Shown here piece after piece: positions 1 through 64,000 of a stretch of DNA of 64,000 nucleotides; the stretch's first letter is position 1, and each line of letters opens with the position of its first letter. Source of the stretch: a virus (taxonomy: Duplodnaviria; Caudoviricetes); the IMG/VR virus record IMGVR_UViG_3300010352_001543; one strand, given 5' to 3'. The position numbers and the translations under genes were made by a program. The notes beneath the pieces were generated by a model. The model was not told where the DNA came from. It ran no database searches and saw nothing but the letters and a program-made list of their open reading frames with translations.

Positions 1-424
1 GTGGTCTTCTTGCTGATGTATTTCCTTCAGCTGTCATAATCCCTGTGGTAGAAACAGCTACAACAACACCAGTATGTCCTGTTCCATCTCCATTCGACCA
101 ACTGATAGCAACACCCGGAACAGCTTCTTTATAATTCTTAGAAAAAAGACCAGCTCCGGAGTGTTGGGAACTTGCACTATAATAACTTCTTCTTGGTTGA
201 TTGTAATTGAAATGCTTGTCTGTCCAATAAGAAGTAGAAGTCACGAAACTAGCACACCAGGGATTTCCATCCCGGTGAGGAGAAGCATTTTCACTCTTTA
301 ACCATTTAGTTAATAAAGGTCCTCTGTTGTCTCCGCCTGATTCATAGATATAATTAGTTTTTCCTCCATCAAATGTTAGAATCCAATTACAAAGCCAAGC
401 TCTTTTTTCTGCCGCTGATGCCAT
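1..424 (-). CDS. CHAP-domain peptidoglycan hydrolase, 3' end runs off the window
   Basis: Not in ORF track. Manual translation from ATG at 424: MASAAEKRAWLCNWILTFDGG...GNPWCASFV...GTGHTGVVVAVS...TAEGNTS, containing the CHAP Cys (WCASFV), His (GHTGVV) and EGN motifs. Confidence 0.85.
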   Translation of the reverse strand, partial: MASAAEKRAWLCNWILTFDGGKTNYIYESGGDNRGPLLTKWLKSENASPHRDGNPWCASFVTSTSYWTDKHFNYNQPRRSYYSASSQHSGAGLFSKNYKEAVPGVAISWSNGDGTGHTGVVVAVSTTGIMTAEGNTSARRP

Positions 425-441
425 TTAGTTATAAAATATTT

Positions 442-954
442 TTAAAATATAACGCTATTTTCTAAAATGTTAGCTTCATTTTTTCCTTCTTCTTGAATAG
501 TAGGAGGAAACAAATCTTTCGCTACATTCATCCCTTTGTTCTTCAATGTCTTTAGAAGATTATGAAATTTAGTTCTTCGTGGGTCAATGTTGGTAGTCTT
601 TTCAATATACTGGTCTCTGATATTAAAAGTTGAACCTTTTGTCTCTTCTTTCTTCTTGACTGTATTGAATTTTGTTTTGAAATCTGATATCTCAGGAATA
701 AAAACAATAGTATCTTTGTCTAGTGAATAAGGATTTGAAATACCATTGAACTTCAGAATGAAATCAAAATAGTTCTCGGTTCTGTAAGCCACATAGCTAA
801 CAAGGTCAGGACGCATTTCCATGTCCGAAACATAAAACAAATCAATAATACGAACACCGGTACTTGATTGACCAATTACCGGTTCACATAAATTTACTAT
901 TTGTTCACCATTTTTTAAAAATAATGGTTTTGCATTTAAAATTGTTGAATCCAT
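442..954 (-). CDS. baseplate wedge protein, T4 gp53-like
   Basis: RPDLVSYVAY...FILKFNGISNPYSL is the gp53/LysM-like baseplate motif; neighbours are structural genes. Confidence 0.7.
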   Translation of the reverse strand: MDSTILNAKPLFLKNGEQIVNLCEPVIGQSSTGVRIIDLFYVSDMEMRPDLVSYVAYRTENYFDFILKFNGISNPYSLDKDTIVFIPEISDFKTKFNTVKKKEETKGSTFNIRDQYIEKTTNIDPRRTKFHNLLKTLKNKGMNVAKDLFPPTIQEEGKNEANILENSVIF

Positions 955-955
955 A

Positions 956-1735
956 TTATTGGAATAATTTTTTTGTTTTTCTATTTTTTAATCTTTTTAT
1001 AGCTATTTCATAGTACGTTGGAGATAATTCAAAACCAATAAAATTCCTGTTGTTATCTTTAGCTACTTTAGCTGTTGTTCCACTTCCCATAAATGGGTCT
1101 AATATTATATCTTCTTGATAACTGAGCAATTTAATTATTTTACTTGCAAACGACTCACTAAAATTAGCTTTAGTTAATCCTTTCGTCTCTGTAGGTGCTT
1201 TGATTATACCATGAGTTAAATTTATAAAATCTTCTTTCTCTATATCAGATATTCCTTTTGATTTTTTCTTCCATTGATCTTTATACATTATTAAAACTCC
1301 TTCAAATGGATTCATTATATTCGGAGAAGATGCTGACATCCAACTACCCCACGCGGAACCAACTGATAAATTATTATCCATCCATGTTAAAATAGAATAA
1401 GGACTAAAACCTAATTTTTTCATGATGTTATAAAATTCCGAAATTGGAGAGGTATTGAATTTATCTTTTCTTAAAGAAATATAATGATTTATTGCTATTC
1501 TTCCATCACTTTTTAACACCCTTAAACATTCTTTTAACCAATCTTCACACCAACTATAATAATCTTCCCATTCTAAATTATCCTTGTATATATCATATTC
1601 GATACCTATATTGTAAGGAGGAGAAGTAAAAATTAAATCTATTGAATTATCTGGAATTATTTGTAAACCTTTCAAACAATCCATATTATAAATTTTATTT
1701 AGTTCCAAATTTTTATTCCTTTTTATAATTTCCAT
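956..1735 (-). CDS. site-specific DNA methyltransferase, beta class (probably N4-cytosine)
   Basis: Motif IV FTSPPY precedes motif I ILDPFMGSGTT; MDCLKGL and GFEL motifs. Confidence 0.9.
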   Translation of the reverse strand: MEIIKRNKNLELNKIYNMDCLKGLQIIPDNSIDLIFTSPPYNIGIEYDIYKDNLEWEDYYSWCEDWLKECLRVLKSDGRIAINHYISLRKDKFNTSPISEFYNIMKKLGFSPYSILTWMDNNLSVGSAWGSWMSASSPNIMNPFEGVLIMYKDQWKKKSKGISDIEKEDFINLTHGIIKAPTETKGLTKANFSESFASKIIKLLSYQEDIILDPFMGSGTTAKVAKDNNRNFIGFELSPTYYEIAIKRLKNRKTKKLFQ

Positions 1736-1771
1736 ACATATAATTTATTTTACAAATAAACAGTATAATTA

Positions 1772-4700
1772 TTACTCACCCATTCTCTTGAATGCTACTT
1801 TTTCTGATAGAGCGGCGGCTTTCTTATATCCACTAAAAGTTTCATTAGCATTTGCTATTCTCGGAAGTAAAACTTCTTCAGTTTGCTTTACCTCATCTGT
1901 ATATTCTTTGTTTGTGTTCAAGGTGTCTTGGTCATTAGTGTTCATTAAATTCGAAATTGACTCTCTTTTTCCAGTATGAGCATTTACATAGGTAGTAGGT
2001 CTCTTACCAAGAATGTTCGACATGTCAGTAGAAGAAACAGTTTGATTGTATTTCTCGGTTGCTTGTCCTTCATAGCCCCAATGTAATTTACCAAGTCCAC
2101 GGTTGAACATATTTTCAATTGCTCCTTTGTCTCTTGGCATTCCATGATCTAATGATACAGTAACCGTCATTGTTTCAGGAAAATCATCAATTCCTAAATC
2201 TTCCGAAAAACTAATTTGTGTTTTCGTTACAATTAAATTTCCGATCATTTCTATCGGATTGAAAGGATTTCCAATAACCAAATGCCATTCACCTACTGGT
2301 TCACCTGTTAATAATGATTTAATAGCTAAAATATTAGGCCTTGATTGAACTTTCTTTGCCATCCAAAGTTTTCCGGCACCAGAAGCAAGTTTACTAATTG
2401 TTCCGGCAGGATCACTTAACATTCCTGAAAGTGTTTCACCTAAATTTGCAAAACCTTCAGTAAATTTGGTTGCTATGGCATCTATGTATGTACTTGGATC
2501 TCCACTGAAAAATGCTTCTTGAGCTTTTTTTCCACCCATGAACGGGTATTGAGGATGTTGCGGAAAATATCTTATATCTCCGCCCCAAAAATCAGCATCT
2601 GTGTATGTCAGTGCAAGAATGTCAGCAAGGATATCAAGCATTGCCGCTTTGGGATTTATGCCACCAATTGATTTTAGTTCATATGTAAAAGTCACATTGA
2701 ACGTTTGGGTGTAGTCTATTCCTGCTTTTCTCGCATAAGTTTTAGTTATTCTGTTAACTGGACCAAATATTTTATTGACATATTTTCCGGAAGAATAAGG
2801 ATCATATTTTTCTTTCCACTCAGATGCCTCTATAGCATCTTCACCTGAAACATTAGAAGCACCTTGTCCACCAGAAGTAACAACATTAAAATCAAATAAT
2901 TTCTTCGCAACCTGATCAAATGGTCCGGTTGAAGAGCTTGCCTCATTTCCGTCTATTTCATTATCGTTTTGCATTTCTTCTGAGTCGATCGGAGCCCATT
3001 CTAAATTATAAGACATTCCAAGCATTTCTCCTAATGTATTACCTGTTCCATCACCATACCAAGCAATCGCCGATGCTACAGGTACTTGAAATAAATCCCT
3101 GTCAAAATCAGAACCATGTAATTTTCCTGAGTCATTTACTGGCATAGAAAAACGACGGAGAGTTATCATTCTATTGTTTGGAATTTTAGCATAATCTTTG
3201 GTGTAAAGAAGATCTTTCCATTGATAAGCAAATTGTGGATTGTCTTGCCAATTTTCAGCATCACAAAGATTCTCGAATGTTGGTTCAATTATTTTTGAAA
3301 GAGTAGGAGAATTGTTTGTCTGCTCTATTGGAACATAATCCTTTTGATATTCTTTGAAATACCAATTCTCTTCCAACCGGGAAAGAATTTCTTTTTTCAT
3401 ATCTTCCATTTCAAGTTCAAGAGTAGCAAGTTCTTCAGGCGCTATGGCAATAAAACTATTAGCATTTTCCTGATCGTCTTTTGCTTTCTGACAAAGACGT
3501 CCATCCGGATAATAATTTACTACTCCATTAGTTTCACACTTGATCCAACCTTTTTCTTTCAACCAATATTCTTCCACATTTGCAGTTGACAGTTGCATAG
3601 TAGCTGGTCCTTTTAAACCGGGACGAGCATTGTCACCCGGTTTAACATTTATAGTAATTGTATTACCTGCAATTTTTGTGTTCGATCCGTTTCCGGTCCA
3701 TGTATTTGAGTTATAACTCGTCGTAGCGGGATCTACTAATGATGAGCCAACACTATTGACCTTTTTCACCACAGCCGCCTTTAAATCAGTTGTTGACGCT
3801 GATTTGGTTATGTCGGTATTTTTAGCACCTGTTAAAACTTCATCTATAAATTTACCAACAGGTGATTTAGAAGAAACTCCAAGAGCTTTGGCACCGGCAG
3901 CAAACGCTCCTATGAAACCGGAAATTGAATTAGATGATTGTTTTTTGACGTCCATTGAATTGGCAGCTCCTAAAAACTTATTGACAAAGTTTTTAGTGTC
4001 TTCACTTGCAGCATTTCCGAGAGCGCTTAGTATATTAGCACTTTTTGTTTTCACATCAGCAAGTAATGCAGTCATTGACTTTATATCTGTTATGTCAGTA
4101 GTTGTTGCTTTTGCAACAACTGAATTGACGAAACTCATTACTTGATTACCTTCGGAACCCAAAACATTTAGTAAACTTGAATCGTTAACGAAGCCTTCTA
4201 CTAAACCGGAAACCGAATCCAGTGCCTGGTTGCCCGGAACTATGTTTTTTATTGATTTAGCGGAATCTTTTAAAAATTTCATAACATTGTCACCAATACC
4301 ATTTCCTGTTGGTTCATTTCCTGTTGTTTCTCCTGTTGAAGAAGGCTGAACTTCTGGTGATTGATCTGGGTTCCACATAGAAGTCATATTAGTAGGTGTG
4401 ACAGGAGTTGATGTTTTAGTAACATCAGAAACCCAAATTTCAATGTTCATGTTTTCTACTGCTTGATAAGCGGAGTCATTATTGTTTATAAAACTATCAG
4501 TTGTATTACCGTTTGCTTTGTCTAATAAATCAGTAGAAGTTGTTTTATCAGATAATGAATTAGTCCCTGATACAGCTACACCATTTTCTGTTTTTGTGAA
4601 AGTTATTGTTTTACCAATAGAAGAAAAACCAGGGGAACCTTCTTGGTCGATTAACATTTTATGATGATTCTGTCCGGCGATATGACCAAAACGAATTAAA

Positions 4701-6058
4701 ACGAATTCATTCATTAGAGAAGAGGAACCATAAAAATCAGGACCTTTCGGCATCTTATTACCAATTTGTTGGCTGTCTGAATACGAAAATTTAAAACGAA
4801 GATCCCAAGGACGTTCGAATCCTTTTGTTAAAGAGGAATTCTTTGGTGGTTGAGCAGTCGAAGTAGATAGAGGTGATTTTATAATTTTACTTGGAGACAG
4901 ATCCTTTACTTTTTCTATAGACGAACCGGAAATAGAAGGAACAACATTCAAAGCACTGTCAGCTGTCAGTAGTTTTAAATCATCTAATGTTTTACTCCAG
5001 AATTTAGAACTTGTTAGTTGTGAAGAAAGATTTTTTATTTCAGCTACCGCATCTTTATATTTTTCTTTTATCTTAGGTAAGGCAGCTTCAATTTTCTTGG
5101 CGGCATCAACACCTTTTGCGTAAGTAGAAGTAGTAAATTTTTTAATGGAAGCTGGATTAGTTATATCAACTTTTTTAGCATCTCCAAGAATTCCATTTAT
5201 AAATTTACCCGCATCCGACTTATCAGAAATTCCTAACTTCTTTGTAGTAGACTGAACATCATTTACAAAACCAGAAATTGAATTTTTTGCTTGTTTTGTT
5301 ATATCAAGGTTATTAGCAACCGCTGAGAATTTATCAACGAATGCTTTTGATTCAGGACTGTCAAAACTAAGAATAGCCTTTCCTTGATTGATGACTGAAC
5401 TAAGAAGTTGTTTCATAGAAGAGGCGTTCGTTAGATCAGTCGTCTTAGCTTTGGAAACAATGTTAGAAATAAAACCAGCTACGTCTGAACCGGACAAAGA
5501 ACCTGCATCAGCTATGAATTTTTCAACCATACCTGAAACAGATTCTAATGTTTGATTACCGGGAGATATATTTTTGATTGAGCTTGTTATTTCTTTAACA
5601 AAGCCCAGTGCTTTATTTTCTAAATTCTTTGTGTCTACACCAGCAGACGAAAGAAGTGAATTTAGCTGGTCAATTTTTAAATCATTGTTAGCAAGAAGTT
5701 CTTTAGCTGCATTGAAAATACCGGAAATACTTTTGTCGTTTCCAACTATGTTTTGGGCAGAATTAATAATATCGGAGAAATTAGAGTCACCGATTAGATT
5801 AGAAACAATGTCTATTATTCCATCTGTACTTTTGTTGGTCCCTTTTAAATCCTTTACTGAATCCAAAATATTTGATACGTCCAGAACAGAGAAATTAGAT
5901 ATCTGTTTTCTTATGCTATTTAATTCTGATTGTAAACTACTTTTTGTTAGTTCATCCGCTGAATCCAACAGCGATTGAATCTTAAATTCCTTGAGATTTA
6001 AATTCTGTAGTTTTTCAATATTTTCTTTGTTTACTAAATCACCTATTTTAAAAGACAT
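1772..6058 (-). CDS. large structural protein, probable baseplate/tail-tube-associated protein
   Basis: 1428 aa; helical S/K/A-rich N-half with an internal duplication; C-half (IPNNRMITLRRF, WHLVIGNPFNPIEMIGNL, DDFPETMTVTVSL) resembles jumbo-phage tail-tube/baseplate proteins; lies near the gp53-like gene. Confidence 0.55.
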   Translation of the reverse strand: MSFKIGDLVNKENIEKLQNLNLKEFKIQSLLDSADELTKSSLQSELNSIRKQISNFSVLDVSNILDSVKDLKGTNKSTDGIIDIVSNLIGDSNFSDIINSAQNIVGNDKSISGIFNAAKELLANNDLKIDQLNSLLSSAGVDTKNLENKALGFVKEITSSIKNISPGNQTLESVSGMVEKFIADAGSLSGSDVAGFISNIVSKAKTTDLTNASSMKQLLSSVINQGKAILSFDSPESKAFVDKFSAVANNLDITKQAKNSISGFVNDVQSTTKKLGISDKSDAGKFINGILGDAKKVDITNPASIKKFTTSTYAKGVDAAKKIEAALPKIKEKYKDAVAEIKNLSSQLTSSKFWSKTLDDLKLLTADSALNVVPSISGSSIEKVKDLSPSKIIKSPLSTSTAQPPKNSSLTKGFERPWDLRFKFSYSDSQQIGNKMPKGPDFYGSSSLMNEFVLIRFGHIAGQNHHKMLIDQEGSPGFSSIGKTITFTKTENGVAVSGTNSLSDKTTSTDLLDKANGNTTDSFINNNDSAYQAVENMNIEIWVSDVTKTSTPVTPTNMTSMWNPDQSPEVQPSSTGETTGNEPTGNGIGDNVMKFLKDSAKSIKNIVPGNQALDSVSGLVEGFVNDSSLLNVLGSEGNQVMSFVNSVVAKATTTDITDIKSMTALLADVKTKSANILSALGNAASEDTKNFVNKFLGAANSMDVKKQSSNSISGFIGAFAAGAKALGVSSKSPVGKFIDEVLTGAKNTDITKSASTTDLKAAVVKKVNSVGSSLVDPATTSYNSNTWTGNGSNTKIAGNTITINVKPGDNARPGLKGPATMQLSTANVEEYWLKEKGWIKCETNGVVNYYPDGRLCQKAKDDQENANSFIAIAPEELATLELEMEDMKKEILSRLEENWYFKEYQKDYVPIEQTNNSPTLSKIIEPTFENLCDAENWQDNPQFAYQWKDLLYTKDYAKIPNNRMITLRRFSMPVNDSGKLHGSDFDRDLFQVPVASAIAWYGDGTGNTLGEMLGMSYNLEWAPIDSEEMQNDNEIDGNEASSSTGPFDQVAKKLFDFNVVTSGGQGASNVSGEDAIEASEWKEKYDPYSSGKYVNKIFGPVNRITKTYARKAGIDYTQTFNVTFTYELKSIGGINPKAAMLDILADILALTYTDADFWGGDIRYFPQHPQYPFMGGKKAQEAFFSGDPSTYIDAIATKFTEGFANLGETLSGMLSDPAGTISKLASGAGKLWMAKKVQSRPNILAIKSLLTGEPVGEWHLVIGNPFNPIEMIGNLIVTKTQISFSEDLGIDDFPETMTVTVSLDHGMPRDKGAIENMFNRGLGKLHWGYEGQATEKYNQTVSSTDMSNILGKRPTTYVNAHTGKRESISNLMNTNDQDTLNTNKEYTDEVKQTEEVLLPRIANANETFSGYKKAAALSEKVAFKRMGE

Positions 6059-6087
6059 TGATACTTATTAATTTTAACTATTTTTCC

Positions 6088-6630
6088 TTAATCACCATAC
6101 ACATCGAAATAGTAAACAGTGAACAATTTAAAGATTAATGACAGGAATAGAACATTACAAACTCTTGCTATGTCCTTTGCCTCATACCAATCAACTCCGG
6201 GTAGATCTTTGTCATCATATTCGGTACAATCCAACTCAAAACATTTATAGTTGATTTGCGCTTCGTGATTAATTAGTTCACCTAAATGTTTAATATTTTT
6301 AATATCGATAGTTGGTAGGCCAATTGTTATGAGATGATCCACCATATCAATAATACTTGCGTTTGGAGTATACTCAAAAATCGGAAGAAGTTCATTCATG
6401 TCCTTAATTGTTGATAAGTCAACCGGGGAAACTGAACTTTTCTTTAGTTGTTTCTTTAAATCTTCTGCTTGGACTTCGTCACTTTTTTCATCCTCTGTCT
6501 TGAATAAATTCTTTGGATCCTCTTCTTCATCCCTAATTTCTTTGAGTTTATCCTGATTCAATAAACCAAAATAACGAATCTTAGCAGTCTTGCTGTGTCT
6601 GATTAGAAGGAAAACATTTTTCGACTCCAT
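6088..6630 (-). CDS. hypothetical protein
   Basis: 180 aa ORF tightly packed with neighbours. Confidence 0.6.
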   Translation of the reverse strand: MESKNVFLLIRHSKTAKIRYFGLLNQDKLKEIRDEEEDPKNLFKTEDEKSDEVQAEDLKKQLKKSSVSPVDLSTIKDMNELLPIFEYTPNASIIDMVDHLITIGLPTIDIKNIKHLGELINHEAQINYKCFELDCTEYDDKDLPGVDWYEAKDIARVCNVLFLSLIFKLFTVYYFDVYGD

Positions 6631-6632
6631 TC

Positions 6633-6977
6633 CTATTCCTCTATAATGATTTTATGATAAAATTGTTCATACTTGTTAGTGTATTGTGTTTCAAATCCCG
6701 CTGGTATGTTTTCAGCTATCCAAAGGACATCATGTTTTAGATTTATCATAACATCTATAAAAAACATATCAACTTCATTTGAATATTTTTCGTATATATC
6801 CAAAAGACGGACCGGAGCAAAATAAAAATTATGACCTTTGATTTCAAAATGAACCATTGCTGTACTTGCGGTACCTTTCACAGTCCAATTTATTTCAATT
6901 GGTTCATACCATCCATCAACATTGATTTTGGAAGTCCTATCGAATTCCACCATTTCTTTACTATTAAACGTCTGCAT
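6633..6977 (-). CDS. hypothetical protein
   Basis: 114 aa ORF overlapping the upstream gene. Confidence 0.6.
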   Translation of the reverse strand: MQTFNSKEMVEFDRTSKINVDGWYEPIEINWTVKGTASTAMVHFEIKGHNFYFAPVRLLDIYEKYSNEVDMFFIDVMINLKHDVLWIAENIPAGFETQYTNKYEQFYHKIIIEE

Positions 6978-7191
6978 TTTCGCCTTCTGTCTCTTCTGTT
7001 TGTTCAGCTACAATTTCTACATTTAGTAAGTCAAAAGCTACTTGAATCGCTTTATAATCTCCAAAATTATATGCACCTTTGTTACCGGCAAGGTAAACCG
7101 CCTTGATCAAAGTACCTACACCTTTTTCCCACTGTTCTGCTGTTAGAACAACCGTGTTTTGTTCTTCAACCGTTGTTTGATTATCTTCCAT
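6964..7191 (-). CDS. hypothetical protein
   Basis: 75 aa acidic ORF with GGAA-containing leader. Confidence 0.6.
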   Translation of the reverse strand: MEDNQTTVEEQNTVVLTAEQWEKGVGTLIKAVYLAGNKGAYNFGDYKAIQVAFDLLNVEIVAEQTEETEGENADV

Positions 7192-7204
7192 TGATTTTTA
7201 TTTC

Positions 7205-7474
7205 CTATATTTTTGTTAAATATTTATCTAAAATGTTTAGTATATCATCACCTTTTCTAAATTCACCATGATTTGGATAAAGGAAATCCCAGTCATCCTC
7301 GTCTTCTTCAAATTTAATGCCAAAGTTCTTTAAAAGTTTAAATTGAATATCATATTTATCTTTTTGTGTCTTAGGTTTGCTGGTTACATTAGAAGTTAAC
7401 CAAGCAAGAACATCTTTTTCTTTTGCTTCTTCGTTTAAAACAAACGATCCACTGAGTTGAGTGTATTTTTTCAT
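7205..7474 (-). CDS. small protein with capsid-targeting-like leader (MKKYTQLSGSFVLNEE)
   Basis: Probable start is ATG at 7474, downstream of AATATATAA (7492-7500); the leader resembles those at 27949, 34149 and 35116. Confidence 0.5.
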   Translation of the reverse strand: MKKYTQLSGSFVLNEEAKEKDVLAWLTSNVTSKPKTQKDKYDIQFKLLKNFGIKFEEDEDDWDFLYPNHGEFRKGDDILNILDKYLTKI

Positions 7475-7506
7475 ATGTCGAATCTTTTTCTTTATATATT
7501 TGTTTA

Positions 7507-8343
7507 TCAAATTAAGAAATCTTTTTCTATATCAATATAGTATTGGTTCAGTGCCACCAAAGCATCTATGTTTCCCTGAGGAGTAAATGACCAACTATCA
7601 TACGATGAACTGAAATCATTCATGTTCTCTCCGTTAGCAATCGCGCATTTGGAAAATGTTTGAATTGCTATCTGTGGATAAATTATGAAATATTTTTTAT
7701 TATTTTTAGTAGTAACAGCATCCAAATGATATGTGTCTACTACATCCGGAATATGATTACTATATGCTGAAATTATATCATTAAATAAACCATTCTGGTT
7801 TGAATAAAGCATTGCATGACTACACCAGGGTCTTGTGTTCAATCCTTCAACCTCATAAATAAGTTCATCTTCGTTTTCTTTGAGTTTAATATTTTGTAGG
7901 TTGAATATTTCCTGACCGGTGAAGTTATTAAGTGTTCTTGTGTAGTGGCCTAAGAAGATCAAATCCCAATCTATTTTCTTGGTTTCTATTTCGGTAAATA
8001 TTTTATCAATGTAAACCTCAAAGTCCTTGTGGAGAATTGCATCGTCTTCAAAAATTAAAATTGTTTCATAGCCATGTTCAAGGGCATCCTGTACTGCCAT
8101 CCAGTGACTGAAAGTGGCCGCGGAGAATCCATTAATTCTTAGAGAAGATATAAAAAATTTATCTGAATTTCTTTCAAAGAATTTAGCCAGGAAACTATCA
8201 AGTACTTTCCCATTTATGGCAGTAATTCTATTTGAATTTATATCGAAATTAGCAAAGCGTCTTTCCATGAAAAACTGTCGGTCTGTTCTTACGTCTAAAT
8301 TAACATAATATATTTGGTCTATAAGTTCGTTTATTTTTCTCAA
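7507..8343 (-). CDS. glycosyltransferase family 25 (paralog 3)
   Basis: IYYVNLDVRTDR, FSHW, LIFEDDA, WDLIFLG; probable TTG start at 8343 overlapping the upstream TGA. Confidence 0.85.
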   Translation of the reverse strand: MRKINELIDQIYYVNLDVRTDRQFFMERRFANFDINSNRITAINGKVLDSFLAKFFERNSDKFFISSLRINGFSAATFSHWMAVQDALEHGYETILIFEDDAILHKDFEVYIDKIFTEIETKKIDWDLIFLGHYTRTLNNFTGQEIFNLQNIKLKENEDELIYEVEGLNTRPWCSHAMLYSNQNGLFNDIISAYSNHIPDVVDTYHLDAVTTKNNKKYFIIYPQIAIQTFSKCAIANGENMNDFSSSYDSWSFTPQGNIDALVALNQYYIDIEKDFLI

Positions 8344-9149
8344 ATTATAAAGTCCTTTTCTATATTTACATAATGCTGATTTATGGATGCTATTGTTCGT
8401 TCGATGTCGGTCGGAACAAACCAACGTTTCAAAGATGAACTATAATCTTCCATTGATTCATTTCTTGATATATTTACATTTGTTTCTGTCTGTATTGAAA
8501 TTTGAGGAAAGGAAATAAAAATTTTCATATCTTTCCGGTTCTTCATTGAATCTAAATAATTTCTATCAATGTCGTTTGGAATATTGTTACTGTAATCCGA
8601 AATTATATCATTGAACAACCCATTCCTATCCGAATAAAGCAGAGCATGACAACACCATGAGTTAAAATTCAAATTGGTAATATCATATAGCATTTTATCT
8701 TTGATTGGGATATTATCTACACTAAGAGTCTCTTCATTCGTAAAATAATCAAAACCTCTTGAATAATGACCAAGGTAAATAATATCCCAATCGATATTTT
8801 CTTTTTTTATTTCATCAAACATTTTATTAAGATAACTATCAAAATCTTTATGGAGGATAGCATCATCTTCAAGTATCAAAATTGTCTCATAACCGCGCTC
8901 TAACGCATCTTGTACGGCTAACCAATGACTAAATGTACAAGACAAATAGCCGGCGCATCTAACAGCAGATGAATAATAATTATCTTTATTTCTTTGAAAG
9001 AACTTTTCCAAGAAGTTATTTAGGACATCACCATTTATAGCTGTAATTCTTTTTGAGTTCAGACCAAAATTAAAAAGACGTCTTTCCATAAAAAATTGTC
9101 TATCCGCCCGGTTGTCTAAATTAATATAATAAATTTGGTCTATCATCAT
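8340..9149 (-). CDS. glycosyltransferase family 25 (paralog 2)
   Basis: IYYINLDNRADR, CTFSHW, LILEDDA, WDIIYLG. Confidence 0.88.
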   Translation of the reverse strand: MMIDQIYYINLDNRADRQFFMERRLFNFGLNSKRITAINGDVLNNFLEKFFQRNKDNYYSSAVRCAGYLSCTFSHWLAVQDALERGYETILILEDDAILHKDFDSYLNKMFDEIKKENIDWDIIYLGHYSRGFDYFTNEETLSVDNIPIKDKMLYDITNLNFNSWCCHALLYSDRNGLFNDIISDYSNNIPNDIDRNYLDSMKNRKDMKIFISFPQISIQTETNVNISRNESMEDYSSSLKRWFVPTDIERTIASINQHYVNIEKDFII

Positions 9150-9985
9150 ATGATAAAATCTTTTTCAAGGTCAATGTATTTATAATTTAATGAACTGTTA
9201 GAGATTTCTACTCCATCCTGTGTAAAAGCGCCACCAGCAGACGAAAATGAATTACTAAAATCACCCATCTTTTCGTTTTCGTAAATACTACACTTTGATA
9301 TTGTCTGTAAGGCCAACTGAGGGAAACAACAAAAATGGTTTCTTTCTTTGTGAGTGAAATCTTGTTCAATATTATATTGGTCACTTACTCCTAAGGATGG
9401 AATATTTAAACTATAGTCATTTATAATTTCATTAAATATTCCATTACGGTTAGAATAAAGAACACAATGATTACCCCAAGGTCTTAAATTCAATTCGTTT
9501 GAACTAAAGAGTAGCTGTGGTTTCAATTCAATATTTTTAAGACTATATTCTTCGTTGTTGGTAAGGAAACTGAAAGTTCTTGAATAGTGACCAAGGTATA
9601 TAATATCCCATTCAATTTTTCTTTCTCTAATCTCTTCGAATATTTGATTGAAATGATAATCAAAATTCTTATGAAGTATAGCATCATCTTCAAGGAGTAG
9701 TATTGTTTCATATCCATTCTCCAATGCGTCTTGAAGGGCTAACCAATGACTGAATGTACAAGTCAGATAGCCAGGAATAGTCGTTGACGGATGGTACCAT
9801 TCTTTGGAATGACGTTTAATAAAATTAGAAATAATACCATTCCACGTTTTTCCGTTCAATGCAGGTATTCTTTTTGACTGGATACCGAAATTAGACAATC
9901 TTCTCTCAATGAAAAATTGTCTGTCCGGTCGGCTATCCAAGTTTATATAATAAACCTGGTCCACTAAATTATTTATTGCTTCCAT
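9146..9985 (-). CDS. glycosyltransferase family 25 (paralog 1)
   Basis: VYYINLDSRPDR, CTFSHW, LLLEDDA, WDIIYLG; probable start MEAINN at 9985. Confidence 0.88.
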   Translation of the reverse strand: MEAINNLVDQVYYINLDSRPDRQFFIERRLSNFGIQSKRIPALNGKTWNGIISNFIKRHSKEWYHPSTTIPGYLTCTFSHWLALQDALENGYETILLLEDDAILHKNFDYHFNQIFEEIRERKIEWDIIYLGHYSRTFSFLTNNEEYSLKNIELKPQLLFSSNELNLRPWGNHCVLYSNRNGIFNEIINDYSLNIPSLGVSDQYNIEQDFTHKERNHFCCFPQLALQTISKCSIYENEKMGDFSNSFSSAGGAFTQDGVEISNSSLNYKYIDLEKDFII

Positions 9986-9986
9986 A

Positions 9987-11852
9987 CTACATGTAGTCAA
10001 AATTATTATCAATGCTAATTTCTTGTCTGTCTAAAATCAATGGTGGATAAACATAATAAGAATTGAATTGCGCATCATTGATTGTTTTGTTTAAATAGGT
10101 ATCGATATTGTCTTCGAAATTTTTATTGAATGAGTTTAATATGTGATCAACTACATGTGGAATTTTTTCGTCTTTTATTTGGAATGCAGTTGCGATCAAG
10201 CCATCATTTACTTTAAAATCAGTATTATGAAGTTTCTTCGCTAAGACAGGATAGTCATTAGGTCCTCTTTTATCAAAATATAAATCAAGTGTCTCTAAAT
10301 TATAACCAATATGTATAATATCCCAATAATCTAATTCTTTCAACCGTTGGATTATTGTATTCATATGAAGGTTGAAATTCTTGTGTAATCCTACTTCATC
10401 TCTAATTATTAAAAATCTTTTATAGCCTCTGACCTTTGCCCTATTAAGTAACGTCAAATAGGATAATGTTTCTGAAATATGTTCGGTTGAATTTAGAGCA
10501 TTAGTTTCCGTTGTGTTCGGATCAACAAATACATTGAATACTTGTGGATAGTAGGCAATGAATTCCTCAGCTAAAATATCATGAAGCATTAGCTTACTTT
10601 TGACCCTTTGATAACTTTCTTCGTTTTTAGCCAGCACATAGATTCGGTCGAAATAATTATTAACATTATCACTGAATTGAAAAGCTGTTTTAAAAACATC
10701 TGTTTTGATTTTCGGTACATCTATCGGTTTCTTTTTGAATGTTTTTGCAACTTTGGTAAATCTTTCTATATCTCTAATTTCTTGATTATATAAATAGTCC
10801 ATATTCTTTTCGTATAAATCTTCTTCTTTTTTCGTCGCTTCTTGCTTGATAACATTTTCCAACCAAACTTTCATCGAGGGTGAATAAATAGTAGCATAAT
10901 TTTTATCTTCAAAAAGAATTTCTTCGCTATTCTCCATTGATAAACCAGTATTGACAAAATATAATGCTTTTTCATAATCCTTGTAGTCATCCGCATAAAT
11001 TTTGCTTAGGAAAAAATATGGTTCTATTCGATTAGAATATTCACACATTGACATTAATGTATCAATAGCCGGTTGTATTTTCCCTACCGAACGGTAATGC
11101 TGGGCAAGATCCAACATAGCTTGAAGTTCTTCTGCCTTGTAATGATAATTTATTTTGTTACAAGTAAGAAGATAATTTTCATATGCTTTGATTGAATTAT
11201 CAATATCACCTTGACCACTATACGACTGAGCCAAATAAAAATGAGCTCGGGTATCGTTTGGATTCTTTTTAATAGCCGTATTTAATATTTCCACATACTT
11301 ATTGAAACGTGCAACATAATCATGTGTCTTGTCTTTATGGTCATGAATCACCACTACATCGTTTAACATAGTACTTTTTTTACAGTTTGGAGTTGCTAAG
11401 TACTCATGAACTCCAGGTCCTTCGAACTTCCATCCAAGTTTATATTTTTTATTTTTCCATGCTCTAACCCGGTGATAAGACAAGGTTACGTTTCCATTAT
11501 AGTCAACATCATTAATCCACGTAGAAATGACGTCAAACTTATTTGACTTGATAGCTTCAAGCAAGGATAGCTGACTATCATCGTCTCTCATATATTCATC
11601 TGCATCCGAAAAAATAATCCATGTTATCTCCGGCATTTCTGAAACTTTCTTCAGTAGATAATTTTTACTATCAACAAAGTTTTTAAATGGCTGTTCAAAA
11701 ACAGTTCCAAACTCTTTTAATTTTTCAACTGTTCCGTCGGTTGAACCGGTATCTAAAAATATAAATTCATTAACTATATTTTTATATGAGTCATACATTT
11801 TTTGAATGACGTTTATTTCGTCTTTAACCATTGAACAAAGTGCTATATTCAT
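9987..11852 (-). CDS. GT2 glycosyltransferase with TPR repeats and degenerate C-terminal GT25-like domain
   Basis: N-terminal VKDE, DTGSTDGT, DADE, GVHE; TPR (PNDTRAHFYLAQSY); C-terminal VNNYFDRIYVL, LIIRDEVGLHKNF, WDIIHIG parallel the GT25 neighbours. Confidence 0.85.
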   Translation of the reverse strand: MNIALCSMVKDEINVIQKMYDSYKNIVNEFIFLDTGSTDGTVEKLKEFGTVFEQPFKNFVDSKNYLLKKVSEMPEITWIIFSDADEYMRDDDSQLSLLEAIKSNKFDVISTWINDVDYNGNVTLSYHRVRAWKNKKYKLGWKFEGPGVHEYLATPNCKKSTMLNDVVVIHDHKDKTHDYVARFNKYVEILNTAIKKNPNDTRAHFYLAQSYSGQGDIDNSIKAYENYLLTCNKINYHYKAEELQAMLDLAQHYRSVGKIQPAIDTLMSMCEYSNRIEPYFFLSKIYADDYKDYEKALYFVNTGLSMENSEEILFEDKNYATIYSPSMKVWLENVIKQEATKKEEDLYEKNMDYLYNQEIRDIERFTKVAKTFKKKPIDVPKIKTDVFKTAFQFSDNVNNYFDRIYVLAKNEESYQRVKSKLMLHDILAEEFIAYYPQVFNVFVDPNTTETNALNSTEHISETLSYLTLLNRAKVRGYKRFLIIRDEVGLHKNFNLHMNTIIQRLKELDYWDIIHIGYNLETLDLYFDKRGPNDYPVLAKKLHNTDFKVNDGLIATAFQIKDEKIPHVVDHILNSFNKNFEDNIDTYLNKTINDAQFNSYYVYPPLILDRQEISIDNNFDYM

Positions 11853-11854
11853 TC

Positions 11855-12292
11855 TTATTTCCTATTAAAATATTCTAAATCAAATTCGGTAGAATCAACT
11901 ATAGACAAATGATGAAACCTGTACCAGCCAGGTTTCATCATAATCTTTTCATAAATTCTGTTTCTAATTATTGTGTTTGCTTCTTGTGTAGGTTCCCAGT
12001 CGTTCCGGATGCTTCTATCCAAAACAGATATGTCAGGGAAATCCATTTTAGGAACAAATCCTCTGAACAACATTTCATCTTTCAAAAGATAAAATCTATT
12101 TTGTAGATAAACAAATTTATCTTTAAAGAAATTCATATGTCCTTTCCCGAGAGAGAATGTTTCTGGAATATCAGACTTGATTATAAAATTATTGTACCGA
12201 AGGCTACCAAACACCATTGGCAGCTCCCGATACTCAGCAATAAGGTGCTGATCCGTTAATTTCTCGGGTGGAACACCTACATTACATCTCAC
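11855..12292 (-). CDS. denV: pyrimidine-dimer DNA glycosylase, T4 endonuclease V-like
   Basis: LTDQHLIAEYRELP, FSLGKGHMNFF, RIYEKIMMKPGWYR match the DenV pattern. Confidence 0.88.
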   Translation of the reverse strand: MRCNVGVPPEKLTDQHLIAEYRELPMVFGSLRYNNFIIKSDIPETFSLGKGHMNFFKDKFVYLQNRFYLLKDEMLFRGFVPKMDFPDISVLDRSIRNDWEPTQEANTIIRNRIYEKIMMKPGWYRFHHLSIVDSTEFDLEYFNRK

Positions 12293-12298
12293 AGTTTA

Positions 12299-12934
12299 CT
12301 AAGCCAAATATTCTGTTGGATCAAAACCTTCTAATGCTTCTTTTCGTTCGTTGCAAGTGCCGCAAGTGCCGCAATGCTTTTCAGTTCCTTTGTAGCAACT
12401 CCAAGTATTCGAAAAATCTACACCGTTTTTATGTCCTCTGAGGGCAATATCTCTTTTGGTGATATTCGTGTAAGGAGCAAGAATGTTAATATTTGTTTCT
12501 GTTCCATATGCAATCGCGTTACTCATTTCGTGTATAAACGTTGATCGACAATCAGGATAGATTGCATGGTCACCGGCGTGGTTTGCTATCAATATTTTCT
12601 TTGCGCCAATACTTTCTGCAAGACCGGCGGCAATACTAAGCATGATACCATTTCTGAAAGGCACTACTGTCTTCTTCATCATTTCATCTTCGTAATGACC
12701 ATCCGGAATTTCTCCACCTGACTTCAAAAGATCAGAAGCAAAATATTTATTGATAAAAGGCAAGTCAATAACTATATGTTTTATTTTTAATTTTTTGCAA
12801 TTCTTCTTAGCGAATGCTATTTCTTTGCTGTTATGTTTACTACCGTAATTAAAGCTAACAGCAAGCTTAATGTCGTTTTTATATTCATTTAGAAGAACGG
12901 TCGAATCCATTCCACCACTGTATATTATTAACAT
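12299..12934 (-). CDS. queC: 7-cyano-7-deazaguanine synthase
   Basis: SGGMDS PP-loop, VVPFRNGIMLS, YPDCR, TWSCY, CGTCGTC zinc site. Confidence 0.95.
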   Translation of the reverse strand: MLIIYSGGMDSTVLLNEYKNDIKLAVSFNYGSKHNSKEIAFAKKNCKKLKIKHIVIDLPFINKYFASDLLKSGGEIPDGHYEDEMMKKTVVPFRNGIMLSIAAGLAESIGAKKILIANHAGDHAIYPDCRSTFIHEMSNAIAYGTETNINILAPYTNITKRDIALRGHKNGVDFSNTWSCYKGTEKHCGTCGTCNERKEALEGFDPTEYLA

Positions 12935-13004
12935 TTTGTACCTATTTATAAATTCTAAAAATTCTTGTTTCTTTATTATACAATTTTAATTCATATAATT
13001 AAAA

Positions 13005-14872
13005 TTATTCAGCTACTTTTTTTCCAAGTTCGGAACCGTCTTTTAGTATGAAATTACAAAGTAAATCCTCGTAGGTATACTCAAATATTTCTCCTACTGA
13101 TTCCTCATGTACACCGTTCCAAAAATCATATATTTTTACGATTATAACGGACTCTTCCATAACATATTTAACTCTGAATATACATTTCCCGAATATCTTA
13201 ACAATTTCCAAGCCAGGGTATATCAAATCGGTATCATCCGGACCAAGAGGAACGGTCTTATACTTTCTATCTTCTGATATGATGTAATTATACTCTTCCC
13301 AATTCCAGACCGGAGAATCCACATACGATTCATCGGTTCCGATTATTTCTTTAATGTTTTGGCATATTCCATCACTGTTGTAATTTGCTTGAAGCATGGT
13401 CAATGCTTTTAACATTGTTTCGTACTCACAACGTTTAAACGTTTTCTTTTTTGCTTTGTTTTCTAATGTCTCTCTGAATTCATCAAAGATATTGAATTTC
13501 TTTTCCTGTTGGCATGCTGCTGGTGTTTCGCCCGTTACTGGTTTGGAACAACATTGATCATCACAACATTTTTTCGTTCCGAATTTTTCTCGAAAATTGT
13601 TCATGTGTTCTTTTCCGAAAATATCATCAAATACATTTAGTAGATCACTAAAGTCTACTTCTAAATCTTTTGTCATTTTATATCTCCTCCATATCCTAAA
13701 AATTCTATTTTGCTATTTGCATATTCTATTATTGTCTTACATTTAAATGCTGTGTCTATTAACTCGGCTAATTCAGCTAAACTTCTATAATCTAAATCAA
13801 CCAATAATTTGGAAAGTACCACTTCAGGTATTTCGTTATAAAAATACTTATGAATTGTGTCTATATCGCTATACTTTATGTAATTCCAAGTACAAGTTAA
13901 TTTAACATCACCTGCTAAAAAATATTCATATAGAGTTATTTTAAGCATTTTCGTCCATCTCCTTAATCAAGAAATCATATAATTTTTCAACTGTTGAAAT
14001 ATCAATAATACTGCTGTCTGAATCCGTTATCGAACCAGGAACCCATTTCTTACCAAAATCTAATTCATATAGCCAGTATTGAATCCAACCGTTTTCTTTG
14101 TCATCGAATATATTTTCTAATAATTCTATTATAGCATTATATAAAATATCATTACTATAACCAGTGACCCAATCATTAGAAAAAATTTGCTGAAACATAC
14201 CATTGCATTTATAATCAAAATCAGTTTGTGCCTGAAATTGTTGCATAGTGTTTGTAAATTGTTCTTTACTTATCATCTTTTTTCCTTTTGTAAAATATTT
14301 TTTACAGTTAAAAAGTTATGTTTTAAAATCATCTCATATACCAAATATGTTCATCATATGTATTATCATCAATTTCGTAATTTAATTCTCTTATAACTCT
14401 TGCTCTTACCGATTCTATATCTGTTATTCTATGTACATGGTGGTACTCGGGTATATACCTAACTTTTCTTTGGTAAGATTCCTCTATTTCTTCTTCTATA
14501 TCTGTTGTTTCATCTACCTTATTACTCTTACCAAATAATCCTTTAAAAATTGATTTAAACATTTTTATCCATTTTTTTAAAAAAATAAATTATTAAAAAT
14601 AGAATTAGACTTAATTCTATACCGATTTATATATTTGGTAATTGCTATCGACTGCTCTCCTTTGGTATAGTTAATTTTTGTTTGCCTTGTGCTAACCAGT
14701 TAATCAATTTGTTGATGTCATAAGCATAAGAACGGACGGTGTTTCCTACACCATCTGAGTTAACAATAGAAATATCGATACAAGCCAAATTGTAATCGAA
14801 CTCGAGTCTTAAAGTATTGAATGCGTCTTCTATTACAAGATCGCTCAGTTCATGTTTTGGAGTGGTTGACAT
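13005..14872 (-). CDS. block of five hypothetical proteins (13005-13676, 13673-13948, 13941-14276, 14329-14562, 14645-14872)
   Basis: Co-directional ORFs with overlapping stop/start pairs; no family recognised. Confidence 0.55.
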
Positions 14873-15269
14873 AAATATGTCTCCTTAAAATATTATATAA
14901 AATTAATAAAACTTTCATAAACGTTGTCTATTGCATTTTTTATTTGAAAATGAGTATTGTTATACCTACTCGCTTAAAAATGTCATATACATCATTTATG
15001 ATTGAATTATGATTGAATTATGAGTGTTCTACAAATTTAGCAATGAGCATTTCAACCGTAGTTTAAAAATGACCATTATTTGGACTAAATTGATTATTTC
15101 TCCACCTGAAAAAATATTTTGTACTTTATGTTATTATAATTAAACAAAGTATAAATTATTTTTAATTATTTTCAATTATTTTTAGAAATCTTGTTACAAA
15201 ATGTCTAAAAACGGTGTATAATTAATTAGTAATGCTAATCATTCAATAATATATTATAATATAGATTAT

Positions 15270-15320
15270 AGCTGCAACAACAGAAATGTTAGTCTTTCGA
15301 TGGCTGTTGCAGCTTTTTTT
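15270..15320 (+). terminator. intrinsic terminator-like hairpin oriented for a plus-strand transcript
   Basis: AGCTGCAACA (15270-15279) pairs with TGTTGCAGCT (15305-15314); the T-tract follows on the plus strand only. Confidence 0.5.
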
Positions 15321-15363
15321 CTTTTTTCAATTAACTTTTTTTCTTCAATTTTATTCTTCAATT

Positions 15364-17238
15364 TTATTCTTTGATTCTTTTTAACAAATCTTCATATGTT
15401 ATGATTTCGATTCCGAGCTTTGATGCTTTGACCATCTTACTTGAATTTGAGTTATAATCATCGGTGATTAGCATTCGACAATTCTTGTCCAGTTTGGTGT
15501 GTTCATAGCCGAATTCTTTTAAATCATTTTCCAAAGTTTCTTTTTTGTCGTAAAAAGGCTTTGGACTTCCAGTCATTTCGTAAGTAATTGAATTTTCCAT
15601 TTTAGTTTCCTCTTTTGGTTTTTCTATTTCTATACCTAAACTATTTAATTTTTCTATTTGTTGTTGCAATCTTTTAAAAGATTCTCCTTTGGAAACAAAA
15701 TCTTCTATGATTGATTTTTGTAATCCACTGAAGTCATATTTTTTTCCTTGGAACCAGTTGGTTAATTGTTTCGCTATTGATTTTCCTAAGTTGTCAATTC
15801 CTAAAGAAATTATTACTTGTTCTAAATTCAATGTTTTTATTTTTTTGATTTGATCAAGAAGGCGTTCAACACTTCTTCCGGTTCCAAATCCATGATTACT
15901 GAACCATTGTTCATCTAAACTGAAAATGTCTATAGGATTGGTTATTCCTGAACGATAAATGTCTTCTAATGTTGAAGGACCAAAGAATTCCATTTTAAAT
16001 GCAATTACAGCGGAGATAAATTTTTTCTCGTTTCCGCCGGTACATTCAGGATTACTACAAGTAGCATGTACTTCACCGATTGTTATTGGTCCGCCGCAAA
16101 TAGGACAAGTTCTTGGAATTTGTTTTGTATCTTCAGGTGCTACCGAAATAACTTTCAGCACCATCGGAATAATGTCACCGGATTTCACTAAAATTATTTT
16201 AGCGCCAGGGAAAAGACCGTTGTCTTTTACATATCTATAATTATGTAAAGAAACACGACTAACCATTGAACCGTCTAAATCTACTGGTTCTAAAATTCCT
16301 ACAGGAACAAGGTTTGATTGTTTTGAAATTTTCCATTCAATTCCGATAACAGTTGCTACAACTTCTTTTGGTTGAAATTTGATAGCCTTTGCCCAGTTAG
16401 GATCATGGCTATTTTCGCCAAGTTTGTTTCTTAGGTTGGTGTCGGCTACTTTAATAACGAAACCATCAAGCTGAAACTCACTATGTTTTTCACGATACTC
16501 TAACATAGATTGGTAAATATCATCAAATGTTCTGGAATTGAAATCAATAAGTGTTGACATTGATATTTCAGGAAAAAAGTTAGCTTGGAATATTTGGCGA
16601 GTGTTGGTCATATAATATGATGGTTCATCTTTTGGATGTACTTTAATCTCGTAAGGAACAAAACTAAAATCTTTGATAGTTTCGTTTTCAAGTTCTTCAG
16701 TGTGAAGAATACCAGCAACCAAGTTTCTTGGATTTTTGAATTGTGAATATTTTTTTAAGAATATTGATTTTTTTAGGAGTACTTCACCGCGAATTTCGGC
16801 AAGTTCATGAATGTTGATGTAGGCGGGAACAAGATGTTTCATTACATGAGTGATATCAATTCCTATTTCTCCGTCACCACGTGTTAGGGCACGAACCAGT
16901 GCTCCGTTTTCATATATTAAATTACAAGAGTTGCCATCGAATTTTGGTTCGATTATGTAACAACTATAGCCAATTTTTTTCATCCACTTTTCAACTTCTT
17001 CTTTTGGAGGTTCCGAGTTTGAAATTGCTTTGATTTTGCTAAGGCTCAACATTTTTGAAATGTGAGGAAATTTTGATTTTGTTGATGTGGTAAATGCACC
17101 AACTATTTCGATGACTGATGAACCGATGCCCTCAAGTTCTTTTTCCAAGGTGTCAAATTCTTCGTCTGTTAGAAATGGTGTGCCTTCGTAGTAGGCAGCT
17201 TTTGCTTTGAGATACAATTCTTCTTTTTCTGTAAACAT
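15364..17238 (-). CDS. ligA: NAD-dependent DNA ligase
   Basis: KMLSL, EPKFDG adenylation motif, LTRGDG, NPRN, CPICG...C zinc finger, HhH repeats, BRCT-like end; ATG at 17238 follows an AGAGGA SD. Confidence 0.95.
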   Translation of the reverse strand: MFTEKEELYLKAKAAYYEGTPFLTDEEFDTLEKELEGIGSSVIEIVGAFTTSTKSKFPHISKMLSLSKIKAISNSEPPKEEVEKWMKKIGYSCYIIEPKFDGNSCNLIYENGALVRALTRGDGEIGIDITHVMKHLVPAYINIHELAEIRGEVLLKKSIFLKKYSQFKNPRNLVAGILHTEELENETIKDFSFVPYEIKVHPKDEPSYYMTNTRQIFQANFFPEISMSTLIDFNSRTFDDIYQSMLEYREKHSEFQLDGFVIKVADTNLRNKLGENSHDPNWAKAIKFQPKEVVATVIGIEWKISKQSNLVPVGILEPVDLDGSMVSRVSLHNYRYVKDNGLFPGAKIILVKSGDIIPMVLKVISVAPEDTKQIPRTCPICGGPITIGEVHATCSNPECTGGNEKKFISAVIAFKMEFFGPSTLEDIYRSGITNPIDIFSLDEQWFSNHGFGTGRSVERLLDQIKKIKTLNLEQVIISLGIDNLGKSIAKQLTNWFQGKKYDFSGLQKSIIEDFVSKGESFKRLQQQIEKLNSLGIEIEKPKEETKMENSITYEMTGSPKPFYDKKETLENDLKEFGYEHTKLDKNCRMLITDDYNSNSSKMVKASKLGIEIITYEDLLKRIKE

Positions 17239-17245
17239 TTTCAAA

Positions 17246-17352
17246 TCCTCTAAAATTATTAGTTTTTAAACATATAAATATAAAGACGATGCTGATTTGT
17301 TTTTATTGTATATAAAAAGAAAGAATTTTCAAATAAATTGAAAATTCTTTCT
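17246..17352 (-). promoter_or_regulatory. repeat module A: terminator hairpin + conserved promoter + leader/RBS
   Basis: AGAAAGAATTTTC-loop-GAAAATTCTTTCT hairpin, then (minus strand) ACAATAAAA...CGTC...AACTAATAATTTTAGAGGA before ligA. Confidence 0.8.
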
Positions 17353-17386
17353 AAATTCAGGAATCGTAGAGGAGCATTAACAATTT

Positions 17387-18247
17387 TTAATAAATTGGCC
17401 TATGGTATCTAAATAGTAATGAATCTAACACAGCATCGGTTAAATAATTTCCAATTCCAGATAAAATAAGACCATTACAATTCTTTTGTTCATGACAACT
17501 ATCAATCCATGCATCCCAATTTTTAGAAAGTAATTTGATAAATGATTCTTCATTTCCTCTATCATGGTATCGTTGTAAGTATTCTTCTTTTAATTCTTTG
17601 TTTGGATATATTAGTTCAAAATCAATATTATTTTCAACCAAAGCCGTTCTGACCGCTTCATGTGAACTAACTAAGATAATGGACGCTTCTTCCATATTAT
17701 CTTTAATGTGTTGTATGTAATTTGCTGGAAAATTGGCTTTGTCGAATTTTGAACTATCAGAATCTAAAATTTTAAAATCAGGATAGTTGATAGACATAAA
17801 TCTACATAATTCAGTTTTACCTGTTCCAGGAAATGCTGAAATGACTTCACATCTTTTATTTATACCATCAGGTATTAAATGTTCATCAACATATTTGATA
17901 ATTCCGATCTTGATCAATCTTTTGAAATAATAACCACATTTTTCCGTGATAATAACATCTTTCATCCAATTGTTTTTAATATCTGAAAATATATAATCTA
18001 TTACTTGGATTTGATCATCAAATCCTAATAAATCCACCGCATCTTCTATCCTGTCATATAATATTATTTGGAAGTCAGAAGTGAATTCTTTTGCTTTAAC
18101 TGATTTTATTAATTCTTTTTTAAATCTTTCGAAATCACTATCAGATACTATTTTTTCAAATTTTTTAACTTGCTCAATAATTTCTTGAATGACATGTTGA
18201 TCTTTTAATAATTTCAATAATTTTAAATATACTTTTGTGTACCCCAT
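17387..18247 (-). CDS. protein with C-terminal P-loop kinase-like domain
   Basis: VISAFPGTGKT Walker A, ILDSDSS, ILVSSH, YP...KEEY..RY..RGN. Confidence 0.7.
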   Translation of the reverse strand: MGYTKVYLKLLKLLKDQHVIQEIIEQVKKFEKIVSDSDFERFKKELIKSVKAKEFTSDFQIILYDRIEDAVDLLGFDDQIQVIDYIFSDIKNNWMKDVIITEKCGYYFKRLIKIGIIKYVDEHLIPDGINKRCEVISAFPGTGKTELCRFMSINYPDFKILDSDSSKFDKANFPANYIQHIKDNMEEASIILVSSHEAVRTALVENNIDFELIYPNKELKEEYLQRYHDRGNEESFIKLLSKNWDAWIDSCHEQKNCNGLILSGIGNYLTDAVLDSLLFRYHRPIY

Positions 18248-18575
18248 TTTATTTTCCTTTTATATTTTATTTTATGCTTCTTGGAAGTCTTCTTCAGTCA
18301 AATCACTATTATCCCAAATTGGGTCCATAGCATCGTTCTCTCTATCCATGAATATTATTTCATCGTTCGAACATTCCGTTAATGGTCTATCCCAACAAGT
18401 TTTTGTTAGATATTCAAATTGTTCTAACGTTTTATTTAATTTTTCATTTATCCATTTAAAATTACATTCAGTTTTGATATCAGGTTGCTGATTATTCAAA
18501 CATAAATCATGATATGTAATCAACATATTTTGAGTTTGTTTAAATAACATTAAATCTTCTAATTCCATTAGCATC

Positions 18576-19055
18576 TTAGTTGTCCTTGTATTTTCTCATA
18601 GGATAAGCATATGAATCGCGTTCAAATTCCATACTTATATGATAATAAAAATCTCTTGTTATTTGATTCAATTGTTCGTCTGACACAGAAATTCCAGCAT
18701 ATAAAAGAATTTCTTTCACTGCTTCTAATTGTTCAGGATTTATAGGTTTTTCTAAATATTTGACTATTTTATTTGTTTTTATAGCATAATCTATTTCTTG
18801 TTTTGTTGAAGAACCAATATAACCATCCACATTTATAACAAAAATTTCGTCAGCTAAATCAATTTTTCGTTTGTGCATTTCATCTAACATATTCTTAGTA
18901 TCTTCTAACCAAACTTCATCATCTCCTGAATGACCGAATAAACCAACACTTATAACTATATTTCCTTCTAATGTCAAACGTTTTTGTTCTCTTAAAAATT
19001 CTTCTTTGAATTTAGTACTTCCACATAAAGTAATTATTTTAAAATTTCCTATCAT
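18576..19055 (-). CDS. Rossmann-like phage protein (nucleoside deoxyribosyltransferase-like/DUF4406-like)
   Basis: IITLCGSTKF, HKRKIDLADEIFVINVDGYIGSST..EIDYA. Confidence 0.6.
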   Translation of the reverse strand: MIGNFKIITLCGSTKFKEEFLREQKRLTLEGNIVISVGLFGHSGDDEVWLEDTKNMLDEMHKRKIDLADEIFVINVDGYIGSSTKQEIDYAIKTNKIVKYLEKPINPEQLEAVKEILLYAGISVSDEQLNQITRDFYYHISMEFERDSYAYPMRKYKDN

Positions 19056-19056
19056 T

Positions 19057-19506
19057 TTAATATCCTAAAAATTTAGCGGTGTTTATGAAAATACGTTCCA
19101 ATTGGTCCGACATCTTGAAACGCTCTTTGTTGATGTCAATTGATTTATAAATGTCTCCATTGTCATGCCGTTCTGAACTTGCTTTCCAATCAGCAAATAG
19201 CTCCATTAAATCAATCATGTTCATATCATCAATTCCGTTTTCGAAATGTTCCGGATGGTGCCTATTATTTTCGTAATGATGTTGTAGCGCTGGACCCAGT
19301 TCCACTAATGCTTTTTTGTATTCAGGTGATCCATAAGTAGATGTTCTGAGATTGGCTGAATACTTGTCAAACATTTCTTTCTCAGGAGATTCTAATTTCG
19401 AAAGGTCATGTAGTAATCCTCTAAGATATAAATCTTTTTCTATGTCCGTTAAAATTTCTTGTACACGTTTAATATGTAATTCTGTTCCGTTTGTTAGGTG
19501 TTTCAT
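19057..19506 (-). CDS. HD-like protein (DUF5662-type)
   Basis: LHDLSKL, HHYENNRHHPEH, ELFADW. Confidence 0.7.
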   Translation of the reverse strand: MKHLTNGTELHIKRVQEILTDIEKDLYLRGLLHDLSKLESPEKEMFDKYSANLRTSTYGSPEYKKALVELGPALQHHYENNRHHPEHFENGIDDMNMIDLMELFADWKASSERHDNGDIYKSIDINKERFKMSDQLERIFINTAKFLGY

Positions 19507-21244
19507 TTTTATTTTATTTCCTTGATTTGTGTTTTGAAAAACCAGGTTTCTGTTGAAAAATAGTATTGTTTTTTGTTTTTGTTAAAATGATGGTCCCAAT
19601 AAAGAACATAATTGCCTTTTAAATCAATTATGGTAATTGTGTCTATTTTCATCTCAAATGGATTCGGATCAAATGAAGAAAAACTAGAACTATAAAGGTA
19701 AGTTTGTCCTTTTTCAAGTTTTATGAATTGACTGCTAATATAATGTGGTATATTACAGTCAAATAAATAAAGCCACCAATAATATACAACTAAATAAATT
19801 AAAACACCTAATGATATTCGAAAAAATGTTTTTACTTTCATAGTCCTAACCACACTGTTAATTTTTCTAATAAATTTCTTTTCCAACAATAGTTTTTAAA
19901 GTCACGTGACTGGGACATTTCATATAATATATCAAATGGCAGTTCTTCAAAAGGAATGTGTTGAAAATTAGGATCGCAATACTTTGCTCTACCTCTACTA
20001 TATCCAATCGATGATTTGATAGGAGGATCATTCCAAAAATTTTTCAGATAATTAGTTTTTTTCGTTCCTAATTTCTTAATAGTAAGATATTCAATATATT
20101 CTTTTTCACTTATCATTTTTATCCTACCAGCTCCAATCAAATAAATGATCTTTTAAAATTTTAAATAGTCTATCCAAGTCCTTACTTCTCTCACTGAAAT
20201 AAAATTCAATATTGTCTTTGGAAAGTTTGGAATAGATTAATTTTTCTTCATCTGTTCGTTCTTTTAGATATTTTTTAATATCTATATCTTCAGCTAAATA
20301 CTCTTCGTGCTGCTTTGCTACAAACTCTTTCATTTCAGAAGTCATGTAATAAAATTCATGATCGATTAATCTATCCAATATTTCAACCGCTACATTCATC
20401 TGCTCGGTTGCAATGTCCCATCCATCATAGTATTGAGCTTTGCTAAAATTTTTAGACATGTTATCAATTTTGAAACGCATTAATTTTAAAAGATCTTCTG
20501 AATCCCAATCAATGTCATTCCAAACAATTTTTCTGTATTTCCAAAGGTTGTTGATTCCTCTAACAAAATTACGGAAACCTTCTTTTATTTTACCCGGAAA
20601 AGAAAATGGCCAGTCCAGCCAATCTTTAAAATCACTTAATATTTCTTTGATGTTCATTTTTACATAACTCCCCAATGATGAAATAAAAGGTATATTAAAT
20701 AGACAGCAATGGCAAATACAAAAATTTTCCAAGTATATTCTATTATTTGTAATATTATTCCCACTATGAAAGCAAAAACACTTAAAATAAATCCACCTAC
20801 TATAATTCCGATACTACCCAATATTTCCCAAAAATTATTGTTGTTGCTCATTCCAATTCTCCTGATATTTTTTAAGTTCTTCTATTTTTCTTAAATTATA
20901 TGAAATCATACCTTTGTATTGGCATTTTTGATATTCCATATTTAACGGTTTAGTCTTTTCTATTCTTTCTATTTCTTTAGACAACTCATTATTTGTCTTA
21001 ATGAGGAAACTAATTTGATGTAAGAATCCTACTTCTAAATGAGGTAAATTCATAAATTTTCCTTTATTTTTTAATTATTTTATCTTTTCTTATTTTGTAA
21101 CTAATGAAACAAATGATTCCGAGCAATACCAAGCAACCGAAATAAAGCATTTCATTAAGTGTTGCTATACCGAATGAAGCAAATAAAAATACTATAAATC
21201 CGATGCCATCAACAATGGTTAATTTTATGTTTTTATCCATAGAA

Positions 21245-21786
21245 CTACATCAATTCAAATTTATAACATAATTCATCTGTAGGACGAATTTCGATGTTAT
21301 GAATATAATCACTTGAACCATATTCAAGTATTAATATACCATTCAATTCTTCTTTTTTCTGCAATATAGATATTCGCCAACTAAATCTTTATTTGAATTA
21401 TCTAATATAAAATGATCACCTGTTTTTATTTCCTTTAAAGTACAAGGAATTATTTTTATAGATTCTTCTACAGGAGACAATTGCATACAATCTAAATAAT
21501 AATAAACAAATTGTCCTTTTTCATTCATAACATAGAATGTCAATGAACCTAATCGACTATATGCGATATCATTGTCTATGAGAAATAAGCAAGGAAAATC
21601 ATCCACACTTAGACTCTCAGTTTCTACTTCATCTTCTATAATTTCATTTTTAAGTTCCTCTAAAATAGATATGATTCGATTGGTGATTGCATTTATTTTG
21701 AAAGTTCCTTCTAATACTCCTCTTTGTTCAAATAGTAATTGGTCTATTTGAGCTTCTGTTAAATTCATTTCTGATAGTACACTCAT
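21245..21786 (-). pseudogene. frameshifted paralog of 60687-61196 (or programmed -1 frameshift gene)
   Basis: ORF stops just after AGA AAA AAG; the -1 frame continues EELNGILILEYGSSDYIHNIEIRPTDELCYKFELM, matching the paralog C-terminus. Confidence 0.6.
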
Positions 21787-22174
21787 TTTTGTTTCCTTAA
21801 ATAATTGGTTCCGGATATTTAATTGTTTTGTTAGCTACATCAACAATTGCTATTTCTTCGTTTCCGAGAAGAATATACAACTGGTTGAATTCTGGATCTT
21901 TTTCTGTATTTTTTACATTGTGGATGTACACATTTGAAATCCAATCCAAAATAAAATAACCCATTGTACCGTCTTTGAAGACGATGAGATTGTTGTATTC
22001 TGTTTCATCCCTGTAAATGGAGAAGTCGTTGTTCCTGAAATAAATTTCATTAAAATTTACTTCATTTAGTTCTTCTGCATCGAACAACACCTCTTTGACC
22101 GTATCAAGTGGTTCTTCTGTTTTAACTTTACCTGTAACGAAGTCATCATATTTGATAATGTAATTATCCATTTT

Positions 22175-22984
22175 CTATCCTTGTTTAAAATTTTCAATCG
22201 CTTCATCAACTATACTTTGAAGCAACAATAATTTGTCCAAATCGGTAACATATATACTACTGCTACCTAATTCTGTATTTGAAAGATGATCAAAGTCCAT
22301 AAATATTCCACCACGTTGTAATGGTTTTACAAAGAATTTGATATCTGCATTGGAAGCTGTAAATGATTCCATAATTTTTTCCTTTTTTTCTCTTAAATAT
22401 CCTGTAGGACAATAATTTGTCCCATAGGCTTTGTCTATCTTTTTTAAGTACTTTTCTATTTTGCCGTGAAGTTTTAAAAGATGTTTGAATTGGTTTTCTT
22501 TTAACTGTTGCTTAATTTCTGGTCCTAAATTATTGATTTCCTCTGGGACGAATTCCATAATTAAAGACATTCCTGATTCTTTTAATTGATTATTTATTTT
22601 CGTTAGATGATTATAAAATCTTTGAACGTTTTTAATTGTAATCAAGCTTGAATGCAACCGGTGACGTCTCTTACATAGTTCAGCCAACGCGTCATGTTGC
22701 TCTTCTGTTAAAATACCAATCTTTTTGTTGTTTGCCATAACTTTTTTAACATATTCTTTTCTCTTTTCATAAACTTCTTTTGATAACTTTGGTTTGTGTT
22801 TCGAAATATATTCAATTGCGTGGTCAACCATCCTTTGCAAAATTGATATTTCATTCAGGTCTTTTATTTGTAATATGTTTGCCGGTGAATCTGTTCCTGA
22901 ACAATATTCCAAATTCAATCCACCATCAATCAAAGGAACTAAACACAAACTATTTTTTTTGGATTCCAATCTGAATTCGTCCAT
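22175..22984 (-). CDS. hypothetical protein with repeated terminal domain
   Basis: N-terminal VPLIDGG...ILQRMVDHAIEY resembles C-terminal KPLQRGG...LLQSIVDEAIEN. Confidence 0.6.
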   Translation of the reverse strand: MDEFRLESKKNSLCLVPLIDGGLNLEYCSGTDSPANILQIKDLNEISILQRMVDHAIEYISKHKPKLSKEVYEKRKEYVKKVMANNKKIGILTEEQHDALAELCKRRHRLHSSLITIKNVQRFYNHLTKINNQLKESGMSLIMEFVPEEINNLGPEIKQQLKENQFKHLLKLHGKIEKYLKKIDKAYGTNYCPTGYLREKKEKIMESFTASNADIKFFVKPLQRGGIFMDFDHLSNTELGSSSIYVTDLDKLLLLQSIVDEAIENFKQG

Positions 22985-22993
22985 GAATATTCC

Positions 22994-23617
22994 TTATTCT
23001 GTTATTTTTCCATCATAATCAATATCGTCAAAAATAACAGGTACTAATTGTTGTAATTCTTTCAATAGAGGAATCATCAAAGCTCTCATTTGTGGATGAG
23101 CTGCCTTAGCACATCTCATAGTAAAAATATGTCTCCATTCTCGAAGATTGGCAGTGACTACTATCTCTGTTTTCAAACTATTCGGAAGCACCTCTCTTGC
23201 TTGTTCTAATCTTGATTTTTGTTCTATTAATCTACAATATATCGCTTCAGTTGAAGACATAGATTTACCCCAAAGATTTTTCTCTTCATCACTCCATTTA
23301 TCCCACCAAACAGGCCTTATGAATTCCATATTACCATCATATTTAACATAACGGGTTGACTCTTGAGAAAATGCAGCAAGTCTATGACGAACCAATTCAT
23401 GGGTCACTCCGCGGTTGGTGATAAATTTAACAGTAAGGGAAACATGTTCAATCACCGACTGGTGGTTTTTCTTTAAAATCATTTTACAAAATTTTTCTGC
23501 CGATCCTGGTTTGATGTCGCCTTCTGATTGATAACAGGTCCGACCTATTTTCTCTAAAGTTTCTAAAATATTTTTAGGTATTACCATTATTTGATAACTC
23601 TGTTCTACTATTTTCAT
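22994..23617 (-). CDS. thyX: FAD-dependent thymidylate synthase
   Basis: HQSVIEH, RGVTHELVRHR, FSQESTRY, AREVLP, NLREWRH. Confidence 0.95.
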   Translation of the reverse strand: MKIVEQSYQIMVIPKNILETLEKIGRTCYQSEGDIKPGSAEKFCKMILKKNHQSVIEHVSLTVKFITNRGVTHELVRHRLAAFSQESTRYVKYDGNMEFIRPVWWDKWSDEEKNLWGKSMSSTEAIYCRLIEQKSRLEQAREVLPNSLKTEIVVTANLREWRHIFTMRCAKAAHPQMRALMIPLLKELQQLVPVIFDDIDYDGKITE

Positions 23618-23805
23618 TTTGCTATTTCCTTTGATTGTTTTGATATAATGAGCAACTTTGTTCAGTCGCCTTTTGATTATTTAATTGTTCTGCAAGATAA
23701 ATTCTCAGTCCTTTTCGAACTGTATGAATTGTTTGTCTTCTTAAACATCCGTATTTAGAAGACGTTTCATTTTTAAAAATATTGTCACAACCAAGACAAA
23801 ATTGA

Positions 23806-24816
23806 TCAGGATTTTTTACCATATAAAATATTGTCGCATATTATTGAAATAATTTCATTGATACTTTCTTGGTTTATATTTAAAACAAAATCTTGAAATG
23901 CTTCATGTGTAGAAAACATTTCTTTAAAATTATTTATGATCTTTCCTATGATAGCTCCTTCTTGAAGTCCGGTTACTTCCATGATGATTCGACCATTAAA
24001 CTTTTCAGCTACTGCTTTACTTCTTTCATATTTTGCTATCAATGTAGCCCACTTGGCTTCAACATATACTAACGGAAAATGTTTTTTACATAATTCAAAT
24101 ACTTTTTCTTTGCTTGGTTTTTCTATCTTAGCTGGAAACCTATCAACGTTTCTGTTCATCCAATCAACAAACAGATGATAATTGACTCTTAGATTATCTC
24201 GACGGTTCATTGCAGAATTCTGAAAACTTGGTTCAATGATACGGCGATTGAAAAATGGAGAAGTAGCACAAAATTCAAACACATCTTCCATTGTTTCAAA
24301 TCCTTGTAGCCACCGGTCAAAGTCCAGTCCTAAAACATTCATTGCTTGTCTTGGATCCTTTGTTAAAGCAATTTTACCAAGTTTATGACCGTCATAATGA
24401 ACTTTATAGTATAGACCATCGAACCCGAAGGTTAAGCCGATACACTTTGCTAACCTACCAACTATCAAACCAAAGTCATTGTAATTGTAGAATAGCTTAG
24501 TGAATTCAAATTCTTCCGGAGGAACCAGAATCAAATCAACTTGCAGATCATTGTAGTCAAATGAAACACAATTACTATTTGAATTTTTCTCAGTACATGT
24601 TATCATACTAAATATACCATCGAGCGTTTGTTTCCGGTCACCTGTTATTTCTACTAAGATATCCAAGTCCCCAAACGTTTCTTTTTGATTAAAAGATTTA
24701 ACCACATACACATTAGTTATTATTTCAAGTAGAGGAACTAACTCATTTACCACTTCTTCTATTTCTGCTTTGGAGTATCGTCGAGTATTGACTGTTTTAA
24801 GTGCTTTACCACCCAT
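23806..24816 (-). CDS. phage nucleotidyltransferase (Pol-beta/PolX-like catalytic motif)
   Basis: KETFGDLDILV and QVDLI carry the DxD...D triad; MGGKAL start typical of this phage family. Confidence 0.7.
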   Translation of the reverse strand: MGGKALKTVNTRRYSKAEIEEVVNELVPLLEIITNVYVVKSFNQKETFGDLDILVEITGDRKQTLDGIFSMITCTEKNSNSNCVSFDYNDLQVDLILVPPEEFEFTKLFYNYNDFGLIVGRLAKCIGLTFGFDGLYYKVHYDGHKLGKIALTKDPRQAMNVLGLDFDRWLQGFETMEDVFEFCATSPFFNRRIIEPSFQNSAMNRRDNLRVNYHLFVDWMNRNVDRFPAKIEKPSKEKVFELCKKHFPLVYVEAKWATLIAKYERSKAVAEKFNGRIIMEVTGLQEGAIIGKIINNFKEMFSTHEAFQDFVLNINQESINEIISIICDNILYGKKS

Positions 24817-25517
24817 GTTTTAAATTACTTTGTATTAGTTGTTAATTTGCTAATTTGTTCCAATAAAAATTCAGTCGAGATTGTCATCGATTCTGAACCT
24901 CTGCCACCCCATCCATGATCCCAATTAAATTCAATTTCAATTTTCACCTTCATCTTTTAAAGTAATCATGAAATCACTGTCATACCTTTTAGCAGTTATC
25001 CAGATTTCATTTGTAGAAGAAGGGCGGTAAAAATGTTCTTTAATTATTAAATCATCCATTGTTAAATTACCCCAAGTTCTTTGGTATGAATTTCAAAAGC
25101 GTTTAATACCATTTCAACACCATCCGCAGTTATTATAACAATTTCTCGCTTTTGATTTATTTGTAATTTTTTACAGCTGATGATCATTGTTTGTTCTTCA
25201 TCAAATAAAATATTAGCATTGTATCGAATTTCATAAATTTTAACACGGTCAGCGTCATAAATGTCTTTTTGTTCACAATAATACTTTTTAAAGGCATCCA
25301 TGAATTCATTCAAAGTTTCTTTTTCTGTTGTTCCATAATTTATTTTTGATCTATCTACTTCAGAGAAAAAATCAAACACACTACTAGCTATTTCAGGATT
25401 TTTTATTATTCCATAATACCGCAATTCCCAATTTGATTCATTGTCTTCAAAAACAGAAGATTTGAAAATCTTCTCTGCTTTCAAGTATATTTTTTCTAAT
25501 TCTTTGAATTCCATCTT

Positions 25518-25859
25518 CTAATTCTCCTTATTTGGAATATAACCACAACCTTCATATTCGCGTCCGCCACCGGGTAAATCTTTTCTGATTTGAAATTCTT
25601 TGTCGGAACAATCCGAACAAATTATTTCGTCAGTGAACCAACTCATTATTCTTGAGACAAGAGGAGCACCGCATCTATCACAATTTGTTTGTGTGAAGAA
25701 GGTATCTGCATGTTTTTCGTTATTCATATTACTGTTTATATCTAATTGATTATTACGTGACTTTATGCTACACTCTTTGCATAAAATTCTTATTGGTGTA
25801 TCCCAACTGCCCATATGATCTGTTAGCGCACCGCATTTATCGCATGGTAAATAAGCCAT
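25518..25859 (-). CDS. zinc-ribbon protein
   Basis: Four CxxC pairs (CDKC, CKEC, CDRC, CSDC). Confidence 0.6.
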   Translation of the reverse strand: MAYLPCDKCGALTDHMGSWDTPIRILCKECSIKSRNNQLDINSNMNNEKHADTFFTQTNCDRCGAPLVSRIMSWFTDEIICSDCSDKEFQIRKDLPGGGREYEGCGYIPNKEN

Positions 25860-26529
25860 GATTTATCTCTGTTTATTTTGTTTAAAAATATTAATATCTT
25901 TAGTCATCAAAAGATTGCCATATAACTTTGCCATCTTTCCACCATCCAAAATCATATTCATCTAATGGGTATTCGATAGGAATTACAAACATCTTAAATG
26001 TTCTTTCTTTTTCAATTAACCTCAATCTATTGTTAAGTTGATAGAAAGTAACATCAATTCCAAATTGGCAATTATTTGATTCAACATCTGCGAATACTGC
26101 AGCGTTCCAGTTTTGTAATCTTATTTTGTCTTCTGTCCTTACTATAATATCCATTTTATTTTCTCCACTTGCTTGGTAACGGTTTAATGTCTTTACGAGC
26201 ATCCTTATCCGCCCACATTAATTCTTTACATATTAGATTCTGTCTATCAATTATAGCATCAATAGATTTGAGTTCTATGCCGAAGAACTCATCTATTTCA
26301 ACTTTTTTGTCCCACTTAGAAATTGCTTCAATATCTTTTGCTTTAAGATCTCCTCTCATGATTTTGATATTGATTTCTTTAATGACGTAGTCATTGCAAG
26401 TAACAATTACATCATCTGCTTTAAATTCTACATTCTGAATCCATTCGTAAAGCGCAAATGGGTTCATCGTCTTTTCTGGAAATACATAAGTTCCTTTTTG
26501 AAACTCGTCAGTAAATATAATTTTCATTT

Positions 26530-27099
26530 TTAATAGCCGTATAAATTTCGAAAAAGTTGACTTTCTTTAAACTCAATTTTGATTTCTTTTAATACATGAA
26601 ACATATGTACATTCATCCAGTTTTCCATTGCATCAGCATCGCTACCATGAAGTCCTATCAATATTCCTGGTCGGTGAGAAGTAACCCTAACAATAAATCT
26701 GTCATCTAATTCAGCAACTTCAATATCAGTGACATTCAAAAACATAGTAGGATTTTTTGATTTTTCTGTGAAGTGACAATCTAAGAACTGTTTTAGAGTT
26801 TTACGGAATTCCTTATCATCTGTTCGATTGAGTTTTTTGTCTTGAAACAATTTTTCTTTACCGATAGTAATACAATCCAAACAAGTCCATTTTCCATCTC
26901 TGCGAGTTTCACCTCCGTCAATTTTCTTGAGTTCTCCACACACACATAAGCGAAAATTATATTGAAAACAATCTTTGTGATAATATTTGCCTTTATGTTC
27001 TGTCATTTCTAATCCTGTTGCGATTTCATATCCACAAACTTCACAATACATTGGCTCCTTTTCTGGACTTGTAATTCCTAATTCTTTTGCTGGTGGCAT
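26530..27099 (-). CDS. Cys-rich zinc-binding region fused to type-II KH domain
   Basis: CEVC, HKDC, CVC, CLDC, then VRVTSHRPGILIGLHG resembling the ribosomal protein S3 KH motif. Confidence 0.65.
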   Translation of the reverse strand: MPPAKELGITSPEKEPMYCEVCGYEIATGLEMTEHKGKYYHKDCFQYNFRLCVCGELKKIDGGETRRDGKWTCLDCITIGKEKLFQDKKLNRTDDKEFRKTLKQFLDCHFTEKSKNPTMFLNVTDIEVAELDDRFIVRVTSHRPGILIGLHGSDADAMENWMNVHMFHVLKEIKIEFKESQLFRNLYGY

Positions 27100-27327
27100 T
27101 TTTATTTCTCCTTAATTTCCACTGGAAAGAAATCAGCTAAAGAATTTCTCATCAATTCAATTGATTCTTTCACAGAATCAAATAAAAAAGTACGACAATA
27201 TGCTTCAGCATTTTCTAATTCAATTGTGGAATTCAATAATTTCATATCCGCTGAATAATCCAAAAGATCATTTTCGATAGATAGTTTATTCTGTTTTTTG
27301 TCTAAGTAAATATAATACATTTTTTAA

Positions 27328-27435
27328 TCCTAAAATTATTAGTGTTGTTATTTAATTTATATAGTATAGACGTCACTGATGGAATTTTATTGTAAATAAA
27401 AAGAAAGAATTTCAAAATAAATTGAAATTCTTTCT
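27328..27435 (-). promoter_or_regulatory. repeat module B
   Basis: Hairpin plus TTTACAATAAAATTCCATCAGTGACGTCTATACTATAT and ACTAATAATTTTAGGA leader. Confidence 0.85.
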
Positions 27436-27437
27436 GA

Positions 27438-27600
27438 TGATAGGAGCAGGATTCGAACCTACATGAAGCGTACCAAGTGGATGTTATGCCATCTCTTCAC
27501 TGTCAGGCCTCCGTTTTGCGTTCGGAGCCAAGCTCATCGCTGAATGCTTCTTAGTTATGAGCCATATATTAGCGTCTAAAACCAATTCCGCCATCCTATC
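27438..27600 (-). ncRNA. tRNA-like RNA (163 nt) with anticodon region replaced by a multi-hairpin insert
   Basis: GATAGGA/TCCTATC-A acceptor stem, TG, D arm GCGGAATTGGTTTTAGACGC, T arm GTAGG-TTCGAAT-CCTGC; no anticodon arm. Confidence 0.75.
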
Positions 27601-27613
27601 AAAATATAATATT

Positions 27614-27949
27614 CTACTTTTTTAAATATTTTTTAATTGTCGCTAACATAACATAATCAGGAACAGCATATTCGAAATAACCATCCAAAGTATTACTTAA
27701 TTCGGAATAATCGGAGGTAGGACGATTATTTACAAAGTCTTTCTTTTTAGCTATAGCTAAAATTTCTGTAGCAACATTTTTAATATAATTTAGTTTATCT
27801 TGTACCGATTGTGAACGATCCATTAGTACAAGTTTACCACGTAAATCTTGTATATGATCCATGACATCAGAAGTTTTCTTATATCCTATATTAACAGCCA
27901 ATCCATTTTCGTTTAAAAATTCATTGCTTGTCATTACATATTTTTTCAT
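27614..27949 (-). CDS. putative internal head protein with capsid-targeting-like leader
   Basis: MKKYVMTSNEFLNE leader; AATATATAA at 27975-27983. Confidence 0.6.
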   Translation of the reverse strand: MKKYVMTSNEFLNENGLAVNIGYKKTSDVMDHIQDLRGKLVLMDRSQSVQDKLNYIKNVATEILAIAKKKDFVNNRPTSDYSELSNTLDGYFEYAVPDYVMLATIKKYLKK

Positions 27950-28716
27950 AATTTCACTTTTTTTTTGTTATAGTTTATATATTACTTATTTTGTATAAAA
28001 TCTATTTTAGGTGGTCCGGTCATAAAATCGTCATCTCTATTGTTACCACAAGTATTACCAGCAAAATATTCTTCAACTGTTCTTGGACCTCCGGTCGGAG
28101 ATAATATACCTTCGAATTCTTCCGGATGAGCTATCATGTCTTCCATGTAGTCTTTGTATGAATATGGCTCACCCTTCATATTTTCTTCTCAAGTAAGGAT
28201 TCGGTTCCGGTTCTCTACTTGATTCTTCTTTTTCTGTTGGAAAAAGAAGATCAAAAATTGCTCCAAAGCTCATATGACAAACACCTTGACTCGCTTAGGG
28301 CACCAAGCAGGAATCGTTAAATTTTTGTCATTCCATTCCACAAACGGGTAAATAATCTTTCCGTCCATCTCTTTACATGTCCATTTTTCACCACGCTCCC
28401 AGCTGTCTTCACCATAAGCAGGTTGTATGTTGCATTCTGGACATTTCTTACATGTTTCAATTTCGATTGTTACGTTGCTCAATATTGTATCTCCTCTATA
28501 ATATACTCAACTGTTAATGATTCTTCTCCGGAAACCTCTAATCTGGCAAAACGTCTTTCTTTAACGATCCAAATATCCTTTGATATACCTATTTTAGATA
28601 TGACAAGGTCACCAACGATTGGCAGAACTTTAAAGTCAATCCAATGTGATTTAATGCACTTAAGTGCATCCGGAACTTCCGTAGCATATGTATTTAAAAC
28701 TATAAATTGCATTTAA

Positions 28717-29553
28717 TTACCTCTTTTTCTTTTTAGAAAGTTTATGAAGGATGTTACCTTCTAAATCAGTTATTTGATAATTTTTCTTGGAGTAAATTAG
28801 TCCAGTACATTGAATAACTTCATAATCGAGCTCTAAGCGATTAATATCTTCTAACAATCCTTGACTAATACAGTTTTTAACATAAATATTATCTACATCT
28901 ATCAGTACTATTTCTTCATATTTGGAAAAAATCTTATGAAGAAAATTAAAATATGGATAAAATTCATTTTGAATATACTTATTAGAAAAATTATTTTTTA
29001 TCTTGATGAAACAGTCCGGTCCTTCTTTAGGCGTGAGTGTTATAGAAATGTTACTGTTCCTCGTTGATTGATTACTGGTAACTCCGGTATTTAATGCTCC
29101 GTAAGTACAGTTAATAAACATTTTTATTATATGTCTTACACCATATGTAATAGTTTCAGTATTTAATATTTCATCTATGTTTTTTAAAACAAATGAATAT
29201 AAATTTCCAAATTTAGGAATATTGTATTCTATTTGTTTTGTTTCCCAAAGATCATTTAAGATATGGCTAAACAAATATTTGAATGAAATACATTGTAAAT
29301 CTGTTTGTTCCGCTATAATATCATTATCGATGAGATTAGCGGTTTTGATACCGCATTTATCAACGAATTTTTCATCGTTTCTGAATTTGGTCGGACCATA
29401 AAATTTCAAGAGGAGCGAACCAACCAAACCGTTGTATTCGTCCATATCAAATTTGTTATTGGTCAAGTTCGGAAGTTCTAACCCTTTGACAAATTCGATT
29501 AGATTATCAATAGTTAGTGCGCTGGTGATGTGCTGGTGTTTGAATAAATTCAT
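28717..29553 (-). CDS. degenerate family-B DNA polymerase palm-like protein
   Basis: KMFINCTYGAL resembles PolB motif B (KxxxNSxYG); LIDVDNIYV resembles motif C (YxDTD). Confidence 0.5.
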   Translation of the reverse strand: MNLFKHQHITSALTIDNLIEFVKGLELPNLTNNKFDMDEYNGLVGSLLLKFYGPTKFRNDEKFVDKCGIKTANLIDNDIIAEQTDLQCISFKYLFSHILNDLWETKQIEYNIPKFGNLYSFVLKNIDEILNTETITYGVRHIIKMFINCTYGALNTGVTSNQSTRNSNISITLTPKEGPDCFIKIKNNFSNKYIQNEFYPYFNFLHKIFSKYEEIVLIDVDNIYVKNCISQGLLEDINRLELDYEVIQCTGLIYSKKNYQITDLEGNILHKLSKKKKR

Positions 29554-29595
29554 TTTTTGAATTCCTAAAATTATTAGTTTTGTTAATTATTAGTT

Positions 29596-30012
29596 CTATA
29601 TTATTAATAAATCAGTTCCGAGTATTTTCCAAAAGGATTCGGGTAAGTAAATGTTATCTATATTAATAGCACCATAAAACAAAAGTGCTATATCTTCTGG
29701 AGTGTAACCGGCAAGACCACACCCAATTTCTGTTACTAAGTACATCTTATTTGTTTCTCTTTCCACTGATTCTATAAAATGTTTAATATACCGGGCAATT
29801 TCTTTTAGTTCCAAAGTTTCTAAATTTTTATCTTTTGTTGGAATGGCGAAGGTTCGTCCATACTCACCAAATCCTCGACCCATTTCGGCGCCCCATTGTA
29901 GTGCCATCTTTGCTGCACCAGCGCCATGTATTCCAGCTTCGTTACTACCAAAGACGAATATTTCACCTTCTCTTAGATTTGTTATATTTTCAGGTGTTGT
30001 TCTATTTCTCAT
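29596..30012 (-). CDS. macrodomain-like phage protein (A1S_2505 family)
   Basis: IFVFGSNEAGIHGAGAA, FAIPTK, VTEIGCGLAGY. Confidence 0.8.
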   Translation of the reverse strand: MRNRTTPENITNLREGEIFVFGSNEAGIHGAGAAKMALQWGAEMGRGFGEYGRTFAIPTKDKNLETLELKEIARYIKHFIESVERETNKMYLVTEIGCGLAGYTPEDIALLFYGAINIDNIYLPESFWKILGTDLLII

Positions 30013-30618
30013 AGTTATTTTCCTTGTAATATTTTTAAGTATGCTTCGACCGCAATATAATTATTGAAATTAAGATTAAGTAAGTTCTGTAAGAATCCTT
30101 CGTTCCATGTTATTAGTTCTTGATGACTATCGAATAGTAGATGATATTTTTCATTTCCCTGATGTATATAATAATAAGGAACAATTTTATAATTTTCGAT
30201 GTTGTAAATAACATCACCTTGTTTTAAATCAGTTATTGTCATTTTTATTTCCTCTCTGTTACCATTGATTGTTTCGATACCGAATCAAAAATTTCGATGT
30301 GGTCATATTCATTCCAATCATCATTAGATAAACTACTGGCTATCCGGTATGCTCTTTGTAAATTACTATCATAGGTTATTCGAATTTTTTCCAAAGGACA
30401 ACCATCATCGTTATATGTATGAAGATTTATAATATATCTTTCTTCTTCTATTTCAGGCGCATTGTAATATTGATCTATTACTTTTTGAGCTTTACTGGCT
30501 AACATCTTCTCTTCATCTTCGTCAAATGTTAATTCATCCAATATTTCATCTATTAATGATTTTGCTTCTAAATCAAATTCTTTTTCTTCTTTCTTTTCCA
30601 TTGTTTTATTCCTAATTA

Positions 30619-30975
30619 TTAGTTATTGAAACCTAAATTGTTTTGTGGAAATCTGCCGATACTTTCTTTCAATGCAAGAATGTCGTTTGTTGCTTCTTTT
30701 AATGTGATCAATGAATAGTATGAAGATCCGTAAACATCGTTTGATTTCTTTTTACGATCGCCTGATTCTAAGTCATATGACTCATCGTCACCGTATCCAC
30801 CGGTTACCCTAATTGATTTTTTATTGACAGTTTTGACTGTTCTTTTTTCATAAGTGTAATAAACACCTAATTGCGGGTTGTGACGTTCCATCATTCTAAC
30901 ACACGTATCACCTTTTTTCAAATCTCTGATTGTGATTGCAGTGTTTTCATTTTTTAATTCTTGTTGCTCGTTCAT
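30619..30975 (-). CDS. hypothetical protein, intact paralog of 34730-35116
   Basis: DLKKGDTCVRMMERHNPQLG.YYT.EKRTVK shared; first gene after module C. Confidence 0.75.
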   Translation of the reverse strand: MNEQQELKNENTAITIRDLKKGDTCVRMMERHNPQLGVYYTYEKRTVKTVNKKSIRVTGGYGDDESYDLESGDRKKKSNDVYGSSYYSLITLKEATNDILALKESIGRFPQNNLGFNN

Positions 30976-30984
30976 TTTTTTAAA

Positions 30985-31086
30985 TCCTAAAGTTATTAGT
31001 TGTTATTTAATTTATAATATATAGACGTTGCTAATGGAATTTTATTGTAAACAAAAAGAAAGAATTTTCGAACGAAAATTCTTTCT
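30985..31086 (-). promoter_or_regulatory. repeat module C
   Basis: Hairpin plus TTTACAATAAAATTCCATTAGCAACGTCTATAT and AACTAATAACTTTAGGA leader. Confidence 0.85.
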
Positions 31087-31110
31087 GATAATAATATTCG
31101 ACCGGAGAAC

Positions 31111-31485
31111 TTATTTTCTAAGCTTTTCCAAATCTTCGATTGACATTTCCTGTAATTGTGATTCTTGCTTCATAGCAATCAATGCATCAATTTTTTGATT
31201 ATGTGCTTTAATTGTAGCAGCGTCCCGGATTTCTTCTGCTTCTTTTTTCTTCGTTAGATATACATCTTTTAGTATATCAAATCTTAGTTGATTTTCTGTG
31301 TCAACTACTGTATTTGATTCAAGAAATGACAATTCATCATCATTGTCTTTTACTAATACCTTTTTAACAGCTTTAATTGCTGATGATAATAGAGCAGGTG
31401 TTAGACCCCATAATTGCTCAACGGATAGTTCACCTTTTTCTGTAGTGAATCTTAATCTTAATCTCGATGCTTGTTTGTATAACAT
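31111..31485 (-). CDS. conserved phage protein, likely partner of the 709 aa gene
   Basis: ASRLRLRF...GELSVEQLW.L and coiled-coil C-terminus; co-transcribed between modules D and C. Confidence 0.65.
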   Translation of the reverse strand: MLYKQASRLRLRFTTEKGELSVEQLWGLTPALLSSAIKAVKKVLVKDNDDELSFLESNTVVDTENQLRFDILKDVYLTKKKEAEEIRDAATIKAHNQKIDALIAMKQESQLQEMSIEDLEKLRK

Positions 31486-31516
31486 TTTGTTATCCTTTAA
31501 TATGATAAATAATTAA

Positions 31517-33646
31517 TTAAAACTTTATTTTTATAGTTCGTTTGAAGGAACCTTGTAATTTTACTATGACTTCATCTCTTACTGTTGCGTTAAATCCTAA
31601 ACCGGATAGCTGTTTGTCTGTTGGTTCAATCATAGTGGTGTTACCCAAAACTTCTAGCACTTTACGATGTTCCGCAAGTTCTGGTATTAAATTTTCGCTG
31701 TGGAAAGATCTCAACGATGTTGGACATTTACAACCGTCTAACATGAATAGATAATGCTTATTTCCAACGTTATTGTCACCCCAATGATTTGGTGTTAAAC
31801 AGATTAGATTAACTTTGTGGAATTGCTCTGTCTGTAGTCCATATAATTCTTTAGATGAATGTGATTCGCTTAAAGCATGCTTAATGGAGAATTTACCATC
31901 TTTGAACGTTACAGTCGCTACGTCAACACAACCAGCAACTGGTTTATTATATTCATAGGTGTATATTTCACCATCAAATTCGATTTCAGCTTTAAACCCT
32001 TGTGAATTTCTTGCTAAGAACTGTTGTACCCAAAATTTATATTCACCGTTTTTTAATGTTGGAATATCTTTAAAGTAAATATTTTCAATTGCTAACTTGC
32101 CACATGGATTTGTATTATCTAAATCTAACAATCCACCACAAGAACTTGGATGATTATGACGATCTTTTCTAAATGGCGTAGAGTATCCAATGCTTTGATT
32201 ACCTGGATGTTTACACCAGGCGTCAAGGTCAGAATTATCTCTTCCATCTGTATCATTCCAGATCATGGAAAATCTTAAAACACCATCAACTCGTCCACCA
32301 GCATTTTTTACAGCTTCTTTAATTTGGCTTTTACCTGCTAAGTTGCCGTTAAATGTCCACGAGTAATTATTATCCCACTTGAAAATTGGTTTACTGTCTT
32401 TAACATTCGCTGTGGTCAATGAAACTAAATTTCCTTCTTGATTGTTGGATAAATAAGCCTCAACTGAAGTACATCCGGGTAGAATGTCTTTCATAAACTT
32501 ATCGATGCTTACTTCTTCTATTCCGTCAAATTCGCTTCGCTTATGTCTTGTTGATGTAGATTTAACACTATCAAATATTGACACTTTTTTTATGTCACCG
32601 TCGCCGACATTAACGTGAAGAATTTCAGATGCTTTGATATCATCGATTGTAGCAAACCGTCTATTAAAAGATTCTTCATATCCATTCTCTTCTACGAATT
32701 TCTTAGCTTCTTCAATTTGTCTTTTTGTAATTGGAGCGGTTGCTTTCATATAATTAGCAGGATCAACTCGTTTGTTCCAAGCTTTACAAGCATCGTTTAG
32801 TTCTTTACCTTCGGCAAGTTCGGAACATAAAACACCCATCAATTCATTTTTAAATTTTGCGATTGGTAATTTATATGAGTTCAACCAACACCAATTATCT
32901 TGTTTCTTTGGTGCTAATTCATCGTACTGTTTTTTAAGTATGATCATCTGCTCTATTTTGTACAAGTGTGTTTGACCATCAAGCAAACTGCCTTGATTAA
33001 TAAGGTCTTTCACTAAGTACAATGTATCTAATGGAATTTCTGCCATTGCTCGATGAAAAACTTGTTTGTCAGATTTATATTCACCCATTAGAGCTTCTAT
33101 AGATTTCGAATCCATATAGACAAATTCTTGTGGCAAATATAAATGCATATGATTGAAAGTCCTAAGCTCATTAGGCTTAACAACTCCATATTTTTCTGCT
33201 TCTTCTTTTGTATATCTTTTTACATTTTTTTCGATTCCAAGCTTAAATTTTTCATCGTTCTTTTTGATGTTACTATCATATGGTAAAAATTTAAGATCAT
33301 TGAAAGTTTCGAAAAAGACTTCTGAAATACCGGATGCTTTTAATGCTTCTGTAAGAGCTTTGGCCGGTGATAGATAATCTGCTGGTGCATCCACATCAAA
33401 CATTGTGATGATGTTTAGTTTTTCGTCAAGAGCAACAATGTTGCCATATCTACGAATAAAGTTATTACATAGATTACAATTATGGGTCGAACTATTCGGA
33501 TCTCTAAAGATTGGGTTGTATTCTTTCTCGAAAGAATTTATATACAATTCCCAAACTTGATGCCCGGTTAACGAGCTTCGGAATAATTTTCCAGTAGCGC
33601 ACATCTTATCGAATTGCGCCTGGATTAAGTGATTGAATTCAATCAT
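31517..33646 (-). CDS. large conserved phage protein with YfaP/DUF2135-like C-terminal region
   Basis: HNCNLC N-terminal motif; LRFSMIW, DLDAWC, GGLLDLD, AIENIY. Confidence 0.65.
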   Translation of the reverse strand: MIEFNHLIQAQFDKMCATGKLFRSSLTGHQVWELYINSFEKEYNPIFRDPNSSTHNCNLCNNFIRRYGNIVALDEKLNIITMFDVDAPADYLSPAKALTEALKASGISEVFFETFNDLKFLPYDSNIKKNDEKFKLGIEKNVKRYTKEEAEKYGVVKPNELRTFNHMHLYLPQEFVYMDSKSIEALMGEYKSDKQVFHRAMAEIPLDTLYLVKDLINQGSLLDGQTHLYKIEQMIILKKQYDELAPKKQDNWCWLNSYKLPIAKFKNELMGVLCSELAEGKELNDACKAWNKRVDPANYMKATAPITKRQIEEAKKFVEENGYEESFNRRFATIDDIKASEILHVNVGDGDIKKVSIFDSVKSTSTRHKRSEFDGIEEVSIDKFMKDILPGCTSVEAYLSNNQEGNLVSLTTANVKDSKPIFKWDNNYSWTFNGNLAGKSQIKEAVKNAGGRVDGVLRFSMIWNDTDGRDNSDLDAWCKHPGNQSIGYSTPFRKDRHNHPSSCGGLLDLDNTNPCGKLAIENIYFKDIPTLKNGEYKFWVQQFLARNSQGFKAEIEFDGEIYTYEYNKPVAGCVDVATVTFKDGKFSIKHALSESHSSKELYGLQTEQFHKVNLICLTPNHWGDNNVGNKHYLFMLDGCKCPTSLRSFHSENLIPELAEHRKVLEVLGNTTMIEPTDKQLSGLGFNATVRDEVIVKLQGSFKRTIKIKF

Positions 33647-33704
33647 AACTTACCTGTTTATTGCGTTAAACTCATAAGTACTACTTTTCCTATATGAGAA
33701 TGAG

Positions 33705-33792
33705 ATATTTAAAATAATAAAGACGAAGCAAGTGTAATTTTATTGTAAACAAAAAAGAAAGAATTTTCAATTTATTTTAGAAAATTCTTTCT
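33705..33792 (-). promoter_or_regulatory. repeat module D
   Basis: Hairpin plus TTTACAATAAAATTACACTTGCTTCGTC; divergent leader. Confidence 0.8.
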
Positions 33793-33822
33793 GATGATAT
33801 AAATCACAGGAACATTGACAAT

Positions 33823-34149
33823 TTATTTTTGGACGAGGTTTTTTTCTAAATCAACGGTGTACCAGTAACTATCCCAATAAACATATGCTTCCCCGTCTTT
33901 AGCATCAAATGCCCAAATTTTGGAACTGAAAAGAATGTCGTTGTTATATCCGCCTTTAAAAGTAATTGTATCCCCTATTTTCAGACCAAATTTTTCATTT
34001 TTATCTGTAAACATAGAAGATGGTTTGCTTTTAACCCATTTGTCAATATCATCTTTCATCTTTGGGTAAAACTTCGCATAAAGATCTATAACTTTTTGTT
34101 TCATGGATTCATTTAAGAATTCTTCACTTGTCAATACATGTTTTTCCAT
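33823..34149 (-). CDS. putative internal head protein with capsid-targeting-like leader
   Basis: MEKHVLTSEEFLNES; AATATATAA at 34179-34187. Confidence 0.6.
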   Translation of the reverse strand: MEKHVLTSEEFLNESMKQKVIDLYAKFYPKMKDDIDKWVKSKPSSMFTDKNEKFGLKIGDTITFKGGYNNDILFSSKIWAFDAKDGEAYVYWDSYWYTVDLEKNLVQK

Positions 34150-34164
34150 ATTTTTACTTTTTTT

Positions 34165-34258
34165 TGTTATTATTTAAATTATATATTAAAGACGTTAATA
34201 ATGGAATTTTATTGTAAACAAAAAAGAAAGAATTTCAATTTATTTTGAAATTCTTTCT
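34165..34258 (-). promoter_or_regulatory. repeat module E (variant containing AATATATAA)
   Basis: Hairpin plus TTTACAATAAAATTCCATTATTAACGTCTTTAATATATAA. Confidence 0.85.
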
Positions 34259-34260
34259 GC

Positions 34261-34350
34261 TGGTAGGAACAGGACTTGAACCTATATATAACTGAGCATA
34301 TCATCAGAGTTACCGCTTATTGCCTGTGTCTGCCATTCCACCATCCTACC
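34261..34350 (-). ncRNA. tRNA-like RNA (90 nt) with degenerate anticodon arm
   Basis: GGTAGGA/TCCTACC-A acceptor, D arm GTGGAATGGCAGACAC, T arm ATAGG-TTCAAGT-CCTGT, extra hairpin TAAC..CTGA/TCAGTTA; no canonical anticodon stem-loop. Confidence 0.7.
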
Positions 34351-34356
34351 ATATTA

Positions 34357-34710
34357 TTAATCTACTGAAACAATTTTGAAAACAACAACGAAGTTGCTAT
34401 CTTTTGGCCAAGGTTTCCAATCTTCCCAATCATCGACTATATCAATCACAATTCCTTTTTTAGCGGCTTCGTCTTTTAATCTATCAGCAGTCGATTTTGA
34501 AGTTACTCCATGCCTATAGAAGAATCCTCGTTTAGCTACAATCGTTCCATCTTTCTTGAAAGTTATTTTATCGATTCCAGTATAAGTTGACTCGAAAAAA
34601 TTCTTTACCACTTTTTTAGTTTTAGCATCTAAAACTTTATCTACCGAAACTTCATCATCTTCATTTAAAGAATTACTCAAAAATTCTTGTCTTGTTTTTA
34701 CATTATTCAT
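34357..34710 (-). CDS. putative internal head protein with capsid-targeting-like leader
   Basis: MNNVKTRQEFLSNSLNE leader; ends 6 nt before the tRNA-like RNA. Confidence 0.55.
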   Translation of the reverse strand: MNNVKTRQEFLSNSLNEDDEVSVDKVLDAKTKKVVKNFFESTYTGIDKITFKKDGTIVAKRGFFYRHGVTSKSTADRLKDEAAKKGIVIDIVDDWEDWKPWPKDSNFVVVFKIVSVD

Positions 34711-34729
34711 TTTATTTTCTCTTTATTTT

Positions 34730-35116
34730 TTATTCGAAACCTAAGTCATTTGAAGGTGTTCTTCCACCACGTCCATCTTTTGCTTTTTGCATTTCTACTT
34801 GTGCTTGTTTCAATGTGATTAAAGTATACCATGCTGAGCCATAAACGGATGTTTGTTTTCCTTTGCGCTGTCCGGATTCTAAATCATAAGATTCGCCTCC
34901 AAATTCTTTTACACTTATTGATTTAGTAGCAACTGATTTCACTGTTCTTTTTTCAAAAGTATAGTACGTTCCGAGTTGTGGGTTATATCTTTACATCATT
35001 CTGACACAAGTATCACCTTTTTTCAGATCTTTAATAGTTTCAGCTTCTTCGCTTTCATTTAATTGATTTAAAGATTCATTCAAGAATTCTTCGCTGTTCA
35101 TAACATATTTTTTCAT
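34730..35116 (-). pseudogene. leader-tagged paralog of 30619-30975 interrupted by in-frame TAA
   Basis: MKKYVMNSEEFLNESLNQLNESEEAETIKDLKKGDTCVRMM*RYNPQLGTYY; TAA at 34991-34993 where the paralog has Glu (GAA). Confidence 0.8.
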
Positions 35117-35139
35117 AGTTTACTTTTTTTTATTATAAT

Positions 35140-35185
35140 ATTTATTTTATATATTAAAGACGTCAATAATGGAATTTTATTGTAA
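35140..35185 (-). promoter_or_regulatory. repeat module F (promoter only, AATATATAA variant)
   Basis: TTACAATAAAATTCCATTATTGACGTCTTTAATATATAA without the hairpin. Confidence 0.75.
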
Positions 35186-35421
35186 TTGAATATGAAAATT
35201 AAATTATGTACAACCTTTTGGTTTAATTTTACCAGATTTTAATTCATCTTCGACCTGTTTTCTCATTGAATTAATAAACCAATCATCTTTTGTAAAATAT
35301 CCTGAGCAAGTCCTATATAAATCAATGTAATCAACTTTAGTTATGTTCGATGGTATTTCGGGGGCATAAATCTTTGTTAAATAAATGCAAGATTTGAATG
35401 TATTTTTCATTTTTGTACTAA

Positions 35422-36171
35422 CTACTGAATATATTCTTTATTGAATGCTTCTTCCGATCCCATCATCTCAATCATTTTTTCTTTCCAACCTCCATCTCTA
35501 CTTTGGATAACATCCCAGCTGATATGTATATAGTTGCATCCGTTCCGGAGATTTTCAGCGTCATCACAAAGAGTATAGAAATGTGTTGGTTCGAAACTTT
35601 TCATTTCTTCTACCCATTCTTCTTTGCTCATTGGTGTTGATGAAATGATTAGATTATCAATTTCATAAGGCAATTCTAAATCCACTTGTTTCAAAAAATC
35701 ACCTTGTTCGTCCCTTGTAGCGTATGCAAAATTATCATAATAACAAGCATCAATTTTACGAACATCAGTTCCATAAAATACAACATCCTTTAAAGATTTA
35801 GCATAAAATATACTGTTCTCTGTTGAAGTAGTATCAATCTTACCGTTAATTAACCGATGTACTTTGACATCCTGATCTCTTAAGTGTTTGTTCAAACACT
35901 TTCTTGTATGCTCCAAACGGGAAGATTTTCCGAGCAGAACAATATTTTTGTTTGTATTATATTTTATATACCAAGTAAGGTACAATATTGTAGTTCTGGT
36001 AACACCAACCTGACGGGCATTACATATAACTGTTTTTTGATTTGATTCGAATGACTCTATCATTCTCTTTTGATGGCCCATCAACTTGATCTGACTACCA
36101 TCTTCCCATTTACAACAATTTTCTATAAAGTAAATAGGATCATTTTCATATAATATCTCTTCGTTTGTCAT
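35422..36171 (-). CDS. terminase large subunit-like ATPase domain, degenerate, no nuclease domain
   Basis: DPIYFIEN, GHQ, ARQVGVT (Walker A Lys lost), YYDNFAY (Walker B Glu lost), IISSTP, F.KEY. Confidence 0.7.
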   Translation of the reverse strand: MTNEEILYENDPIYFIENCCKWEDGSQIKLMGHQKRMIESFESNQKTVICNARQVGVTRTTILYLTWYIKYNTNKNIVLLGKSSRLEHTRKCLNKHLRDQDVKVHRLINGKIDTTSTENSIFYAKSLKDVVFYGTDVRKIDACYYDNFAYATRDEQGDFLKQVDLELPYEIDNLIISSTPMSKEEWVEEMKSFEPTHFYTLCDDAENLRNGCNYIHISWDVIQSRDGGWKEKMIEMMGSEEAFNKEYIQ

Positions 36172-37015
36172 TTTTGTATTTCCTTTATTTTAATCTCTTG
36201 AAGTTTCTTCAAATTCATCTGTTGCTCCATAAGCATCTATTAATTGTCTTACTTTTTCTATGTCTTGTTCTTCTTTTAAAAATAAGCAAAATTGTGGATA
36301 CCAACCAACCATTCCTTCTATTTCTGGTTTATTCTCATTTAGTAAATAAACAGAATATAAAATTTCTCCACGGTCATCTGTTTGTATAGATTCAACAATA
36401 GCATCTTTCCCTCGTTCGAAAGTTTCCATATCGTCCGGAAGAATCTCTGATATTTTTACAAAATCACCAACAGAAAAAGTATGTTTTTTCGCAACTTCGC
36501 TATCGCTTGGCCTACTGTAAGGAACATGAGCATAAAGATATTTAATGTCTTTATCAAACGAATCAAGACGTTTATTTTGATCATCAAAATCATGTATTAA
36601 TGAATTGAAACTATTTGATAAATAATCGATGTAATTATGCAATAATATAATTGTTTCTTCTGTTGTTATTTCTTTTTTGAGATCATTTTTAATTAGAAGA
36701 AAATCAATTTTATGTTTTTCTAAAATATGATGTAAATATGATCGAAAATCCATTCCTTCAATCTTTGTAATATTATTAAACATTATAGTATCTTTATGTG
36801 TTAAACCCTCGGAATACTCATTTTCTATAAGAATATCACAAAAACTATAATCATCTAATAGGTTCATCATTAATTGATACTTTGTTCCATCAACTATTTT
36901 TTCAAAAACCAAACTATTTTTTGTGTGTAATGCTCCATAAGGTATAAAGTTTTCTACTCTAACAAATCCAGATTGAATCAAGAACTTATAATCCATTTCA
37001 TTTAATATTTTCATT

Positions 37016-37309
37016 TTAATCCTCTTCGGTAATAAAATAATCTTCTTTAAATAGTTCTTGGAAAACAAAATCAACATATTTGTTCTCTTTTAATATAACA
37101 TAGTCATTCAAATGACAAACAATACAAATTTCTAAGTTGTTGTCAATTGGCATCTTCAAAATTGGATTGTTGTCTCTATCAAAGCAAGGTTGGACAGACA
37201 TATTATGTTGTTTGATCCAACTATAAACTTGATTTTTATTTTGGTCGGTAAATTGAACAGCCTCCACTATTTTACCAGTAACCAGCCGTTGGTACTTATT
37301 GATTTCCAT
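37016..37309 (-). CDS. small phage protein, PGDYG-like family
   Basis: IVEAVQF...NDYVIL...F.EDY pattern shared with 42236-42550. Confidence 0.5.
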   Translation of the reverse strand: MEINKYQRLVTGKIVEAVQFTDQNKNQVYSWIKQHNMSVQPCFDRDNNPILKMPIDNNLEICIVCHLNDYVILKENKYVDFVFQELFKEDYFITEED

Positions 37310-37895
37310 TTAATCTCTCTCGTTCCTCATATTCTTTAATTATTTTATCCACTAATTCTCTTACAGTCATACATGATAAATTTTTTACATTTAAAGTTTC
37401 GTCAATGTAAGAAGGATTTTCACAATGACCAAAAGCATATGTTAAATGGATATAATCAACATCCAAATCATCTATATCAAAACTAAATTCATTACAAATA
37501 TCTATATTATAAACATCTTCACCGTAGTAATCTTTTACTACTGTTTGCATCACTTCTTTTGCTTTGTTAAGAAGTTTATGGTATTCAATGACTATATGCT
37601 TTTTGTTTCCGGGTGGAGGAATATTAGTTCTATCAAGAATTAAATCAACAAAAAGTTCCTGTTTCAACGCTTCTAAATTTTCCAAAGCTTCTATTTGTGT
37701 TTTACCATCGGCAAAGAAACTTCTAAGCGCGTTCAGAGGTGGAATATTTAGTTCTGGAATACTGGCACACCAACCTTCAAAAATTTCATCTTTGAAATAT
37801 GTTAATTTTATCTCATATTTTCGGCTCATGTATTCTTCCAACTGAGCAAGTTGATTTCCACCTAACGAATGATATATTTCTGATCTTGTCATCAT
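37296..37895 (-). CDS. protein with N-terminal HicB-like domain
   Basis: GWCASIPEL...ADGKTQIEALENLE...IPPP follows the HicB N-domain pattern. Confidence 0.65.
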   Translation of the reverse strand: MMTRSEIYHSLGGNQLAQLEEYMSRKYEIKLTYFKDEIFEGWCASIPELNIPPLNALRSFFADGKTQIEALENLEALKQELFVDLILDRTNIPPPGNKKHIVIEYHKLLNKAKEVMQTVVKDYYGEDVYNIDICNEFSFDIDDLDVDYIHLTYAFGHCENPSYIDETLNVKNLSCMTVRELVDKIIKEYEERERLNGNQ

Positions 37896-37900
37896 TTTAT

Positions 37901-38461
37901 TTACTCACCATCCAATTTATAAGTATTTGAAACTGTCGTATCAGGTATTTGTATAATATATTTTGTCTTAATTATATTATAATTAATATAACCAAATCGT
38001 CCTATAAATTTATTGTGTTTTGTTTTAGCGAATTCTTTCCATTTCGTAATAAGTTTATGATTGTTTTTAGTGAATACTATAGTAGCATCATCACTTCTAA
38101 TCTTTTTCAATACAACACCCGAATTTGTTTTAACATACATAATATAATACATTTCTTCCCCTATCATTCCACTTCCAAAGAACAATCCTGAACTGAAACT
38201 ACCTGTTATATTTGAATTATCTTTCAGACACATAATTTCTTCTTTTTTCTGAAGGTTCGATATATCAGCGGAGGTGAAAAGAGTACATATCAAATAAATA
38301 ATAAATCCAATCATACATCCTCCTAAACCAACTACCAGTGTAAGAGCTAACTTACCCCAGAAACAACCTTTTAAATCATCATTTGTATTCATAAAAATAG
38401 CAAAAATTATCATTGCTAATAGAGCAGTTCCACCAAGACAAATTTCTAATAATGTTATCAT
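37901..38461 (-). CDS. membrane protein
   Basis: Two N-terminal hydrophobic helices, then GSFSSGLFFGSG. Confidence 0.6.
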   Translation of the reverse strand: MITLLEICLGGTALLAMIIFAIFMNTNDDLKGCFWGKLALTLVVGLGGCMIGFIIYLICTLFTSADISNLQKKEEIMCLKDNSNITGSFSSGLFFGSGMIGEEMYYIMYVKTNSGVVLKKIRSDDATIVFTKNNHKLITKWKEFAKTKHNKFIGRFGYINYNIIKTKYIIQIPDTTVSNTYKLDGE

Positions 38462-38917
38462 TGTTGATTGTCCTCTAATTCTTTAGTAGTTTCATCAATT
38501 AATTGAGTAAGTCCTTTTATATTGAAATCATGAAAATCTATTTGTTCTTGGATGACAGCAAATCTAAATGAATCTTTTGAATATTCTTTTTGCCATTCTT
38601 GTAACATTACAAGACCTATTTCATAATTATGTAAATCTTTTTTCCAGCGTTCTATTATTTCATTCATGATTTTTTAGTTCCTTTTCAATTTTATTTATTA
38701 ATTTTGTTTGACTATCTATACAATAATTTGAAATATCGATTTGTTCTTGAATGATAGCAGTTTTGAAAGAACCTTTAGGATATTCTTTCTGCCATTCGAT
38801 TAACATTTCGACACCCTTTTTGTGAACTTTGTTGTCTTGTTTCCATCGTTCAATCATTCCATTTAGTTCGAAATTTTTGAAACTTTGTTGAATATATTCT
38901 TTATTACAAGGCTGCAT
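38458..38917 (-). CDS. two tandem coiled-coil paralogs (38458-38667, 38660-38917)
   Basis: Shared IERWK...EWQKEY.K.SF..A.IQEQID. Confidence 0.65.
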
Positions 38918-40292
38918 TTTTTCTTATCTCTTCAAATGTATATTCTTTTACAATTTCACCATTCAAAAATACAGTTTCTAGTAAATCTTTTTTATCACTC
39001 CATTCCGGATGAGTATCAAAACGTCCTTCTACTTTTACTAATTTCAATCTACCGCTCTTGCTCATCTTACCCGGATCAGTGACTGGGTTTTTAAATACCA
39101 ATACATCATTGCCTGCTACAATTACATTAGAACATTTGAAAGCGAATTTTTGTTCATCCCTGTCATGTTTCTGTAGTAAACTTCCGCCACAACCAAATGC
39201 AATGTTCTCTGCCGCCCATCCAGCATTTTTGAAAACTTTCAAAATTTCTTCAATTGTATCAATATTTACACCATCACCTTGAATGATTCTAATATGTGGA
39301 TTAAGAACTTTATAACCTTTTGAATTTATGGCGAAACCAAATCTGTCGCCAAGAATATTGATGACTTTTAGACATACTGTCGCTGGATCACCTGAATCCG
39401 GGCGGACCACTAAAACACCATCTCTATTTAAAATTTGATCTCTTAGTTCAGTTCCCCAAAGTTCCCAACAAGCATTGTAAATGTCAAATGAATCTGACAC
39501 ACAAGCTATAGTGCCTGTTGGATAAACTTCTAACATATTTCTATATGCATTCAATTCACCCAAACGACCCCATGATGTAATGGTGCTGTGCTCGGATGCT
39601 GGAATCGAAAAACCAACTATATCGTTAGTATTATAGTAGTCCATAATGAAACTTAATACAATGACATCATCTGTGCCCATAAAATTGACTAAATGGGAGC
39701 TTCCACCGATACATGCAGATTCCTCCGAACTAACACCTCTATAACCAAAACTATGAAACTTGAACAATAGTTCAGCCATTATATTTTCACATCCAGTATC
39801 TTCTAAATAGCGTTTGATTATTTTCTTTACTTCCCTGCTATAAGTAGCAACTGTACAAGGATACCAAACTTTGACTAACAATGTTTCCAAGAAATTTGTT
39901 AGCCAATAACATTTAGGATCTGTGTTTACTATAGTCATCAAAACATTCTTATAAGAAACCGGAGTTCCTTCAGGAACAGCTTTGATTTCTATCGGCAATT
40001 TACCATTATGATGTTCAACTATGTATTCCCATCCTTCACGATTAAAAATATTGCCGTGATTTCCAATATGAGTATTAATTATCTTTTCGGCTTTGTCGAT
40101 GTCTTCATTGGTAACAACAGTACCAGCTAAATATTCTTTAAGATAATACTGAAGACCATAAAATACTACATCTTCAAATTTACCGCCGCGACTTTCAAAG
40201 TATGAATAAACCTCAGTAGTGCCCAGTGGGTACTGTGGATACTGAGTATATTTATAACTATCTGACCTTAATATTATTGGTTGTTTTTCCAT
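38904..40292 (-). CDS. nadV: nicotinamide phosphoribosyltransferase (Nampt)
   Basis: DSYK, VWYP, FGYRGVSS, GTD, PASEHSTI, RPDSGDP, IQGDG, AFGCGG, FAFKC. Confidence 0.95.
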   Translation of the reverse strand: MEKQPIILRSDSYKYTQYPQYPLGTTEVYSYFESRGGKFEDVVFYGLQYYLKEYLAGTVVTNEDIDKAEKIINTHIGNHGNIFNREGWEYIVEHHNGKLPIEIKAVPEGTPVSYKNVLMTIVNTDPKCYWLTNFLETLLVKVWYPCTVATYSREVKKIIKRYLEDTGCENIMAELLFKFHSFGYRGVSSEESACIGGSSHLVNFMGTDDVIVLSFIMDYYNTNDIVGFSIPASEHSTITSWGRLGELNAYRNMLEVYPTGTIACVSDSFDIYNACWELWGTELRDQILNRDGVLVVRPDSGDPATVCLKVINILGDRFGFAINSKGYKVLNPHIRIIQGDGVNIDTIEEILKVFKNAGWAAENIAFGCGGSLLQKHDRDEQKFAFKCSNVIVAGNDVLVFKNPVTDPGKMSKSGRLKLVKVEGRFDTHPEWSDKKDLLETVFLNGEIVKEYTFEEIRKNAAL

Positions 40293-40851
40293 TTTATTTT
40301 GATTCCTTATTTAAAAAATTTATTATTTCATTCGCTAATTGCTCATCATATATTTTTACTAATGGTCTTTCCTCATGTAATGTTCCTGATTCATTTGTTT
40401 TACTTATTAGCCATTGATGAGTATTTGGTATCATTACAAGTTGATCATCAGAAGATATTTTATACTTGTCAGTTTCATGTAAATGATATTTCTTTGGCTT
40501 ATTCTGCATTATTCTATTATTTTGATCGTCTAAATCGATAATTTCTGGTCTATCTATAGCTAAATTATCATCTGATTTATATTCATAAAGACCATCTAAT
40601 TTACCATCACTTTTTAGATCATTCATTGTTATACTAACATGCAATTCTTCTGTAAAACGTGCAGTCATAAATTGATATCGATATTGCTCTTCTAATAACA
40701 ATTTTCCTTTTTCATCATATACTCGACCAATTCCTGTATAGTTATGGAACATTTGCTTCCAAGGATTATAATATTCTTCAGTCTTAAAAGTATAATATTT
40801 GTTTTCAAATTTAACTTTAACTTCATCAACAGGTTTCATTTTCATTTTATT

Positions 40852-41463
40852 TTATCTACCATAATATGTGTTATTCCATGTAATTTTACCATCGAATCCT
40901 AAATCGCTTAAGGATTTATCTAAATCATCTATAGTATTCCCAATCACTTCAATATCAATTTCAAAATCATTAAAACTTTTATGATTGACTTCTGAATTAT
41001 ATGTTCTATTGAGATTGCTGTCATATGATATATGTTGATCAAATTTTTCATCTCCTATAGGAGCTTCCAAACCTTTTATCTGTTTTTTATCATAATGTAA
41101 ATCTAAGTACCTGTCGATGGTCGCTTTTAAATAAACAGATCCGTGAAATTTGTTATGCCTTTTATGGGTCGCCCTGCCACTTAATGAACCACGAAATCCA
41201 CGAATTTTCAATAAGCTATTTGTATAGATTTTGTTTCCTTTTTTGTCTTTCTTCCCAATGTACATTCCGATACTTTCTGGAGAAACAAAATGTTGATCTC
41301 TACCATCAAGAATACAAAATCTTCTTTCACCTTTATTAGCGTCATAGTAGTGATGTAAGCATCCACTGATCCATCCTTCATTATCATATATTCTTTTGCC
41401 TCTAAATTTTACCTCAGACAAATCGATTGGACTATTCATTATTGTCGATTCTTCCATAGTCAC
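40852..41463 (-). CDS. YopX-family protein
   Basis: KFRGKR, SIGMYIGKKDKKGNKIY, EVIGN. Confidence 0.75.
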   Translation of the reverse strand: MTMEESTIMNSPIDLSEVKFRGKRIYDNEGWISGCLHHYYDANKGERRFCILDGRDQHFVSPESIGMYIGKKDKKGNKIYTNSLLKIRGFRGSLSGRATHKRHNKFHGSVYLKATIDRYLDLHYDKKQIKGLEAPIGDEKFDQHISYDSNLNRTYNSEVNHKSFNDFEIDIEVIGNTIDDLDKSLSDLGFDGKITWNNTYYGR

Positions 41464-41815
41464 CTTTCCATAATTCAGGGTTATTAAAACGATTTCCTAT
41501 TACTGCTAAGTTAGGCGAATCCAATGTTTGATAAAAATTGGAACCGCCCGCTTCATCGATTGCGTTGAAGCAAGCAAGTTTTTCATCCCAAATAACAAGC
41601 GTAGTTGTTTCATGTTTTGAATGATATAAAATATCATATCGGTAAATATCATATCCGTGTTTGTCTTCCAATCCAATTTGTTCCATTACTGGAAAATTGA
41701 ATTTATAAGCATCTTTCCAAAAAAATTCCAAATTATTGAGTTTAGAATTCCAATAAGCAAAACTTTTAGTTTCTTTATCCCAATAACGAAAACCATATAC
41801 TCTATTTTTGATCAT
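41432..41815 (-). CDS. YopX-family protein
   Basis: FRYWDKE, MEQIGLEDKHG.DIY..DI, VIGN..NNPEL. Confidence 0.8.
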   Translation of the reverse strand: MIKNRVYGFRYWDKETKSFAYWNSKLNNLEFFWKDAYKFNFPVMEQIGLEDKHGYDIYRYDILYHSKHETTTLVIWDEKLACFNAIDEAGGSNFYQTLDSPNLAVIGNRFNNPELWKGDYGRIDNNE

Positions 41816-42235
41816 CTATCCATTTCCTAATTTGTTTTTCTCTATATTCATCAAATTTATGTTCTTTCCATAAAGATATTTGATCATCCAATGTAAAATT
41901 AAGAGGATCTCTACCATTCATATAACAAAAATGATATTGCATATTTTCCATTCCTTCTTTTCCCAAGGACCAGAACCATTCTTCTGCTTCATCTTCGAAT
42001 TCATAATCAGAAGGAGTATAGAAATAAAGTTCCTTTCCGGTTCGATCCCAAAAGTGTTCGATTATTCTACATAATCCGTCATCGTATTGATTCAGTAACT
42101 CATTGACCTCATCCATATTATAAACTATTTTTGTATGATAGTTTGTGAAATTTTTACCTGGATTGATACGAGCTATTGCTCTTCCATAATTATCTAAAAT
42201 TATTTTTGGATCATGCGGTTTGCTATCTGATAATT

Positions 42236-42550
42236 TCATTGTTTTCCCTTTTTTAAATTTCCTTTTTCTGTAATTTCTTCATAGTGATTTAGAAAACGGT
42301 TTTCATGAAAAACACTTACATCGCCTTCATGATTTAATACTATAAAATAACCTTTTTTGAAAATTTGTTTTCTATATGAGTAATGTGTACCATCAAGTTC
42401 ATCAAGAACTTCAATAAGATTGACACCATGTTCGAATATTTCTGCTTTACCAGAAAATAACATTGCTTTAAACCAAACAGGTTCTTTATCAATTCCATAT
42501 TGAAAAGCATCAACTGGTTCACTCTTTAATCTAAATTTTCTGATCTTCAT
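42236..42550 (-). CDS. small phage protein, PGDYG-like family
   Basis: PVDAFQY...GYFIV...F.NHYE. Confidence 0.5.
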   Translation of the reverse strand: MKIRKFRLKSEPVDAFQYGIDKEPVWFKAMLFSGKAEIFEHGVNLIEVLDELDGTHYSYRKQIFKKGYFIVLNHEGDVSVFHENRFLNHYEEITEKGNLKKGKQ

Positions 42551-43809
42551 AAATAATATCTTGCCCTTAGTTTTTCGGCTCTTTCTTCTAACAATAATGC
42601 TAATTTCAAATCAGCGTCTTTTCTTGTCATTAAATTTTGATCAAGAATTTCTTGTAATTTTTCTGTTCCTATTGTTACTACCAAAACACCAGGAGTTGCT
42701 AATATATGATAATAATTATCGGCTATACCAGGGAAAATACTTAAATATGTATAAGTTTCTACCCGTCCACTTTCTATACCGTAGAAATGGTCACCTGCTT
42801 TTAAATCTGATACTTTCATTCGTTTTGTCCTTAAATTTATTTATCAATTTTACTTTTCGTTTTCCATAATTCATAGCCTTCAGCATATAATTCCTTTGCT
42901 GATTTATTCGATAATTCTTCTATGGAAAATTCTTGTCCGAAGTCCCACGGTGTTCCATACCAACGTGGATTTGGAATATAATAATAAATAATTGTTATAA
43001 AACCTTTTTTATACTTTTAAAATCATGAATATAGTATTCGGGAATTGATGGAGCCATCGGTTGTTCAATATTTGCTGAATCATAGTCAGACCTATACAAA
43101 TCACATAAATTTCTGGTTACTTTCTCTGCTTTTTTAATGAGTTTCGTAAATTCGATATAAGCGTTTAGATCATATTCTTTTTTCATTATCTGAAATCTCC
43201 TAACATATAACCAAGAAGCGTTGGTCCAAGTTCTTCGCCCTCATGACCATATTCAGCCAACCATACATTTGTATTTTTATCCATTTTATAACTTCCACCC
43301 TTGTAACCATTAAATGTTTCGTCAAGTGCAGAAATTGCATGATTTCTCATTTCACCGACAGTAGTGTTATCTACAGGTGTAAAAGCTACATCTTCATAGT
43401 ATCCTCTATAGCTGTCCGGTTCACCGAATCCTTTGGTGACTACTTGTTCTGCCGGATATTCCATTAATTTTACTATTACATCCATTAATTTCATTTTCTT
43501 AATCCTCTTGCTGATGAAGTTTATATTGTTTTAAAATATTTTCAAATTGTCTGTTTAAAAAATCTTTAGCTTCTGGAATTGAATCAAATTCGTTTTTTAG
43601 GAAAATATTTTTCCATTCACAGTTTGGATTCCCGTCTTCCATAATGTCATTTTTATACACCATCAAACGAATTTGATGAGTTTTAGCATGTATGCTACCA
43701 ACTATCTTTCCTTCGTATTTAATATAATGTATATCGTCGTAAAACGAACGGTACGCTCCGGTTGATTTTTCTGTTTTGAATGTAAATTTTTTAGCTTTCA
43801 TTTTTAAAT

Positions 43810-43913
43810 TCCTAAAGTTATTAGTTGTTACTTAATTTATAATATATTGACGTAGCTAATGGAATTTTATTGTAACAAAAAGAAAGAATTTTCAAAATAA
43901 ATTGAAAATTCTT
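43810..43913 (-). promoter_or_regulatory. repeat module G
   Basis: Hairpin plus TTACAATAAAATTCCATTAGCTACGTCAATATATTAT and AACTAATAACTTTAGGA. Confidence 0.85.
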
Positions 43914-44420
43914 ATTGTTTTCTATATGTTCGAAATGCTATTTAGAATGCATTCATTTTGATCCTTTTATGGTAATTAATCGCTTTGCATATTTCTTCTT
44001 TTTTAGCAATGAATCCTCTTTTATGTTGTTTTAACAATTCAAGCATCTGTAGGTGATTATCGATTATTAGTGAATCAATCAAACTTTTTCATTTTTTTCT
44101 AAGTTCTCCGATGTATCGATCCATCTCTCTAATTTTTACCTCCATTTCCTTGACGAGCAAGCTCAATCTTTTTTACTGGATGAATTTTAACTGGTTTGTT
44201 AGATACTTCTTCTATCAATTCGCTCATTTTTATATTCCTTTGCCCAACAATCTATACAACTACTGACGTCGTCAAATGGTTCCGGACATTCCAACTTAAT
44301 GTCCAATAAATCACAAACACAATAAAGTTGTTCGACCAATCCACCGAATTCTAAATTGATTTGTTCTTGTGTTCTACTATTTACATAAGCATCAATTCTT
44401 GATAGCATTTTGTTTCCTTC

Positions 44421-45224
44421 TTAAATACTGGTCCCTAAATCTTCGATGAGGGTACCAAAGTATGCTTTAGCATCTTCTTTCTTAATAATTTTAGTGTTTG
44501 ATCGTTGAATACTATAATCATTGATAAACGCTGCACAGTTATTCTGATATACCTCATTCCAAAAATAACATGTCTCTGATTCACTCACAATGTAGATACA
44601 TATCGGTTCAATGACATCTTTTAATTGTGTTATGTAATAATGTCCAACTTCAAATTGATCAATATTTGTTGGTTCTTCAACAGCAGGTATTTTAGAAACA
44701 GTAGAACCACATGTTTCTAACAGCCAATCTAATCGATCAAGTATTCTATTATATTCATCTATACCCATTATATTTGTTCTTACTTTATGCTCACCTAATG
44801 TTTTTGTTTCTGATTCAACTTTATCACCGTCTCTAAGTTCGATAGTCAGAATTCGTTTATCTTTTAGAAATTCATCATCTATTGCTTTAAGTTCTTTTAA
44901 ATGTTCTTCGAGTTCTTTTCCTGATATTGTTCCATCAGTGGATAATTGCTCAAAATTTCGTTCCAATTCTTCAGCTGGAATATAATCACCTTATATTCTT
45001 TCGAGTATTCGACCGGTGGTTTCATCTTTAACTATTTCTTTTATATGAATATATCCACCTACTTTTGGTTGATTTTTTCTCATCCATTCTGTTCTCATAT
45101 TAATCGAATCTTTGTTCGCTAATATTATTTTTGAAGCACTTACGATCTGAACATAAGGTTCAAATGGAATAATTTCCTTGATTTTAACTGCTTCTATTTC
45201 TGCTTTACTTCTAAAGATAGCCAT
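44421..45224 (-). pseudogene. probable single gene split by in-frame TAA
   Basis: ...GRILERI*GDYIPAEELERNFEQL: the two ORF-track pieces are in one frame and only TAA 44991-44993 separates them. Confidence 0.6.
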
Positions 45225-45800
45225 TTTTATAATTCCTTTTTCTTTTTAAATTAATTTTTCTACATATTCTTTAACATCTTCTATCGTGCCACCGGTGTTG
45301 ATAATATCTAAAATATCGTCTTTTACTATTTGGTAGTAAATTTTTTCTTGTTCTTCATCGATTACACTACATATTGTCTGAAAATCATAACCAACCTTAC
45401 TCATGGAACCGTTTGTTACATGACAAAGTAAATCACAATAATCACTTTCTAATTGATCATAAAATTTTATTTTGTGTTTCCATCTGGCTATATCACCAAA
45501 ATGATATGTTACGTAATCCTTAATATTATAAAATATACTTCTCAACCAAAATTTTAATTTCCACCAAAACATGCTAATTCCTTAAAACATTTATTTTTAA
45601 ATTCTTCTTCACTAATTCTATCATGTGCTACATGATTACTTCCACATCCACAACATGTACATATGTTCAGATCTCTGTATTCTTCCGGATATTCAATATC
45701 TAAAATACAACCCATAAATGTTTCACTATGTTCTTTGGTTCCGCACCTTGGACAAAGTTCATGCTTGATTGCATATTTTTCCATAAATGTGTCGTAAAAA

Positions 45801-46226
45801 TTATTCATCTTTATTCTCCATTAGCCAAAGATCAGGATTATCAATTATATTTCCAATAACCTCATATGATATTCCGTTAGATATTTTACAAATATCACTC
45901 CCAAAAATGAAATCTTTTTTATTACATTGAGTACACCAGCCATAATCTTTCCATATGACCAATGCTAACGTTCCATCAACTTTAAATCTTACAATATCAT
46001 CTTCGAAAATTTTTTGATTATGAATGTCTCTTTTTTTTGTAAATTCTCTAAGAGTGAAAGGATCAATCTCTACACTTTCCAAAAATGTTTGAATGTACCA
46101 GATGTCACCATCTCGATAATGATAGCCATATACCCATTGACCATCTTTAATTGATTTTCCTGTAAATTCAATTGTTCTTTCCATCGTTTCGATACATGAT
46201 GGATGTTCTATTTTTGTAATAACCAT
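45801..46226 (-). CDS. YopX-family protein
   Basis: FTGKSIKDGQWVYG, KIFEDDIV, EVIGNIIDNPDL. Confidence 0.8.
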   Translation of the reverse strand: MVITKIEHPSCIETMERTIEFTGKSIKDGQWVYGYHYRDGDIWYIQTFLESVEIDPFTLREFTKKRDIHNQKIFEDDIVRFKVDGTLALVIWKDYGWCTQCNKKDFIFGSDICKISNGISYEVIGNIIDNPDLWLMENKDE

Positions 46227-46229
46227 GTT

Positions 46230-46509
46230 TTATATCGACCTCATGAATTGTGTTAGATCGTTCATTCTTCCAGAACACAATTCCATTTCATTATGTATTT
46301 TTTCTTTTCGATTTTGCAGATAAGTATATTTCCATGAATCGGCCGGATATTCTTTCTGCCATTCACTTATGTTGTTTAATTCTCTTCTGATGTCTTCGAT
46401 TAATTTTTTCCATTCTTCTAACTCATGGTTAGTTTCTGATTTAATACGTTCGACAGTTTCTAAGATTTCTTTTTCAGTGAGCTTGACTTGTTTTGTATCT
46501 TTTTTCCAT
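46230..46509 (-). pseudogene. frameshifted third member of the EWQKEY coiled-coil family
   Basis: ATG GAA AAA then a +1 shift in A6 (46500-46505) opens DTKQVKLTEKE...EWQKEYPADSWK. Confidence 0.55.
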
Positions 46510-46526
46510 TTTAATAATTTCCTATT

Positions 46527-47066
46527 TTAAATTTTAAGAATATGTTTTTTTAAAATAAAATCTTTTAATCTTTTAGCGGCTTCTTGTGGAGTATGCCCAT
46601 CGAATTCAAACAATACCTTCTCCGTTTCAGGAATTCTAAATAAATCCCAATCTTTCATTTCATAGTGATTTGTAATTTGACCTGTTGGTAATATAGCAAC
46701 TACAATGAACCATCCACCGCCAAAACATTCCTCTCCATCGAAATGACGTTTTGATTTATGAACGTTATTTTCCGGAACAAAATTCGAATTTCCATTCTTA
46801 TTATGATACTGCCATTCTCTTGACCAACTATTAAACAAAGCAGCATTATAAAGCATCCGATATTCATATAGCTCATCGAATGTGTGGTATCCGTCTGAAA
46901 TGCCACCAGGCGAACAATTTAATTTAAAATCATTCGCCTTTTCTAAATCTTCTATCTGTTCGTTAATAGATTTGATTTGAAAATTGATTTCTTTGTATAT
47001 TTCATTGAAACTTCTTTCTAAACCTGCTTTCTTTTTATTTTTGACCAAATTTTCTTTTACTTCCAT
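46527..47066 (-). CDS. conserved phage protein (WDGH-like domain)
   Basis: SDGYHTFDELYEYR, KSKRH.DG, GWFIV, GQITNHY, FDGHT. Confidence 0.65.
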   Translation of the reverse strand: MEVKENLVKNKKKAGLERSFNEIYKEINFQIKSINEQIEDLEKANDFKLNCSPGGISDGYHTFDELYEYRMLYNAALFNSWSREWQYHNKNGNSNFVPENNVHKSKRHFDGEECFGGGWFIVVAILPTGQITNHYEMKDWDLFRIPETEKVLFEFDGHTPQEAAKRLKDFILKKHILKI

Positions 47067-50000
47067 TTTCTAAATATCCTTTTGATTAATTTCTTTAAAA
47101 ATCTTTGTTTTTGATAATCCTCCATTTGTTCTTTGAATGTAGGTGGAATTTCAGTAGAGCAATAATCAATATCTACAACTATAGTTATATTAAAACTTGC
47201 ACTCCTATCCAAAGCATACGCGCTTATCCAACCAGGACTACACCATCCCATCATTCCAGAATCATCTGAAAGTATAATATTTTTACAATAATCCTTTTTA
47301 AAATTATATTTATGATGTATTAAAACAATCCAATCCTCAACATATTTACTCATTTCGGGAGTGTTTATGTTTACTGTATAATGATTATCTGAATGTTCAA
47401 CAACATCTAGCCAAGTCTCATTTATTTTAATTTTCATTTTTCACCCATTTTATTTCTTTTCGAATTTTTTGAATTTCTAAATTTAGAGATTCAATACAAT
47501 TTTTATGTTGTTTGATCAAATCTTGTTTTCTATCTATTGTTTTAAACAAAATTTTCAGTTCAATTTCTTTTTCTTTGGCTGTCATCATTTTTTAAATTAT
47601 AATGTGTTTATTCTTCTCTTCTAACTGTTGGTCTCTCTTTGATATAAAATAATTATACAATTTGATCTTTTCTTGATTATATTGTTCGATTAATTCTGGG
47701 TTTTCTTTTATTTTATTAGCCACGTATAGAGCGTCATTGTAACTACTAAATGCCATTGGAAATTCACAACCAATATTATTACCAACTTTGGCGGCATGAT
47801 AAATATGTTTCCAAGGATCTACCGGTAAATACTTTCCGAACATTCTACCTGTATTTTTGAATCTGTACATTAATATGTATGTATCAGATACATATTCTTC
47901 GTCGTATTTTATCAATAATTCAATTTCTTTGTCTGTCATTTTCCTAACATCTCTTTGACTTTTTCATCTATCTTTTGTTGTTGATATTTATGTTCTTCTT
48001 TTATACTTTCTTTATATGACCTTTTGTACTCAGCAGCGGCAAATAAAATATCCAAAAATTCCTCTTCTGTTGGAAGAGGCTTAGTTGGATCATAATGAAG
48101 AATACCATCTTTAAATTTTTCTGATTCTATAAGCGATGACATGGCGGAACCTCACATTCAAAAATATCTGCATTTTCGTAAATATTACCAAGTTTCTTAA
48201 TTGATGGGACCGGAAAACCATCTCGTGATAGTCTATGTTTCATCCAAACATTTTTATTAGATTCATATGAATATGGATAATACAAAGACCAATCAAAATC
48301 TTCTTTTATAATATAACCAATAATACCGCTAAGAAAATGGTCGTTTACCTGGACAATATCATGTCTGAATAATTTCTGACCATCATCGTCATCAACTCCA
48401 GTATATTGTAGAAAGATTAAATCCTTGTTTTCTACTGTTTTCTCTTCACCTAAGGAATTCATGAAAGTTGCTTGACTAATTCCTTGAGGCGCATTCTCGA
48501 ACGATATGCTGGTTAAAGCAATATAAAATTCCTTTTCTCTTTTGTCATATACATTAAATTCAATTAGATCATTAGCTACGTTCATGGTCTCCTGCCTTGA
48601 AAAGTGATTCCAATGCTTTCGCTAAATTCACCTCATTTATCTCATCTTCCACTAACAACATCCATATATTGCTTTGTGAATTAGAAATTTCTAAATCATC
48701 AAACCGATCCCGGTACCTTGCTGAATTGTAAAGATTGAAAGTTGTATTGTTATCCACTAAGTATTGTGTATCCATTCTGAAATACGCAGTTCCGTTCATT
48801 TCAAAATATAGCACCATGTGGTTGTCATTCATTTGCTTTTCGATCATTTGAAATTTTTCTAAACTGTACATGGTTAATAATACTCCGTAAATACATAGTA
48901 GCCATTCATAAAGTCACCTCCAGCATAGCAACTTATCCTACGATTACCGCAAGTACATCTCCGGTCACCGCGGGTGTATGTATCGCATTCGTCACAGCTA
49001 TTAATTTGCATTAACGTACCAACCGGGTATTGTTCATCCAACCATCTTGCACCTAAAATTTCGTTTACTTCATCGAAGATTTGGTTTTCTGTTTTCCCTT
49101 CAATTGGGATGTTTAACTCACTCGCTTTTACTAAAGTCATCTGAAGACGTTTATTTCGTTGATCCCTTTGCTTAATTTGTTTATCAACTTCAAGTTTCAG
49201 ATTATTGTAGTAATCGATAAATGTATTACTTCTGTTCCTTAGATTAATACAATCAATTTCTATACCATTGACCACATGAGTATGATTACTATAAGAATTT
49301 TTCCAATTTGGTGGACTATTATAATACAAACTATATTTTGTTATAATTTCATCGTACATGGTTGAATAAGCTTTGGTTCTTTTACCTTTTGTTGCCTTTG
49401 TAGCTATTCCAAATGATCTAAATAAGTCCTCCAAGTATGCTTCTATTTCTAAACGTGCTTGATGACGTTTTCGTCCAACGGTTATGTTATGACCCTCCAT
49501 ATCTAATATTTGCTCATGGATTTGTTGAACTGCTTCAACCGGCATATTATAAAGTTTCTGTAAATCTCTTATGAATGATAAATCATTCAATCCATAATCA
49601 GCAAAACCTTTGTACTGCTGTATGTTAGCCATTATTTCTTTAATTTCGTTTTTTGTTTCTTCTAACATTTTAAAATTCCTCTTCATTATTATAAACCAGG
49701 AGTTCGAGAAAATAGTCTTCAAGTAACATTATTTTCATTTCATCACTTTCTGGAAAATTGTTTCCGCTTGGAGACTTGTAAGTTAATAAGTGCCGATATG
49801 CTGCACCGCTTGATTTAAATACTTGATTGTCTATCCTTGTATCCGGAAAATCTTTTAACACTACCACAAATAACTTGGTAGTGTATAATTTTTCATCTTC
49901 CATAGTTTACAAATTCTCGAACATTTTTTTGATTCTTAAATATCTTTCTCTGGTCCGGTACGGATTTTTGTCTATAAAGAACATAAGGACACAGTTAGCA

Positions 50001-53000
50001 AAAATTACTAAAAGACATACACACAATCCAGTAACCGCTGTTTTTAAGTCTTCACTAAGCATCATAAATACAGTGTATACTATAATTATTAGTGATATGA
50101 AATTGATCCATCCAGTTGCTTTCATTTTTTAATTTCCTGAGTTGTTTAAGACTTTTTTGAATTTGTAAATTGGATAAGTTCTTGCTTCATCGTCATAAAT
50201 TGCGGTAAAGGTTCTTTTATTGCTTTTTACAAATTTAACAGGTATATCATTTGTTAATAAAACCATATCACCTTTGTTTAATTTCTTGATTGCAAGGTAC
50301 TGTTCGAGTGTTCCATTTGGTATCATCTTATTACCTTTTCAGTTAAATTTCCTAAAATAGTTATTTGAGAGTTAATATCCAATCGTATGATTGCAGAATT
50401 TTTTACAAAAGGAGAAGTAACAATCCAATTGTCTTCAAATCTATCAAATTTATAAAGATTATTGCATTCATCAAGGAATATATCATTTTTTTCAAGAAGA
50501 TGTCCGACTTGTTTTTCTTTTATTTTTTGTGCTTGTTTTTCCGTCATTGACACAAAACAACCATATCCTATTCTATACTCTATATCATCGATAATAGCAT
50601 TGAAAGTTTTCTGGTTACGGTGCTGAAAGATTGCTGTCTGTCCATTATTTAATAGAATTTCATAACCATATCTTAATTGAGATAATTCATTTAATCTTTG
50701 TTCATTTGTCGTTGTTTTCATTTTTATTTTTCCTAAAATTATTAGTTAATGTTTAAATATAATATATTGACGTAGCTAATGTAATTTTATTGTAAACAAA
50801 AAGAAAGAATTTTCAATTTATTTTAGAAAATTCTTTAAATATTTCAATAATACCTTAATTTTTGAATATCTTTGATTAGAATAGCTTCTTCTTTTTTAAT
50901 TTCTTCTAATCTTCGCTGAAGCATTTCATCATCTTCTAATTTCTTTTCTTTTTCTTTTAGGTACTTAGCAGTTTTCTTTTCTTTTGTTTTCCTTGCCTTA
51001 ACTTCTTCATCAGTTTCTAATCTGATATATTTAACATAAGCACTGACCGAACCTTCTACATAACTTTTTAAATGAATGGATACTTTTTCATACATTTCCA
51101 AACGATGTTTAACATCATTAATATATGTAATAACTTTGTCGACAGGTCCGTTAAATTTTTTGATATTTAACTCTTCATTGATTTCTTTTTTAAATCTCTC
51201 AATTTCCATTAAATTTTTCCAAACAACCTATTGTACCAAGCATTGTTGAATTTTCCTACTGGTGAATTGAACCGAATTTTACCTGAACCAGTCATCAGCC
51301 AATTTACTGGAAATGAAGAAAAGAGTAACAACGCCCATACGACAAATAATGGAAATGTCAACCGCCATAAAAAATTAGTCTTTTTTGGTGGTTCTGATTC
51401 TTTGATGATCCGGTACTCGCTGTTCCTAAGTTCATCCGTTATTAACTGAATATCTTCTCTATTATAGCCCATTGCTTGAACTATCATTTTTGCCAATTCT
51501 TCATAAGGAACTTGGCTATACTTATACATATTTAACATTTAGTTACCTTCATATTTTTCTTTAAGTTTTAAATACTGTTCATATTGTTGTTTTTCTAATC
51601 TTTCATTTCTTTCTTTTTCAAACAATTCTTTTTTTCTATCAGCTTCTTCTTTTTTCTTTCGATTTTCTTCTTTTATAACAAATAATCGTTCATTGGAAAT
51701 ATCTTTTACCGATTTGTTTATTATATCATCTAATGTGAATTTTTGTGAATAATATTCTGGTTCATAGCAACCCGAGTTAGGCCATCTATCAAATTCATAT
51801 GTAACTTCAAATTCTCCATTTTCCATACAACCAAAATCATAACTAAAATCACTTTCATGTTTAGAGTAGTTAACATTTGGGTATTCTTCTGCAAATAAAC
51901 TTAATGTGACATCTTTTGCTTTTTCCAATATTTTATTAAATTCTTTAAAAACATTTTGCTTAAATATTACATTTTCGTATTTTTCAACTATAATATCTTT
52001 TGAAGTACAAAAAAGATGATTTATATAACCTTCATAATAATCATTAATATATCCAGCATCTGTAATACCAGCTGTTATTTTCATATCTTTTAGGATATCT
52101 TTCTTTGCTTCTTCCGTTTCTATTATTACCATTGGCATAAATTTATTCTCCTAATATATTTTCTACAAAATTCTTTTTCCAATCAGATTCTTGTTTTGAT
52201 AAATATGATTTATACTCTCTTTCAACATATTCAGCAAATCTTCCCATAATAGGAATTTCTATCGTGATAATATAACTATCAGGCAAACTGATTTCACATT
52301 CCCAAATGATTTTTGGGTCGTCGTTATTGTGTCCCCCACCACAGTCTTTTAGAATAAAGCGTAGACGAAGACTCCCATCAATAATTTTGAAATAAAAATA
52401 TTTTAAATAATTTATATTGTCAGCTTTCCAATATTCTATATTATATACATCTAACTTTTCCATTCCTGAGTATCGCCAATAATACCCTTCTTTTGTGGAT
52501 ATTAATGTTGCTTGGTGAGTTTTTAAAAGTTCTATTATAGATGAAGGATTGATCACTTGGTGACAACCTGTTGATATTTCACCCATCAGTGATAGTATCT
52601 TAAATAATCTTGCTTCTTTTTCTACTATTGTCATTTTACTCATCCTTTGCTTTATCAAAATAACATAATTGAATATTTGAGCAATCTCTCATTGGTTCAA
52701 CTTTAGGTAAATCAAATTGAATTACATATTTAACAATTACATTCGCTAATTTTTTGAAAAATTCACTAATCATTCTATCTAATTCAAGTTCTTCATTTTT
52801 TGTAAGTTCATTTTCCATATTATTCCTCTTTAAATTTATCTTCCCCATAATCCATTTTTATGACTATCATATGTGGTTCAGAAATATCAACCGATTCAAG
52901 ATAATCATTTAATTGTTTTTCAGTTGGTGTATGTTGTAATATATCAAACAATTCCATCCATTTTAGATAATATTTATATGCTTGTTCATTTGCTTCTTTA

Positions 53001-56000
53001 TCATCCTCATCATCCTCATGAATCATAATTTTTACGTCATTGTCAATTTGTTCAAGCAATTTATTTGTAAAAATTCTTTTTGATTCTACCGTTTTTGAAA
53101 ATGCAGGAATATTTGACCAATACGTTATCCATTTCGGAGTTTCATCTTCTTCTATCAAAATACACCATAATCTCTCTTTTAGAGATTTGTGTTTGTTATA
53201 TCCTATCCATTCCATTTTATTCCTCGTAGTTGGTTATATCTCCATGAAAGAGTTTATCATGGTTTTGACATTCATCGTCAATAATGTCAATTTTTCGTAT
53301 AACACCTTTTTGAGCTGAATAGTGATGACCCTCATAACTAAATTCAAAACCACTATCTCTCATACAAATTCCCATAAATTCACCATCTCTGGTTTTTAAA
53401 CCAACACCAGAGAAAACTTCTTCCAAAAGTATGCCTCTGTCTGAATCTACACTTATTTTCATTTTTTATTCTTTCCCAAAAATTTTAACTTTATTTTCCA
53501 TTAATTTGTAGAACAATTCTCTATGTTCATTAACTATATCAGATTCTTTTATTTGGTCGATATGAAAAAACTTCAATTCCGCAATGTCATCATTTGGTAT
53601 TGGATTTCCAAAGATATATTTAGCAGTAAAGAATGAGGTCATGATTTTATCGTACTCGGAACGATACCGCCAGTCATCGATTCTATGAGATGATAAGTAT
53701 GTAATATCTCCAATTTCAATTCCTGTCTCTTCTGAAACTTCACGCTTTACCGTATGCTCCAATGATGAATCTTTTATATCAACAAATCCACCAACAAATC
53801 TGTATTCTTTCTCGTGTGGTTTCCTTGCCATTAGAATTTCGAAATTTCTAATTATAGCAACGTCGACCGTTTGATAAGAAATATCGTACTTGTGGAAACT
53901 TCCATAAATTACACCTGCTCTAAAATCTTCAGAACATCTTGTATCATTTTTAATAGAATTTCTCATTTCAGTTGCTGAAGTATAAATGTTGGTGGAAATT
54001 TCTTTAGTTGGAAACTTACCTGAGTAGTAAGGAATAAATGAATCCCGGCTTCCATAGAGAACAACTGATTCATGTTTAACAATCTCATCTATTCTACTAT
54101 CAAGATTGTTGCTCCAATCCTTGTCATCCCTCATATCAGGAATTGATTGAACTATAACATTCGGATAAGCAGATTCGATCATAACCTTACGTGTGAAGAA
54201 GTCAAGTGGATTTCTTTTACTATTTTGGTTTGAAATACCAAGAAATATAATAACACGTTTGTGATTTGATACAACTTCATCTATCAAATTTCGATGTCCT
54301 TCATGAAGTGTCGCTGTTTGAAAACGTCCGACAATAACTGCTGTATCAAAAATTGTTTCTTTATTCATTCTCTTCCCTCAATTTTTATTATATTCATAAA
54401 ACTTATATGAATTATCTAATAATGACATTTCATTACTTTCTTTAATTAAAGTGTTTAACATTTCAACTAAAATATTATTTATTCTTCCAGACATACACGA
54501 TATATCTCCAACTAAATTATATAATTCATTTTTGAGTTCACTATATTCAGGCATGTTAAATTTATCTTTATCAAGTGGACGTAAAAGAGTTATCATATCT
54601 TTATTTGAATAAAATATCCTGGAATTAATACTTGATACATTACTATACATTTCGATCAATTCTAATCTCATTTTTTCTTCGTCGGGTAAATCTGTACTAT
54701 ATACTATCATCTTTTAACCTTCTTAGATTTGGGTTCCTCGTAAATATTACCAACGATTTTCATTGATTCATTGTCTATATACCGATCAATATAATATTCA
54801 TGATTTATTGATTTCCATACAAATTGTGATTTATCTTCGTTAAAATAGATTATACATTTATCTTTTAAGCGAGTATGATAAACTATATCTCCAGTGAATA
54901 TCTTCTTACCTTTAATATCTTTTTTACCTATATACTGCATTATATCAAATTCTTCATAATCAAATGGTGAAAATCCAATATATGGTTTGTCCCATGGAAT
55001 TTCAGGAGCGTCTCTTTCAAGACGCCTAAGTTCAAATTCGATAGGATCGTAAATCATTTTCTTATTTTCTTTGTCCCAAGCTCTGAATTCTAAATTATTC
55101 ATCATCTGAACTCGCTAACATTTGTAAAATATAATTATTTTTCCATTCATCATCTTTCAACTTTTTATAACGATCCAATGCTTCAGATGCTTTAAATCTA
55201 ACTTTATCCATTAATTCGTTTTCTATTTTAAGAATATATTTGATTGGATAGACTACTTCAAAATCAAATAATATTTTACTATTGTCAATATTATTCATAC
55301 CTATAAATAGACAATGTAACTCATCATTTTGATTACTAAGTGTGCATTTTATTTGTGGATCTTTTTTAACAAGATATTCCCAGTCTAAAGGAAATTCTTT
55401 ATTATTTCTTCTTATGTTAGAATCATAGAAATTTTTGGATATTATAGTATTATCTTTTCCACTATTAAATTGATCAATCATTTCTTTAGAAATTGATCGA
55501 TATAAATCTAATGGTCCAAACTTTTTCAAAATTCCCATTAATGTATTTTGTTTTGTATCTTTTTTCATCTTATCTCATATCCTTCTTTTTCGTAATCAAA
55601 TAAAATATTTCTAAATTTTTCTATAAGCTCATCACAAATTTTTGAACTTAGAAAATCACCATATTTCAAAAATGTTTCTTTTTCTATTTGTATATTGATA
55701 ATTGATCGATTAAGAAAATCTATTCTATTATAAGCCGATATAAAAGTTCTGTTCTTAACCGGTTGTTTAAAATTTTTAGTCTTCATTAATGCTCATCAAT
55801 TTCATAAGATTCACATTCTAATCTTGCAATACTATCATCATCCGAAAATTCTAAAAACGAAATACTAAAAATTTCACCTGTTTCGTTGAAAAAAGGTCTT
55901 ACATAATCAGCATTTGTAACCATTAAACATTTCATGTCACTAAAAGTATCACTTCTTGATTTGTTATTAGAAATCCAATTCAAAAAGAAATCTATGTCAG

Positions 56001-59000
56001 TTTTTTGAATTAATGGTACATCAATTGTTAAATCTTTTCGAAAAATACAATTGTAAAATGTCTTAGTTCCAATTGTTAGATTTATTTTCATTTTTTAATC
56101 AGTTCCTTCAAAAGCCTTATATGCTAAATCATAAATTACAATGACCGGAACCATTGTAGCATCTATAGTAAATAATGTGTATTCATCGATTTTGAAATGT
56201 CGTTGTACTGGCGTGTCAGCATATCCAACATACATTTTTGTTGATTCGTAATATTCTATCTCAGCTATAATAGTATGTTCGATTTTGGTGCTATATGATC
56301 CGATAACTGGATGACCTACTTGATATTGAATATTAGTGTTTAATATAATTAAACCTTTAATCTCATTTTTCATTTCTATTTTATTCCTTATTATACATTA
56401 TAAATGATGTTATTTCTTAATATTGCTTTCCAATTATCTTCTTGCTTTTTCAGATATAAAGCATATTGTTGATCGATATGTGCTTTTAATTTATTTGATA
56501 TATGTTGTTCTAAGTTTATGATGAAATCGTCCAAAAGATAAAATGCTGCTTCCCAAACATAATTCTTGTTATTTATTATGTTATATTTAAACGCTTCAGC
56601 ATAACAAAATAATCTATCGTCTTTAATACTAAAACCAACTTTAATATAATTAGCAGAGGAACTCCAACCATCACCAGGCCATGTTCTTCGATCAAAAATA
56701 TCAGGTTCTCCATAAGACATATCTAACCACTTACATTCTATTATTTCTGTTTCTTTTTTATGCTCGTTTATAAATTTGATTAATTTAAGCACCGTCTCTT
56801 TATCTGAGCTATAAACAATTTCTAATTTTTTTAATATTGTTCGTAATTTATTCTTTTCCAAAGTGGTGTCTCCATGCTTTTAAAATATCTTTATCGGTAG
56901 GCCAATGATCAATAACATAGAATAAGTCACAATAATTAATATGTTGTGATGTATTTAATCCTCTCCACCAAACACGAGCAGTATCTATCAATGCTTCATC
57001 TGAATTTTTATACTCTTCTATTTTCAAATTAGCATAACGCTCCATAGCATTTTCTAAACCTTTTTCTGTAAATGCTGGAGTTAATATCCACCAATCTGGA
57101 AATTCGCCATTGTTGTTATATTGGTATAATTTTAATTCGTTAGAAACTTTAAAATCTTCTTCTTTTAAAATATCTTCCATTACTTTTATCATTTTATCAC
57201 ATCCTTGTAAAGTTTCCAAATAATAGTAATATCTGTAGCGGATTTATTTTCCATTTCAGCTATTCTGTGTTTCATGTCATCTTCGGTGTAATGGTCTTCC
57301 ATGAAGCTGGAGTAAACGATCTTTTCATTTGTTTTCATTTTTTATTTCCTAAAAATATTAGTTGTTATTTAAATTATATAGTATAGACGTTGCTAATGGA
57401 ATTTTATTGTAAACAAAAAGAAAGAATTTTCAATTTATTTTGAAAATTCTTTCTACTAAGTTTTATAAAGAATGATTCTTTTTTACAGGTTCTTTATGAT
57501 TTCACAAATTCGTTGTTCGGTAATATTCTTTTCTGTTGTCTGGGTATCTTCCCATGTATCATACACAGTGGCTTCATATAATCCACTTTCGTTAAGAATA
57601 AACATTATTGAATCACCTTTTCCGTTATGTAAAGCAGAAAAATCAAAGGAAATTTCGCCCTTACTGTTAGTGTTACCGGAAAAATAATGATAACCTTTTT
57701 GATTCATTGTTGTGAATAACCATTTATAGTCCATTTTTTAATTCCTTATTATTTCTAAAATATTTTCTTTTGGTATATCGATTTCGTGGTAAGGATTATT
57801 AACATACTCAGAAACAGGGTATATCCGGCCACCAGCATCAAATACATCATAAACAGCATTGTCTATTCCTTTAACCTTGTAATGGCTCTTTACGTCTAAA
57901 TAATTAGCAAATTTCAACCATGTTCTACTATCTGACCAGAAACCGTTCTCTTCCGATACAACCTGTAAATCTTTTTTTATGTCATTGGATAACATTTCTC
58001 TTTCAATCCAACTCCATCTTTCTCCATATGATTTTACAAGTTCATGTGGAAGAGAAATAGAAGCAATTGAATGTCGATTCAATGCATACCGAACGGCCAT
58101 CCAACAAGTAGTCCATTCAACCGAGGTCAGTGGATTATTTTCCATTTTATTTCCTTATTATTTCTTTTAAAATATATTCTTCAATTTCATAAGTTCTGCT
58201 GATCTGACCGGATGGATCGATTGTGACTTTATTATAAGGCATACGAAATATCTTATCTTCAGGTGAAATTATTTTAAGGGAACCACAAGCCATATCATCA
58301 TATGCCCAAATTTGATCATTTACTATTATTTTCTTCATTTTTGTTCTTTTTTAAATATTTTTGATATATTTTTTCTAACTCTTCCATATCTTCTTCCGAT
58401 ATTTGTAACGCATAATCTGAGCTAGCATACTCCCAATTTACCATGCCTTCTTTGTCCTGTAACCGGCTGTATTTGGTTTCTATTATTTCGTCATCCAAAT
58501 GAATTTCAGTCGTTATTTCTGAAAGGGTCAATTCTTTAAGTTTAGAAATTTCCATTATTTTATTCCTTTTTCTTTATCTGTAAATCAAGTGGAATATTCT
58601 CTACTGTCCAATTTCCAATATCAAAAATTATCGTATTAATTTCCTTTCCGTCTATCCAGTCAATTGTTATAGCTTCTTTTTTGAAATCAACCAACATATG
58701 ACAGCTATCCGAGATATCATTTTTAAAAACTAAACTCATCAACATTGTTTCTGTACTGAAATGCAAAGTACCTGGTTGTATAAGAAAAGTTGTTTCCTCC
58801 TCTTCTACTGTTTGGACGAAACTTCCGTATCCAACCGGAAATTCAATAAATGAACAGTAAGAGTCATTCTCGTAATTTAATTTTTTAGTAATGTTACTGT
58901 CGGTGGAGGTATATATTTTAACTCCGGTTGTTAATATTGTACAATTATATTCTTGTGAACTGGTTCTGGCACAGTTGAACAATATTAGCAAAAGAATTAT

Positions 59001-62000
59001 TAAAGCCACATAAAGCGCTTTGGTGATGAGTGGATTTTCTTCTTCTTTAAATTTTCTATTCATATATTATTTCTTTTTTATAAATCAAAACCGGTTGGTA
59101 ATTTGACTGATGGATTATTTATGGTTATCATCATTTTCCATTGATGATCATCTTTTACTGGTTCATATTTAAAATCAGTAGGAATGTAGGTTAACTCAGG
59201 GAAATCATGATAATCATAGAATGTAAAAGAAGGTAAGTTCAAACAGGAGTGAAACCATATCAACCACTCTGCTCTTGTCCGGCCACCTGTAATGTGTTTA
59301 ATTTTATTTTTTATCATTTAGTAATTCTGCTATTTGTTGAACAAGTTCAAGTTGATACTCATTTCCTTCACTCCGACTTAACGCATATTGTAAATTTTTA
59401 AGATTAAGAAATATTTCCTGTAGTGTATCAGTTTCATAAACATGTAAATCAATTTTAAATGTTTTGTTACCATGATGTCTATCATCCGTACTATCAGTCA
59501 TCAAATCTTTCAAAGAATATTTGATGCTTAATTCATTACCAAAAGCATTGAACATATATCGTTTATACCAGTCCCAACGTTCTGAATTTTCATCTATTTG
59601 CTTTGTTTCTTCTTCAGTTAATCTAAGTTGTGTTTGTACTCTCATGTTATTAGACCCATTTAGAAGTGGCATATGCGATATAATCATAGAGGTTCGGACC
59701 ATAATGACTCATATTCTCTCTGACGCCGTATTTAATAATTTTACCGGTTCTGATATTTCTGCTTTCCCAAGTCCAGTACCCGTTTCCTTCTTCATCTTCA
59801 TCACTCCTGACCGGTAATGTAAGAACTTCACTTTCTACTCCTCTGCCATATTCGAATTCGTAATGTATGTCACCGATTTTGATTTCTTCAACTATTACAT
59901 TTCCTTTAGTAAATGTCATTACAACCATTCCTTAAATTGTTCAATAGATTTTACAAAGCAACTACAGAAATTTAAAAAGATAGGAAAATTAAGTCTTTGC
60001 TGTCTTTCAACATAATTTTTCCATTTTTCTCCAAAAAATTCTTTCCGGAGTCCTTGTGAAACTTCTAACTGTATTCCTTTACTTCTTAGATTTTTATTAC
60101 AAATGTTCTTAGATGAAACACCTTCTAAACCTTTCCTGATTTCTTGAGGAATAACGAACCCAGCTGATCTTAGTTGCATCTTAATTAAATTTTTCAGATC
60201 CGTATCAAGCCCCCCAATATACGAAAACGCATCCGCTTCATCCGCTCCATGTACAGAAATAGTAATATTTGTTTTTTCAAGTAGCTTGTCACATTCTTCA
60301 AATGAAAATTTACTTGAGGTGATATGAAGTGCTAAATTTGCTGGACCATCCGTCTGATTGTTTAATAGGCCATTAAACAGAAAATAGTTGTAGTTTCCTT
60401 GATTGGCTATTTCTTTTGCTATCTCACCGGTTCCTCCCTCGATTCCCCCGCTATGTATAGCTAAAATAGTAACATCTGAATCCCTGTCCAAATATTCGAT
60501 TGAGTAATCTTGATCTTGAACGTAGATAGTTTTAATTTCATTTACGCTTATGAACGTATCTTTTGTGTTATTCATATTTCTTATCTGCCCGTAACATTAT
60601 AGCATATAAAACTCCAAAGGAAACAACAAACATACCCATACATAAACCAGTTCCTAAAATTCGCCAAAATTCTGCTGGTATATTATTCATCTTACTTTAT
60701 CCTTTAAAATAAATTTAACATAAGAAAGATGTTTATTGTCGGTCTTCGGTATACATATATTTTTTATATAACCATCATAACCATAATCGACTTCAATGTT
60801 GTAATCGCTGTTATCTTTACAAAAATAATATTGATAAATAAAATTATAATTTTCGTTAATTTGAGCAAAATAATCCCCTTCTTTTATATCTGATATTTTA
60901 CATTCTACGAAGTTGAATGCACTATCGATAATTTCATTATCTGAAATCTTATAGTTTACTTCCACAATGGTTTTGTATTTTGACTCTATTCTATATCTAT
61001 GCATACCATCAAAAAAATAAATAATATTGCCATTTTTATCCAGAAACGGGAAGTCCTTTGCTGAATATTTTGGTTTTCGTAACTCATTTAGTTCGGCCTT
61101 TACCTGTTTAATTCTATCAATCATTTTTTGAGTTCCATCTATAAGCTCCTGGTAACCTGATTGAATAATATGTAAGTATTCTATTTCGTCTGTCATTTTT
61201 TAAATTTCCTTTAATATAAATTTTCGCTAATTAAAATTGGATTTTCTTTATCAACCGCCTCAAGTCCATACCTGATTTGTTTAGCAGCTAATGCAATTTC
61301 CCATGCTTCTTTCCTATCAACGAATCTGTCTAAATTTGTTATGAATCCTTGTGATTTTAAATTATGATATTTTCTTAATTTGATAGCCTCATCCAAACCA
61401 ATTAAATCAACAATAGTTGCAAAACAATTATGGTGTCGTCTACCGGATATAACATAGCCGGTTGATATATTTTTAGGTTGATGCTCATGAAACGCTCCAT
61501 CATTGACCCAAATTGCGGCACAAAGAATATGTTCCTTATATTTTATTTTATTTGCTTCATCGATTTCTGCTAAAATACATTTGGCTGCTTCTGCAATATT
61601 CGGTACTTCATCATAGGTAGTAAACAATTTCACTGCATCTAAGTATCTATATGGATACTTAGATTCAAAAGATTTCATGTATTCGATATGTTCCTCAACT
61701 GTTCCGGTTTCAACACTTGGTGGCTTTAATTCAATGATTTCTTCTTTAATTTCTTCTTTAATCGGTCTGTAAAATTTACAACTTGGTTTGTCTGTCATTG
61801 TATCATTTATAATACATTGATAATACATCCGTAAACCTTTTCTTACTCCTCGAGTATCCAACGAACATTTATATTTATGTGATTTCGGATTCTCATAAAT
61901 ATGTTCACATGTCGTGCATAAGCTATTCGGGTTCTTTACCATTTTTATCAAACCTTGAAAATTCTTTACATTTATCACATCGATGGACGTTGAGATGTCC

Positions 62001-63973
62001 AGCTATATGTTCACCTTTTAAATATCCATTCTCGTCCAAACCACATTGATAATGTATAACCAAACAATTGTTGGATGCCGATGTGTCAATAGATCCCGGA
62101 GCGGTATCAACACAATGTACCCGAGATCCTACATAAAGTAATTTACAATCCAAATCACAAAATTCACTATCCAAAACTCTAATTTTAAATTCTTTCATTT
62201 TAATTCCTACTAAACAAAACTTACTGAAAATATTTCATATACCATTGCTCGTATTTTGCTTACCGGCATATCCAACGGAACGAAACGCTCTTCAAATCCA
62301 AAATAAAATTCTATATTTTTGGTGGCCGGATTAGTTAACCTCTTTCTATCTATTTTAGCATATATAGAATTGTTTCCGTTTTTGGCTATGATTAAAAAAT
62401 CTTTGAAACTGTTTTGATTTTTGTTAAATTCAACAACAATCTCATCCAACCATTTTCCATCTAATTCTTCATCTTCTCTCATTTTCCAATTCCTTTTCAA
62501 TTTTCATATAATCAAATATTTTCACATAGTCTTTAATTTCTACATCATAATCGTAATCATAACCACAATCGGTCCAACTCTTACCAAAACTAATAATAAA
62601 ATTACATTTATAAATTCCTGGCTCTAAATCAAAATCCCATTCATTTAAATCTCCTTCATATTCGAGAATACTTTTTGCTCCATCATATGATGATGAATCT
62701 TCTTCAGATTCATAGGCAAATAAATCATAATCTAACATGAATCCTTTTTGCTCAGTACTTATTGCTATTATAATAGGAATTTTATAGCATCCTGAATATT
62801 CTTCTATCATTTTTATTTCCTTAGTTAAAAGAGGTGAAGTGCGATCAGGTCCGACCTGATTAAGCAGTTGTTACTTTCGCGTTCCGGTTCGCCACTACAA
62901 TCATTTAGCCACTTCACCCCAGTTAAATTATTTTAATATCATTATATTGTTTTTCTAAATCTTCTACAGTCGCTTTATTTTCTTCTAATTCTTTGGTAAG
63001 TTCTTTGATTCTTTTTTCTTTTTGTTCTATATTTTCATAAAGACGACCGATTTTGGTTTTTAGTGTTCTCATTTGGAAAAAACTTTCTAATTCTTCTTCA
63101 CTAAAATAGAACCTATCAACATCAATAAAGTTATCCTTTTTCCGATAGTCAGACCATAGTCTAATTTTAGTAGCTCCACCTTCTTTGAAACCCAAAGATA
63201 GAATCGGACGTAATTCGATAAAATACATTGGTCGTTTTAGTCGGTATATTGCATCCGGACCATATCGACCGAAATAACATCCATTGAAAACACCAAAGGT
63301 TGTATATTTAATTAGTTTACTCATAATTCAACAAAGCCTTCTGAAATTAATGCTTCTTTTATTGCTTCTTTGAGCATTTTATTTCCTTTGTCATAAATTC
63401 TGGTTAACTCATCCTCCACAAAGGTAACATCATCGATAAAATTTTCTCTCATTTCTTTCAACCGATCAGAATCATATATACCTTCATATAAGCATATATT
63501 AAAATCATTTTGAAAAAGAGAAGCAATATTTTGAATTTTAATTTTAAGATTGGTTATTCTATCAAACAATTGGTGTTGCCTTGTATTATCCATTATTTGG
63601 TTCTCCCGAATACACTATAGCCTATAATTTTACTAACTAATTCGAATTCCGTTTCTGGTGGTAAATGCTTTGACCAAATCTTTAATGCTCGAATAAAACT
63701 TTTAATAGAATAGATTCCATTAAATCCATCAAAACAGTCATATCCTTCTCTTACATATTTTTCGCTATTTTCTAATGTATCCCATCTACAATCTTTTAGC
63801 ATTGGATTGAATTTTCCTTTGTAGTAACATCGTAGGTTTCTATCAATGGAATCTACACAGAAAAAATGATGTCGTTTTCCACTATCATTCCGATTTTTAT
63901 GTACCTGCCCTTGATCTTTGAAAGATCCTTTTTTGATTCTCTGTCCTTTCGGAGCTTCATATTTTAATTTCAT
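47057..63973 (-). CDS. remaining tightly packed small hypothetical ORFs of the accessory region (likewise across 18-47 kb)
   Basis: Head-to-tail minus-strand ORFs with ATGA/TAATG overlaps and A-rich or AGGA leaders; no family recognised. Confidence 0.55.
48127..48585 (-). CDS. YopX-family protein
   Basis: LQYTGVDDDDG..LF..DIV, LGNIYEN. Confidence 0.8.
   Translation of the reverse strand: MNVANDLIEFNVYDKREKEFYIALTSISFENAPQGISQATFMNSLGEEKTVENKDLIFLQYTGVDDDDGQKLFRHDIVQVNDHFLSGIIGYIIKEDFDWSLYYPYSYESNKNVWMKHRLSRDGFPVPSIKKLGNIYENADIFECEVPPCHRL
50731..50836 (-). promoter_or_regulatory. repeat module H
   Basis: Hairpin plus TTTACAATAAAATTACATTAGCTACGTCAATATATTAT and AACTAATAATTTTAGGA. Confidence 0.85.
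52143..52658 (-). CDS. hypothetical protein, paralog family with 55095-55568 and 56391-56861
   Basis: Shared C-terminal pattern Y/F-I-x-x-I/L-E ... Y...Q/K..W-K. Confidence 0.6.
   Translation of the reverse strand: MIKQRMSKMTIVEKEARLFKILSLMGEISTGCHQVINPSSIIELLKTHQATLISTKEGYYWRYSGMEKLDVYNIEYWKADNINYLKYFYFKIIDGSLRLRFILKDCGGGHNNDDPKIIWECEISLPDSYIITIEIPIMGRFAEYVEREYKSYLSKQESDWKKNFVENILGE
53466..54368 (-). CDS. nadM: bifunctional NMN adenylyltransferase / Nudix ADP-ribose hydrolase (NadM-Nudix, NatV-like)
   Basis: VGRFQ...HEGH, RNPL, SATEMR, and Nudix box GGFVD...REVSEETG. Confidence 0.92.
   Translation of the reverse strand: MNKETIFDTAVIVGRFQTATLHEGHRNLIDEVVSNHKRVIIFLGISNQNSKRNPLDFFTRKVMIESAYPNVIVQSIPDMRDDKDWSNNLDSRIDEIVKHESVVLYGSRDSFIPYYSGKFPTKEISTNIYTSATEMRNSIKNDTRCSEDFRAGVIYGSFHKYDISYQTVDVAIIRNFEILMARKPHEKEYRFVGGFVDIKDSSLEHTVKREVSEETGIEIGDITYLSSHRIDDWRYRSEYDKIMTSFFTAKYIFGNPIPNDDIAELKFFHIDQIKESDIVNEHRELFYKLMENKVKIFGKE
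54707..55105 (-). CDS. YopX-family protein
   Basis: FRAWDKE, MQYIGKKDIKGKKIFTGDIV, VGNIYE. Confidence 0.85.
   Translation of the reverse strand: MMNNLEFRAWDKENKKMIYDPIEFELRRLERDAPEIPWDKPYIGFSPFDYEEFDIMQYIGKKDIKGKKIFTGDIVYHTRLKDKCIIYFNEDKSQFVWKSINHEYYIDRYIDNESMKIVGNIYEEPKSKKVKR
57347..57454 (-). promoter_or_regulatory. repeat module I
   Basis: Hairpin plus TTTACAATAAAATTCCATTAGCAACGTCTATACTATAT and AACTAATATTTTTAGGA. Confidence 0.85.
58560..59063 (-). CDS. secreted or membrane-anchored protein
   Basis: Hydrophobic N-terminal helix ALYVALIILLLILFNC followed by a beta-rich domain. Confidence 0.55.
   Translation of the reverse strand: MNRKFKEEENPLITKALYVALIILLLILFNCARTSSQEYNCTILTTGVKIYTSTDSNITKKLNYENDSYCSFIEFPVGYGSFVQTVEEEETTFLIQPGTLHFSTETMLMSLVFKNDISDSCHMLVDFKKEAITIDWIDGKEINTIIFDIGNWTVENIPLDLQIKKKE
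59919..60575 (-). CDS. poly-gamma-glutamate hydrolase family protein (PghP/YjqB-like)
   Basis: AIHSGGIEGGT, LHITSSKF, ISVHG, NICN...GIQLEVS zinc-hydrolase motifs. Confidence 0.85.
   Translation of the reverse strand: MNNTKDTFISVNEIKTIYVQDQDYSIEYLDRDSDVTILAIHSGGIEGGTGEIAKEIANQGNYNYFLFNGLLNNQTDGPANLALHITSSKFSFEECDKLLEKTNITISVHGADEADAFSYIGGLDTDLKNLIKMQLRSAGFVIPQEIRKGLEGVSSKNICNKNLRSKGIQLEVSQGLRKEFFGEKWKNYVERQQRLNFPIFLNFCSCFVKSIEQFKEWL
60687..61196 (-). CDS. hypothetical protein, intact paralog of 21245-21786
   Basis: DFP.L...C....IK.GD.F...Y..C shared. Confidence 0.65.
   Translation of the reverse strand: MTDEIEYLHIIQSGYQELIDGTQKMIDRIKQVKAELNELRKPKYSAKDFPFLDKNGNIIYFFDGMHRYRIESKYKTIVEVNYKISDNEIIDSAFNFVECKISDIKEGDYFAQINENYNFIYQYYFCKDNSDYNIEVDYGYDGYIKNICIPKTDNKHLSYVKFILKDKVR
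61211..61978 (-). CDS. fusion of Cys-rich domain (paralog of 23622-23822) and conserved phage domain
   Basis: MVKNP...C..C...KY.C...VRKGLR.Y; C-terminal ILCAAIW, GRRHHNC, QGFITN..RFVDR.EA, LISENLY. Confidence 0.6.
   Translation of the reverse strand: MINVKNFQGLIKMVKNPNSLCTTCEHIYENPKSHKYKCSLDTRGVRKGLRMYYQCIINDTMTDKPSCKFYRPIKEEIKEEIIELKPPSVETGTVEEHIEYMKSFESKYPYRYLDAVKLFTTYDEVPNIAEAAKCILAEIDEANKIKYKEHILCAAIWVNDGAFHEHQPKNISTGYVISGRRHHNCFATIVDLIGLDEAIKLRKYHNLKSQGFITNLDRFVDRKEAWEIALAAKQIRYGLEAVDKENPILISENLY
62831..62920 (-). ncRNA. candidate structured RNA (multi-stem junction)
   Basis: GC-rich intergenic island: 11-bp closing stem GGGGTGAAGTG/CACTTCACCTC, inner GTAGT/ACTGC stem with GC-GAAA-GT, hairpin ATCAGGT/ACCTGAT, then TTTT. 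Confidence 0.55.
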
Positions 63974-64000
63974 TATTTTGTTCTCCCAAATACTCTATTG

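Follow-up and report, generated by a model that had tools for sequence, protein, structure and literature searches.

The locus at 27438–27600 raises the question of what kind of RNA is made from a gene that has the ends and the elbow of a tRNA and no anticodon arm. It lies in a 64,000-nt stretch of DNA (from here on the window) of a virus of the Caudoviricetes (IMG/VR record IMGVR_UViG_3300010352_001543; 161.6 kb, 30.7% G+C, estimated to be 71% complete). The initial annotation, made from the letters of the window, had described a tRNA mimic in which three hairpins replace the anticodon arm, had set it apart from tmRNAs and group I introns, and had considered its structure to be under selection.

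Almost all genes are on the minus strand. Among the PHROG matches are an exonuclease of the DNA polymerase type, a fragment of a terminase and a protein of 709 aa (PHROG 1735). Of cultured phages, the Cellulophaga phages phi17:2 and phi4:1 are closest, at 53% amino-acid identity; with 71–73%, uncultured huge phages are more similar. With Cellulophaga phages and uncultured huge phages as nearest relatives, the host is probably a member of the Bacteroidota. A 249-aa ORF (35422–36171, minus strand) covers no more than a part of the profiles of the terminase large subunit (PHROG 5989 and PHROG 2) and may be one piece of a split terminase gene.

The tRNA-Leu frame and its insert

The 163-nt RNA gene is read on the minus strand from 27600 to 27438 and has the frame of a tRNA-Leu. 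Its parts and its immediate neighbours are the following.

27438–27600, minus strand: whole element, 163-nt tRNA-Leu-framed RNA gene, called neither by ARAGORN nor by Rfam
27594–27600, minus strand: acceptor 5′ strand GAUAGGA, pairing with 27439–27445
27572–27591 (RNA 10–29), minus strand: class II (Leu-type) D arm, 3-bp stem and long loop with G18G19
27463–27571, minus strand: 109-nt insert between D and T arms, made up of an A/U linker, H1, H2 and H3
RNA 30–37, minus strand: A/U linker at the 5′ end of the insert
27531–27563 (RNA 38–70), minus strand: H1, 7-bp stem and 19-nt loop
27506–27529 (RNA 72–95), minus strand: H2, 5–7-bp stem with a bulge and 9-nt loop
27463–27500 (RNA 101–138), minus strand: H3, 6-bp outer stem and inner GAUG/CAUC hairpin, at the position of the variable arm
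27446–27462 (RNA 139–155), minus strand: T arm GUAGG-UUCGAAU-CCUGC with canonical loop
27438–27445, minus strand: acceptor 3′ strand UCCUAUC and discriminator A73, CCA not encoded
27402–27435, minus strand: intrinsic terminator, 14-bp stem and T run, beginning 3 nt past A73
27614–27949, minus strand: 111-aa ORF, its stop codon 13 nt 5′ of the first base of the RNA

The acceptor stem, the Leu-like D arm and the canonical T loop had been described as intact, and they are. All seven pairs of the acceptor stem (RNA 1–7/156–162, GAUAGGA/UCCUAUC) are Watson-Crick pairs, U8 and G9 are both present between the acceptor stem and the D arm, and the latter has a 3-bp stem, G13/A22, and G18G19 within a long loop; tRNA-Leu genes from related phages have an almost identical D arm. 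Residue 48, directly 5′ of the T arm, is a pyrimidine (U). A73 is followed by UCA, so that the 3′ CCA is absent from the gene. The initial annotation had singled out this ATCA in place of ACCA; the sequence is as stated but no peculiarity, since the genes of normal tRNAs in related phages do not encode CCA either. No gene for a CCA-adding enzyme was found in the 161-kb phage record. The element is indeed a GC-rich island, with 46.6% G+C against 27–28% in the 500-nt flanks, and the insert (45.9% G+C) shares in it.

Compared with class II tRNA-Leu (RF00005), the RNA has in common the 7-bp acceptor stem, U8, the 3-bp D stem with a long GGAAUUGG-type D loop, the T arm, A73 and the lack of an encoded CCA. 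It differs in having 109 nt where the anticodon and variable arms belong, and it cannot decode. A decoding tRNA was rejected because there is no 5-bp anticodon stem with a 7-nt loop and U33 at the expected place, and a normal class II tRNA-Leu because there is neither a Leu anticodon in a normal loop nor a short variable arm (H3 has 38 nt).

In none of the modes used (standard, intron, lowered threshold and tmRNA) did ARAGORN produce a credible model for the 163-nt element, in keeping with its description as a tRNA mimic without a usable anticodon arm; with introns forced and the threshold lowered the program returned a poor Tyr(AUA) model with a 71-nt intron. Rfam 15, searched at gathering scores over the whole window, gave no hit for the element. 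RF00005 reached 18.5 bits in a 56-nt partial alignment versus a gathering score of 29, and at E ≤ 10 the region 27300–27750 yielded this partial tRNA match and noise, without a ribozyme, riboswitch, tmRNA or Y-RNA model. A tmRNA was rejected because the RNA has U3-A70 rather than G3-U70, contains a D stem (the point already made in the initial annotation), measures 163 nt versus at least 260 nt, and was negative with ARAGORN -m and Rfam. Likewise a tRNA-Leu interrupted by a group I intron was rejected because the insert has 109 nt versus at least 200 nt, no stem halves flank it and no Rfam intron was matched at E ≤ 10.

If the RNA were a precursor that is spliced to a canonical tRNA, removal of the right segment should yield one. 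Every internal segment whose deletion leaves 72–96 nt was therefore removed by brute force. None of the 875 derivatives is a credible tRNA: the best has an ARAGORN score of 101.7, where genuine tRNA-Leu genes of relatives have 109–119, and the isotypes assigned vary among Tyr, Ser, Ile, Ala and Phe without once being Leu.

The roughly 110 nt between the arms (109 nt by our count) had been said to fold into three hairpins, and H1, H2 and H3 all appear in the minimum-energy fold. In the centroid structure H1, most of H2 and the inner hairpin of H3 are kept and the outer stem of H3 is absent. H3 with its 38 nt occupies the position of the class II variable arm, and the insert takes the place of the anticodon arm and the variable arm together. 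Replacement of the anticodon arm, as originally proposed, was thus right with respect to the missing arm and too narrow with respect to the rest.

Stability above that of shuffled sequence is not shown for the three hairpins of the insert. The minimum free energy of the insert has a z-score of −0.84, with 99 of 500 dinucleotide shuffles folding equally well; taken singly, H1 (z = −1.6) and H2 (z = −1.8) are both marginal and H3 (z = −0.25) is not supported in its outer stem; the whole RNA has a folding z-score of −1.56. A six-way junction of acceptor, D, H1, H2, H3 and T helices might not permit a normal tRNA core.

Homologues of the insert were found neither by blastn against INPHARED, nor by pattern scans of IMG/VR, nor by a scan of JGI metagenomes, nor by BLAST against the full records of 35 related phages. 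The relatives offer no orthologous intergenic region by synteny, because conservation there is limited to the 709-aa protein and the 124-aa protein next to it. Antisense targets of the insert beyond those expected by chance were not found in the 161-kb phage record.

The paralogue at 34261–34350 and the repeated intergenic module

A second gene with the same frame lies 6.7 kb from the 163-nt element, and scaffold and terminator are common to both.

34261–34350, minus strand: 90-nt paralogue with the same frame, its 40-nt middle consisting of a 12-nt stub and a hairpin at the variable-arm position
34225–34258, minus strand: terminator of the paralogue, with the stem found at 27402–27435 and an inverted loop

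When the 15 frame pairs of the two RNAs were compared, 12 were identical, three were changed on both sides and none was broken or changed on one side only. The three compensatory pairs are 2-71 (A-U in the 163-nt RNA, G-C in the paralogue), 11-24 (C-G and U-A) and 49-65 (G-C and A-U). Since all three stem differences between the copies are compensatory and none is broken, the tRNA frame is under selection for pairing at the RNA level. The earlier proposal of selection on structure therefore stands for the frame; it is not shown for the insert hairpins, which are no more stable than shuffled sequences and have no homologue in the collections searched.

The paralogue is reported by ARAGORN as tRNA-Ala(AGC) (34259–34351, minus strand), the sole 'tRNA' reported in the whole 161-kb record. 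This identity was rejected because of U3-A70, which is not the alanine identity, the Leu-type D arm and the stub in place of an anticodon arm. The ARAGORN score of 105.2 compares with 109–119 for the real tRNA-Leu of relatives. For annotation it means that the tRNA-Ala(AGC) call in the window is an error of the same kind as the failure to recognize the 163-nt gene. The variable-arm hairpin of the paralogue contains CUGAUGA. The two terminators (27402–27435 and 34225–34258) have identical 14-bp stems, and their 6-nt loops are mutually reverse complementary, i.e., inverted.

Both RNA copies begin 6–13 nt past the stop codon of a small ORF (27614–27949 and 34357–34710, respectively) and end at a terminator. 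The 111-aa ORF at 27614–27949, which has no PHROG match, and the 163-nt RNA probably share one transcription unit. The terminator of both RNAs is part of an intergenic module of about 90 nt, which occurs in five copies between 27.3 and 35.2 kb; a tRNA-like gene is present in two of the five.

27319–27407, 30974–31062, 33672–33760, 34141–34229 and 35109–35197, read on the minus strand: intergenic module, terminator hairpin followed by conserved boxes

On the minus strand the order within the module is the hairpin and then the conserved sequence TTTACAATAAAATTCCAT...ACGTCT...TATATAA just 5′ of the next gene. The module probably unites a terminator with a phage promoter from which the next gene is transcribed. 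As a mark of promoters the motif AATATATAA was also tried and discarded, as it is not enriched (6 found versus 5.4 expected).

At 33780–33800 (minus strand), downstream of ORF 33823–34149 and ahead of the 33.7-kb module, stands TATCATCAG. These 9 bases also occur at the 163-nt gene, where they run from its 3′ end into the beginning of the terminator. The sequence at 33780–33800 may be what is left of a third tRNA-like gene that was deleted.

Leu-framed RNAs without anticodon arm in phages and prophages

The 163-nt element is one of many. Pattern scans that required nothing but a Leu-type D loop and a T loop at a distance of 90–129 nt returned many single genes of 100–176 nt, in each of which the acceptor stem is perfect, the D arm is of the Leu type, the T arm is canonical and an anticodon arm is lacking. 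With tandem tRNAs left out, IMG/VR and GTDB loci gave 84 unique oversized Leu-framed elements with at least 54 clusters of unrelated inserts, in phages and prophages mostly of Bacteroidota. The 163-nt RNA passes the same filter (perfect acceptor stem, Leu-type D arm, canonical T arm, at least 100 nt, no embedded normal tRNA, location in a phage or prophage). Of 28 distinct insert types compared as a subset, 23 have A as the discriminator, and the 28 inserts share neither a k-mer nor a motif beyond what shuffled sequences show. The Rfam tRNA model passes several family members at 31–38 bits with a large insertion.

In the GTDB representative genomes nine of ten pattern matches are such elements, eight of the nine from Bacteroidota. 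Flanking genes of phage type (portal, CI-like repressor, NinG) were found at the four bacterial loci that were checked, which indicates that the elements in bacterial genomes lie within prophages. The family is present in prophages of the cultured strains Bacteroides graminisolvens DSM 19988, Dysgonomonas macrotermitis DSM 27370 and Sphingobacterium corticis KCTC 42248; its function can therefore be tested directly.

Among the contigs related to the phage, the closest carries an element of about 150 nt (L181) beside a normal tRNA-Leu(UAA) (L183). A second relative carries two elements (L017:3103-3188 and L199), and in the relative with L199 the element again occurs beside a normal tRNA-Leu. 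Across the family the gene context is heterogeneous, so that the neighbours do not point to a function: in about half of the members examined an upstream ORF is at most 65 nt away, and in the other half none is close.

Three subfamilies with 14, 7 and 4 unique members permitted a comparison of inserts and stems. Insert identity is 90%, 92% and 83%, respectively, and acceptor-stem identity 69%, 84% and 57%, yet the acceptor strands are always paired; the argument from insert conservation rests on these other subfamilies, and recent transfer of whole cassettes could partly inflate the identities. In the largest subfamily (cluster 1, 14 members) four acceptor pairs are compensatory, and the whole RNA is 92–95% identical versus 31–44% for the 400 nt on either side. 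Because insert identity exceeds acceptor identity and the flanks diverge, the inserts are under no less constraint than the stems, and the gene for the RNA moves or persists as a unit in otherwise unrelated neighbourhoods. The invariance of the D and T arms within the family sets is imposed by the search patterns. Covariation in the inserts of the other subfamilies is not shown, their sequences being too similar.

In full-text literature searches no published description of a Leu-framed anticodon-less family was found. The family, a variant of phage tRNA-like stable RNAs, is thus large, widespread and apparently undescribed, and the 163-nt element joins it as a new member whose insert is also new.

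The loci examined contain several other unusual tRNA-like genes. A distinct subfamily (L028:3412-3514; L170, 2330–2590, minus strand; the elements of L065 and L126) has an acceptor stem UGU.../...ACA, discriminator G and a giant variable arm of 30–70 nt. An anticodon-like hairpin is retained in this subfamily; its loop, YUGUCUC, is conserved and would read as GUC. In L017:3103-3188 and L025/L026:~12550-12629, both from relatives of the phage, the anticodon stems close loops of 19 and 18 nt, respectively, rather than of 7 nt, and ARAGORN misses both. In L184 (~1490–1760) and L171:2649-2930 a tRNA-Leu is apparently interrupted after the anticodon-loop CUU/CUA by long structured inserts; in these records of related huge phages the inserts are probably genuine group I introns. 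The G+C-rich oversized element in L173 (~300–520, minus strand) holds within its insert a second T-arm-like hairpin, GAGGG-UUCAAUU-CCCUC, i.e., a nested tRNA-like module. The Rfam DUF2693-FD RNA motif occurs at L055:791-839, L131:506-554 and L152:576-626, at distances of 0.1 to 6.5 kb from Leu-framed elements in the same short viral loci.

Possible functions and rival explanations

Taken together, the sequence comparisons argue, with a probability of about 0.7, that the element is a functional non-decoding tRNA-framed RNA derived from tRNA-Leu. We propose that it would form the final segment of a short transcription unit (small ORF, 13 nt, RNA, terminator), that RNase P would cleave before G1, and that the 3′ trailer would be trimmed and CCA added by a host enzyme. 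The tRNA frame would confer a defined shape and high stability on an RNA that would be unable to read codons, and the 109-nt insert would be the lineage-specific working part, binding RNA or protein. Alternatively the frame would act as a decoy of, or competitor for, a factor recognizing class II tRNAs, which might be LeuRS or a defence nuclease that cleaves tRNA. Within the reading as a functional tRNA-framed RNA, the insert as effector and the frame as decoy are weighted almost evenly, with a slight preference for the former.

Bacterial LeuRS needs A73 and the tertiary core and makes no use of the anticodon; leucylation of the 163-nt RNA would be possible. In phage T4 a kit of Pnkp and RNA ligase repairs tRNA cut by host anticodon nucleases. 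The record of our phage encodes comparable genes for RNA/tRNA repair outside the window.

G000:C1:12327-13397: Rnl1-type RNA ligase
G000:C1:17205-18188: T4-type Pnkp (AAA_33 and HAD_PNKP, 138 bits)
G000:C1:20332-21426: second RNA ligase (RNA_ligase and PHA02142 OB fold)

Because the record encodes Pnkp and RNA ligases as in the T4 repair kit, the phage lineage likely faces tRNA-directed defences. The idea of a decoy becomes more plausible, by analogy, through the work on Septu and retron-Eco7, which cut the variable loop of class II tRNA-Tyr and are counteracted by phage tRNA-Tyr as a supplement or decoy (PMC13096335).

Could the element instead be a decaying tRNA-Leu pseudogene, whose anticodon and variable arms were destroyed by insertions and which has no present function? 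The absent anticodon arm, insert hairpins that are not significantly stable, an insert without homologue in the collections searched and the many degenerate-looking tRNA genes with odd loops in related phages would all fit. In the frame, however, 15 of 15 pairs and all elbow nucleotides are intact, and the stem differences to the paralogue are solely compensatory; moreover, G+C is far above background throughout the insert (45.9%; element 46.6%), each copy has its own strong terminator, and 84 sequences show the same architecture, their frames being perfect and their inserts conserved. We therefore regard a pseudogene as unlikely. Slightly less likely again is that the element is mainly a signal for processing or stability of the 3′ end of the upstream small-ORF mRNA, the tRNA shape recruiting RNase P, as does the mascRNA of MALAT1, or blocking exonucleases, so as to set the half-life of that mRNA, and the released RNA being a by-product. 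This would explain why both copies begin 6–13 nt past the stop of a small ORF and finish at a terminator, and why about half of the examined family members lie at most 65 nt from an upstream ORF. The other half has no close upstream ORF, though, the 14-bp terminator hairpin already protects the 3′ end, and a minimal tRNA shape would suffice, yet the insert is long, G+C-rich and, in other subfamilies, better conserved than the stem of the acceptor.

A tRNA with an unconventional intron, which would be excised to give a decoding tRNA-Leu and might be sealed by the Pnkp and Rnl1-type ligase that the phage encodes, has in its favour that tRNA introns have been reported in phages of Bacteroidota (10.1101/356790), that the loop of H1 holds CUAAGAA and UUCAGCG, i.e., the Leu anticodons AAG and CAG after U, and that related records contain genuine group-I-like interrupted tRNA-Leu genes (L184 and L171). 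It is improbable nevertheless: no anticodon-stem halves flank any possible intron, exhaustive single deletions reach an ARAGORN score of 101.7 at best with inconsistent isotypes and never Leu, the forced intron mode gives the poor Tyr(AUA) model, a match to group I or another ribozyme in Rfam is absent at E ≤ 10, and the supposed anticodon varies among close subfamily members (GAU, GAA, GAC). Most improbable of all is a miniature tmRNA-like rescue RNA with a 17-codon ORF of the insert (MSLAPNAKRRPDSEEMA-stop) as template of the tag. Such an ORF does run from position 64 to a UAA within H3, and true tmRNAs are encoded by related phages; against it stand U3-A70 in place of G3-U70, the full D stem, the lack of a long helix and of pseudoknots, the ARAGORN tmRNA search, which was negative even at lowered threshold, the lack of an Rfam tmRNA match, a tag without the usual hydrophobic Ala-Ala ending and the unrelated inserts of other family members. 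The ORF is most simply due to chance.

The reading as a functional non-decoding RNA may be carried further, tentatively and with the odds against it. The upper half of tRNA-Leu could serve phages, and especially phages of Bacteroidota, as a chassis for interchangeable, sequence-constrained RNA modules, which would be matured and perhaps leucylated like tRNAs and would act as decoys or inhibitors of host factors recognizing class II tRNAs (e.g., nucleases of the Septu or retron type, which cut the variable arm) or as tRNA-framed regulators. If true, the modules would be a new class of RNA-based effectors of counter-defence or host takeover, and this phage would bear two different ones in a repeated terminator-promoter cassette. 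Phage tRNA genes are weapons against host nucleases that cleave tRNA, and a large set of tRNA-shaped non-decoding RNAs has so far been invisible to tRNA finders and Rfam. Should these be decoys, sponges or tRNA-framed regulators, they would add a new layer to RNA-based phage strategy and be a natural counterpart of the engineered 'tRNA scaffold'.

In engineered tRNA scaffolds, the mascRNA of MALAT1 and the tRNA-miRNA units of gammaherpesviruses a tRNA frame provides an unrelated RNA with RNase P/3′ processing and stability; these systems are eukaryotic or artificial. The phage element differs from tRNA scaffolds and mascRNA in that the cargo replaces the anticodon and variable arms of a leucine-type frame. 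With bacterial YrlA (Y RNA-like) it shares being a non-coding RNA with a tRNA-like elbow. The ends of YrlA RNA lie in the Ro-binding stem and not in an acceptor stem, and the 163-nt element had no Rfam Y-RNA match at E ≤ 10 (27300–27750).

From the Lak megaphages of Prevotella, Devoto et al. described tRNAs of excess length whose introns are called 'enigmatic' (preprint 10.1101/356790). These, too, are from large phages of Bacteroidota and could not be classified by bacterial tRNA finders; they differ in keeping the anticodon arm and in being resolved as tRNA plus intron with eukaryotic settings (10.1101/356790), whereas the 163-nt RNA has no anticodon-stem halves and is not rescued by any deletion.

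By analogy, the closest known counterpart appears to be the species 1 RNA of phage T4 (rnaC, 139 nt), as an analogue rather than a demonstrated homologue. Like the 163-nt RNA, it and species 2 RNA (rnaD, 119 nt) are phage-encoded and have the size of stable RNAs (120–160 nt), and in rnaC the T arm is canonical (CCGGG-UUCGAAU-CCCGG), the 5′ end pairs with the 3′ end, and long hairpins lie between the two ends. The acceptor stem of rnaC is imperfect, however, and a Leu-type D arm is lacking; in the fold of rnaD the tRNA arms are absent. The genes of rnaC and rnaD sit inside the T4 tRNA cluster, whereas the 163-nt element has no tRNA neighbour, and sequence similarity between the 163-nt RNA and rnaC or rnaD is not evident by eye. 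If the Leu-framed RNAs are decoys, sponges or tRNA-framed regulators, the puzzle of T4 species 1 and species 2 RNAs, now 50 years old, might find an explanation.

The small ORFs at 27614–27949, 33823–34149 and 34357–34710 (minus strand) have unrelated bodies and a common N-terminal leader (MKKYVMTSNEFLNE, MEKHVLTSEEFLNE, ..RQEFLSNSLNE). Internal protein I of T4 starts with MKTFKEF, and its gene is located just upstream of the T4 tRNA/rnaC/rnaD cluster.
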